42,838 bases of DNA from Deltaproteobacteria bacterium. GTDB lineage: Bacteria > Desulfobacterota > DSM-4660 > Desulfatiglandales > Desulfatiglandaceae. The DNA lies in the NCBI GenBank assembly GCA_021737785.1, contig JAIPDI010000046.1, positions 1 through 42,838 on the forward strand. Reading direction: 5' to 3'. Shown here piece after piece: positions 1-42,838 of this stretch (positions are counted from its first letter, which is position 1; each line of letters opens with the position of its first letter). The notes below the pieces were generated by a model that was not told the DNA's origin, made no database searches, and saw only the letters and a list, made by a program, of their open reading frames with translations. The position numbers and the translations under genes are program-made.

Positions 1-74
1 CAAAGGAACTCAATATCACCCGAGAACAGGTCTATGCCAAATACACGGCTCAGACCATAACTCAGAATCCCTGA
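1..74 (+). CDS. 3' end of an upstream gene. Frame 3 reads ...KELNITREQVYAKYTAQTITQNP* and stops at ~72-74. Product not recognised.
   Basis: Open frame running in from the window edge with protein-like composition. No motif identified. Confidence 0.3.
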   Translation, partial: KELNITREQVYAKYTAQTITQNP

Positions 75-305
75 CAAAGTAGCGGGGCTTTCTCTTGATA
101 ACCCAGTTTCTCGTTCAATCCTTATATCGGAATTCCAGAAGATGTTCACCTTCCTTGACTTTCATCCCGCCTTGGGATAGGGTTCTCACAATGTTTTTCA
201 GGGGCGATTTTCAACATGGATTTGGCCATCCTCAGGTGAGAAATAACATGTCACCCTTCCGCCTCCTGTCGAGGGTGGATCGGCAGGTTTTCGGTAAATT
301 GTGAA

Positions 306-1127
306 ATGAAGAATAGGATGACCATCGGTCAGCTGACCGTCAGCACCAGCGGCCCCTTTTTTCTGATTGCCGGACCGTGTGTTATTGAGGACGAATCAAC
401 GACGGTGCAGATCGCTGAGTCTTTGAAAGAAATCAGTGAAAGACTCGGAATCCCCACCATCTTTAAGAGTTCTTATGATAAGGCCAACCGGACCTCCATA
501 GATTCTTTCAGGGGGCCTGGAGTGGAAAAAGGCCTGGAAATATTGATGAAGGTAAAAGAAAGGACCGGCTTGCCGGTACTTTCAGATGTCCACCGGATCA
601 GTGAGGTGGAAAGGGCCGCAGGGGTTCTTGACGTGATCCAGATTCCTGCATTTCTCTGCAGGCAGACCGACCTTATCACGGCCGTGGCTCGGACAGGCCT
701 GCCGGTCAATATCAAGAAAGGCCAGTTTATTTCCCCCGATGAGATCGGCCCGATCATTGGAAAAGTGACTTCCACCGGAAACCATCGTATCCTCGTGACC
801 GAAAGGGGCTCTTTTTTCGGCTACAACAACCTGGTGGTGGACATGCGCTCCATCGCCATTATGAAACGATTCGATTTTCCGGTGATTTTTGACGCCACTC
901 ACAGTGTACAGCTTCCGGGAGGTCAGGGAACCTGTTCAGGCGGTCAGAGGGATTTTGTCAGCCATCTCTCCAGGGCCGCGGTTGCAGCCGGAGCGGACGG
1001 AGTTTTCATGGAGATCCATCCGGATCCCGATGCAGCCTTGTGTGATGGGCCCAATTCGATGCCTCTTTGTGACATTGAGCCGTTGTTGCGTATGCTCAAG
1101 GATATTCATGGCCTCGTAAGAGACTGA
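306..1127 (+). CDS. kdsA: 3-deoxy-8-phosphooctulonate synthase (KDO8P synthase)
   Basis: 273 aa. The LIAGPCVIE, KSSYDKANRTS and FDATHSVQLPGG motifs are typical of the KdsA/DAHP-synthase-I family. It precedes kdsC and lptCAB. Confidence 0.9.
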   Translation: MKNRMTIGQLTVSTSGPFFLIAGPCVIEDESTTVQIAESLKEISERLGIPTIFKSSYDKANRTSIDSFRGPGVEKGLEILMKVKERTGLPVLSDVHRISEVERAAGVLDVIQIPAFLCRQTDLITAVARTGLPVNIKKGQFISPDEIGPIIGKVTSTGNHRILVTERGSFFGYNNLVVDMRSIAIMKRFDFPVIFDATHSVQLPGGQGTCSGGQRDFVSHLSRAAVAAGADGVFMEIHPDPDAALCDGPNSMPLCDIEPLLRMLKDIHGLVRD

Positions 1128-1340
1128 ATTCATTTTCTTCCTGTTGAACCGAGCCTCCCCTTCCCGGCCGCTTTTTAAAACAGCTCACAACTGGCCGGAG
1201 GTCTTGCCCATAAAACCGGAACATGGATCTCCCGGTAACAAGATGGGTGACTCCGATATAAGGACATCGGGCGCTGCAAGCAAGGGACCTCTCCTTATGG
1301 GCAACGGTATACAGGTCGGGAGAAGCAGTGGTGAATAACA

Positions 1341-1862
1341 GTGGTGAATAAAGCGAACAAGATCAGAATATTGTTTGTGGATGTGGACGGCGTCTTGACG
1401 GACGGCCGTATTACCATGAACCAAGAGGGAGAAGAAATCAAATCGTTCTGTGTAAAAGACGGCCTGGGATTGAAGATGGTGATGGCTGCAGGAATTGAGG
1501 TGGTGATCCTCACCGGCCGGGCATCGGGGGCGGTGGCCCATCGGACCAGAGAGCTGGGGATTACGGCGCTCTATCAAGGGAGTGCAGACAAAGGGGACGT
1601 GTGCAGGCAGGTTCTCAGAGAGAAGGAAATTGAGAAAGCGGAGGCCGGATGCATCGGGGACGATCTCCCTGATCTGGCCATGTTCAGGGAAACAGGTCTT
1701 CGCATCGCGGTTGCCGACGCAGCCGAGGAGGTTCGCCAAAAAGCTGATCTCGTAACCTGCAAAAAAGGGGGGCATGGTGCAGTGCGGGAGGCGTGCGAAT
1801 GGATCCTGAAACGACAAGGGGAATGGCCCAAAAACGGCTTTACAGAACTCACCGGAGGTTGA
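1341..1862 (+). CDS. kdsC: KDO 8-phosphate phosphatase (HAD family)
   Basis: 173 aa. HAD motif I ILFVDVDGVLTDG and motif IV GDDLPD. GTG start (1341, or 1344). Sits immediately upstream of lptC as in E. coli. Confidence 0.85.
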   Translation: MVNKANKIRILFVDVDGVLTDGRITMNQEGEEIKSFCVKDGLGLKMVMAAGIEVVILTGRASGAVAHRTRELGITALYQGSADKGDVCRQVLREKEIEKAEAGCIGDDLPDLAMFRETGLRIAVADAAEEVRQKADLVTCKKGGHGAVREACEWILKRQGEWPKNGFTELTGG

Positions 1863-1882
1863 TATAGTACCTCTGCCATTTT

Positions 1883-2458
1883 ATGAAAATTCTTCTCAAG
1901 AGACATTGGCCCCTCCTGGGTTTAGGGGCGTTGCTCCTTATCGTGGCCTTTTACCTTGCAAAATCGGGGAAAGAGCTGGTTAAGACAACCGCACTTTTAA
2001 AAGATATGGTGTCGGGCGAGGGGCTCAAGCTGGAGGATATCCATTATCGCCAGAATGATCCGGAAGACAAGATAAAATGGGTGCTCGACGCGGAGGAAGT
2101 CCGGCTCTCAGAGGATAAGAAGGTTGTACGATTCTATGGCTTTGACCTGATGGTTGAGCCCGAGGCAAGACCCGGTTTCAAATTGAGCGGGAAACGGGGG
2201 AATTATTTCAAGGACTCTAATCAGATCGAACTCTGGGGAGAGCTGAAAGGTCTTTACGGCAACGACTATCAAATCTTTACGGAATATCTGCTGGTCAGCG
2301 ATAACTTCGGGCGGTTGAGTACCGATCGGCCGGTCAGGATATCCGGACCATTCTTCACCGTGAAGGGCCAAGGCCTTGTGGCAGATCTGCCCAATGAAAC
2401 GATTCGCATATTGTCAGACGTCACCACCACTTTAAAGGGAAACCCGGAAACCCCATGA
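1883..2458 (+). CDS. lptC: LPS export system protein LptC
   Basis: 191 aa. N-terminal single TM (WPLLGLGALLLIVAFYLA) followed by a beta-rich periplasmic domain. Position between kdsC and lptA. 4-nt overlap with the next gene. Confidence 0.7.
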   Translation: MKILLKRHWPLLGLGALLLIVAFYLAKSGKELVKTTALLKDMVSGEGLKLEDIHYRQNDPEDKIKWVLDAEEVRLSEDKKVVRFYGFDLMVEPEARPGFKLSGKRGNYFKDSNQIELWGELKGLYGNDYQIFTEYLLVSDNFGRLSTDRPVRISGPFFTVKGQGLVADLPNETIRILSDVTTTLKGNPETP

Positions 2459-3009
2459 GAGCCTTTAAATATTCTCTGGTACTTTGCTGCGCCATTCTGT
2501 TATGGCCGGCGGTTGGATCCAGCCCTGCTCAATCGGAGACCCCTCTCCCTCAACCCCGGGAGACCGGCCAGGGGGAAATGATCATCCATTCCAACACGCT
2601 GGAGGCGGACGACAAGAAGGGGACTGTCACATTTACGGGAGAGGTGGATGCGCAGCGGGATGATTTTACCGTCTACTGTCAAAAGATGGTGGTTCACTAT
2701 GCAAAATCCCCCGCCGAAAAGGGAACCGAAAAATTTGCAGCCCAAATCGAGAAGATCGTTGCCAGCGGAAACGTCAAAATCGTTCGCGCCGAAGGCGGGA
2801 TTGCCACCGGTGAACAAGCGGTGTATTATCAACAGGATGAAAAACTGGTTCTTACCGGAAAACCGGTGGTGAAACAAGGGGACAGTTCGGTGGAGGGCGA
2901 TCGAATCACACTCTTTTTAAAAGAGGATCGAAGTGTCGTAGAGAGTTCATCGGACAAGAAGGTGCGGGCCGTGATATTTCCCACAAAGGCCAAGGGGCAG
3001 GGCCCTTAA
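2455..3009 (+). CDS. lptA: LPS transport periplasmic protein LptA (OstA-like)
   Basis: 184 aa. Signal peptide plus an OstA-like fold (IHSNTLEADDKKGTVTFTGEV...; GNVKIVRAEG...). Synteny lptC-lptA-lptB. Confidence 0.75.
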   Translation: MRAFKYSLVLCCAILLWPAVGSSPAQSETPLPQPRETGQGEMIIHSNTLEADDKKGTVTFTGEVDAQRDDFTVYCQKMVVHYAKSPAEKGTEKFAAQIEKIVASGNVKIVRAEGGIATGEQAVYYQQDEKLVLTGKPVVKQGDSSVEGDRITLFLKEDRSVVESSSDKKVRAVIFPTKAKGQGP

Positions 3010-3011
3010 CC

Positions 3012-3740
3012 GTGGCAAATGATACGCTCCAGGCACAAGGCCTGGTCAAAGGTTACAGCGGAAAGCGGGTTGTCGATCATGTAAACATTGTGGTGGAACG
3101 CCAGGAGATCGTCGGTCTTCTGGGTCCCAATGGCGCCGGCAAGACCACGACCTTCTATATGGTGGTGGGACTCGCTCATCCGGATGAGGGGAGGGTCTTC
3201 CTGGACGGCGCTGACATCACCCGTGATCCGATGTATCGGAGGGCCAGGAGAGGGATCAGTTATCTGGCGCAGGAACCCTCTGTGTTCAGGAAATTGACCG
3301 TGGAACAGAACCTCCTGGCGATCCTGGAACTGCTGGATGTTCCGGTTCATGAAAGAAAATTGCGACTGGATAATGCCCTTGCAGAGCTTGGCATCGCGCA
3401 TCTGGCCAAACAGAAGGCCATCTCCCTCTCCGGCGGAGAACGCCGAAGACTTGAAATCTCCAGGGCTCTGATTACAAATCCGAGATTTATGCTGCTGGAT
3501 GAGCCCTTTGCTGGAATTGACCCGCTTGCCATAAATGATATCCAGCAAATCATCAGACAGTTGAAAGAGCGCGGCCTTGGCGTTATCATCTCGGACCATA
3601 ACGTCCGGGAAACCTTAAGCGCCTGTGACACCGCCTATATTATCAACCAGGGAATGATCATTGAACAGGGTTCCCCGGCCACAATCGTAAAAAGCGATAT
3701 CGCCCGGAGCGTTTACCTAGGAGACAACTTCAACTTGTGA
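3012..3740 (+). CDS. lptB: LPS export ABC transporter ATP-binding protein LptB
   Basis: 242 aa. Walker A GPNGAGKTT, ABC signature LSGGERRRLEI, Walker B LLDEPFAGID. Directly precedes rpoN. Confidence 0.9.
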   Translation: MANDTLQAQGLVKGYSGKRVVDHVNIVVERQEIVGLLGPNGAGKTTTFYMVVGLAHPDEGRVFLDGADITRDPMYRRARRGISYLAQEPSVFRKLTVEQNLLAILELLDVPVHERKLRLDNALAELGIAHLAKQKAISLSGGERRRLEISRALITNPRFMLLDEPFAGIDPLAINDIQQIIRQLKERGLGVIISDHNVRETLSACDTAYIINQGMIIEQGSPATIVKSDIARSVYLGDNFNL

Positions 3741-3747
3741 ATTCGTT

Positions 3748-5202
3748 ATGGCGTTAGAATTAAGACAATCATTGGGCCTTGCTCAGCAGCTGGTCATGAC
3801 TCCCCAGTTGCAGCAGGCGATTAAGCTTCTTCAGCTTTCCCGGCTCGAACTTCTTGAAACCATTTCACAGGAGATAGAGGAAAACCCTGTACTGGAAGAA
3901 CTGATGGCAGGGGAATCCGAGCAGGACGAGGATAAAGATGACGTAAAAGATGAACCGGTCCGGGAGTCTTCCGAAATCCCTGAAGTAATGGTAGAGGATC
4001 GGGCCCGGGATGATGTGGACTGGGAGACCTATATCACCGAATACAATACCGGGTGGGCTGAAACCCGTTACGAGGAAAGAGACGTCCCCAATTTTGACAA
4101 TATCACCGACACCAAAACCAATCTTCCAGAACACCTGACCTGGCAGCTCAATATGAGCAGCCTTGACGAGGATCAAAGAGAAATCGGAATTCAGATCATC
4201 GGAAATCTCGATGATGATGGGTACCTGGACATCTCACTGGAAGAGATCTGCGAGATTACGGGACATTCTCCTGAAAGGGTGACGGAAACACTTTCCCTGA
4301 TCCAGAATTTCGATCCGGTGGGCGTGGCCGCGAGGGACACGCGGGAGTCTCTGCTCATCCAGGCCAGATTCCATAATCTCGGCGGGAGTCTGGTGGAAAC
4401 CATACTCATGGATCATATGAAGGATCTGGAAAACAGGAATTATGATAAGATTGCGAGCACCCTTTCCCTCCCCCTTCAGGACATTGTTTCCGCCCTCTCT
4501 GTTATTCAGACCTTGGATCCGCGGCCCGGAAGGGTTTACTCAAACGAGGAAACCATCTATATCACCCCGGATATCTATGTCTTTAAAGTCGGCGATGATT
4601 ATGAAATCGTACAAAATGAGGACGGATTGCCCAAACTGAGGATTAATGGGTATTACAGGCAAATCCTTCAGAATAAGACCCCTATTTCGGAGAATACAAA
4701 GACGTATATTCAGGAAAAAATGCGATCCGCCGCCTGGTTGATAAAGAGCATTCACCAGCGTCAACGGACCTTGTTTCGAGTGACGGAGAGTATCGTTCGC
4801 TTTCAAAAAGCATTTCTCGACAAGGGGATTGCGCATCTCAGACCCCTCGTGCTCCGCAATGTGGCAGAGGACATCGAGATGCATGAGTCCACTGTGAGCC
4901 GGGTCACCACCAACAAATATGTATATACGCCACAGGGTCTTTTTGAACTGAAATTCTTCTTCAACAGCTCCATCAGCAGACTTGACGGGGATGACCTTGC
5001 ATCTGAAAGCGTTAAGGCGCAGATTCGCAAATTCATCAAAAGCGAAGACAAGGCACGGCCTTACAGCGACAAAGAGATTGAAAATATGATGAAGAGACTT
5101 AACATTAATGTTGCCCGTCGCACCATTGCCAAATACAGAGAGTCCATGGGTATTCTCCCATCGAGAAAGCGAAGGGATCCGTTATCGAGATCGCACCTTT
5201 AG
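3748..5202 (+). CDS. rpoN: RNA polymerase sigma-54 factor
   Basis: 484 aa. N-terminal region I (LQQAIKLLQLSRLEL), acidic linker, and the C-terminal RpoN box ARRTIAKYRE. Confidence 0.95.
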   Translation: MALELRQSLGLAQQLVMTPQLQQAIKLLQLSRLELLETISQEIEENPVLEELMAGESEQDEDKDDVKDEPVRESSEIPEVMVEDRARDDVDWETYITEYNTGWAETRYEERDVPNFDNITDTKTNLPEHLTWQLNMSSLDEDQREIGIQIIGNLDDDGYLDISLEEICEITGHSPERVTETLSLIQNFDPVGVAARDTRESLLIQARFHNLGGSLVETILMDHMKDLENRNYDKIASTLSLPLQDIVSALSVIQTLDPRPGRVYSNEETIYITPDIYVFKVGDDYEIVQNEDGLPKLRINGYYRQILQNKTPISENTKTYIQEKMRSAAWLIKSIHQRQRTLFRVTESIVRFQKAFLDKGIAHLRPLVLRNVAEDIEMHESTVSRVTTNKYVYTPQGLFELKFFFNSSISRLDGDDLASESVKAQIRKFIKSEDKARPYSDKEIENMMKRLNINVARRTIAKYRESMGILPSRKRRDPLSRSHL

Positions 5203-5304
5203 GATGCCGGCCCGTGGGGTGTATGCATATCGCGAGTTCATCTATCGGGAGACGTTCGACTGTCCATTATTCATTTTTTTTATTCTTAATCTGGAGGAAG
5301 CCTT

Positions 5305-5844
5305 ATGGAAATTACGGTGACATTCAGGCATACGGAACCCATTGAGAGCCTCCGGGCATACGCCGAAGAGAAGGTGTCCAAGTTAAAAAAATACCTGGAC
5401 GTTCCTTTGGAAGCCCACATTGTATTGACTGTTGAGAAATTCCGACATATAGCAGACGTGACCCTCAGCCTGAACGGCACCCCCATAATGGCGGTTGAGG
5501 AAACCGGGGATATGTATTCGGCCATCGACCAGGTGATGGACAAGGTCGAAAACCGGGTCAAAAAACATCTCTCCAAGATAAAGAGTCACCGCCAGGAAAG
5601 CCCCAAGGCCGAATCCGAATCAGTGAATGAAGAGGCCGCTGACATCGTTGGGCTGGCTCATGACGAGCCTGCCATCGTGGTGGAAAAGATGTTTGCCAAA
5701 CCGATGGATCCCGAAGAAGCAGCCATGCAGCTCAACCTGCTGAAACAGGATTTCCTGGTATTTAGAAATGCCAAATCCAGGGAAATAAATGCCATCTATA
5801 AACGTGGCGACGGAGATCTCGGGCTTATTGAGCCTGAAAATTAG
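5305..5844 (+). CDS. hpf: Ribosome hibernation promoting factor (long HPF/RaiA type)
   Basis: 179 aa. The S30AE N-terminal domain (MEITVTFRHTEPIESLRAYAEEKVSKL) plus a C-terminal extension. Classic position after rpoN. Confidence 0.9.
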   Translation: MEITVTFRHTEPIESLRAYAEEKVSKLKKYLDVPLEAHIVLTVEKFRHIADVTLSLNGTPIMAVEETGDMYSAIDQVMDKVENRVKKHLSKIKSHRQESPKAESESVNEEAADIVGLAHDEPAIVVEKMFAKPMDPEEAAMQLNLLKQDFLVFRNAKSREINAIYKRGDGDLGLIEPEN

Positions 5845-6112
5845 AATCTCCTGAATGCGCATCGGTTTAGACGCCGTGTCTGTAACCCCGCATTGCGGGA
5901 CAATATGCCGAGAAGTTGGCGCCTTATGGGTAAGTGCTCGGAAAATTTACGGGATTTGCACCCATACCTTTTTGGTTGCGGCCGTCAGGCCGCCTTGGGG
6001 GATATGCTGGCCTGTGAATGCCGGAGGATGATGATTTACTGTTTTACAGCACCCAGACTGCCCGGAATATAAATGATAAAAAGGCAAGTCAGAATGGGAT
6101 GATCCGGTTTAT

Positions 6113-6577
6113 ATGATGAAACTATCTGAAATAATTACAATAGACAAAATCATACCCGAACTCAGGGCAAGAGATAAGAAGGGTGTTTTGGGGGAATTGG
6201 CCGAGGTGATTACAAGTCATCATCCGGACATCGACAAGAGAATGCTCGTCCGGGTCCTTGTCGAGAGGGAGCACCTCGGGAGCACGGGCATCGGTGATGG
6301 CGTGGCCATCCCACACGGTAAATTGAATACTGTTAAGCACCCTATCGTGTCATTTGGAAGGAGCAAGCGGGGACTCGATTTTGATTCCATGGACGGACAG
6401 CCCGCGTATCTTTTTTTTCTTCTCCTGGCTCCTGAAAATTCTTCCGGCGTACACCTTCAGGTACTGACCCGAATCGCCAAGATGTTGAAAAAGAGTGCTT
6501 TCAGGAAAGAGCTGATGCAGGCCGAAACAAAAGAAGAGCTGTACCAGACCATTATTCAATCAGATGAAGAAACGTAG
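6113..6577 (+). CDS. ptsN: PTS IIA-like nitrogen regulatory protein (EIIA-Ntr)
   Basis: 154 aa. Fructose/mannitol-type EIIA motif GSTGIGDGVAIPHGK with the phosphorylatable His. Sits in the rpoN-hpf-ptsN context. Confidence 0.85.
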   Translation: MMKLSEIITIDKIIPELRARDKKGVLGELAEVITSHHPDIDKRMLVRVLVEREHLGSTGIGDGVAIPHGKLNTVKHPIVSFGRSKRGLDFDSMDGQPAYLFFLLLAPENSSGVHLQVLTRIAKMLKKSAFRKELMQAETKEELYQTIIQSDEET

Positions 6578-6647
6578 CTGATTGTGGACAGCATGCCGAG
6601 CTCCTTAACAAAAACATCGAACCACCTGCCGAGGTTTTATCTGGCCG

Positions 6648-7049
6648 ATGATCGGACTCCTGATAATTTCACACTGTGATCTGGGGAAAGAACTTTTGAA
6701 CGCGGCTGAACTCATTGTGGGACGGCTGGAAGCAGCCGATTCCATTTCCATCACCCAGACGACGGAAAGCAGCGAGATACTTGAAGAGATCTCAAAAAAG
6801 ATACGGGCGCTCAATCAAGGACAGGGCGTTCTGGTACTTACCGACATGTTTGGCGGCACGCCTTCCAATCTGAGCCTTTCTTTTCTGAATGATGAGAAAG
6901 TCGAAGTATTAACAGGCGTCAATCTGCCGATGGTGATCGCCGTTTCCAATGACCGGGATCGTCTGACATTGGGGGAGTTGGGTGAAAAGGCAGAGCAGGC
7001 AGGGAAGCGCAGCATCACCTTGGCCCGCAAACTGTTGAAAACCGCATGA
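6648..7049 (+). CDS. PTS mannose-family EIIA component (EIIA-Man-like)
   Basis: 133 aa. N-terminal IGLLIISHCDLG has His ~10 as in ManX EIIA. GVLVLTDMFGGTP and VLTGVNLPMVIA match the ManX GVLFLVDTWGGSP / VIAGVNIPMLVE blocks. Confidence 0.7.
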   Translation: MIGLLIISHCDLGKELLNAAELIVGRLEAADSISITQTTESSEILEEISKKIRALNQGQGVLVLTDMFGGTPSNLSLSFLNDEKVEVLTGVNLPMVIAVSNDRDRLTLGELGEKAEQAGKRSITLARKLLKTA

Positions 7050-7498
7050 GTTGTCTGGAAGCGGTTACCAGAGAGAATTTCCCCAGGTTTCAAAGGGACA
7101 TTCTGGCTATTGAAAGCAGCTCCTTTCCCTCACCCTGGGACGAAAACAGTTTTTCAAGTGAAATTGACCGGACGATTTCTCATTTCTGGGTCCTCACCAG
7201 CAATGATGCCCTGGCAGGATATATCTGCTTCTGGATTTTCGCAGGTGAAGTTCATTTGCTGAATATAGCCGTACACAAGGCCTGTCGACAGAAGGGTGTA
7301 GGGTGGCGGCTCCTGTCAAAGATGTTTGAGGTAGGGATCAGTGAAGGCGCAGAGACGGCCTGGTTAGAGGTACGACCTTCTAACCTCGCAGCAAAATCCC
7401 TCTACGCAAAGGCGGGGTTTCTGGAGGTCGGCCGAAGACTGCGGTATTACACCGATACCGCTGAAGACGCCATCCTCATGTCCAGGGCACTGCCATGA
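7046..7498 (+). CDS. rimI: GNAT N-acetyltransferase, RimI-like (ribosomal-protein-alanine acetyltransferase)
   Basis: 150 aa. GNAT acetyl-CoA motif NIAVHKACRQKGVGWRLL. RimI-like size and layout. Overlaps the previous gene by 4 nt. Confidence 0.7.
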   Translation: MSCLEAVTRENFPRFQRDILAIESSSFPSPWDENSFSSEIDRTISHFWVLTSNDALAGYICFWIFAGEVHLLNIAVHKACRQKGVGWRLLSKMFEVGISEGAETAWLEVRPSNLAAKSLYAKAGFLEVGRRLRYYTDTAEDAILMSRALP

Positions 7499-7721
7499 CG
7501 TAATTGGATGTCTCGGAAGTTCCTCTGGTATCCATTTTCGGTGCCGTGGATCTGAAATGATGGGGTGGCGGGAAGGAAGGCTGAATCCCGCCAGAGGCGC
7601 CCATTGGGGAGAAACCTCCAAGTTGAAGATTGAAGGACAACACAGGTAAAAGGGTGATCATCACCCTAAATCTTAGACCGGGGACGAGGGTTCCGGCATA
7701 CTGCTGATAAGGAGGGAGAAG

Positions 7722-8723
7722 ATGTCTCTTAAAGTGGGGATAAATGGTTTTGGGCGGATTGGAAGAATGGTCTTCAGGGCGGGGATTCACAACCCCCAGA
7801 TCGATTTCGTTGCAATAAATGATCTTACCGACCCTGCAACGCTGGCCCATCTGTTGAAATACGACTCTGTGCATGGAACTCTCAAGGCGGAGGTCTCAAG
7901 TTCCGAGAACTCCCTTATTGTTGACAATAAAAAGATTGAGATATTTACCCGGAAGGACCCCGCGAACATTCCATGGGGAGAACTCGGGATTCAAACCGTC
8001 TTTGAGTGCACCGGACTCTTCAGAGATCGGGAAAAGGCTGCAGGTCATTTAAAGGCCGGCGCCGGGAAGGTCATCATTTCCGCACCCGCCAAGGAACCGG
8101 ATGTCACTATTGTCATGGGGGTGAATGAAACCGAATATGATCCAGAAAATCATCATATTGTCTCTAATGCCTCCTGCACAACGAACTGCCTCGCCCCCCC
8201 GTGCAAGGTGCTGCTGGATAATTTCGGGATTGAAAAGGGGTTGATGACAACGACCCATTCTTACACCGGAGATCAGAGGTTGCTGGATTTCCCCCACAAG
8301 GACCTGAGGAGGGCCCGGGCCGCAGCCCTCTCCATGATACCAACCACAACCGGCGCCGCAAAGGCCGTCGGCCTGGTCCTTCCTCAGTTGGCAGGAAAGC
8401 TCAACGGCATGGCCATCCGGGTACCTACCCCCAATGTATCGGTGGTGGACCTGGTCGCCCAATTGAAGACATCGGTTACAGCGGAAGATGTGAATGAGGC
8501 GATGAAAAAGGCGGCCGAGACCCGTCTCAAGGGCATTCTGGCCTTCAGCGATGCCCCCCTGGTTTCCATAGATTTTAATGGAACATCTGTTTCATCTACC
8601 ATTGACGGGCCCTCCACCATGGCCATCGGGGATATGGTCAAGATCCTGGCCTGGTACGATAATGAATTCGGATACTCCAGTCGGATGATCGACCTGGCTG
8701 TGCATATGGCGAATCGTTCATAA
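7722..8723 (+). CDS. gap: Glyceraldehyde-3-phosphate dehydrogenase
   Basis: 333 aa. NAD-binding NGFGRIGR and the active-site motif [12 protein letters not shown]. The RBS GGAGGGAGAAG precedes the ATG. Confidence 0.95.
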
Positions 8724-8782
8724 AACCATACAACCGGGCGGCCCCAAGACTTGCGGCCGCCCAATAAGGAGTGAACTGACCG

Positions 8783-9553
8783 ATGTTTCAAAGAACGCCG
8801 ATGATCGCCGGCAATTGGAAGATGAATCTGCGCCATGCTGAGGCAGCGGCGCTGGTGAAGCGCATCGGGGAGGGGATTGAAGGTCTTGAGGGGGTCGATG
8901 TCCTGGTGGCGCCCCCTTTTACCCATCTGGCGAAAGTGAGGGAGGCTGTTGGAAACGCCCGAATTTTTCTGGCCGGACAAAACATGCACTGGGAAATGAG
9001 CGGGGCTTTCACTGGAGAGATATCCGGAAGGATGCTTCAGGAAGCCACCTGTACCCATGTCATCCTGGGGCATTCTGAAAGACGTATCCTCTTCAAGGAA
9101 ACGAGTGAAACAATCGATCTCAAGGTGAAGGCCGCCACGTTTCTGGGCCTGATCCCGATCGTATGTGTCGGGGAAACCCTCGAGGAACGCGAGGCCGACC
9201 AGACCTTTGAGGTGATCCGGGCGCAACTCGATGCATCATTTCACAACTACAAAGCCGATCAATTGATGCGGCCATCCACCATTCTGGCCTACGAGCCGGT
9301 GTGGGCGATCGGAACCGGTAGAACGGCAACTCCGGGTCAGGCCCAGGAGGTGCACCGGTTTATCCGGGAATGGATAGAGAAGACCTTTAATACGGGCTGC
9401 GCGGCCCAGGTGCGGATTCTCTACGGCGGCAGCGTCAAACCCGAAAATATCGCCGATCTCATGTCGGAGCCGGACATTGACGGGGCGCTTGTCGGCGGCG
9501 CAAGCCTCAAAGGGGATTCTTTTGTTCAGATTATTCGTTATAATGAAAGGTGA
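8783..9553 (+). CDS. tpiA: Triosephosphate isomerase
   Basis: 256 aa. Signatures AYEPVWAIGTG, GHSERR, and the YGGS loop. Confidence 0.95.
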   Translation: MFQRTPMIAGNWKMNLRHAEAAALVKRIGEGIEGLEGVDVLVAPPFTHLAKVREAVGNARIFLAGQNMHWEMSGAFTGEISGRMLQEATCTHVILGHSERRILFKETSETIDLKVKAATFLGLIPIVCVGETLEEREADQTFEVIRAQLDASFHNYKADQLMRPSTILAYEPVWAIGTGRTATPGQAQEVHRFIREWIEKTFNTGCAAQVRILYGGSVKPENIADLMSEPDIDGALVGGASLKGDSFVQIIRYNER

Positions 9554-9712
9554 TGAAGTTCTTTTTTTGTTGCAAAATACTTCATTTTAGTTAATATGCG
9601 TCCGATGGAAGCGACTCCAGACCTGCTGCATGACATGCAGCAGGACATCCCATTACAGTGACACCAACAGATCGTCAGGGACAGGGCGGGTTGGCGGAAA
9701 GAGATATTTAAA

Positions 9713-10045
9713 ATGATACCGGTCATCATCATCCTCCATATTTGTGTATGTGTGGCATTAATTCTGATTGTACTCCTGCAGAAGGGCAAGGGTGCCGGCA
9801 TGGGGGCGGCCTTTGGAGGCTCCAGTCAGACTGTTTTCGGAAGCGCTGGCGCCACCACCTTACTCCATAAAGTGACCACAGTCATCGCTGTGGTATTCAT
9901 GCTGACGTCTCTGGGTCTCTCGTTTCTCTTCAGCCAGGGGAGCACCTCTTCCGTCATGGAGGATGTGACACCCACCCAGCCTCCGGCAGCCGAAACGAGC
10001 ACTGCACCGGCGCCGAGCAGCGAAAGCCCAGAAAATAAACCGTAG
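9713..10045 (+). CDS. secG: Preprotein translocase subunit SecG
   Basis: 110 aa. Two TM helices with a Gly-rich linker (LLQKGKGAGMGAAFGGSSQTVFGSAG), typical of SecG. The tpiA-secG-tRNA-Leu arrangement is widely conserved. Confidence 0.85.
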   Translation: MIPVIIILHICVCVALILIVLLQKGKGAGMGAAFGGSSQTVFGSAGATTLLHKVTTVIAVVFMLTSLGLSFLFSQGSTSSVMEDVTPTQPPAAETSTAPAPSSESPENKP

Positions 10046-10058
10046 CACGAAGATGCTT

Positions 10059-10145
10059 GCCGAAGTGGTGGAATCTGGTAGACACGCTATCTTGAGGGGG
10101 TAGTGGGCGACGCCCGTGCGGGTTCAAGTCCCGCCTTCGGCACCA
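10059..10145 (+). tRNA. tRNA-Leu (anticodon GAG), type II tRNA with a long variable arm and encoded CCA
   Basis: Folded by hand. Acceptor GCCGAAG/CTTCGGC (7 bp), D stem GTG/CAC, anticodon stem CTATC/GGTAG with loop TTGAGGG (anticodon GAG). Variable-arm hairpin GGGCG-A-CGCCC. T arm GCGGG-TTCAAGT-CCCGC. Discriminator A + CCA. Confidence 0.9.
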
Positions 10146-10164
10146 TAACCAAACAGGCACCCCA

Positions 10165-10196
10165 ACAAGCCCTTTTTCGGAAGGGCTTGTTTTTTC
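10165..10196 (+). terminator. Rho-independent terminator after tRNA-Leu
   Basis: Perfect 10-bp stem ACAAGCCCTT/AAGGGCTTGT with a 6-nt loop (TTTCGG) followed by TTTTTTC. Confidence 0.8.
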
Positions 10197-10352
10197 TGGG
10201 CAACCCCATTTGCGTGTGCCTTCCCGATCGCTTGTCTCCAATGTGGCGGCGGGGACCCAGGGGTGGTTTCCTCTGGGTGCCGATCAGAGCGGGACTGTGA
10301 GAATGGATTTGCCCCTACAGGGGCTGAACCGACGCAAAAAGCCTAACCCGGA

Positions 10353-10976
10353 TCACTTCTTTAAAACGGAATAGACATCCCTGATAATGGCCGTTGAGAT
10401 ATCCCCCATGGCCATGCTCATGGCCTGAGCCAGGCCCCGGGGAGTTTTCTCTGTGAACGGTTTCTCCACACGATAGGCCTTCTGGAAGAGAACCCGCTTG
10501 CTGACATCCGGCTCATTTGCCGCCATCAGGACAACGGTGACACCCAGGACCGCCTTCCACCCGTCTGGCCCATCCCACTCCACAAACTCATCCACCGATC
10601 CTTCCAGGACGAAGGAAAAGGGAAAGTCACTTCCATGGGGCAAAACGGCCTTGAAAAGACCGGAACTTCGAATATCCCGGCCGAGAAAGTCGGTGACCAT
10701 ATCTCCCGGGTTGGCACGCCATTTATGATAAAAGTATTCATCCCTCTTGAATGACGCATCCCGGTAGATGATTCGTTTCGAATTGTAGGCAGAAGCTACG
10801 CTGAAACGCTCGATCTTGAGTGCCACCGGGAGCGGCGCGAGGTCTGTTATCTCCGGAGAGGCGTATTCGAGCATATAGTATTGAACCTGATTTCTCGGTT
10901 GCTTGAAATTGAAGCACCCCCCGGTAAGACATAAAACGCTCACACACAAAAAACATATCTTTATCTTGGAATACAT
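10353..10976 (-). CDS. ABC-transport auxiliary lipoprotein (DUF330 / PqiC-YmbA-like)
   Basis: The track ORF is 230 aa, but the probable start is the internal Met (MYSKIKICFLCVSVLCLTGGC), which gives a lipoprotein signal peptide with an LTGGC lipobox. Last gene of the Mla-like operon. Confidence 0.65.
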   Translation of the reverse strand: MYSKIKICFLCVSVLCLTGGCFNFKQPRNQVQYYMLEYASPEITDLAPLPVALKIERFSVASAYNSKRIIYRDASFKRDEYFYHKWRANPGDMVTDFLGRDIRSSGLFKAVLPHGSDFPFSFVLEGSVDEFVEWDGPDGWKAVLGVTVVLMAANEPDVSKRVLFQKAYRVEKPFTEKTPRGLAQAMSMAMGDISTAIIRDVYSVLKK

Positions 10977-10986
10977 ACGGGTTCCC

Positions 10987-12009
10987 TTAATTTTGCGAGT
11001 GTTTTCCCTCCCGGTCCATGATCCGGGCAGCCGGGGGTTCACCAAAAACCAATTGGGAGGGATGATCCGCGAGCACCTCCAGAAATTGATTCAGACTGTC
11101 CGTTGCCCTCTCCAGGTTCTGCGCACTGACCGAAAGGCGATCGATGAGCCGGACAGCTGCATCATCCGTTCTGCTGATAAAGGACGTCCCCTTTTCCAGC
11201 AGGATATTGGCATTCTCCACGGCCCTGACCAGTCCCGCCAGGGTCTGTTGGATCTCTTTTTCGTTTTCCGCCAGGAGTCGTTCTGCGCTTCCCAGGGTCT
11301 TGTTTGCCTGGTCCATGGTCTGCGCCGCCTGAGGCATTAATTGGTTGATGGATTGGGCCGCCTGGTCAATAGCGGCCAGGATACGATCCCACCTCTCCTC
11401 GTCCATCAGGCGGTCAGCCCCGTCCAGGGTCGAATTCAGTTTTTCGGAGATGCCCTTGACGTCGACCTCGGCCATCATCCCGTTCATGTTGTCAAGGGTT
11501 AGTTTCATTTTTTCCGAAATCCCTTTGAGGTCCAAGGTCTTGATGTGGGTGAAGACGCTATTGAGGTCTCCGAGGAGCTGACTCAATTCTGAAGGCCTTG
11601 AGGCCACGATCGGGTACTCTGAAGGAAAGCTGATATGCGGGGAACGGTCCGGTTCCCCCGGCTTTTTTCGATCCAGCTCCACGAACATGCTCCCCGTGAT
11701 GCCCACGTTTTTCAACTGCGCCACATAGCTCCGGTCGAGGGTCTGGCCTGTCTCGATCTTCATGATAACCTCTATCAGATTCGAATCCGGGGCCACCCGA
11801 ATTTTCTCCACACGGCCGATCGGCACCCCCCTGTACTTGACCGGGGCGTCCTGATTCAGGCCCTGAACCGACTCATTAAAATAGGCTGTAAAATAGTGAC
11901 CCTTCCCCAGATAGCGGGACATGCCCAGCCAGACAATCGCCATCAAGCTTATGACGATCCCGCTGACCACAAACAGCCCGACCGCAAATTTAGTTCTCTG
12001 GGAAGCCAT
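10987..12009 (-). CDS. MCE-family protein (MlaD/PqiB-like) with a C-terminal coiled-coil extension
   Basis: 340 aa. N-terminal TM, then MCE domain (YFNESVQGLNQDAPVKYRGVPIGRVEKIRV), then ~180 aa of helical Q/L/A-rich sequence. Follows mlaF-mlaE. Confidence 0.85.
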   Translation of the reverse strand: MASQRTKFAVGLFVVSGIVISLMAIVWLGMSRYLGKGHYFTAYFNESVQGLNQDAPVKYRGVPIGRVEKIRVAPDSNLIEVIMKIETGQTLDRSYVAQLKNVGITGSMFVELDRKKPGEPDRSPHISFPSEYPIVASRPSELSQLLGDLNSVFTHIKTLDLKGISEKMKLTLDNMNGMMAEVDVKGISEKLNSTLDGADRLMDEERWDRILAAIDQAAQSINQLMPQAAQTMDQANKTLGSAERLLAENEKEIQQTLAGLVRAVENANILLEKGTSFISRTDDAAVRLIDRLSVSAQNLERATDSLNQFLEVLADHPSQLVFGEPPAARIMDREGKHSQN

Positions 12010-12791
12010 TATCCGGTGCCCTTCTGATCGCCGTTTTCTTCAGCGGCCCGGCGGTTGAAAAAACGCTTAACAAACGGATTCTGACTGTGATCCCTCAAAT
12101 ACCCGGGATCGCCCTCAGCAATAATCCCCTTTGCAGCTTTGTCCAACATAATAATCCTCTGGGCCACGGTAAAGATGCTTTCAAGTTCGTGGGTGACAAT
12201 AACCATGGTGGTTCCTAGGCTCCTGTTGAGATGGAGAATAAGATCATCCAATTCCGCGGATGTGATCGGGTCAAGGCCGGCAGAAGGTTCGTCGAAAAAG
12301 AGGATCTTCGGATTCAGGGCCATGGCCCTCGCCAGCCCTGCCCGCTTTTTCATGCCTCCGCTCAATTCCGAGGGAAAATGGTTCTCATATCCCTGGAGAT
12401 TGACCAGGCCCAGTTTCATCCGGACCAGCGTATTCACCGATTCCCGGGACAGCGTGGTGTATTCCTCGATGGGCAAGGCCACATTCTGAGCAATGGTCAT
12501 GGAACCAAACAGGGCGGCCCCCTGGTAAAGAACCCCGATCTTTCTCAGTACGTCCTGGAGTTTTACCTCGTCATCGGTGGAAACCTCATCACCGTCCAAA
12601 ATGATCTGACCGGAACGGGGGGGGATAAGACCGATAATCGTCTTCAACAAGGTGCTCTTGCCGCACCCGCTCCCTCCTAATATACCAAAGACCTCTCCTT
12701 CGTATATGGTGAAAGAGACCTGGTCAAGGATAATAACATCACCATACCCCACTTTGAGATCTTTTACCTGAATAATCGGCTTCCTCGCCAT
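12009..12791 (-). CDS. mlaF: ABC transporter ATP-binding protein, MlaF-like
   Basis: 260 aa. Walker A GGSGCGKST, signature LSGGMKKRAGLA, Walker B LFFDEPSAGLD. 1-nt overlap with the MCE gene. Confidence 0.9.
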   Translation of the reverse strand: MARKPIIQVKDLKVGYGDVIILDQVSFTIYEGEVFGILGGSGCGKSTLLKTIIGLIPPRSGQIILDGDEVSTDDEVKLQDVLRKIGVLYQGAALFGSMTIAQNVALPIEEYTTLSRESVNTLVRMKLGLVNLQGYENHFPSELSGGMKKRAGLARAMALNPKILFFDEPSAGLDPITSAELDDLILHLNRSLGTTMVIVTHELESIFTVAQRIIMLDKAAKGIIAEGDPGYLRDHSQNPFVKRFFNRRAAEENGDQKGTG

Positions 12792-12800
12792 TCTGTAATT

Positions 12801-13946
12801 TTATCCCCAGTAACGAAGTATGACTGAAAAAATGGAGTCGGACAGAATGATCAGGAAGATACTGCTGACCACGGCCGACGTGGTGGCCTGTCCCACCGAT
12901 GCGGCCCCGCCGCTGACCTGAAACCCTCGAAGACAGCCTACCCAGGTGATCAATACCGCGAAGATGCCGCTCTTGAGGACGCCCCAGAATACGTCAAAGA
13001 GGGTCAGGGTCTTGATGGTCTGGGCAATATACGAATTGACGGTCAGATCCAGCATGGAGATCCCGACAATAAGCCCTCCTATGATCGCAAAGAGATCTGA
13101 AAAAAGTGTCAGGATGGGAACCATGACCACCGCCGCAATGAGCTTGGGAATGACCAGAAACAATACGGGATTAAATCCCATGGTGAAAAGTGCATCCACC
13201 TCTTCAGAGATCTTCATGGTCCCGATTTCCGCAGCAAAGGCCGATCCGGACCTTCCGGCGACGATAATGGCCGTTATGATCGGACCCAGTTCACGGGTCA
13301 TGGCCAGACTCACCAGTGAGGCGACATAGATATTGGCGCCGAATTGCTGAAGCTGAACCGAGGACATGAAGGCCATGATCAATCCCATGAGAAAGCTGAT
13401 GAGGGCCACAATGGGAAGGCCGTCCACCCCCACCCTCTGCATATACAGCAGGGTATCGCCCCTTCGAAGAGATCCGGGCCTTGCACAGACATGAATGAGT
13501 GAAAGGATGATCGAACCGATGAATGACATGGAATATTTCAGCTCTGAAATCTGCTGAATGACCGTCTCGCCGAGCCGGACGAATACCCCCGGAGGTCGCC
13601 TTTCCTGGATCGTTATCTGTTCATCCAGGGAATCAAAGTCGAGGAGAGAAAGGAGCTCCCTTACCTTGTCGCTTGCGTGAATGACATGAAACGCGGCCTT
13701 TCCCTGGGGCACCATCTTTCTCAATTCCGTCAGCACCAGCGTTCCAAAGTCATCCAGGTAATCCACGTTTTCAAGGTCTACGGTCAAGGAAGAGATCGCG
13801 TATTTTTTCAGACGGGCCGACAGTGCTTTGATCATGGGACCGGCATTGGCGGCATCCATGTTCCCGTGAATGGAGAGGGTAACGACTCCTTGGGGATCTT
13901 CGGAGACCTCATACTGAGGCATCGTGGACGTTTCAGGAATCTTCAT
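12801..13946 (-). CDS. mlaE: MlaE-family ABC permease with an N-terminal fused STAS (MlaB-like) domain
   Basis: 381 aa. The first ~110 aa look like an anti-sigma-antagonist/STAS fold (VTLSIHGNMDAANAGPMIKAL...TVDLENVDYLDDFGTLVL). The rest is a multi-TM MlaE permease core (GPIITAIIVAGRSGSAFAAEIGTMKISEEVDAL). Confidence 0.85.
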   Translation of the reverse strand: MKIPETSTMPQYEVSEDPQGVVTLSIHGNMDAANAGPMIKALSARLKKYAISSLTVDLENVDYLDDFGTLVLTELRKMVPQGKAAFHVIHASDKVRELLSLLDFDSLDEQITIQERRPPGVFVRLGETVIQQISELKYSMSFIGSIILSLIHVCARPGSLRRGDTLLYMQRVGVDGLPIVALISFLMGLIMAFMSSVQLQQFGANIYVASLVSLAMTRELGPIITAIIVAGRSGSAFAAEIGTMKISEEVDALFTMGFNPVLFLVIPKLIAAVVMVPILTLFSDLFAIIGGLIVGISMLDLTVNSYIAQTIKTLTLFDVFWGVLKSGIFAVLITWVGCLRGFQVSGGAASVGQATTSAVVSSIFLIILSDSIFSVILRYWG

Positions 13947-13973
13947 ATCGTCAGTGCCGGATCATTCCGTTAT

Positions 13974-15296
13974 TTATTCAAGCTCTTCAAAACGGAAGAC
14001 CCTGAGATCCGTTTCATCCGCATTATATTTGCTTTTAAGAAGCTCCATATCCATTTGAAAGATCAGCCATCCTCTATTCGCATCATTCAGTCTGAACGCA
14101 ATTTCTGTGTACCGAATTCCCATCGGGTGATCTTTGTGTTCCCGGTAAAGGGATAACACCTTATAGGGCGCCCGCTCCCCCTCACCCAGATCGATGCCGG
14201 AATAACTGCTCCCTATCATTGCCTCCCCATCGACGCCGGGGAGGATGGAATAGGCGTCGAATACCCGCTTGTCTTCCCCAAGCAGCACCAGACCTGTAAC
14301 AGGGATATCGACCCCCTTCTGGGCATCAAAAAAACTTTTCATCACATCGGTTGTCTCCTGCCGGTCGCCGGCCTCAAAGGGTTCCACCAGCAAAGACTGG
14401 AGCAGACGGAAATCCACGGCCAGGTCATCCTTCAGCTCTTGTTTTTTGACATCGGTGATGTGGTACCCCTTTGAAAAATAGGGATACCCGAAAAAAATGC
14501 CGGCCACTAACATGACCAACAGGGCAGATAATGGGATGAAACATCGTTTCACGCGTTGATATCGTTTTGCCACAATCTCTGTCTGGGTGACATCCCTCCC
14601 CAGGAACAGAACTCCCTCAAAATTGTGCTGACCATCGTACAGGACGGTTGTGCTTGTGGAAACATGGCGTATCCCCTCTTTGGGATGTTTGACCCTGAGG
14701 GTCTTTTCACTCACCGCCTGTTTGGATATCACTTCCTCCAGAAAGCGCCTGTATGCGGCAGGGTCTTCATAAATTTCTTCCACGGGCGTATACCGCATCT
14801 GATCTTCTTCCCTGCCATACAATTTTTCAGCCGCATGGTTCCACGACAAAATTTTTCCGCTCTTATCGGTCAGAATCACCGCATCCGGAAGCTGATCGCA
14901 GAATTCCCTGAGCCCGTAAACGATCTGGCTGGTCTCGTGAAGCCGCTTGGCCAGATCCCTGGCAAATTCTCCCACAGCCTCCGGAAATTCAATGAGAAAA
15001 TTAGGGATTTCCTCCTTGGGAAGCTTTATGACCTTGAGGTCGGTCACCGCCTTGACAGTGGCCGTCCTGCTCTCCCCCAAGAGGAAGGACATCTCCCCGA
15101 ACACGGACCCTTCACCCGATATTTCCGCTATTTCTTTGGTCCCCTTAAAAACGCCTACTTTCCCCTCCACCACGATATAGACATCCTGGGAGTCATCGCC
15201 CTCGAGAAAAACCGTCTGGCCCGTCTCAAAGCGGACGACATATTTATCTAATTTCGTATTGTCAGTAATGGAACTTACCATGGGAACGCAATCCAA
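13974..15296 (-). CDS. Membrane signalling protein: N-terminal cNMP-binding domain + PAS domain + single TM + C-terminal ~170-aa extracytoplasmic domain. No enzymatic output domain.
   Basis: 440 aa. CAP-family cNMP fold (VFLEGDDSQDVYIVVEGKVGVF...GEGSVFGEMSFL...RTATVKA). PAS (DAVILTDKSGKILSWNHAAEKLYG). TM (CFIPLSALLVMLVAGIFFGYPYF). 27 nt upstream of mlaE on the same strand. Confidence 0.75.
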   Translation of the reverse strand: MDCVPMVSSITDNTKLDKYVVRFETGQTVFLEGDDSQDVYIVVEGKVGVFKGTKEIAEISGEGSVFGEMSFLLGESRTATVKAVTDLKVIKLPKEEIPNFLIEFPEAVGEFARDLAKRLHETSQIVYGLREFCDQLPDAVILTDKSGKILSWNHAAEKLYGREEDQMRYTPVEEIYEDPAAYRRFLEEVISKQAVSEKTLRVKHPKEGIRHVSTSTTVLYDGQHNFEGVLFLGRDVTQTEIVAKRYQRVKRCFIPLSALLVMLVAGIFFGYPYFSKGYHITDVKKQELKDDLAVDFRLLQSLLVEPFEAGDRQETTDVMKSFFDAQKGVDIPVTGLVLLGEDKRVFDAYSILPGVDGEAMIGSSYSGIDLGEGERAPYKVLSLYREHKDHPMGIRYTEIAFRLNDANRGWLIFQMDMELLKSKYNADETDLRVFRFEELE

Positions 15297-15409
15297 TTAA
15301 TGTTCAAGAATTTTTTTCATTTGGAATAACTATAAATAAATGGCGTTATCGGGTCAATGACAAAGAAAAACAACCGATCACCGCTTTCTTAGCGATTAGG
15401 GCCGGCCCT

Positions 15410-17254
15410 TCAGGGTCTGTGGAGGGGAAAAGAAACCACAAAGATAGTCGTTCCCCTGTCGGCCTGGATCTCTATCTTTCCCTTTAGCAGGCGGATGATT
15501 CGATAGGTGATGTACATCCCCCGGCCCTCACCCTCCCCTTCGACGATTTTCTGACGATCCTGCTCTGATATTTCTCCGGTATTCCTGATTTCCGCACACG
15601 CCCATTCGCCCTCTTGGTAGGTCCTCACGGCGAGTTCTCCGCCCCTGAACGGAATGGCCTTGGTGGCATTGTTCAAGAGATTGTCCAGAACCCTCTCCAG
15701 ATGAACCGCATGGCACTTCACCCGGAGGTCCGGCGCATAGGGGCCCTCCGCCAATATCACATTCGGCTTGAGCTGCTCTTTAATGGCTTCTTTGTTAATC
15801 TCGAATCGCCTTTTGACGACGTCCGTCAGATTTACGTCCTGCTCCTCGCCAACTCTGTAAATGCTCATGGCCAGCTCTTGCAAGCGGCTTGTCTCCTCCA
15901 ATAAGATATCCAGGTATTTTTGTATCTGTTCTTTTGATTGTTCCCATTCACCCTTTTCGACAATTTCCTTGAGACGTCGCGCAAAGCCTGCAGTGGCAAT
16001 GGCGGGATTCTTGAAATCGTGCAGCGCGTCGTCCAGCCGTTCCATTTTCTGGGCCTTCAAGAGTTCTCTCCCCAGAAAAAGAAAGACATCGATCTCATCG
16101 TCTCTATATCGCTGTCGCTGGTCTAATGCGTCAAAGGTCATAAAATGAGTGACCTCCCCATTGTAACCCAAAGGGATATAGAGGATAGAGTGGATATGAT
16201 GAAATGCCGCGAACCGCTTGAGATTTTCAGAGATCAGATCACTTCGTTGCGGATCCACCACCAGTATATAAAGGGGAGTCACCACTTCATAAAGAGAATC
16301 CCCGGAATATTCCCTCAACTGGAGAAGCAACTCAAAAACCGGCTCGTCACTCACGGAAAAGACCTTTCCCACGGTGTGATAGCCTCCCTCAGCGGGAAAT
16401 CCCGCCTCCAGGATGACGTGGTCAAGCCCTTCGGCGACTGAAAACAGCGTACAGCTCTGGAGATCGACGATATCCACCAGCTCGGGCACCACCTGATTAA
16501 ATACCTCTGCCAGTTTAACACCCCCTCGGGAACCCACCTTGCGGAATATATGGTGGACAATCGTTTCCCGTTTTTCAGCCATCTTGTGCATGGAAAGGAT
16601 CTTTTTCCGGGCAATGACGAAGCTGAGACGCTTGGCCATGGTATTGGCGGTTTGGACCTCCAACGGCCTGAACTCTCGATTTTTCTCCGCATAATAAATC
16701 TGGATAACCCCGATGGTATCCCGTTCCCGGGGAAAAAATCGGGGAATCTCAAGGGGGATCGCCATTAAGGAATGAACCTGTTTCTTATAGATGACGTCCT
16801 TGTTATGGTAGAGGTCCTCATGCGAGAGATCGGGGACCAGATAAGGCTTCCGGGTCTTTACCACCTCACCCGCGATGCTCCCGTCCAACGGGATAAAAGT
16901 TTCGCGATCCTCCTCTGCTGAGGGGTAGGAACAATAAGAGAGCATCTGTTCTGTCTGAGGATCATATATCCTCACCGAAGCCGAATGCGCGCCCAGGAGT
17001 TCCACCATATACCGCGTCGCACTTTCCAGGATCTGCGGCTCCGAGAGATCCGCGTCAATGCCCACAATTTTATTGATCTGAGTGACAAGCCGATCAAGGA
17101 ATTCCGATAATACATGTTCGTCGATCCATTTCATTAAAATGGACCAGAAGTCCTTTCCTACAGGAACCCCTCTGGCCCAGGGTTCTTTTTGGATTTCACT
17201 GGCCAGGCCCTCCAGATCTATCAACATAACATGCCTCGTGGTCGGCTTGGGCAT
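15410..17254 (-). CDS. Sensor histidine kinase with tandem GAF domains (GAF-GAF-HisKA-HATPase_c). Soluble. No response regulator adjacent.
   Basis: 614 aa. H-box ALHDFKNPAIATAGFARRL, N-box LERVLDNLLNNATKAI, G-box GEGEGRGMYI. Two ~150-aa GAF-like regions upstream. Confidence 0.85.
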   Translation of the reverse strand: MPKPTTRHVMLIDLEGLASEIQKEPWARGVPVGKDFWSILMKWIDEHVLSEFLDRLVTQINKIVGIDADLSEPQILESATRYMVELLGAHSASVRIYDPQTEQMLSYCSYPSAEEDRETFIPLDGSIAGEVVKTRKPYLVPDLSHEDLYHNKDVIYKKQVHSLMAIPLEIPRFFPRERDTIGVIQIYYAEKNREFRPLEVQTANTMAKRLSFVIARKKILSMHKMAEKRETIVHHIFRKVGSRGGVKLAEVFNQVVPELVDIVDLQSCTLFSVAEGLDHVILEAGFPAEGGYHTVGKVFSVSDEPVFELLLQLREYSGDSLYEVVTPLYILVVDPQRSDLISENLKRFAAFHHIHSILYIPLGYNGEVTHFMTFDALDQRQRYRDDEIDVFLFLGRELLKAQKMERLDDALHDFKNPAIATAGFARRLKEIVEKGEWEQSKEQIQKYLDILLEETSRLQELAMSIYRVGEEQDVNLTDVVKRRFEINKEAIKEQLKPNVILAEGPYAPDLRVKCHAVHLERVLDNLLNNATKAIPFRGGELAVRTYQEGEWACAEIRNTGEISEQDRQKIVEGEGEGRGMYITYRIIRLLKGKIEIQADRGTTIFVVSFPLHRP

Positions 17255-17462
17255 TCATTTTTGCAGCAGAACAGAGAAAGCGTCCTTGGTCCGCAATTTC
17301 ATTGAGTAGCGAACAGGACCGTTTTCCTGTAATCCTTTTGATTATACCAGAACCGGATGAACTCAAAACGCTTTATTAATAATTTGAAAGGCTTTGAACA
17401 AATACCAGGAAAAAGTCGAAAAGTCAAGCACATCAGAAGGATAACAGTTAATAATGTTCCAG

Positions 17463-17491
17463 TTGACCTCCTGATTCGGGTATGTTATTTT
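17463..17491 (+). promoter_or_regulatory. Candidate sigma-70 promoter for the J-domain gene (TTGACC - 17 nt - TATTTT)
   Basis: Hexamers read by eye in the divergent intergenic region 17255-17542. No experimental support. Confidence 0.3.
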
Positions 17492-17542
17492 TACATTTCA
17501 GATGAATAGTGACCACAAGCACTCCATCCGGAGAAACTGACA

Positions 17543-17959
17543 TTGGCATTCATGACAATTCGACGATCCTTTGAGATACTGGAATTAGAACCGGGTGCGA
17601 CCCTGAATGATGCGCGCCAGGCCTATAAAGATATCGCCAATGTCTGGCACCCGGATCGTTTTGCTGCGAATCCGCGCCTGAAGCACAAGGCCGAGCAGAA
17701 ATTGAAAGAAGTCAATGTTGCTTACGAAACGGCAAAGGCCTTTTTTCAAGAGAGCACACTGTCAAATAGTGCCGTGAAAGAAGAAGTAGATGATACCTCT
17801 CCACAGACACACCACGGGAATTACGGAAACGGCCAACACGCTGCCAAAGAAAGGAGTCGGACGGAAATTGCTGCCGAAGTGGGAACGGCACTTATCCTTA
17901 GCTTCTGCTCTTATGTTTCTACCCAGTTGCATCATTTCGTGGAAAAGAAGCGACCCTAA
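17543..17959 (+). CDS. J-domain (DnaJ-like) protein with a hydrophobic C-terminal segment
   Basis: 138 aa. J domain with HPD motif (SFEILELEPGATLNDARQAYKDIANVWHPDRF...VNVAYETAKAFF). C-terminal IAAEVGTALILSFCSYV may be a membrane anchor. Confidence 0.7.
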   Translation: MAFMTIRRSFEILELEPGATLNDARQAYKDIANVWHPDRFAANPRLKHKAEQKLKEVNVAYETAKAFFQESTLSNSAVKEEVDDTSPQTHHGNYGNGQHAAKERSRTEIAAEVGTALILSFCSYVSTQLHHFVEKKRP

Positions 17960-18174
17960 CCGGCAGATGGGATGGGAACACCGAGAACCATTTCGGTAAA
18001 TATTTGTTTTTTAGTTGAAATTTCCTGAAAACTGTAGTAATAGATTCTCCGGTGTGATTTCCATACCATTCACGGGGTCAACAAAACGGCTCTTTATTAC
18101 TTCAGGCATGAATTAGAGAATCCGGGACCTGTGAACATTTGATAATTTATCTTTGCATCTTGGAAAAGGGAGGT

Positions 18175-18546
18175 ATGAAAATGAAGAGATTAAAGAGGGA
18201 CCTGCAGTCTGTGATCAAGAACCTAAAGGCACTGACAGAAAAGACCGAAAAAATTGCAAAGCGATTGGACGCGGCGGAGAAGGTTAAGGCCGCCCCCAAC
18301 CGGCCCGTAAAGGCTGGCAAGCCTGCTGGCAAGCCTGCTGGCAAGTCCGCAGCCAGAAAGAAAGCCCCTGCAACGGCCACCGACACCGTCTTGAGCATTA
18401 TCAAGCGGCAGAAAAAGGGGATTGATACGGCTGCGCTGAAAAGCAAAACAGACCTTGATACAAAAACCATAAGAAACGTGATTTTCAGACTTAAAAAACA
18501 GGGGAAGATTCAATCCACCACGCGAGGCGTCTATATGGCGGCATAA
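18175..18546 (+). CDS. Lys/Ala-rich histone-H1-like protein with a (K)PAGK repeat and a C-terminal winged-helix-like segment. Hypothetical DNA-binding protein.
   Basis: Start chosen at MKMKRLKR, 7 nt after the RBS AAAGGGAGG (the track ORF starts 36 nt earlier). Contains KAGKPAGKPAGKSAARKKAPA. The C-terminus DTVLSIIKRQKKGIDTAALKSKTDLDTKTIRNVIFRLKKQGKIQSTTRGVY resembles a wHTH. Confidence 0.55.
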   Translation: MKMKRLKRDLQSVIKNLKALTEKTEKIAKRLDAAEKVKAAPNRPVKAGKPAGKPAGKSAARKKAPATATDTVLSIIKRQKKGIDTAALKSKTDLDTKTIRNVIFRLKKQGKIQSTTRGVYMAA

Positions 18547-18840
18547 CCCCGGGGTGATGGCCCTCCTTCTGCGCTTTCGGGGGCAGCCTTGGTCGGCCGG
18601 AGGACTCGTCTGATCAAGAAAGATCCGCCTCTGAATATCCCTATTGTATCGCGCTCTGGTGGTGCCGGGAATTCGATGCCGCATGGGATTACACTTCTCG
18701 ATTGGAAGCCTTGAACCGTTTTGTGTGAGCGTTGTGTTTTCGAGAGAATCGTCTAGCGCTGTCACTCTCATATCCAGGGTCAGTGGGAGCGCCGTCCGGG
18801 GATGGACGAGGTGGATCCCGATGAGATAAGGAGGAAAGAC

Positions 18841-19143
18841 ATGCAAAAAAAAATAAAAAAGGGTATGGCCTCGGTGTTGATTTCAGCCCTGCTTTTTTTC
18901 CATTTTGCGGCGATAGCCCCGGCACAGGAACACCTTCAAGACCTGGATGAAAAAGCCGGTTTCATGGCGGGGGATTTCCTGGTCGTACGTCCATTGGGAA
19001 TCGCCGCGACCGCTGTGGGCGCCGTGCTCTATGTGCTCTCTCTCCCCTTTTCCCTGGCAGGTGGAAACGAGGAGGAGGCACGACAGAAACTTGTCGTTGA
19101 TCCTGCCACATATACCTTTACAAGGCCGTTGGGAGAGCCCTGA
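18841..19143 (+). CDS. Small hypothetical secreted/membrane protein
   Basis: Start at MQKKIKKG, after the RBS TAAGGAGGAAAGAC. Signal-peptide-like N-terminus and a second hydrophobic helix. No recognisable family. Confidence 0.4.
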   Translation: MQKKIKKGMASVLISALLFFHFAAIAPAQEHLQDLDEKAGFMAGDFLVVRPLGIAATAVGAVLYVLSLPFSLAGGNEEEARQKLVVDPATYTFTRPLGEP

Positions 19144-19197
19144 AAAAGTCGTTCCACAGGCTTCCCATGGATCACGGTCAGACCCGCGGGACTTTTG

Positions 19198-19611
19198 CTA
19201 CTCGACGCCTCTCAGACGCCGCCCTAATGTCTGGAGCAGTTCAATGGCAATAGCCGGGTATTTTTTGATCTCTTCCCGGATATTCCATTGGTCCAGGGAA
19301 AGGACTTCGGTGTCCGCCTGCGCGATGACGCTTGCCGTGCGGACATAGTCATCGATTAAGGCCATCTCACCAAAGTAGTTATCGGCCCTGAGAACCCTCA
19401 AGGTCTTTTCAGACGGCCCTCCCAGATCCTTTACCACGGTTACCTCCCCTGAAATGATAATAAACAGGCGGCCGTCGCGCTCGCCCTCCCTGATAATGAC
19501 GTCTTCCTTTTCATACGAGTGATGTTTCGCCAATTTTGCGATACGCTTTAAATCGCGTCTTTTCATCAGAGAAAAAAGGGCGACTCTTGACAGGATCTCT
19601 GCATCGTCCAT
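19198..19611 (-). CDS. Stand-alone cyclic-nucleotide-binding (CAP-family) domain protein
   Basis: 137 aa. IIREGERDGRLFIIISGEVTVV...NYFGEMALIDDYVRTASVIA is the cNMP phosphate-binding cassette pattern (FGE...R.A). Confidence 0.8.
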   Translation of the reverse strand: MDDAEILSRVALFSLMKRRDLKRIAKLAKHHSYEKEDVIIREGERDGRLFIIISGEVTVVKDLGGPSEKTLRVLRADNYFGEMALIDDYVRTASVIAQADTEVLSLDQWNIREEIKKYPAIAIELLQTLGRRLRGVE

Positions 19612-19638
19612 GGGTACACTCCTTTGGGAAGCCTGTTC

Positions 19639-20337
19639 TTACAAAAGATATTCCGGGTTTACATTCTGCAATGCATGGAAGATATTTCCCTTGACCTTTG
19701 TGTTTGACCGGTAAAGACCTTGAAGCATGCCCTTGATTTCTTCCCTTTTTGATGAACCCGCGCTCGGGCAGCCCAGTTCGATCCGCTCCCATCCCATTGC
19801 CTTTGCATACCGCTGAATAAGGTCTTCGTCGATCAAATAAAGGGGTCGGATCACCGTAAGCGCTCCTTTAAAGAACTCCTGAACCGGGAGCATGGTACTT
19901 ATGGAGGCACCGTAAAATACGTTCAGAAAGAAGGTCTCGATGATGTCATCCTTATGATGCCCGAAGGCAATCCGGGTGCAGCCGATCTCTCCAGCCAGCT
20001 CAAAGAGGATCTTTCTTCTCATGCGGGAGCATATAAAGCATGGGTTTTCCCGGTTATCCGGACTGTGGGCCTGGGGGCCGATCTGAGTCTTGATCACCCG
20101 GTAATCAAAGCCGTGGGTCGAGAAAAAGAGGCCCATCTGTTCGGCCGAATCCGTCCCGAAGCCCGGGTCCACGTGGACCGCAGTGATCCGGTATTGGATC
20201 GGAATCCGTCGAATCCGTTCCTGCAAGAGCCACAGGAGAGAAAGGCTGTCCTTTCCACCTGACACTGCCACCAGCAGGTGATCGCCGTCATGGATCATCT
20301 GATGGGTGTGAATGGCCTTCCCCATCAGGCGCCTCAT
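19639..20337 (-). CDS. ttcA: PP-loop tRNA thiolase, TtcA/TtuA family (tRNA 2-thiocytidine synthase-like)
   Basis: PP-loop SGGKDS, central CxxC (CFICSRMRR), HHKDD. Start is uncertain: placed at MRRLMGK (20337). The upstream in-frame ATGs (to 20511) lack homology-like sequence. Confidence 0.75.
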   Translation of the reverse strand: MRRLMGKAIHTHQMIHDGDHLLVAVSGGKDSLSLLWLLQERIRRIPIQYRITAVHVDPGFGTDSAEQMGLFFSTHGFDYRVIKTQIGPQAHSPDNRENPCFICSRMRRKILFELAGEIGCTRIAFGHHKDDIIETFFLNVFYGASISTMLPVQEFFKGALTVIRPLYLIDEDLIQRYAKAMGWERIELGCPSAGSSKREEIKGMLQGLYRSNTKVKGNIFHALQNVNPEYLL

Positions 20338-20913
20338 CTCTTTTGCAGCGAATGCCAAATATTGACCTCCATGATGCGCGCACCAGGAGAATAGTAGATC
20401 CACGTACATAGTGGACACGTCCCAACAGGGTCCGAATCCCAGGCACATAAAAAAGGAACCCGCATCTTTCAGCACACCGATTCCCAGGATTGCACAAAGA
20501 CCATTTGACAACAGGACTCAAACGGATTGCTGTTGTAAGTCTGTTCTAATCGGTTCATCCAACCTGGGTCAAGAATTTTCGTGTGAAAAGCGGATCTGGT
20601 TGATGCCTTATGGATGCCAATTACAGACTGCTCTTCCCTGCGGGAACGAGTTTCCATCGACCGGGTGCGGGATAAGAACATCCATGCCGCGACCTGAGTA
20701 TCGTCGGCGGTTGGGGGCACTTCCCGTGAAAAAGGGGCCGAGAAATCAATATTCCGCTTGACAATCGAAGCGATTTCAGAATGAAATGAGTGGGAATGGG
20801 ACGCTTAAGCCCTCGGGGTTCCTTTCCAGAATCTCTAAAAAAAGAAAATTCGGAGTGCTCTGTCAATGGTTGTGGTAGCAAGCGCGGCGTCATCAGGCAA
20901 AGGAGTGAAAACA

Positions 20914-21687
20914 ATGACAGGCACGCATCCAAACCGCTTTCCAGTTATCAGCTTGGCATACCGGGAAGGAGATCTGATCATCAAGCAAGGCGATTACGGG
21001 ATCTCCATCTATAAAATCATTAAGGGCAGGGTTTTTGTTTTTAAGGAATCCGGTGATAAGGAAATCGCCCTTACGACCTTGAATCCTGGCGAGATTTTCG
21101 GAGAGATCGCCTTTTTGAATAGGGACCGGGAGACCCGCTCCGCATCAGCCAGGGCACTTGAAGAAACTGAGCTCGAAGTATGGCATCCCTCTATGTTGTC
21201 AAAGGAATACCAGGAGATGCCCCCAATGCTCAAGTATGTAGTCGACCAGCTATTAACCCGTCTTCTCCGAATGGGTCAAGTCCTGGTTCAGCTGTCGGAC
21301 CAGGAACAGAAGAGACGGAAGGCCTCGGAGAAACGGGATCCATTTGTTTCCGAGCGGTGCTATTACCGTAAGGCTGTCGACTTGGAGTGTTATTATCGAC
21401 CTGCCGCGCTGTCGCCGAAGGCTCGTCTGTCAGGGCGAATCAAGGATATAAGTCTCAGCGGAGTCGGGATGGAGATAGCGGTCCGGAACGCATCAAGTTT
21501 TTCTCATATGGAAAGCGATTTGTTTATCTTAAATACGGTCTTGCCCAACGGAAAAGATCTCGAATTGAAAGCCAAAATCGTGTCACTCAACCAGAGTGAA
21601 ACGCCGAACAAATTGCTGATAGGCATGACTTTTATAGAATTGACAGAAAATGCAAAGAAGGTGCTCGGCTTTTTCTTGATGGCTTGA
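20914..21687 (+). CDS. cNMP-binding domain fused to a C-terminal PilZ (c-di-GMP-binding) domain
   Basis: Start at MTGTHPN, after the RBS AAAGGAGTGAAAACA. cNMP cassette (GEIFGEIAFL...RSASARA). The C-terminal ~110 aa have PilZ-like motifs (RKAVDLECYYRP ... DISLSGVGMEI). Confidence 0.7.
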   Translation: MTGTHPNRFPVISLAYREGDLIIKQGDYGISIYKIIKGRVFVFKESGDKEIALTTLNPGEIFGEIAFLNRDRETRSASARALEETELEVWHPSMLSKEYQEMPPMLKYVVDQLLTRLLRMGQVLVQLSDQEQKRRKASEKRDPFVSERCYYRKAVDLECYYRPAALSPKARLSGRIKDISLSGVGMEIAVRNASSFSHMESDLFILNTVLPNGKDLELKAKIVSLNQSETPNKLLIGMTFIELTENAKKVLGFFLMA

Positions 21688-21702
21688 TAAGGAGGTTGAC
21701 CT

Positions 21703-22128
21703 ATGGACATAATGCCGTTCATGCAGATGTACCTGTCCACGGAGGAGACCTATGAATCCGGCGACATTATAATCGAAGAAGGAAGCAGGGGCAACTGGGT
21801 CTATGTTGTTCTGGCTGGGCAGGTAAAGGTAACCAAGAGGACGGAAGTGGGAATTGTGACCATGGATACCCTGAAGCAAGGCGCCGTTTTTGGAGAAATG
21901 GCCATGTTGGGGAAGTTCATGGACGGACGGAGCGCCTCAGTGATCGCTGCGGATGGGCCTGTCAAGTTAGGTGTGCTGAACTTCGAGCTTCTTCGCAGGG
22001 ACTACGACTCCCTTTCTCCTCAACTCAAGTTGCTGATCGATGCACTGATCGTAAGGCTCAAAGAATGCAACGAAAGGGCCGCGGCCTTTGTAGTGGCAGC
22101 TAATCCGAAAAATCGAGGGGAAAAATAG
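21703..22128 (+). CDS. Stand-alone cyclic-nucleotide-binding domain protein
   Basis: 141 aa. RBS AAGGAGG. IIIEEGSRGNWVYVVLAGQVKV...GAVFGEMAMLG...RSASVIA. 15 nt downstream of the previous cNMP gene. Confidence 0.75.
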   Translation: MDIMPFMQMYLSTEETYESGDIIIEEGSRGNWVYVVLAGQVKVTKRTEVGIVTMDTLKQGAVFGEMAMLGKFMDGRSASVIAADGPVKLGVLNFELLRRDYDSLSPQLKLLIDALIVRLKECNERAAAFVVAANPKNRGEK

Positions 22129-22152
22129 ATCCGATCTCCCTGCTTTTTCAAA

Positions 22153-22815
22153 TCACCGCCTGGCATCCCGCTCTCCAAATAGCCTTGTGCCGATTCTCAC
22201 CATATTGGCGCCTTCTTCAATGGCCACCCCATAGGAGTTGGACATCCCCATGGACAGGTTCTTCATCTCCACACCGGGTATGCCGGCGTTCTTAATGGTC
22301 TCAAAAATCTCCCGCGTCTTCCTAAAATAGGGCCGGGCATCCTCCGGATCCCCGCTGAAAGGTCCCATGGTCATAAGACCCACGATTTTGACATTCTCCA
22401 GATCCGCAATTTCCCGGATCACAGACATGGCATCCCGGGGCATCACCCCCGCCTTCTGCAATTCTTCACCGCTGTTGATCTCAATGAGAATGGGCATGGA
22501 TGTGTGCATGCTTTGACAGGCCTGATTGATGGCCCGTGCAAGTTTGAAGGAATCAACCGTCTCTATCATATCGAATATAGCTGCGGCCTTCCTGGCCTTA
22601 TTGGACTGAAGGTGACCGATCATGTGCCATTTTGCCTGATGGCCGATGGTCGGGAATGCGGCCTCCGCCTCCTGAACATAGTTGTGCCCGATAATCGTGA
22701 CCCCTGCCTGGATCGCCTCCAGAACCTCTTCCGGAGTCCGTGTCTTGACAGCAGCCACAAGCTGTACCCCCTGAGGGAGCGACTCCAAAATTTTTCTGAC
22801 ATTCTCTTTGATCAT
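22153..22815 (-). CDS. yggS: YggS-family pyridoxal-phosphate homeostasis protein (PLPHP)
   Basis: Start at MIKENVRKI, after the RBS GGAGGAGAGAAGCC (the track ORF extends 51 codons upstream with no support). Motifs AAVKTRTPEEV (PLP Lys) and HMIGHLQSNKA. Confidence 0.85.
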   Translation of the reverse strand: MIKENVRKILESLPQGVQLVAAVKTRTPEEVLEAIQAGVTIIGHNYVQEAEAAFPTIGHQAKWHMIGHLQSNKARKAAAIFDMIETVDSFKLARAINQACQSMHTSMPILIEINSGEELQKAGVMPRDAMSVIREIADLENVKIVGLMTMGPFSGDPEDARPYFRKTREIFETIKNAGIPGVEMKNLSMGMSNSYGVAIEEGANMVRIGTRLFGERDARR

Positions 22816-23177
22816 GGCTTCTCTCCTCCGGCAAAAACCCCACCCGTGCGCTCCCCATGGTGGATGGCTGTTCAGAATAGGCAAGGCCGAGCCGCACAGG
22901 TCAAAAGACCTCGGAAATCGTCTCATCGTTGCCTCGTCGGGTTTGTGCGCCGGGCCCGGCTCTGTCAATCCGGCCCTTTTCCCCTGTCTGAGGCGACATG
23001 CATACGTGCAGGCCGTTCATCAGGTAAGATCTCACTTTTAGTCATTCACGGCCCTTGGAAAACTGATACTCCATTTTGTGGAGAGTGTAAAGCGCGTTGC
23101 AGGCCAGGCAGATTGAGTTTTCGGAAATAATGGTATATATGGTATATATATTGAAGGAACTTGAGATCATTGTCATC

Positions 23178-23627
23178 ATGGGGGACGATATGGCCGCGGA
23201 TAAGGACAAAGGACATTTCGCAAAGAAACATCAGGCTGGCGCCAAGGCGAATCCAGAGATCGAAGCAGCCCTGAAGCAGGAAGTTTCGAACGGAGAACTT
23301 CCATGCGCTGTTGCATTCAAGATAGCATCTGATCTGGACGTCCAACCGGGAGAGGTGGGACATGTCGCGGATCTTCTCGAAATGCGTCTTACAAAGTGCC
23401 AGTTGGGGCTTTTCGGATACCGGCCGGCAAAGCGGATCGTCGAGCCGGCAGAAATAGTATCGCCGGATCTCGAAGAGGCCATCAAAGAAAGGCTGGAAAA
23501 CGGAAGGCTGCCGTGCGTGAGCGCATGGAACATCGCGAAATCCCTGGGCCTTCGAAAAATGGCGGTCTCATCGGCATGCCAGGCCCTGGGCATCAAGATC
23601 ACTTCGTGCCAGATAGGGGCCTTTTGA
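23178..23627 (+). CDS. Hypothetical protein built from two ~45-aa repeats, each carrying conserved Cys (LPCAVAFKIA...TKCQLGLF / LPCVSAWNIA...TSCQIGAF)
   Basis: Internal duplication seen by eye. Four aligned Cys. Start (MGDD or MAAD) uncertain. Family not recognised. Confidence 0.5.
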   Translation: MGDDMAADKDKGHFAKKHQAGAKANPEIEAALKQEVSNGELPCAVAFKIASDLDVQPGEVGHVADLLEMRLTKCQLGLFGYRPAKRIVEPAEIVSPDLEEAIKERLENGRLPCVSAWNIAKSLGLRKMAVSSACQALGIKITSCQIGAF

Positions 23628-23738
23628 TGGGCAATGGCACGTAATCGATATAAAAAAAGCCACTTTCCGCATGACCCGTTGATTCAAGAGGGTCTTCAGA
23701 AAGTGGCGATTATATTGCTGATGGCGGGGAACAGCGAA

Positions 23739-24053
23739 TTAACAGCTACATGAACCTCCGCATGATGCCCCCATCTGCATACTCGAAGAAATATTAAAAC
23801 CAGACCCCATAGGGGAATTGACATAGTCAACCTTTATGGGTTTGATATTTTCGTAGAGGCCTTTCTCCACCACATAGGTGAGACCCTTGTCATCAAACAC
23901 CTCGTCGTTTTCACGTGACTCATCCAGAGCCATGCCCAGTGAGGGCCCGGATCAGCCGCCTTGGGAGAGCATGATCCGGATGGCCGGTATCTCTTCCTTG
24001 TCCTTCAGGAAATCCTTTATCATTTCACTTGCTTTTTCAGTAACTTCTAACAT
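23739..24053 (-). CDS. HesB/IscA-like Fe-S cluster assembly-type protein with an in-frame TGA (23952-23954), read as selenocysteine: a HesB-like selenoprotein
   Basis: Two track ORFs (23952..24212 and 23739..23933) are in the same frame. They are separated by TGA plus 6 sense codons. The joined protein ...IRIMLSQGG-U-SGPSLGMALDE...KVDYVNSPMGSGFNISS...CGGSCSC matches the IscA layout (IRL.V.GGGCSGF...; C-terminal CGCG) with the TGA at the first Cys. Start set at MLEVTEKAS, after AAGGAGG. My hand base count around 23930-23955 is 1 lower than the track's; the track coordinates are used. Confidence 0.7.
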
Positions 24054-24169
24054 AATTCCACTATCCTCCTTGTTGGGATTCTTATTGTTTAAGTGTTTTA
24101 ACATAATAGCCATGAAAAACCCTTTTGTCAACTTTAGAGACAGACCGGGGAAAAAGGTGACACAAATTC

Positions 24170-24823
24170 TCAGAATGGCTCCTCTGACAGCCTTTGCCTC
24201 AGCCAGATGCACACCTTTTCCAGCTCCCCCTTGAGTTCCGCCATGGCCTTTCCCCTGTGGCTGACACGGTTTTTTTCTGCCTTTGTCATCTGGGCAAAGG
24301 TCTTTTTCAAGGGAGGGTAATAAAAAAGGGGATCATATCCGAACCCCTCACCGCCGGTCAGCGCTTCCGATATAACCCCCTCACAGATTCCATCGTATAT
24401 GAGGGCCGGGCCCCGTGGCACGGCAATGGCGAGAACACAGATGAAGGCGGCTTCCCTTTCCTTTACACCCTTCATCCTGTCTAACAGTCTGAGATTATTT
24501 TCCCGGTCAATGGCGCCCTCCCCTGCATAGCGCGCGGAAAGAACTCCGGGCTCCCCGCCAAGGGCTTTGACGGTCAGTCCGGAGTCATCGGCAAGGGCAG
24601 GCAATCCGAGCACCCTTGCCGTGAACCGGGCTTTTATCACGGCGTTATCCTCAAATGTCTCGCCGTCCTCTACGACCGGCGGGATAGGTCCGAAGTCGTC
24701 AAGGCTCCTTAATTCGATATCAGTCCCACTGAACAGCTCTGCAAACTCGGCAATCTTGCCTCTGTTCCGGGTCGCCAGGACCAGCGGCCGATCCAGTTTG
24801 AGTGTTTCTCCCAACGCATTCAT
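24170..24823 (-). CDS. rdgB: RdgB/HAM1 non-canonical purine NTP pyrophosphatase
   Basis: Motifs LVLATRNRGKIAEF, EDNAVIKA and FGYDPLF. Start at MNALGETL. Confidence 0.85.
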   Translation of the reverse strand: MNALGETLKLDRPLVLATRNRGKIAEFAELFSGTDIELRSLDDFGPIPPVVEDGETFEDNAVIKARFTARVLGLPALADDSGLTVKALGGEPGVLSARYAGEGAIDRENNLRLLDRMKGVKEREAAFICVLAIAVPRGPALIYDGICEGVISEALTGGEGFGYDPLFYYPPLKKTFAQMTKAEKNRVSHRGKAMAELKGELEKVCIWLRQRLSEEPF

Positions 24824-24910
24824 ACGTCTCTGATCCTTATTCCTCAATCACAGGTTTCAGCCCTGATAAGGGATGAAGTCAGCTGAAATATATGATGCAG
24901 CATCGGAACC

Positions 24911-25279
24911 TCAGTTGGCGACAGTCACATCCACGATGCTCTGACGGGCGATGACATGTTCGGTCTCATGTTCGGATATGGAGACATGCATGAGTCCCAG
25001 TATCTCATAAGACCCGTTTTCCAGCCCTGAGGTATCCCATCTGACAGGAAAGTTTTCTTCCATGTCTTGAGACTCGCCGATCTTGATCCAGCTGCCGGTC
25101 CCTTTCTTTCGAAAATACCAGGGGTTTGTGATTTTTACCACTGCGCCCGAGATGCCCAGTTCCTCCATTTCCTTGTGGAGGAGTTCCTCATCCAGACTCT
25201 CCCGCAATCGGACCACCCCGGAAAAACTTGTCAGACTCTCCGAGGGAACAATAAAGTGGGGTCCCCAATCAAATGACAT
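24911..25279 (-). CDS. Hypothetical protein (122 aa), no recognisable family
   Basis: ORF only. Preceded by a 338-nt non-coding gap. Confidence 0.4.
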   Translation of the reverse strand: MSFDWGPHFIVPSESLTSFSGVVRLRESLDEELLHKEMEELGISGAVVKITNPWYFRKKGTGSWIKIGESQDMEENFPVRWDTSGLENGSYEILGLMHVSISEHETEHVIARQSIVDVTVAN

Positions 25280-25617
25280 AACGGCCTCCTTTCATGCATG
25301 AGGGAATTCATAAAGAGCCCTTTGTGACCCGGAAACTTCCCCTATCCTATCAATAAAATTTTTGCAATTAAGGTGCCAGAACCAAGATCGACACGCGTTT
25401 CATCTTTAATCCCATGCCATGGATGACCGGCCCGCACAAGGCAAGAAGGTCAGGAAAGCCCTGAACCCCGCATTTGGGGACCAGGCCGCCTTCATTGGTC
25501 CCAGCTCATTGGCAGTCTGTGATTTCTGATGACGCGTATCAGATTGTCTGAGGCCGAAAAGGCCCTGACAAATCTACATTAATGAAGAGTTGAAGGCCCA
25601 CAACCTACATTTTGGTA

Positions 25618-26031
25618 TTATCGATCCCCTGAAAGAACGGACTTGATGTCCACGACCGGGGTCTCGTCTATCACCTCCAAGGGCTGCACCTGAAGCCTGG
25701 AGGGCGGCGCCACGGAGATCACGCGGGTTCTGTGAAGACCGATCGGATTGGGCCTGTGCGGAGACCGGGTGGCAAACACACCCCTCATCGGGTTTTCCGG
25801 GTTGCCCCTCGGGTGGACCTTTAGCATCGATCGATCTGCCAGGTGCAGCCAGGTCAGAACCAGAATCTCGACCCCTGCTTCCAAACCTTCCAGTGCCGCT
25901 GAATATTCAGGATCGACCTCGATCCACGCCCTGGCGGCGCCCTCCCTCTCCTGACGCTGGCAGTCATGAATATTTTTCAGTTCGGATCGGATGATTCCGA
26001 TCTGCCTGAGCTGGAACACGCCGGATATCAT
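25618..26031 (-). CDS. trmO: tRNA (t6A37) methyltransferase TrmO/TsaA family
   Basis: 137 aa. GVFATRSPHRPNPIGL is the TsaA-family hallmark. Confidence 0.75.
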   Translation of the reverse strand: MISGVFQLRQIGIIRSELKNIHDCQRQEREGAARAWIEVDPEYSAALEGLEAGVEILVLTWLHLADRSMLKVHPRGNPENPMRGVFATRSPHRPNPIGLHRTRVISVAPPSRLQVQPLEVIDETPVVDIKSVLSGDR

Positions 26032-26053
26032 TTGTCAGTGACCTCGGGACTGT

Positions 26054-26599
26054 TTATTTGTCAAGGTGGGCGCGAACCACCTCTATGAGCTTCTGTATAT
26101 CTGATTCCGTCAATTTGCCGAATTTCTCAAAAATGAGTTTTCCTTCCTTGTCAAAAGCCAGTACGTCGCTGTTGTCATCGGCGATGCCCCACGCCTTCAC
26201 AAGTACCTTGTCATAGTCGCGCACATAGATGGCTGTCGGATACCGTTCCTGCTTCTCTTTCAGGGCGGAAGAGATGGCAAAATTGGGAAGCCAGGTGGCA
26301 TCCATATTGATAATGGCGAAGCTCTGATATTTATCGCGAGGCAATTCTTCTTTGCGCAGGGCCTCGCTGGCATCGTTATTGAGGTCTTTCTCATCAGGGT
26401 CCACATAAAAGATCACATGGACCTTTCCTTGCAATTCACTGCTGCTCCACGGGCTCCCGTCCAATCTTCCACCAAGGTCGCCCTTCAAATCAACCTTTGT
26501 GGGAACCCGGCCCATCTCCAATCCGGCCCAGACAGGCTGGGTCACCAGGCAGATCGCAGCGAGAATGAATACCCCATAGATCTTCATCAGATAGGTCAT
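26054..26599 (-). CDS. YtfJ-family periplasmic protein
   Basis: 181 aa. Signal peptide, then blocks resembling E. coli YtfJ as I recall it (GKVHVIFYV; LPRDKYQSFAIINMD; DVLAFDKEGKLIF). Confidence 0.55.
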   Translation of the reverse strand: MTYLMKIYGVFILAAICLVTQPVWAGLEMGRVPTKVDLKGDLGGRLDGSPWSSSELQGKVHVIFYVDPDEKDLNNDASEALRKEELPRDKYQSFAIINMDATWLPNFAISSALKEKQERYPTAIYVRDYDKVLVKAWGIADDNSDVLAFDKEGKLIFEKFGKLTESDIQKLIEVVRAHLDK

Positions 26600-26726
26600 T
26601 GTCGGCCTCCATGATTACTTGTTTACACACCGGGTTCCAACGCTTCTTCAGATAAAAAAAGAATAGATCATGAAAGGCCGGGTGTCAATCACATATTGGC
26701 GCGGAAGCGGGTCTTTGCGGTCTCGG

Positions 26727-27953
26727 TCACAGAAACCGACCGAATTCAAGTGATTTCTTGTTGATGCTGACATGGGTATGCTCCTGGATCATTTCGTGGA
26801 CCGTTTCGCGAAAGGGGAGATACACAAGGGAGGCGCCTCGTATGGAGAGCCCAATGTCCGGGAGACTGGGCATGAACTTCTTCCTGTTCACAGCCGACCC
26901 GGCCAGGGTCACCTTGATCCCCTGTATGGCCTCGCTGAGGGGAAGCGTTACAGGATAGAGGTTTTTCCGGGGAAGTCTCCCATCGGCTTCCAGTGCTTCC
27001 TGTGTTACCGTCATCCGTCTTGAAAGGTGGAGAAATCGATTGGGTCGGATCTTGAAGGCCGGGCTCCAGAAATACATCTCCTGCCCTTCCCATGCCTTCT
27101 GAATGACCTTGGGCTGATTGGTGGCCCGGATGAAATCGGCATATGACGCGATGGGGATGCCGGTAATCCGGACGGAAATCTTCCAGAAAGGGAGGTAGGC
27201 GGCATCGGGTTGTTCCCCGGACACCACCGCGAGGTCCATTTGAACGAACCTCCCTTTTCCGGCCTCCCATGCGGTCTCGCAATTGCTGCATGTCAAAACC
27301 ACGCTGTCCCTTTCTCCTGTCAGATTCCAGCCGCAACGGGGGCATAGGGTGGCCAAGAATGTCAGTTTCCATCGGGGGCGGCGGTCTGTGAGAGAAGAGA
27401 AAATATCCCCCCCTTCGGGTAACTTGGCGATCGGTCTGTTGGTTATTCCGTCAAAGAGGGTCCTTTTTTCCACATACAGGGGGAGATAGATGAGACTCAC
27501 GGCATCGCCTATGAAAGCCCTGTGAAACATGTCACCGGTATCGGATGACGCTGAATGCTTTTCTGCACGTGCCAGAATGTCACGGGTCTTTAGAAGACAT
27601 TTCAGAAAAGACCCGGCGGCATCCGTCCCTGCGAACCGCACCTTCATGGCCTGGGGCCTCAGGCCCAGGGAAATGGGAAATCGTTTGAACGGGACGCCCA
27701 ACCGGGTGATATCCACGATGCGGTAGTGAACGCCCTCCATGTCGCAGGAAAAGACGCTCCCCCTGAAACGGAGATAAGGGATGAAGATGAGGTCCCGGTC
27801 GCCTGCCTTGTGGGGGAGAACAAAGCGGTAGCCGTCTTGGGAGAAAAGAAAGCTGTTTACCCCGCAATAGGGGCACCGAAGCAGCCGATCGGCCTCGTCC
27901 AGTTCAACGGGCCCCCCGCACTGGGGGCATTCCTGTACGACGGTAAACCCCAT
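26727..27953 (-). CDS. Internally duplicated protein with two zinc-ribbon motifs (CPQCG...CPYCG and CPRCG...CSNC). Possible YdjG-like partner of the SPFH protein.
   Basis: 408 aa. Each half is a CxxC-x(n)-CxxC ribbon followed by a related domain (LIFIPYL.. / AAYLPFW..; LIYLPLYVEKRT / LVYLPFRETVHE). Confidence 0.6.
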   Translation of the reverse strand: MGFTVVQECPQCGGPVELDEADRLLRCPYCGVNSFLFSQDGYRFVLPHKAGDRDLIFIPYLRFRGSVFSCDMEGVHYRIVDITRLGVPFKRFPISLGLRPQAMKVRFAGTDAAGSFLKCLLKTRDILARAEKHSASSDTGDMFHRAFIGDAVSLIYLPLYVEKRTLFDGITNRPIAKLPEGGDIFSSLTDRRPRWKLTFLATLCPRCGWNLTGERDSVVLTCSNCETAWEAGKGRFVQMDLAVVSGEQPDAAYLPFWKISVRITGIPIASYADFIRATNQPKVIQKAWEGQEMYFWSPAFKIRPNRFLHLSRRMTVTQEALEADGRLPRKNLYPVTLPLSEAIQGIKVTLAGSAVNRKKFMPSLPDIGLSIRGASLVYLPFRETVHEMIQEHTHVSINKKSLEFGRFL

Positions 27954-28176
27954 TGCCGAACTCTTGATGATTACTGGTTGCTCGTTACAGGTCAGTCATT
28001 ACCGGACAGTGACGGCTGATGAATTTTTTGTCTTCTGATTCCCGATACCTGACTCCCGGCCTTTGTTGCCGGATACCGGATGCCCGTTGCCGCTGAACTG
28101 GTTACCGGTTCATTGGGTTTGCTGGGCTTTGAGCTTCGAGCTTGACTGCTGTTGACTTCAGGCACTTTAGTTCACT

Positions 28177-29298
28177 TCAAATCTTTTCCCCGCACTGGTT
28201 GCAGAATGCAGAACCGGCCAGGTTTTCCGCCTTGCAGTGAGGACAGATCCGAGCGACCGGTTTTTCATCAACCCGATGGCCGCATCTGGGACAGAACTGG
28301 GCATTGGCCGGAAGGTTCTTCCCGCAACTGGCGCACTGATCAATGACCCATTGCTGATGCCCGCAGGAGGGACAGAATCTGGCATCCCTGGTGACCGGCT
28401 GTCCGCAGTCCGGGCAAAGGGCCTGCGCCTTCTGCGGCCCTCCTCCTCCCTGGGGCCTGAGGACATCGGCAAACATGGCCGGCATCATGAACCCCATGCC
28501 CATGCCCAGGCCGGCCCCTGCCTCACCCTGGTTTTCTGCCGCCTTCTCCATGGCCATGGCCGCCTTGAGCTTGACCAGCCGGTCCAGGTCCTGGATGACG
28601 TTCAGCCGTCCCCTGTCGTCAATGGCCTCCTGCACCTCGGGGGGCGGGGTAATGGAGCCGATGTAAAGATGGGTCAGCCCAAGGCCGAAGTGGCTGAAGT
28701 CCTTTTTCAATCTCTGTTGAAGCCCTGTCGAGATCTCTTCGTATTGACCCGGCAGGTTGAGGATACTGTCCAAGTGCTCCCCCAAGTGATCGTTAAAGCG
28801 GGACACAATGACCCGTTTCAGATACTCCTCGATCTCTTCAGTAGTGAATTTCCCCATGGTGCCCACCAGGGTGTTGATGAAGAGAAGGGGTTGAACGACC
28901 TGGATATTGAATACGCCATGGGCCCGAAGGCGGATGAGACCCAGTTCCGAATCCTTGAAAGCCACCGGGTCCCTGGTCCCCCATCTGAGGTTCGGAAAGA
29001 CCTTCATGTTGACGAGATAGGCCTCTGCGCGAAGGGGACTGGTCATGGCCCATGGGATGGCCATGATCTTATTGATGATGGGGATATTTCCGGTTTTCAG
29101 GGTGTGACGGCCCGGGCCGAAGGCGTCGCACGCCTTTCCCTTGTAAAAGAGTACGCCGGCCTGGCTCTCGCGGATAATGAACTGGGCCCCCCATTTGATC
29201 TCCCCGGACCCCTGTTCAGGGATCCTGTGAAGCAGCTCTTTGCCGGTCTCGTCAAACCATTCGATGACTTCCAGAAAAACGACATTATCCGTGCCCAT
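28177..29298 (-). CDS. SPFH/band-7 domain protein with a C-terminal array of four or five CxxC-x(n)-CxxC zinc ribbons (COG4260 / YdjI-like)
   Basis: 373 aa. N-terminal SPFH-like region (NVVFLEVIEWFDETGKELLHRIP...GVLFYKG), Gly/Met-rich linker, then CPDCG..CPSCG..CASCG..CPRCG..CPHC..CNQCG. Confidence 0.8.
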   Translation of the reverse strand: MGTDNVVFLEVIEWFDETGKELLHRIPEQGSGEIKWGAQFIIRESQAGVLFYKGKACDAFGPGRHTLKTGNIPIINKIMAIPWAMTSPLRAEAYLVNMKVFPNLRWGTRDPVAFKDSELGLIRLRAHGVFNIQVVQPLLFINTLVGTMGKFTTEEIEEYLKRVIVSRFNDHLGEHLDSILNLPGQYEEISTGLQQRLKKDFSHFGLGLTHLYIGSITPPPEVQEAIDDRGRLNVIQDLDRLVKLKAAMAMEKAAENQGEAGAGLGMGMGFMMPAMFADVLRPQGGGGPQKAQALCPDCGQPVTRDARFCPSCGHQQWVIDQCASCGKNLPANAQFCPRCGHRVDEKPVARICPHCKAENLAGSAFCNQCGEKI

Positions 29299-29733
29299 TC
29301 ATGCCCTCCCTGTTTTGCTCCTGACAAGCCGCTTCACAAATTCCTGCACTCCGTGGCTGCCAACGGAAGCCGTGCAGGCATCCCACATATCTTGAAAGTG
29401 CCATGTTTTCATAATGTTGCATTGAGACATGCAAGGCATTTTAAGCGGTGCCGGATGAAATTGCAAGGAGAGAATTCCCCTGTCACACGCCCCTCCCATC
29501 TCCTGAATCCCAGGGGGTTCCAGGTGGGCCTGGGCCTGTCCAATAGAGGCTCCCAGGGTTTTCCTGTTTGACACCTTCATCCAGAGGCCTTACTATCTTC
29601 CGATACCAAGTTCAGGGCTGTATAAAGGTATCATTTCATCTCATCAGTCGTGGCTTGATCAACTCAACCGCTCGCAGCTTACCAGCTTGACAGCTCACCA
29701 GCTCCGAACGCCTGCGAATAGAATGGAGAGGAC

Positions 29734-31239
29734 TTGCACCATATGAAACATACAACGGATAACCAACTCATCACCGGCCTCGAAACTATTTTCAATCCGA
29801 AATCGGTCGCCCTTGTGGGGGCGTCCACCACGTTTGGGAAATGGGGTCAGCTCATCGCCTCCAATATTATCGCAGGCGGCTACAAAGGAAAAATATTCCC
29901 CGTAAACCCAGGCTATAAAGAGATGTTCGGCCTTCCGGTCTTCGGGCACATCGGAGATATCCCGGATCCTGTGGACCTGGCCTTTATCATCACGCCCGCG
30001 AAGACCGTGCCGTCGGTCCTGAAGGCATGCGGCGATAAAGGGGTGAAGGGGGTGGTGATCATCACCTCAGGATTCAGCGAAAGCGACCAGGCCGGCAAAG
30101 ACCTTGAAAAAGAGATTGTCAGCATTGGACAGGAAAAGGGGATTTACATCATCGGCCCCAATACCATGGGGATTATCGCCCCCTATGCGGACCTCTTTGC
30201 CACCGGGGCACATTCGCGACCTCGAAAGGGATCGGTGGCCTTTATCTCCCAGTCCGGCAACCTGGGGAATCAGCTCACCCACTGGGCCGATCAGCAGGGG
30301 ATCGGCATCTCTCTCTTTGTGGGATCGGGAAATGAGGCCATGATCACCTGCCCCGACTATCTGGAATACCTGGAGCACGATCCCCGTACCCGGATCATTA
30401 TTCTGTACTTGGAAAGCGTCGGTCACGGCGGCCGTTTCATGGAAGTGGCAACCCGGGTCAATCAAACAAAACCGGTCATCGTGCTCAAGGGCGGCAGGAC
30501 CGAGGCCGGACGAACGGCTGCAGCCTCTCATACGGGCTCCATGAGCGGGGAGAATGCCATATTCAGGGGGGCATGCCGCCAGGCAGGGATACTGGATGCC
30601 CGGGTGCCGTCCGAACTGCTGAACCTCTCCGCGGGATTTTCTTCCCTCCCGCTGCCAAAGGGAAACCGGGTGGGCATCGTCACCCTCGGCGGCGGCTGGG
30701 GGGTCGTCACGGCGGATCAGTGCAACGACAGAGGACTGGTGGTTCCCCCCATACCGAATCATATGGTGGAGGCGATCGGGCAGCATCTCCCGCCCTTCTG
30801 GAGCAAGGGAAATCCGGTGGATCTGGTGGGGACCCGCGATCTGGACGCCCCGATCGTCGCTATGCAGGAACTCGCCAAGTGGGACGGCGTTGACGCGGTC
30901 ATGGTCCTGGGGGTCGTGGGCAGAGACGAATTTGTCCATTCGCTGATTCAGTCCACCCGCGACGCCGATCCTGAAATTTCCCCGGAATTTCTGGATCAGA
31001 TAAAGGCCATGAGCCATCATTATGAGGAGATCCTGGTCTCTAAAATGGTGGAACTTATGGAGACGTATGAAAAACCTGTGATCGGTGTGTCCCTGGCCCG
31101 GACTGACGCCGGGACGGTGCGCCCCGTGCCCGGAAGGAGATATAGCGGCGTTTTCTACCAGACGCCCGAAACCGGGGTCAATGTGCTTGCCCGTATGGTG
31201 GCATACGGGAGGCATTCTCCTGTTGCTGCGCTTCCATAG
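29734..31239 (+). CDS. CoA-binding / acyl-CoA synthetase (NDP-forming) alpha-domain protein
   Basis: 501 aa. CoA-binding Rossmann (KSVALVGASTTFGKWG), ligase-CoA domain (GPNTMGII; FISQSGNLG), phospho-His loop region (AASHTGSMSG). No ATP-grasp beta domain. Confidence 0.8.
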   Translation: MHHMKHTTDNQLITGLETIFNPKSVALVGASTTFGKWGQLIASNIIAGGYKGKIFPVNPGYKEMFGLPVFGHIGDIPDPVDLAFIITPAKTVPSVLKACGDKGVKGVVIITSGFSESDQAGKDLEKEIVSIGQEKGIYIIGPNTMGIIAPYADLFATGAHSRPRKGSVAFISQSGNLGNQLTHWADQQGIGISLFVGSGNEAMITCPDYLEYLEHDPRTRIIILYLESVGHGGRFMEVATRVNQTKPVIVLKGGRTEAGRTAAASHTGSMSGENAIFRGACRQAGILDARVPSELLNLSAGFSSLPLPKGNRVGIVTLGGGWGVVTADQCNDRGLVVPPIPNHMVEAIGQHLPPFWSKGNPVDLVGTRDLDAPIVAMQELAKWDGVDAVMVLGVVGRDEFVHSLIQSTRDADPEISPEFLDQIKAMSHHYEEILVSKMVELMETYEKPVIGVSLARTDAGTVRPVPGRRYSGVFYQTPETGVNVLARMVAYGRHSPVAALP

Positions 31240-31333
31240 GCGCAGACACTATGTAGAAGGATGGGGACGCCTATGATTTTATGTTTTTGAGTCGATCAGC
31301 TCCAAGCGATTCTCTCTTTCAATTTGTTGACCC

Positions 31334-31522
31334 TCATGGATTTGGAATCAATGCCCATGCAAAACAATCGGTCTGCGTTTCGGTAATCAAATCTCCGATA
31401 CGATTCACCATATTCTTACGATCGTAATCGGATCGAAAAATCTTCGCCCGTTCGATCCCCCTGACAATCACATGATGAAGCGCATCCGGTGCATCTATTC
31501 CAGCTTTTCTTGGCATGATCAA
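31334..31522 (-). pseudogene. N-terminal fragment of an IS200/IS605-type Y1 (HUH) transposase / RAYT-like protein, truncated just before the HuH motif
   Basis: 62 aa. MPRKAGIDAPDALHHVIVRGIERAKIF...DCFAWALIPNP-stop. The family continues ...MPNHVHLL. No continuation is found in any frame before the neighbouring gene 94 nt away. Confidence 0.65.
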
Positions 31523-31595
31523 AACCTACAACATCCAGCCACCAAAGAACCGCACAAGACATACCTCATTCCTTGCCTCCGGCGCTGAAGGCCTG

Positions 31596-33053
31596 TCAGG
31601 GCGGCGACACACGCGCTCTTGTCGAAGGGGCTCCCGTTGTGTCGCCTGCCGGCCTGTCCTTTCTTGCAGCCAGGCGGAGCAGGGCCCTGGGGAGCGGTTC
31701 GGTGGGCACACCGAGGATATGGCCGGACTGCTTTGACTGGGTCAGTATCCGGCCATCGCTGTATTTGACGATCTGCTTGAGGTCTTTGGGCCGGATCTGT
31801 CCGGTCCATTTCACCTCCACAGGCCAGAAACGGTTCTGTGCGACATAGGCCAGATCAACTTCGCCCTCAGCCTTGATGTAAAAGGTGGGATAGTACCTCC
31901 GGTAATGGGTGATCACTGTGGCCTCCACGAGCCTCCCCGTCCATTCCGGATCGGAGAGGATGGGCCTGACCTGGTCGCGATAAGGGTCTCGGACCGGGGT
32001 CAGCCAGGATCTCACGGCATGAAAGATAAAAGGATCAGTGAACATGACCTTTCGCGCCTTCTTGGGAGCGGCTGTCAGCTTGTCCTCGATCAGGGCGGGT
32101 TGAACGAAAACACCGTCCATGGCCGCAAGCAATTCCACGTAATCGCTTACCGTCTTGGGATGATCAATGGAAAGGTCCTGGGCAAGGCCGTTCCAGGTGG
32201 TTTGACTTCCGTAGCGTTTCACGATGGCCTGCATGATTTCTCGCAGGTAATGCTCCTGTTTCCCCCTCTTCAGAACATCCCCTCTGATCCAGTCGCTGTA
32301 CGTTGAAAAGGTCGCGGGCAGTATGCTCCCGTGCTTCGCCATATCGTTCATGGCCGTCAGAAATCCGCCATGGACCAGATAATCACCAAATTCCCGGTAT
32401 AGTCTCTCCATGGTCGCCGCGAAAGGAACGCCGACGTGGTTGACCAGGGTGTCCAGTTCATCGGGGGTGAATTGCTTTTTTAGACGAACCGTTTCCAACA
32501 GGTTGAGGGGATAGAGGTGGAAGTCAACCGTTGCCAAATCTCCTCTTCGGCCCGGAAGACGCATCCGCGCTTCCCTGATGATCGCCAGGTCGGAACCGGT
32601 CAAAAACAGCTCCACCCTTTGGAGCATGCCCGCGTCGGCCAGGTATTTGACGCCCTTGTCCCAGTCCCGTATGTAGGTCACCTCGTCCAGGATGAGGTAT
32701 GTCAGATTGTCGGCGGGCATGGCCTCCAGGGTGTCTCCCACCAGCCGCACGAGGGAATGATGGTCATCGATCAGTTCGCCGGTGAAATAGGCGATGCTCT
32801 CGGGGGCCACGCCCTTTTGCATGAGAAGGGCCATCCATTGCTTCATCAGGGTGGTTTTGCCGATCTGACGGCCCCCGCCTAACGTATAGACCCCGGGTGT
32901 GTGGGAGGGGAGTTCATCCAGGAGATACGAGCGGTGAACCAGGTTTTGCTGGTGCAGCTGCTTCAGATGGGGATCCCGTACCTCAAAGGCTTCAGGGTCA
33001 TCGAGGTGCGTATTGTGAGGTGCAAAACGGAGATCCATGGGCGGCTCCTGCAA
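31596..33053 (-). CDS. AAA+ ATPase of the DUF4143 / COG1373 type
   Basis: 485 aa. Walker A GGGRQIGKTT, Walker B YLILDEV, C-terminal DUF4143-like region. Start may be MDLRF (33038). Confidence 0.8.
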   Translation of the reverse strand: MQEPPMDLRFAPHNTHLDDPEAFEVRDPHLKQLHQQNLVHRSYLLDELPSHTPGVYTLGGGRQIGKTTLMKQWMALLMQKGVAPESIAYFTGELIDDHHSLVRLVGDTLEAMPADNLTYLILDEVTYIRDWDKGVKYLADAGMLQRVELFLTGSDLAIIREARMRLPGRRGDLATVDFHLYPLNLLETVRLKKQFTPDELDTLVNHVGVPFAATMERLYREFGDYLVHGGFLTAMNDMAKHGSILPATFSTYSDWIRGDVLKRGKQEHYLREIMQAIVKRYGSQTTWNGLAQDLSIDHPKTVSDYVELLAAMDGVFVQPALIEDKLTAAPKKARKVMFTDPFIFHAVRSWLTPVRDPYRDQVRPILSDPEWTGRLVEATVITHYRRYYPTFYIKAEGEVDLAYVAQNRFWPVEVKWTGQIRPKDLKQIVKYSDGRILTQSKQSGHILGVPTEPLPRALLRLAARKDRPAGDTTGAPSTRARVSPP

Positions 33054-33419
33054 TGAGTGTTTTCATTCATTAGTTAATGACTAAATTTATGCAATGCTCA
33101 TTGTTCACAAAGAACACGGGGTTGTCAAGAAGAAAGGCACATCCACCCACCAATTAAAAAGCATCAAATCATAGGCCCATTGGCCCCAGTCCTTGCTGCC
33201 TGTTTCAGTCAGGTACAGGCTGAGTTGGTTTTCCCCGCGCCCGATTCTGTTTCGCCTTGACATCCAGGCCTACCGGGTCTTTAATTAAAATGAGATCCAT
33301 TCATTCAGGCATTCAGGGCAACCCAACAGCACAACCCGAACCTTCTGGGCAAGTCGATCCCTTGCAAAAAAGGTACTTTCACACATTAAATCATATAGTT
33401 AACCCATATTATTAAAAGT

Positions 33420-33635
33420 TTAACCGGACAGTAGTGACTGAATATCTCTTTCAATTCGTCTCAAAAACCGGTCACTCAGCCCCTTGCGCTTTCTTATCAG
33501 TTCAACCGGTTTCCCCAGCGTTTTCCCCGCCACCTCTGGGACGGAGTTGATTTCGTTGACCCATTCCTGCCAACCGGGTCTCTTACTCTCTTTCAAATCT
33601 CTTATACCCCCAATGACATAAATGGCAAGAATTTA
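33420..33635 (-). pseudogene. Start-less open reading frame (71 codons, ILAIYVIGGIRDLKESKRPGWQEWVNEINSVPEVAGKTLGKPVELIRKRKGLSDRFLRRIERDIQSLLSG*), possibly a gene remnant
   Basis: Translated by hand from the minus strand. Protein-like composition. Bounded upstream by TAA with no ATG/GTG, which is why it is absent from the ORF track. Family unknown. Coordinates approximate. Confidence 0.25.
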
Positions 33636-33661
33636 AAGGGGTAAAGGGGTCTACGCTTGAC

Positions 33662-34606
33662 TCATTTTGCGAGGGCGGCTGTCTGATGCGTTGCGGTGCC
33701 CGTGTCTTTTCCGGCGAGCCCCAGCTTCACAAAGATCCAGGGACTTACGAAGGTAATCCAGAAACCGACGACCAGATAGCGGAAAAAGCGGAAAACGGCG
33801 TCAGGGCCCATGAATAGGACTGCCGTCTTGACTCCCCAATGGATTGCCAGCAAAATGGCCGCGCCCAGCACAAACCGAAATGCCCTCTGGTTCCAGCTCC
33901 CTTCTGCCTCGAAACCGATCCATCGGCGTTCCAATACAATCCCGACCCCGAGACCCATAAGGGTTCCGGCAGGGACGAGGATATATGTTTCCCGGGCGAT
34001 AAAGATCGTCACAAGAAACAGGGGGATGCCCACAGCCGCGCCCAGCTGCCATAAGAGGCCTTTTCCGGACAGCCATTTCTCGATGGGGGGCTCCAGCCGG
34101 AACCACAACAGGAGGAGAATGGCGCCGATGACATACCCGCCCAGAAGGTCTGTGGGAAAATGAACCCCCAAATAGAGCCTTGACAGGGGGACAAACACCA
34201 TCATGACAATGCCGATTGTCCAGACCCAGGGCCTTTGAAACCGGCTCATGAGATAGCCCCATACCACCACGGTCCCTTGCGTATGACCGCTCGGAAACCC
34301 ACCCCCTCCTGCATTCACCATCATTTTCACGGCCCGATCGTACTGAAACGGTCTGGGCTGATGGGCCAGGGATTTTACCACGGCGTTCACATAGATGGAA
34401 AAGAGGAGGAGAATGGCCAGCCTGGCCCCGTAGCCCCGATCGATGCACCAGTAGACAAACGGCAGAATCAAAAGGTAACACCCCTCGTTCCCCATCCACG
34501 TAAAGGCCTTGAACAGGGCATCGGGCACCGGGCCGGACCACTGCTGAAGCCACACAATAACGGCCACACTCCAATCCAACAGACTCTCCATTTCCATCTC
34601 CATCAA
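33662..34606 (-). CDS. PAP2-family membrane phosphatase
   Basis: 314 aa. Polytopic. PAP2 motifs KSLAHQPRP, PSGH and SRLYLGVHFPTD. Confidence 0.8.
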   Translation of the reverse strand: MMEMEMESLLDWSVAVIVWLQQWSGPVPDALFKAFTWMGNEGCYLLILPFVYWCIDRGYGARLAILLLFSIYVNAVVKSLAHQPRPFQYDRAVKMMVNAGGGGFPSGHTQGTVVVWGYLMSRFQRPWVWTIGIVMMVFVPLSRLYLGVHFPTDLLGGYVIGAILLLLWFRLEPPIEKWLSGKGLLWQLGAAVGIPLFLVTIFIARETYILVPAGTLMGLGVGIVLERRWIGFEAEGSWNQRAFRFVLGAAILLAIHWGVKTAVLFMGPDAVFRFFRYLVVGFWITFVSPWIFVKLGLAGKDTGTATHQTAALAK

Positions 34607-34906
34607 TCAGAAAGCACAACGGCTTTTTCCGGTTGGCACTCTCACGGGCGGTGGAATCATACAGGAGACGTCGCAGGGTATCAAGTCGTTAGCACCGGGC
34701 GCTCATATGTCTCACCCATGCATCTTTGTTGAGATGAAAGCGCCGCAGGATTGGCCTTGACTGGCATAGAACATTTGCGTATGGTTCCCTCGCACCAATC
34801 AAATCAACCGGTTGACTTCTCAGATTGCCGGATCGGATCTGGTTCGCCCCTGATGCAGGGGCCGGCATGACAAGAGGGCATCGAACTGTATAGGGAGAAC
34901 CGATTT

Positions 34907-36340
34907 ATGACCAAGACGCCTCACATCATTCACGCCGATCAATTGGCCGCGGTGATCGCGGAGCGTTTCCCGGCCCGGGAAACGGTCACCTGCTACGTCG
35001 GCTCCAATGCCGCAACGCCCACCACCCTGATAGAATCCCTGACCGAATCCATCAGGGCCGGCATTCCCCGGCTGCCATTTATGCGCATGGTCCATCTCCT
35101 GCTCCAGGGCCCCATCCCCTATGTGGAGGAAGGCCTGCAAGACAGGGTGATGGCCTATTCCATTTTTTCAGGGGGAGAGGTGCGCAAAGCGGCCAACCAG
35201 GGCCGTGCCTATTACCTTCCCTGCACGCTCGCCAATCTGGACAGTCTGATCGGGCCCGGGGAAAAATACCAGACAGACGTGGTGTTGATCAAGGTGGCCC
35301 AAAATCCCCACACCGGCGAATACAGCCTGGGGCTTTCCGTGGAGGCGATCCACACCGCCATCGACCACGCCCGTTTGGTGGTGGCCGAACTGGATCCCTC
35401 CATGCCCTTCACCCAGGGCCAGAGCGTGGTGGATGCCAGTTCCATCGACTACCTGGTGGAGGACGGCGTCAAACCGGTTTATGCCTTTGACCCGCCTGAT
35501 TTCAACGATCTTCCCCATGCGGAGCGGCGGATCGGAGAACTCATTGTGAAACATTTTGTCCGCGACGGCGTGACCCTTCAGACCGGTATCGGCAAGATTC
35601 CCGACTCGGTGATCGGGATCATCCGGGACGGCGGTTTCAAGGATCTGGGCGTGCAGACCGAACTGTACGGCGACGGGCTCATGCTCCTTCAGAAGATGGG
35701 GATTATCACCAATCGAAAAAAGAAGGCCAATATGGGTTACAGCACCACCTCCCTGATCATGGGGTCCAGGGAACTCTATGACTTCTGCCACATGCGCACG
35801 GGCGTGCAGATGCGTCCCTGCGCCTATACCAACGGTGCCGAGGTCATCCGCAAAAACGCCCCCTTTATCTCTGTCAACACGGCCATCGGGATCGACCTGT
35901 TCGGCAATGTCTGGGCCGATTTCATCGACCCCCGAAGATATTACAGCGGCGTAGGGGGCCAGCCGGACTTTATCCGGGCCATCAACCGCCGCGAATTCGG
36001 TACGCCGATTATCGCGCTCAAAAGCATCACGAATAAAGGCGAGTCCAAGATCGTGTCCCAGCATCCGGCCGGGATCAGTCTGACCGCATCTTCCTATGAC
36101 GGCGTGGTGGTGGTGACCGAATACGGGATGGCCGACCTCAGGGGATTGACCACCGGCAACAAGGCCGTGGCCATTGCCAGCATCGCCCACCCGCGATTCA
36201 GAGATGCCCTGCTGAAGCAGGTGGTGGACGATCCCTTTTTCACCAAGCCCTTTGATTTCAGGTTGGACCGGCCTCCATACGGGGTGACCCTCTATGCTGG
36301 CAGTGTCCCCGAGCCCAAAATCGGGGAGGATGGGGAGTAG
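34907..36340 (+). CDS. Acetyl-CoA hydrolase/transferase family protein (4-hydroxybutyrate CoA-transferase-like)
   Basis: 477 aa. Two-domain CoA-transferase layout. Blocks QTGIGKIPD and SGVGGQPDF are typical of the family. Confidence 0.85.
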   Translation: MTKTPHIIHADQLAAVIAERFPARETVTCYVGSNAATPTTLIESLTESIRAGIPRLPFMRMVHLLLQGPIPYVEEGLQDRVMAYSIFSGGEVRKAANQGRAYYLPCTLANLDSLIGPGEKYQTDVVLIKVAQNPHTGEYSLGLSVEAIHTAIDHARLVVAELDPSMPFTQGQSVVDASSIDYLVEDGVKPVYAFDPPDFNDLPHAERRIGELIVKHFVRDGVTLQTGIGKIPDSVIGIIRDGGFKDLGVQTELYGDGLMLLQKMGIITNRKKKANMGYSTTSLIMGSRELYDFCHMRTGVQMRPCAYTNGAEVIRKNAPFISVNTAIGIDLFGNVWADFIDPRRYYSGVGGQPDFIRAINRREFGTPIIALKSITNKGESKIVSQHPAGISLTASSYDGVVVVTEYGMADLRGLTTGNKAVAIASIAHPRFRDALLKQVVDDPFFTKPFDFRLDRPPYGVTLYAGSVPEPKIGEDGE

Positions 36341-36426
36341 ATGATGCCCGGAGTGAGCCTCGACCCGCTCTGCGGGCGGAGGCTTTTCGTGATCAGGCTC
36401 CCGGCTAACCGATTCGACAGTGCGTT

Positions 36427-36828
36427 TTACTGACGAGAAGCCATGTATTCAGTTGCTGCTTGAGCCAAGATGCCGGATCGGGTTTCACCATGCTTTTTGG
36501 CAAAATAATCCAATGAAGTCAGCAACCTTTCCGGCATGGTGATATTAATCCTTTTTGACTTGAGGGACAATTTACTCAGATCTACTTCAACGATTGCCCA
36601 TATGCCGCCTTTAAAATCAGGGTTTTCTTTGTGCCTCTCAATATTTGTAGAAACCGGGATGGGTTCCGAGTCAATCAGAATGCCTTCAATGTGACACTCG
36701 GCGGCTTCCTGGGCATTGGCTAAAGCCTCTTCAATTGTTTCCCCTGCGGAAAAACAACCCGGCAAGTCCGGAAACGTAACGCCATAATCCGAATTTTCAT
36801 CTTTGTGGATTACTACCGCGTATTTCAT
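36427..36828 (-). CDS. hicB: Type II TA antitoxin HicB (with C-terminal RHH)
   Basis: 133 aa. MKYAVVIHKDENSDYGVTFPDLPGCFSAGETIEEAL (HicB fold) plus the RHH tail KRINITMPERLLTSLDYFAKKHGETRSGIL. Confidence 0.85.
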   Translation of the reverse strand: MKYAVVIHKDENSDYGVTFPDLPGCFSAGETIEEALANAQEAAECHIEGILIDSEPIPVSTNIERHKENPDFKGGIWAIVEVDLSKLSLKSKRINITMPERLLTSLDYFAKKHGETRSGILAQAATEYMASRQ

Positions 36829-36832
36829 CCTT

Positions 36833-37021
36833 TCACCTCCATTGCCAGCCCGCCTGCCGGTAAATATTTCGAAGAGTGCCGACAGGGAGATCCTTATTTG
36901 GATGAGGAACTGTCACCTTACCTGGTTTTTCAGGATGCTTGAATTGATGATGGTCTCCTTTTTTATGATGGAGAATCCACCCATCCTTCTTCAACCGTTG
37001 TATAATTTCCCCACTTTTCAT
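36833..37021 (-). CDS. hicA: Type II TA toxin HicA
   Basis: Start at MKSGEIIQRLKKDGW. HHKKGDHHQFKHPEKPGKVTVPHPNKDLPVGTLRNIYRQAGW matches the HicA consensus. 4 nt upstream of hicB. Confidence 0.8.
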   Translation of the reverse strand: MKSGEIIQRLKKDGWILHHKKGDHHQFKHPEKPGKVTVPHPNKDLPVGTLRNIYRQAGWQWR

Positions 37022-37139
37022 CATGTGTATTATACACACTATCGGCTTGGTTGTCAATGATACCATGGAGGTCTATTGGCGAACCAGCGGGTCAGCCGCG
37101 GCACAAGGCCCCCGCCGGAATGGATTGGAAAGGGGGCAG

Positions 37140-37210
37140 CTCAAACCGGAGACCTTCAACTTTCTCGGATTCACACACATCTGTGGAAAGACGAGGAAGG
37201 GCGGCGGGGG
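37140..37210 (+). pseudogene. Short relic of a group II intron reverse transcriptase/maturase ORF
   Basis: The peptide LKPETFNFLGFTHICGKTRKGG matches the conserved end-of-RT-domain block (...PEKT...FDFLGF.....). It sits in an otherwise meaningless 86-aa ORF. No intron RNA domains were recognised. Confidence 0.4.
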
Positions 37211-37345
37211 CCCAAAGGCCAAAGCACGAGATCAGGTGAGGCACGATGGGCATATCGCGGCGTCAGGATCTCCAGCTACGTGAGGCAAAAAGGGGTTTGT
37301 CCTGACCGAGCATGGTTTTCCCAAAACCCCGAGTCCCACGTCACA

Positions 37346-38056
37346 TCACCGTCCACCGCCAAGCAGGTCTTTAAGTCGTCGAAATCGCTTTGCTCTTGAG
37401 ATGCGTTTCCTGAGTCGTCTGGTCATGTGAGCATCCTCGTCAAGGTCTTCCAGCATTGTCAGCATGCTTTCTGCCCTTTTCAATTCATTGATCTCCATGA
37501 AATAGAGTCCAAGCAGGCCGAAAAAGGAGACGGCCTCCGTTACGTGAAAGGCGTTTCTTTCCGGGTAAAGGAGCTTCAGATCGAACTTATGTTCCACTAT
37601 TTCTGGTATCTTTTCAGTTTCACCCCTTTGCAGGCAAATCTCTGCATAATTCATTTTGGCGAATAGGTATCCGGGATTTCTTCGGTAGTTTTCCTCAACG
37701 ATTTCAATCATCTTATTTGAATCCCCGACATGTGAATAGGCCCCGGCCAGATAATTGCAGATACGCGGGTGTTCGGGATAGAGGCCCCTTAATTCCTCCA
37801 GTCGAGGGATGGCTTCCTTGGGTTTTTCAACTGACAAAAGATAGAGCTCGCTGATTTCTTTCTCGATTTTTGCTGGTACCAGATGCGAATACTCATCGTC
37901 GATCGGATCGTATGTAATTGAATAACTTATTAAATCCATGACCTTGGCGTCATCTCTCTGTTGGCTCCTCTTGGATGCCGGTGCAGCCATCCGTCTTGCC
38001 GTGGGCTGTCTGCGTTTTACCTTTCGATGATTTGCCGTTTTTTTTGTCTTTTTCAT
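37346..38056 (-). CDS. Hypothetical protein with a strongly basic N-terminus (KKTKKTANHRKVKRRQPTARR) and an acidic helical body
   Basis: Start at MKKTKKT (the track ORF starts 21 codons earlier, overlapping the upstream gene). Immediately downstream of the DUF5131 gene on the same strand. Confidence 0.5.
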   Translation of the reverse strand: MKKTKKTANHRKVKRRQPTARRMAAPASKRSQQRDDAKVMDLISYSITYDPIDDEYSHLVPAKIEKEISELYLLSVEKPKEAIPRLEELRGLYPEHPRICNYLAGAYSHVGDSNKMIEIVEENYRRNPGYLFAKMNYAEICLQRGETEKIPEIVEHKFDLKLLYPERNAFHVTEAVSFFGLLGLYFMEINELKRAESMLTMLEDLDEDAHMTRRLRKRISRAKRFRRLKDLLGGGR

Positions 38057-38060
38057 AGAA

Positions 38061-38900
38061 TCAATCACTCTCTTTTCGCTGCGTCGCAGAGACCGACCCC
38101 GCCAGTGCCGGCATCTCATCCCAGGTCCGGCCGAGGAGGTGTCTCCCGTTGGCCTTTCTGGATCGCCGCTTGCCGTCCGGTCCCCAGACGCCCCATTGTT
38201 TGAAAAAAAAGGGGACCTGCCCCAAATCGCACTGGTCTTTGATTGATTGCACCCACGCGGGTTTCATGGGTCTGGCGCGGGGCCCGGATTCTCCGCCCAC
38301 GATCACCCAATGGATGCCGGCAAGATCGAGATCCCCCAGGTCCTCCAGCAGGGGCTCCATGCAGAGGAATCGGACCGGGGCATCGATGGTTTTGAGGGTC
38401 GCCATCCTTGGGAGACCGTGTTCCCGGTTTTCCACGGTCACACCGATCCAGACGTTTTTCGGGACCTCTCTGGAGGACAGGAAGCGGGCCATCCTGTCGG
38501 CCCGCTTGGTGAGCAGCTGATAGATGTGCCGGGGCGTCTGTGCCATGACGGCGAATATCCGGTCGATAAAATCGTCCGGCACGGCCTTGTGAAACACATC
38601 GCTCATGGAATTGACAAAGTAGACAGTCGGTTTCCGGCGCAACAGGGGGGCGTTCAGTCTATCGGGATGGACCGTCAGGGTGAACCCGTTCGCGTACCCT
38701 TTCATGCCCATGGCTTTCAGACGCAGGGCCATCCTCTCCGCAAAGCAGTTCTGACAGCCCGGCGACACCTTGGTGCACCCGGTACATGGGTTCCAGCTCT
38801 GCTCGGTCCATTCGATGGTGCTCCGCGTCGTCACCCAGACAATCCTCCGATTCCCTCCAGGCCTGTCGACAAATGGTGCTCCCCGATCGATTTTCCCCAT
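38061..38900 (-). CDS. Phage Gp37/Gp68-family protein (DUF5131)
   Basis: 279 aa. STIEWTEQSWNPCTGCTKVSPGCQNCFAE is the family N-terminal Cys motif. Confidence 0.75.
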   Translation of the reverse strand: MGKIDRGAPFVDRPGGNRRIVWVTTRSTIEWTEQSWNPCTGCTKVSPGCQNCFAERMALRLKAMGMKGYANGFTLTVHPDRLNAPLLRRKPTVYFVNSMSDVFHKAVPDDFIDRIFAVMAQTPRHIYQLLTKRADRMARFLSSREVPKNVWIGVTVENREHGLPRMATLKTIDAPVRFLCMEPLLEDLGDLDLAGIHWVIVGGESGPRARPMKPAWVQSIKDQCDLGQVPFFFKQWGVWGPDGKRRSRKANGRHLLGRTWDEMPALAGSVSATQRKESD

Positions 38901-39283
38901 CGAGGCGGCCCGGCGACCATGCTGAGGCTACACCATTTTGGATGACGAGACAACATCGCGATTTCACATACACTCAGCGAATCAGAATCGGTGAAAGGGG
39001 GTTTTCTTTTGTCGGCCTCTGAACGACAAACGAAAAAGGCAAATCCCTTTGCGTCCTTTGAGCGGTTCATGGGTCCATGCCATCAGAAAAGAACCGTCTG
39101 CGGCACACCCAATGCCGGGGATAGACCCCGATGCCCGGGAAACCCGCCAGACACGCCTTATAGTATTGGTACCCCTTGGGGTCAACGACAAAGTGCCGAT
39201 GTGCGGCCCTGCATCCGGCAGGCCAGGGGATAGGACCCGGCCGCTCCACCGTGGCAGATGCGCAGCTTCACGGTCCCGCCTCT

Positions 39284-39373
39284 CTACACTGGCAGGTCGC
39301 TCCCGTCGTACTCAATCAGCCGGGCCACATCGGATTCGTCAAAGCGGTGCTGGGCGGTTTTGGCGATGATCAT
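39284..39373 (-). CDS. 29-codon mini-ORF (MIIAKTAQHRFDESDVARLIEYDGSDLPV) with a near-ideal RBS
   Basis: GGGAGG sits 8 nt upstream of the ATG. It lies immediately 3' of a minus-strand terminator-like hairpin. No homology recognised. Could be a leader peptide, a small protein or a relic. Confidence 0.3.
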   Translation of the reverse strand: MIIAKTAQHRFDESDVARLIEYDGSDLPV

Positions 39374-39402
39374 GGATGGGACCTCCCGTCGTTGGCTCGT
39401 GG

Positions 39403-39447
39403 GATAAGAAACAAAAAGGCCGGTACGGATTGCCTCCCTGCCGGCCT
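39403..39447 (-). terminator. Candidate intrinsic terminator on the minus strand (AGGCCGG...CCGGCCT stem with an interrupted inner stem, then UUUUUGUUUCUU)
   Basis: Read by eye. No annotated ORF lies upstream of it on that strand (39455-40178 has no ORF in the track). Confidence 0.4.
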
Positions 39448-40178
39448 AGACTCTCGCCTCGGGCGAATCAGGTCATTTAAGCCAACTTTCAAACAAAAAT
39501 CCTTGACAAACGACAAAAATCGGATACATAAAAGGCCTATCCAAAAACTCGGCAACTCTTCACCTCACAGCCCAACCCATAGCGCAGCTTAGGCACCCCC
39601 TCAACCCATCCTCTTTTCCCGTAACAGCGTTGATTCGGACAGCGATTGGCAAGGAGCTTATTATCTCTTTTCTAAAAAAAGTTTAGCGACCATTCAAAAA
39701 GGCGTCTTTTGAGAGTCGCTGGAAACGTAGGCATATACCAGGTTTTGGGTGACCCGAAATCTGTGGGATTTCCAAAAGATACCTTTTGTATCCTTCACTT
39801 ATTGACTTTTCAACCTTTCATTTTGTAGCCTTCACGAATTGGCGAGTGCTCAGAGACGATGATCATGCACGTAGTCCTTTCCCGAGGGCAATGCCATACA
39901 CAAAGAAACCTTAGGCAAGCTGTTTTATTTTTCAATCCCAAAATTTGCCACAATAAGCCGATCCGTGTAACCGAATTTTCCTTGACATTAAACGGCTTCT
40001 CTATATGAAATAGGATTCGCTATTAGTATTATCCATTCTTTCCCCCAGTGAACAAAACAACATAACTTTAACCTTCTGGAGTCTGTCATGATACAACTCA
40101 ATCGGAAGGTTCCAATTAAAAAGCCTCCAAGGGACTTTTGTATGTCCATGGGGGCTTTTCAATTTACTGGGTCATCCC

Positions 40179-42539
40179 ATGAACACAGAAAGATTTGAGC
40201 GCAAACTGACCGCTATCCTAAGCGCCGATGTCAAAGGGTACAGTCGTCTCATGAGGGCCGATGAGGATGAGACTGTCCGGACGCTCACGGCTTACCGAAG
40301 GGCTATCGCCAGGCTTGTCGTGAAATACCGCGGGAGGGTGGTGGATTCTCCGGGCGATAATCTCCTGGCCGAATTTGGGAGTGGTTTAGATGCGGTGAAT
40401 TGCGCTGTAGAGATTCAGCGGGAACTCGCCGAGCGAAATGAGGAGTTAACCCCTGAGCGCAAGATGGAATTTCGCATCGGTGTCAACTCAGGGGATGTTA
40501 TTCAGGAAGGAGAACGGATCTACGGGGACGGTGTCAACATCGCAGCGAGAGTCGAGGGCTTGGCTGCAGGGGGAGGGATTTCCATCTCTGGGACGGTGTA
40601 TGACAGCATTGAGGGTAAGCTGGGATTGGAGTTTGAGTATCAGGGGGAGCACGAGGTCAAGAATATTGACAAACCGATACGAGTGTATCGAATTCTATCT
40701 TATCCTGGCGCAGCCGCTCACAGAGTTATAAAGGCGAAAAGGGCTGTAGGAAAAACATGGCGTAATGTTGTCTTGTCAATAGTCGTTGTCCTTATTCTGG
40801 GTGGAGGGGCCTTGGCAGTCTGGCACTCTTACTTACGTCCCTCACCTACTAAGGTGGAGGTTGCCTCCAAAAAAGCCCCTGCTCCTAAGTCATCCGACAA
40901 GACGCCAATACCTGTATCTGATGAGCCCTCTATCGCAGTTCTCCCTTTTGCCAACATCAGCGGCGACCCAAAGGAAGACTATCTGAGTGACGGGATCACT
41001 GAACAGATTATCACGGCGCTGTCCAAAACACCACGGATGTTGGTGATTGCCCGCAATTCGGTCTTTACCTACAAAGGCAAGCCCGTGATGGTGCAGCAGG
41101 TCAGCGAGGAGCTGGGTGTGCGGTATGTGCTGGAGGGAAGTGTTCAAAAATCGGGAGACAAACTGCGGATCACGGCCCAGCTCATTGATGCCAGGACAGG
41201 GAATCACCTATGGTCGGAACGCTACGACCGGGACCTGAAAGACCTGTTTGCCCTCCAGGATGGTATCACGAAGAACGTGATAACGGCCTTGCAGGTTAAA
41301 CTAACAGAGGGAGAGACTGCGTCTGGTTTAGGCAAAGGCACAAAAAACCTGGAGGCATACCTGAAATTGTTGAAGGGGCGATACCATCATTTGCGCTTTA
41401 ATAAAAATGATAATGAGATAGCCCGACGGTTATATGGAGAGGCCATTGCATTGGACCCCAATTATGCCCGCCCATATGTACTATTGGCCTGGACTTATTT
41501 CCATGAAGCCGAGTTTGGATGGACCAAAACCCCTGGAAAATCATATGAGAAGGCTGTAGAACTGGCAAAGAAGCCACTCTCCCTTAATGAACAAAGCCCC
41601 CGAGCTTACATGGTGTTAGCCAATGTGTATGCTAAGACAGGGCAATTTGACAAGGCTGTGGCTGCGCAAAAAAAAGCCTTAGCCCTCGATCCCGCCAGCT
41701 CTCTTATAAACGCCTTCTCTGGCAATGCTCTGTTCAGTGCGGGCAAGTTCAAGGAAGCTATTCCATTTTTTGAGAAGGCGATCCGTATAGACCCCAAACA
41801 CCCAAGCTGGTACCTCTCTCCATTGGGCGGGGCCTATTTCTGGACAGGCCAGTATGAGAAGGCTATTGCGATAGCTAAAAAAGGGGTCAGTCACGCGCCT
41901 AAGAACGCTGACGCACATGCCTATTTAGGGGTTGCTCTTATTGCTGCAGGCAAGCCGGAGGAAGCCGTTGGGATGCTTGACAAAGCGTTGAGCCTGAACC
42001 CGGATAGTCTAGGTTGGTACAGTCCAGGTTGGTACGCAGGCAACTTAGCCGTTGCCCGTGCCTGCACGGGACAAACTGAGGAAGCCATTACAACGATGCA
42101 GGAAGTGTTTAATCGTAACCCTAAAGATGCTGAATCCTGCCGTAATTTGTCATGGGTTCTGATCCTTACAGGGCGGCACGAGGAAGCCCTTTCGATGGCT
42201 AAAAAATCAATAAGCCTCAGACCTAAGCCTGAACGTGAACCGTTTGTCTATGAGACTTTAGGTTTTTCATATCTTGTGATGGGCCAGTATGAAGAGGCGA
42301 TCGCAGCATTTAAGAAAGCGATCGATCTTTGGCCTGACTTTTTGTCTTCGCACATTGGTTTGACAGCATCTTATAGCCTGTCAGGCCGTATGGAAGACGC
42401 TGGTGCTGAAGCCGAAGAGATTCTGAGAATAAATCCGAGAACCTCTTTGGAGAGTATTGGTAAGTATGGTTGGTATAATTTTCAGAGGGCCACCAAGGAA
42501 CGCTTAATCGACGCTCTGCAGAAGGCTGGTTTGAAGTGA
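40179..42539 (+). CDS. Class III adenylate/guanylate cyclase (CHD) - TM - TolB-N-like domain - TPR repeat protein
   Basis: 786 aa. Cyclase domain (ILSADVKGYSRLM...SPGDNLLAEFGS...GVNIAARVEGLA). One TM (VVLSIVVVLILGGGALAV). Then IAVLPFANISGDPKEDYLSDGITEQI. Then about 10 TPR-like repeats. Confidence 0.85.
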   Translation: MNTERFERKLTAILSADVKGYSRLMRADEDETVRTLTAYRRAIARLVVKYRGRVVDSPGDNLLAEFGSGLDAVNCAVEIQRELAERNEELTPERKMEFRIGVNSGDVIQEGERIYGDGVNIAARVEGLAAGGGISISGTVYDSIEGKLGLEFEYQGEHEVKNIDKPIRVYRILSYPGAAAHRVIKAKRAVGKTWRNVVLSIVVVLILGGGALAVWHSYLRPSPTKVEVASKKAPAPKSSDKTPIPVSDEPSIAVLPFANISGDPKEDYLSDGITEQIITALSKTPRMLVIARNSVFTYKGKPVMVQQVSEELGVRYVLEGSVQKSGDKLRITAQLIDARTGNHLWSERYDRDLKDLFALQDGITKNVITALQVKLTEGETASGLGKGTKNLEAYLKLLKGRYHHLRFNKNDNEIARRLYGEAIALDPNYARPYVLLAWTYFHEAEFGWTKTPGKSYEKAVELAKKPLSLNEQSPRAYMVLANVYAKTGQFDKAVAAQKKALALDPASSLINAFSGNALFSAGKFKEAIPFFEKAIRIDPKHPSWYLSPLGGAYFWTGQYEKAIAIAKKGVSHAPKNADAHAYLGVALIAAGKPEEAVGMLDKALSLNPDSLGWYSPGWYAGNLAVARACTGQTEEAITTMQEVFNRNPKDAESCRNLSWVLILTGRHEEALSMAKKSISLRPKPEREPFVYETLGFSYLVMGQYEEAIAAFKKAIDLWPDFLSSHIGLTASYSLSGRMEDAGAEAEEILRINPRTSLESIGKYGWYNFQRATKERLIDALQKAGLK

Positions 42540-42838
42540 GATGAATATGCGTCTTGGAGGAATGAAGCCTGTACGAAAGCCCTGTCCTGTATGACAGTTT
42601 TGTACCTGAAAATTCAAAAAGATAATTGAGGTTTTCTGATATTTAGGGAAACCTTCTGATGCAAGATGCCTATATTATCCTTGAATTGGCCGGGGTTCTG
42701 GGTTACTTTTGGTAGTCCTAAATAAATTGACTAACTAATAAGTGCAGAATACGACACGGATGCTGAAAACTTCCCTGCGAAAATGTCATCCTCCCGAATC
42801 CATAGAATAGGGAACTGCCTTAAGGTCAAAGATTCGTC

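Follow-up and report, generated by a model that had tools for sequence, protein, structure and literature searches.

A cNMP–PilZ fusion and its truncated paralogue form a predicted conserved operon in Desulfobacterota, separate from the adjacent thiolase module

Within 3 kb of a contig from a Deltaproteobacteria bacterium (JAIPDI010000046.1, assembly GCA_021737785.1; the whole stretch of 42,838 nucleotides that was analysed is called here the window), three small proteins with a cNMP-binding (CNB) domain are encoded on either side of the gene for a TtcA-like tRNA thiolase, and one of them continues into a PilZ domain. The question raised by this locus is whether the three receptors belong to one system organised around the thiolase, as the original prediction proposed, and what a protein that joins a CNB and a PilZ domain could do. 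All three small open reading frames were confirmed at the coordinates given in Table 1, and they are not chance open reading frames, given that each encodes a member of a conserved family that counts hundreds of database entries. An AAGGAG ribosome-binding site lies ahead of the starts at 20914, 21703 and 19611. The start of the fusion was placed at 20914 and not at 20866 because of its strong ribosome-binding site and because the orthologues have approximately 257 aa, while the start codon of the thiolase is uncertain, its reading frame being open up to 20511. The locus lies in a chromosomal housekeeping region (kdsA-lptCAB-rpoN-hpf-ptsN, gap, tpi), and the two further cNMP-linked genes that had been proposed in the window are real.

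Table 1. Position of the genes and sequence features discussed in the text, counted from the first letter of the window.
Feature	Position	Strand	Basis
Protein with cNMP_binding, PAS and one TM segment	13974..15296		
Terminator-like hairpin and T-run, just past the cNMP1 stop	19153..19171	-	Consensus scan only
cNMP1, stand-alone CNB protein, 137 aa (module A, gene 2)	19198..19611	-	Pfam, 72.2 bits
TtcA-like PP-loop [4Fe-4S] tRNA thiolase (module A, gene 1)	19639..20406	-	PF01171, 63 bits
Shine-Dalgarno AAGGAG, 8 nt before the ATG at 20914	20900..20905	+	Sequence reading
cNMP–PilZ fusion, 257 aa, CNB and PilZ (module B, gene 1)	20914..21687	+	Pfam, motifs
Phosphate-binding cassette of the fusion CNB, residues 62-78, FGEIAFLNRDRETRSAS	21097..21147	+	Sequence reading
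Long C-helix, residues 104-140, candidate CRP/Bd1971-type dimerisation helix	21223..21333	+	AF2 secondary structure
PilZ RxxxR (RCYYR), residues 148-152, flexible linker	21355..21369	+	Sequence reading
PilZ D/NxSxxG (DISLSG), residues 178-183	21445..21462	+	Sequence reading
C-terminal tail LGFFLMA (consensus LGFF[LM]MP), candidate docking helix	21664..21684	+	Conservation, AF2
Shine-Dalgarno AAGGAGG of the cNMP3 gene, within the 15-nt intergenic gap	21689..21695	+	Sequence reading
cNMP3, stand-alone CNB protein, 141 aa (module B, gene 2)	21703..22128	+	Pfam, 54.3 bits
Protein with class III cyclase domain and TPR repeats	40179..42539		

The cNMP cassettes that had been read in the three small proteins were recovered by the Pfam profile cNMP_binding (PF00027), with scores of 72.2 (cNMP1), 60.8 (fusion) and 54.3 bits (cNMP3) against a gathering score of 27.5. 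In each protein the eight-stranded beta-barrel leads through a hinge into a C-helix, and inspection of the sequences shows the motif FGE...R[ST]A, that is, the cassette G-E...R-[ST]-A, in all three. As had been proposed, the Pfam and NCBIfam profiles detected no HTH or other output domain in any of them; the CRP-type models of NCBIfam scored far under their cut-offs and aligned to the CNB part alone, and the C-helix is either the last element of the protein (137 and 141 aa) or leads on into PilZ. The three proteins share the CNB barrel, the phosphate-binding cassette and the C-helix with the CRP/FNR factors, but they are without the C-terminal HTH of the latter. The database label 'CRP/FNR family transcriptional regulator' is thus an over-annotation, and the result corrects a widespread description of HTH-less proteins as CRP/FNR regulators. 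Receptors of this kind had been called unusual, which does not hold for the output-less proteins, given that several stand-alone CNB proteins are found in the PDB, but does hold for the cNMP–PilZ fusion, which is uncommon.

[quoted passage not shown] Across the fusion family, for which motif retention was counted in 69 fusions and their 69 cNMP3 partners, RxxxR is retained in every member (69/69) and is aligned in register with RRQYVR of MotI, while D/NxSxxG is present in 67 of the 69 in its strict form and in all 69 in its relaxed form. The C-terminal tail motif is kept in 67/69, with G252 invariant and almost no variation at L251, F253 and F254, and the helix formed by residues 245-255 is modelled by AF2 with a pLDDT above 80. 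In the CNB half, residue conservation over 96 sequences showed E64 and R75 to be invariant or nearly so and G63 to be nearly invariant; the strict R[ST]A form of the cassette is seen in 51/69 fusions, the residue that follows the cassette Arg not being in every case a Ser or Thr. The AF2 model of the whole fusion has a pTM of 0.42, and its inter-domain geometry is uncertain. The PilZ half is divergent from the solved PilZ proteins, to which a single-sequence search gave no match and a profile search gave MotI as the best match with E=0.058. The family comprises 569 matches of approximately 257 aa, all of them in Desulfobacterota and most with a precomputed PF07238 match, and these form approximately 60 full-length clusters at 50% identity. 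An Rfam search of approximately 500 bp upstream of the fusion found no riboswitch or RNA element at gathering or permissive thresholds. The sole Rfam match in the whole window is a tRNA at 10059..10142.

The gene neighbourhoods of 80 fusion loci were compared over flanks of 6 kb, and 78 of these could be assessed for the downstream partner, the other two ending at the fusion gene. In all 78, which are spread across Desulfobacterota, cNMP3 is found directly downstream of the fusion (77 loci by tblastn and one with a cNMP3 copy truncated by the contig end), with a median gap of 16 nt and with gaps of 10-23 nt in 57/75. [quoted passage not shown] Its AF2 model (pLDDT 82.6, pTM 0.73) has the same topology as the CNB domain of the fusion, and the orthologues have 133-141 aa. 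The strict R[ST]A cassette is present in 55/69 partners and the Glu and Arg are kept in most orthologues, the cassette being partly degenerate in one sub-clade. The divergence of fusion and cNMP3 co-varies with r=0.84, which is as tight as the co-variation of the N- and C-terminal halves of the fusion (r=0.76), although simple co-inheritance would also give a value of 0.84. The flanks of the pair vary by lineage (MrfA-type helicase and ABC-F; NAD synthase and queuosine genes; POR; TtcA and YggS), and de novo clustering of 804 neighbouring open reading frames gave no third gene that all lineages share. The recurring MrfA-type helicase (31 loci, divergent) and the ABC-F protein (29 loci, convergent) were considered as outputs of the pair and rejected; both are on the opposite strand and resemble sub-clade synteny. 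Fusion and cNMP3 are thus predicted to form a self-contained bicistronic operon that is conserved in Desulfobacterota. The reading that we prefer, with a probability of about 0.6, is that the fusion, which has no enzyme domain, serves as an adaptor in which cNMP and c-di-GMP signals are integrated, that its truncated partner acts together with it, and that cNMP1 and the thiolase are an unrelated pair.

The original prediction had instead placed all three receptors in one cluster around the thiolase. A functional cluster of this kind, in which cyclic-nucleotide signalling would be coupled to tRNA thiolation, now appears very unlikely. The thiolase itself has the PP-loop SGGxDS and three Cys ligands of a [4Fe-4S] cluster, and its SGGKDS, CxxC (CFIC) and third Cys align with those of its best PDB relatives, NcsA and TtuA; nonetheless, it is best named TtcA-like, given that its 192 bits against the NCBIfam TtcA equivalog (NF007972) are under the cut-off of 272. 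Its gene and that of cNMP1 share a strand and are only 27 nt apart, with a terminator-like hairpin past cNMP1 but none between them, and the order thiolase-cNMP1 is repeated in another 8 loci at gaps of approximately 17-45 nt, some of these loci being without a fusion. The co-transcription of the two genes that had been proposed is therefore plausible, in part of one sub-clade. This association does not extend to the fusion, however: cNMP3 follows the fusion in 78/78 loci, whereas the pair adjoins TtcA in only 4/80 (L001, L003, L005 and L006), of which L005 is without cNMP1, and TtcA beside the pair is limited to the closest relatives of the window. Nor is it constant for cNMP1, which belongs to a separate family with 83% mean column identity in the alignment and an invariant FGEMAL...R.AS cassette. 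In the cNMP1 clade of at least 70% identity, the thiolase is upstream in about half of the contexts and is missing in seven loci (L083-L086, L088, L091 and L093); beyond this clade it is never found, and homologues with less than 65% identity are never accompanied by TtcA. A convergent small open reading frame with 2 TM segments, a wHTH protein and a J-domain protein are steadier neighbours of cNMP1, and the gene-neighbourhood comparison gave no sign that cNMP1 works with the fusion and cNMP3. Gene order thus predicts two independent modules, which are back-to-back only in this lineage; the conservation that had been sought in related genomes is found for the pair across Desulfobacterota, while the thiolase beside it is a lineage-specific neighbour. 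A further possibility, which we regard as doubtful, is that cNMP3 is independent of the fusion, either buffering cNMP or serving another target as its adaptor, and has been co-inherited only through tandem duplication, given that it is a paralogue and that duplicates often remain adjacent. Against this, the adjacency persists down to approximately 40% identity while all other neighbours are shuffled, and most gaps are of the translational-coupling type. The cNMP3 family is moreover discrete, with scores falling sharply from 118 to 46 bits, and the longest contigs with members of this family match those with the fusion.

The nature of the ligands is a separate matter. The CNB domains could be dimerisation scaffolds or could bind other ligands such as c-di-GMP, which would make the fusion a receptor of c-di-GMP as its single messenger. 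CNB-fold domains do respond to other signals in FNR, CooA and NtcA, and that of Xanthomonas Clp binds c-di-GMP (cited in PMC12564702). In the present proteins, the variable residue after the cassette Arg and the degenerate cassettes of some cNMP3 proteins agree with such a role, as does the fact that the only cyclase of the window has Asp/Arg as its substrate-specifying pair, which is non-canonical, rather than Lys/Asp. Nonetheless, the Gly-Glu and Arg through which CRP, PKA and Bd1971 contact ribose and phosphate are invariant or nearly so in the fusions and in most cNMP3 orthologues, and Bd1971, which is the closest solved relative (34-35% identity), binds both cAMP and cGMP, so that a role as scaffolds or as receptors of other ligands is considered unlikely. 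An anti-phage system similar to Pycsar, composed of a cyclase and CNB-containing effectors, was also considered, given the weak PADLOC matches to the PycTIR and PycC profiles. These matches span only the generic CNB part (approximately 30-150 of approximately 300 positions, 27-54 bits), no TIR or TM effector module is present, the cyclase is 18 kb distant, and both the chromosomal housekeeping setting and the divergence pattern of the pair, which is that of a co-inherited unit, argue against it. A Pycsar-like system is therefore effectively refuted, and other defence-system readings were rejected as well.

For the target of the adaptor that we favour, the only genomic lead is an ATPase of the PilB/MshE type with the architecture DUF6982-MshEN-T2SSE, which adjoins the pair on the same strand, or is operonic with it, in 4/80 loci and in two gene orders. 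L002 and L004 have it upstream of the pair, L055 and L062 downstream at gaps of 21-26 nt, and the L055 copy comes after a REC-DUF4388/PAS/Cache-HAMP cluster. Within the window there is no T2SSE homologue. MshEN is a known c-di-GMP receptor (PMC5013675), and in Xanthomonas PilB is bound by PilZ (PMC8389850).

On the basis of the domains, motifs, folds, operon structure and conservation of the pair described above, the fusion would be an adaptor; it has neither an enzymatic nor a DNA-binding domain. Its N-terminal sensor of the Bd1971/CRP type has the long C-helix, which a flexible linker of approximately 8 residues carrying RxxxR connects to a canonical PilZ barrel, closed by the conserved hydrophobic helix LGFF(L/M)MP; cNMP3 repeats this sensor with its C-helix but has no PilZ domain. 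The CNB sensor is expected to bind cAMP or cGMP, and c-di-GMP would be the ligand of PilZ. [quoted passage not shown] Given that Bd1971 and CRP dimerise through the C-helix (PMC6717892), cNMP3 may pair with the fusion through this helix, or compete, and thereby set a stoichiometry or an asymmetry, and the output would be a protein-protein contact, probably made by the C-terminal helix of PilZ. A more specific version, which we put forward only tentatively, is that fusion and cNMP3 form an asymmetric C-helix heterodimer that detects the coincidence of cNMP and c-di-GMP, or compares the two, and signals through the PilZ helix to the PilB/MshE-type ATPase, which would be a c-di-GMP receptor in its own right. 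If this were true, the pair would represent a new class of adaptor, one that reads two second messengers without any enzyme and that controls a pilus or secretion motor of sulfate-reducing Desulfobacterota. The family is compact, has a representative in the named strain Delta proteobacterium NaphS2 and carries motifs that can be changed by point mutation, and the hypothesis is therefore directly testable.

A full-text search of the literature outside subscription journals found no description of the cNMP–PilZ architecture, and the known systems resemble it in part. In YcgR, MotI(DgrA), PlzD and PP4397 (PilZN/xPilZ-PilZ), the N-terminal domain is a degenerate PilZ-like one, while that of the fusion is a CNB domain; the fusion is also distinguished from flagellar brakes of the YcgR/MotI type by its score of 15.7 bits against NCBIfam YcgR (NF047947, cut-off 400) and by the lack of flagellar genes nearby. 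A PilZ-fold adaptor acting on an ATPase of the PilB family is known from the PilZ-FimX-PilB system of Xanthomonas and from the MshEN ATPases (PMC8389850, PMC5013675), which recalls the four loci where the pair adjoins such an ATPase; however, the PilZ protein of Xanthomonas has neither c-di-GMP motifs nor a CNB domain, and here the putative link to the ATPase is confined to a minority of loci. Bd1971 of Bdellovibrio bacteriovorus is a cNMP-EAL protein and a cAMP-activated c-di-GMP phosphodiesterase (PDB 6HQ2-6HQ7; PMC6717892). It acts through an EAL enzyme by which c-di-GMP is broken down, whereas the fusion is a PilZ receptor without a catalytic domain and has an obligate truncated paralogue encoded downstream. 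XC_0249 of Xanthomonas campestris (PMC3770947) joins a cNMP-binding domain to GGDEF and is a cGMP-activated diguanylate cyclase; like the fusion it connects a cNMP domain to a domain of the c-di-GMP network, in a cross-talk of messenger classes, but its output is enzymatic (c-di-GMP synthesis), the gene of its cognate cyclase is linked, and PilZ is not part of it. The cross-talk known between cAMP/cGMP and c-di-GMP is mediated by enzymes, such as Bd1971 and XC_0249, or by transcription factors, while a small receptor with intact sites for both messengers, whose output is neither enzymatic nor by DNA binding, would integrate the two signals directly and physically; the obligate pairing with a truncated copy of the sensor suggests a built-in tuning of this integration.

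The three small ORFs of the original prediction are present in the window and all encode a cNMP-binding (CNB) domain, with Pfam cNMP_binding scores of 72.2, 60.8 and 54.3 bits against a gathering score of 27.5. The PilZ domain proposed for the C-terminal half of one of them, hereafter the fusion, is supported by a Pfam match of 33.5 bits (gathering score 22.5), and its motifs RCYYR (residues 148-152) and DISLSG (178-183) are intact. RxxxR and D/NxSxxG are the two c-di-GMP-binding signatures of PilZ. The phosphate-binding cassette FGE...R[ST]A is readable in the sequences of all three proteins. Strong Shine-Dalgarno sequences lie ahead of 20914, 21703 and 19611; this signal and the size of the family members, about 257 aa, place the start of the fusion at 20914 and not at the upstream ATG 20866. 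Pfam and NCBIfam detect neither an HTH nor another output domain in the three proteins, and CRP-type NCBIfam models align to the sensor part only, far under their cut-offs, in agreement with the HTH-less character claimed for them. The surroundings are ordinary chromosomal housekeeping genes (kdsA, lptCAB, rpoN, hpf, ptsN, gap, tpi), together with a Mla-like transporter, YggS and Ham1. The nearest relative of the window in the genome collection is L001, from an uncultured Desulfobacteraceae MAG.

Features of the window, of the predicted fusion structure and of related loci (L-numbers)
Feature	Location	Strand	Remark
cNMP1	19198..19611	-	stand-alone CNB protein
TtcA-like thiolase	19639..20406	-	
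Fusion	20914..21687	+	CNB + PilZ
cNMP3	21703..22128	+	stand-alone CNB protein
J-domain protein	17543..17959	+	co-conserved, convergent to cNMP1
Small wHTH protein, Lys/Ala/Pro-rich linker	18139..18546	+	co-conserved, convergent to cNMP1
2-TM protein, 113 aa	18802..19143	+	co-conserved, convergent to cNMP1
Fusion CNB barrel	residues 12-90		AF2
Fusion hinge helix	residues 92-100		AF2
Fusion C-helix, 37 residues	residues 104-140		AF2
Fusion linker bearing RxxxR	residues 141-152		AF2, low confidence
Fusion six-stranded barrel	residues 153-242		AF2
Fusion C-terminal helix	residues 245-255		AF2
DUF6982-MshEN-T2SSE ATPase	L002 917..3229		
ATPase and signalling-gene region	L055 811..9588		
MrfA-type helicase	L007 2881..5826	-	one of 31 loci
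P0487, independent cNMP-PilZ fusion, 231 aa	L166 2199..2894		PilZ 54 bits

A search with the fusion as query returned 569 relatives; the top 120 of these measure 252-295 aa, carry both Pfam domains in nearly all cases and have named sources that are all Desulfobacterota. An exhaustive profile search (E<=1e-30) gave 94 representatives, with about 60 full-length clusters at 50% identity. Among 80 genomic loci compared (Desulfobacteraceae, Desulfatiglandales including strain NaphS2, Eth-SRB2, TRIP AH-1, Ca. Adiutricales), tblastn places a cNMP3 orthologue directly 3' of the fusion in 77, and one more copy is cut by the contig end. In the remaining two the contig stops at the fusion, so that the pair is found in 78 of the 78 assessable loci. 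The median gap between the genes is 16 nt, and 57/75 gaps measure 10-23 nt. Sequence comparison makes cNMP3 a paralogue of the sensor within the fusion (35% identity over barrel, hinge and C-helix), against which it scores higher (mean 48.5 bits) than against the cNMP1 family (37-40 bits). The cNMP3 family is discrete, with scores that fall from 118 bits to the 46 bits at which ordinary CRP regulators set in. The divergence of the two proteins co-varies across genomes (r=0.84) as tightly as that of the fusion's own two halves (r=0.76), a sign of co-inheritance as a unit rather than evidence of physical interaction.

The AF2 model of the fusion, built from 96 sequences, has a pLDDT of 79.7; its pTM of 0.42 leaves the relative orientation of the CNB and PilZ domains undefined. 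The cNMP3 model (pLDDT 82.6, pTM 0.73) contains barrel, hinge and C-helix as in the fusion and nothing further. Among the 69 genome-derived members, RxxxR is kept in every fusion, while strict D/NxSxxG and the C-terminal tail [LI]GFF[LM] are each kept in 67. The Glu and Arg of the phosphate-binding cassette are kept in nearly all members; strict R[ST]A is limited to 51 fusions and 55 partners, and the cassette is partly degenerate in one cNMP3 sub-clade.

The proposal that the three cNMP genes form one cluster around the thiolase fails on synteny. Only the four closest loci (L001, L003, L005, L006) have the thiolase, cNMP1, YggS and a GAF histidine kinase alongside the pair, and L005 is without cNMP1. 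When 804 ORFs around the pair were clustered de novo, no universal neighbour emerged; its flanks vary with lineage, being MrfA-type helicase and ABC-F, NAD synthase and queuosine genes, a POR subunit, or thiolase-type enzymes. The helicase (DEAD, Helicase_C, MZB, RNase_H_2; ~970 aa) is divergent from the pair in 31 loci and the ABC-F ATPase convergent and downstream in 29, which is probably sub-clade synteny. cNMP1 comes from a different family, of 137 aa, that is very conserved (mean column identity 83%). A TtcA-like PP-loop gene lies immediately 5' of it, with gaps of ~17-45 nt, in eight loci (L081, L082, L087, L089, L090, L092, L094, L095) within the cNMP1 clade of at least 70% identity, and two of these loci were checked and lack a fusion in the vicinity. 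The thiolase is missing upstream of cNMP1 in L083-L086, L088, L091 and L093, and was never found beside cNMP1 homologues of <65% identity. Steadier neighbours are the convergent small 2-TM, wHTH and J-domain genes, co-conserved across the same clade (window 17543..19143; L082-L091). In the window a terminator-like hairpin lies 3' of cNMP1 and none between it and the thiolase, so the predicted co-transcription of these two genes is plausible, although their linkage is lineage-limited. SGGKDS and three Cys ligands of the thiolase line up with the [4Fe-4S] thiolases NcsA and TtuA; its NCBIfam score is under the TtcA equivalog cut-off (192 vs 272 bits).

Binding of a ligand other than cAMP or cGMP by the CNB domains would have a precedent in Xanthomonas Clp, which binds c-di-GMP as cited in PMC12564702, but is made less likely by the conservation of the residues contacting ribose and phosphate and by kinship with Bd1971, the cNMP-EAL protein of Bdellovibrio bacteriovorus. 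It is possible that cNMP3 acts independently of the fusion, although this sits uneasily with their universal, tightly spaced adjacency. A Pycsar-type anti-phage system was rejected, given that the profile match covers only the generic CNB part of the effectors and that no TIR or TM module and no adjacent cyclase were found at the three genes.

The two further cNMP-linked genes were confirmed. In the class III cyclase-TPR protein (40179..42539, +), Asp ('VDSPGD') replaces the substrate-specifying Lys of the solved adenylate cyclases 3mr7 and Ma1120, and Arg stands at the position of the adenine-specifying Asp of 3mr7; these residues are non-canonical, and the product may be cAMP, cGMP or another compound. 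It also gives weak PADLOC PycC matches. In the 440-aa protein (13974..15296, -), cytoplasmic cNMP_binding and PAS domains are combined with a single TM segment at residues 249-275 and, at the C-terminus, a domain of ~165 aa that neither Pfam nor NCBIfam matches; its gene immediately precedes a transporter operon of STAS-MlaE, ABC ATPase and MlaD-like genes (10987..13946, -). A conserved ORF of ~146-176 aa (23097..23627, +), with two internal repeats of the Cys-containing motif 'LPC.. A..IA..L' and no Pfam or NCBIfam match, stays beside YggS in close relatives of the window.

In the two-domain PilZ proteins YcgR, PlzD and PP4397, c-di-GMP clamps the RxxxR linker to the barrel. This is well established for these proteins; the definition applied is that of bioRxiv 10.1101/814665. 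In CRP and Bd1971, which dimerise through the C-helix, bound cNMP shifts this helix and the hinge (PMC6717892). In the fusion, RxxxR begins only ~8 residues past the C-helix end and, therefore, both ligand-induced changes would act on the same element, which makes it plausible that the protein integrates the two messengers, cooperatively or antagonistically. cNMP3, which shares the C-helix, could heterodimerise with the fusion or act as a competitor at the fusion's dimer interface. The fusion has no enzymatic or DNA-binding domain, so its output would have to be protein-protein contact, for which the near-invariant hydrophobic C-terminal helix would be the obvious candidate surface. The sole genomic hint at a target is a PilB/MshE-like DUF6982-MshEN-T2SSE ATPase of 770-800 aa, encoded on the same strand beside the pair in 4/80 loci; it precedes the pair in L002 and L004 and follows it with gaps of 21-26 nt in L055 and L062. 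It is a tentative lead. The genes ahead of it in L055 encode Zn-ribbon-Cache-HAMP, PAS-PAS and REC-DUF4388 proteins; the window has no such ATPase of T2SSE type. MshEN is a c-di-GMP receptor (PMC5013675), and in Xanthomonas a PilZ protein binds PilB (PMC8389850).

Contrary to what had been supposed, output-less cNMP receptors are not unusual: stand-alone CNB proteins are common, and several are structural-genomics PDB entries. The cNMP-PilZ architecture is likewise already in public databases, with labels that are generic or, in error, those of a CRP/FNR regulator; no mention of it was found in the literature searched, including reviews of cAMP/c-di-GMP cross-talk. One source gives 'CRP/FNR family transcriptional regulator' to HTH-less members of all three families (among them database proteins P0003-P0005, P0122, P0123 and P0279), which is over-annotation. 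The fusion P0487, with a PilZ match stronger than that of the window fusion, lies among VWA (VWA_CoxE), NUDIX and AMMECR1 genes without a downstream CNB partner, indicating that the architecture arose more than once. Known so far from sequence, fold and synteny, the pair offers a clean and testable case in which two messengers may be integrated directly. In Foldseek both its sensors match the Bd1971 cNMP domain most closely, that of the fusion at 34-35% identity and TM up to 0.89, and a weak profile match (E=0.058) puts RxxxR and D/NxSxxG of MotI, a two-domain PilZ adaptor, in register with the fusion's PilZ half. Compared with these systems, the pair appears to be a PilZ adaptor with a second-messenger sensor as its N-terminal domain, accompanied by an obligate truncated paralogue.
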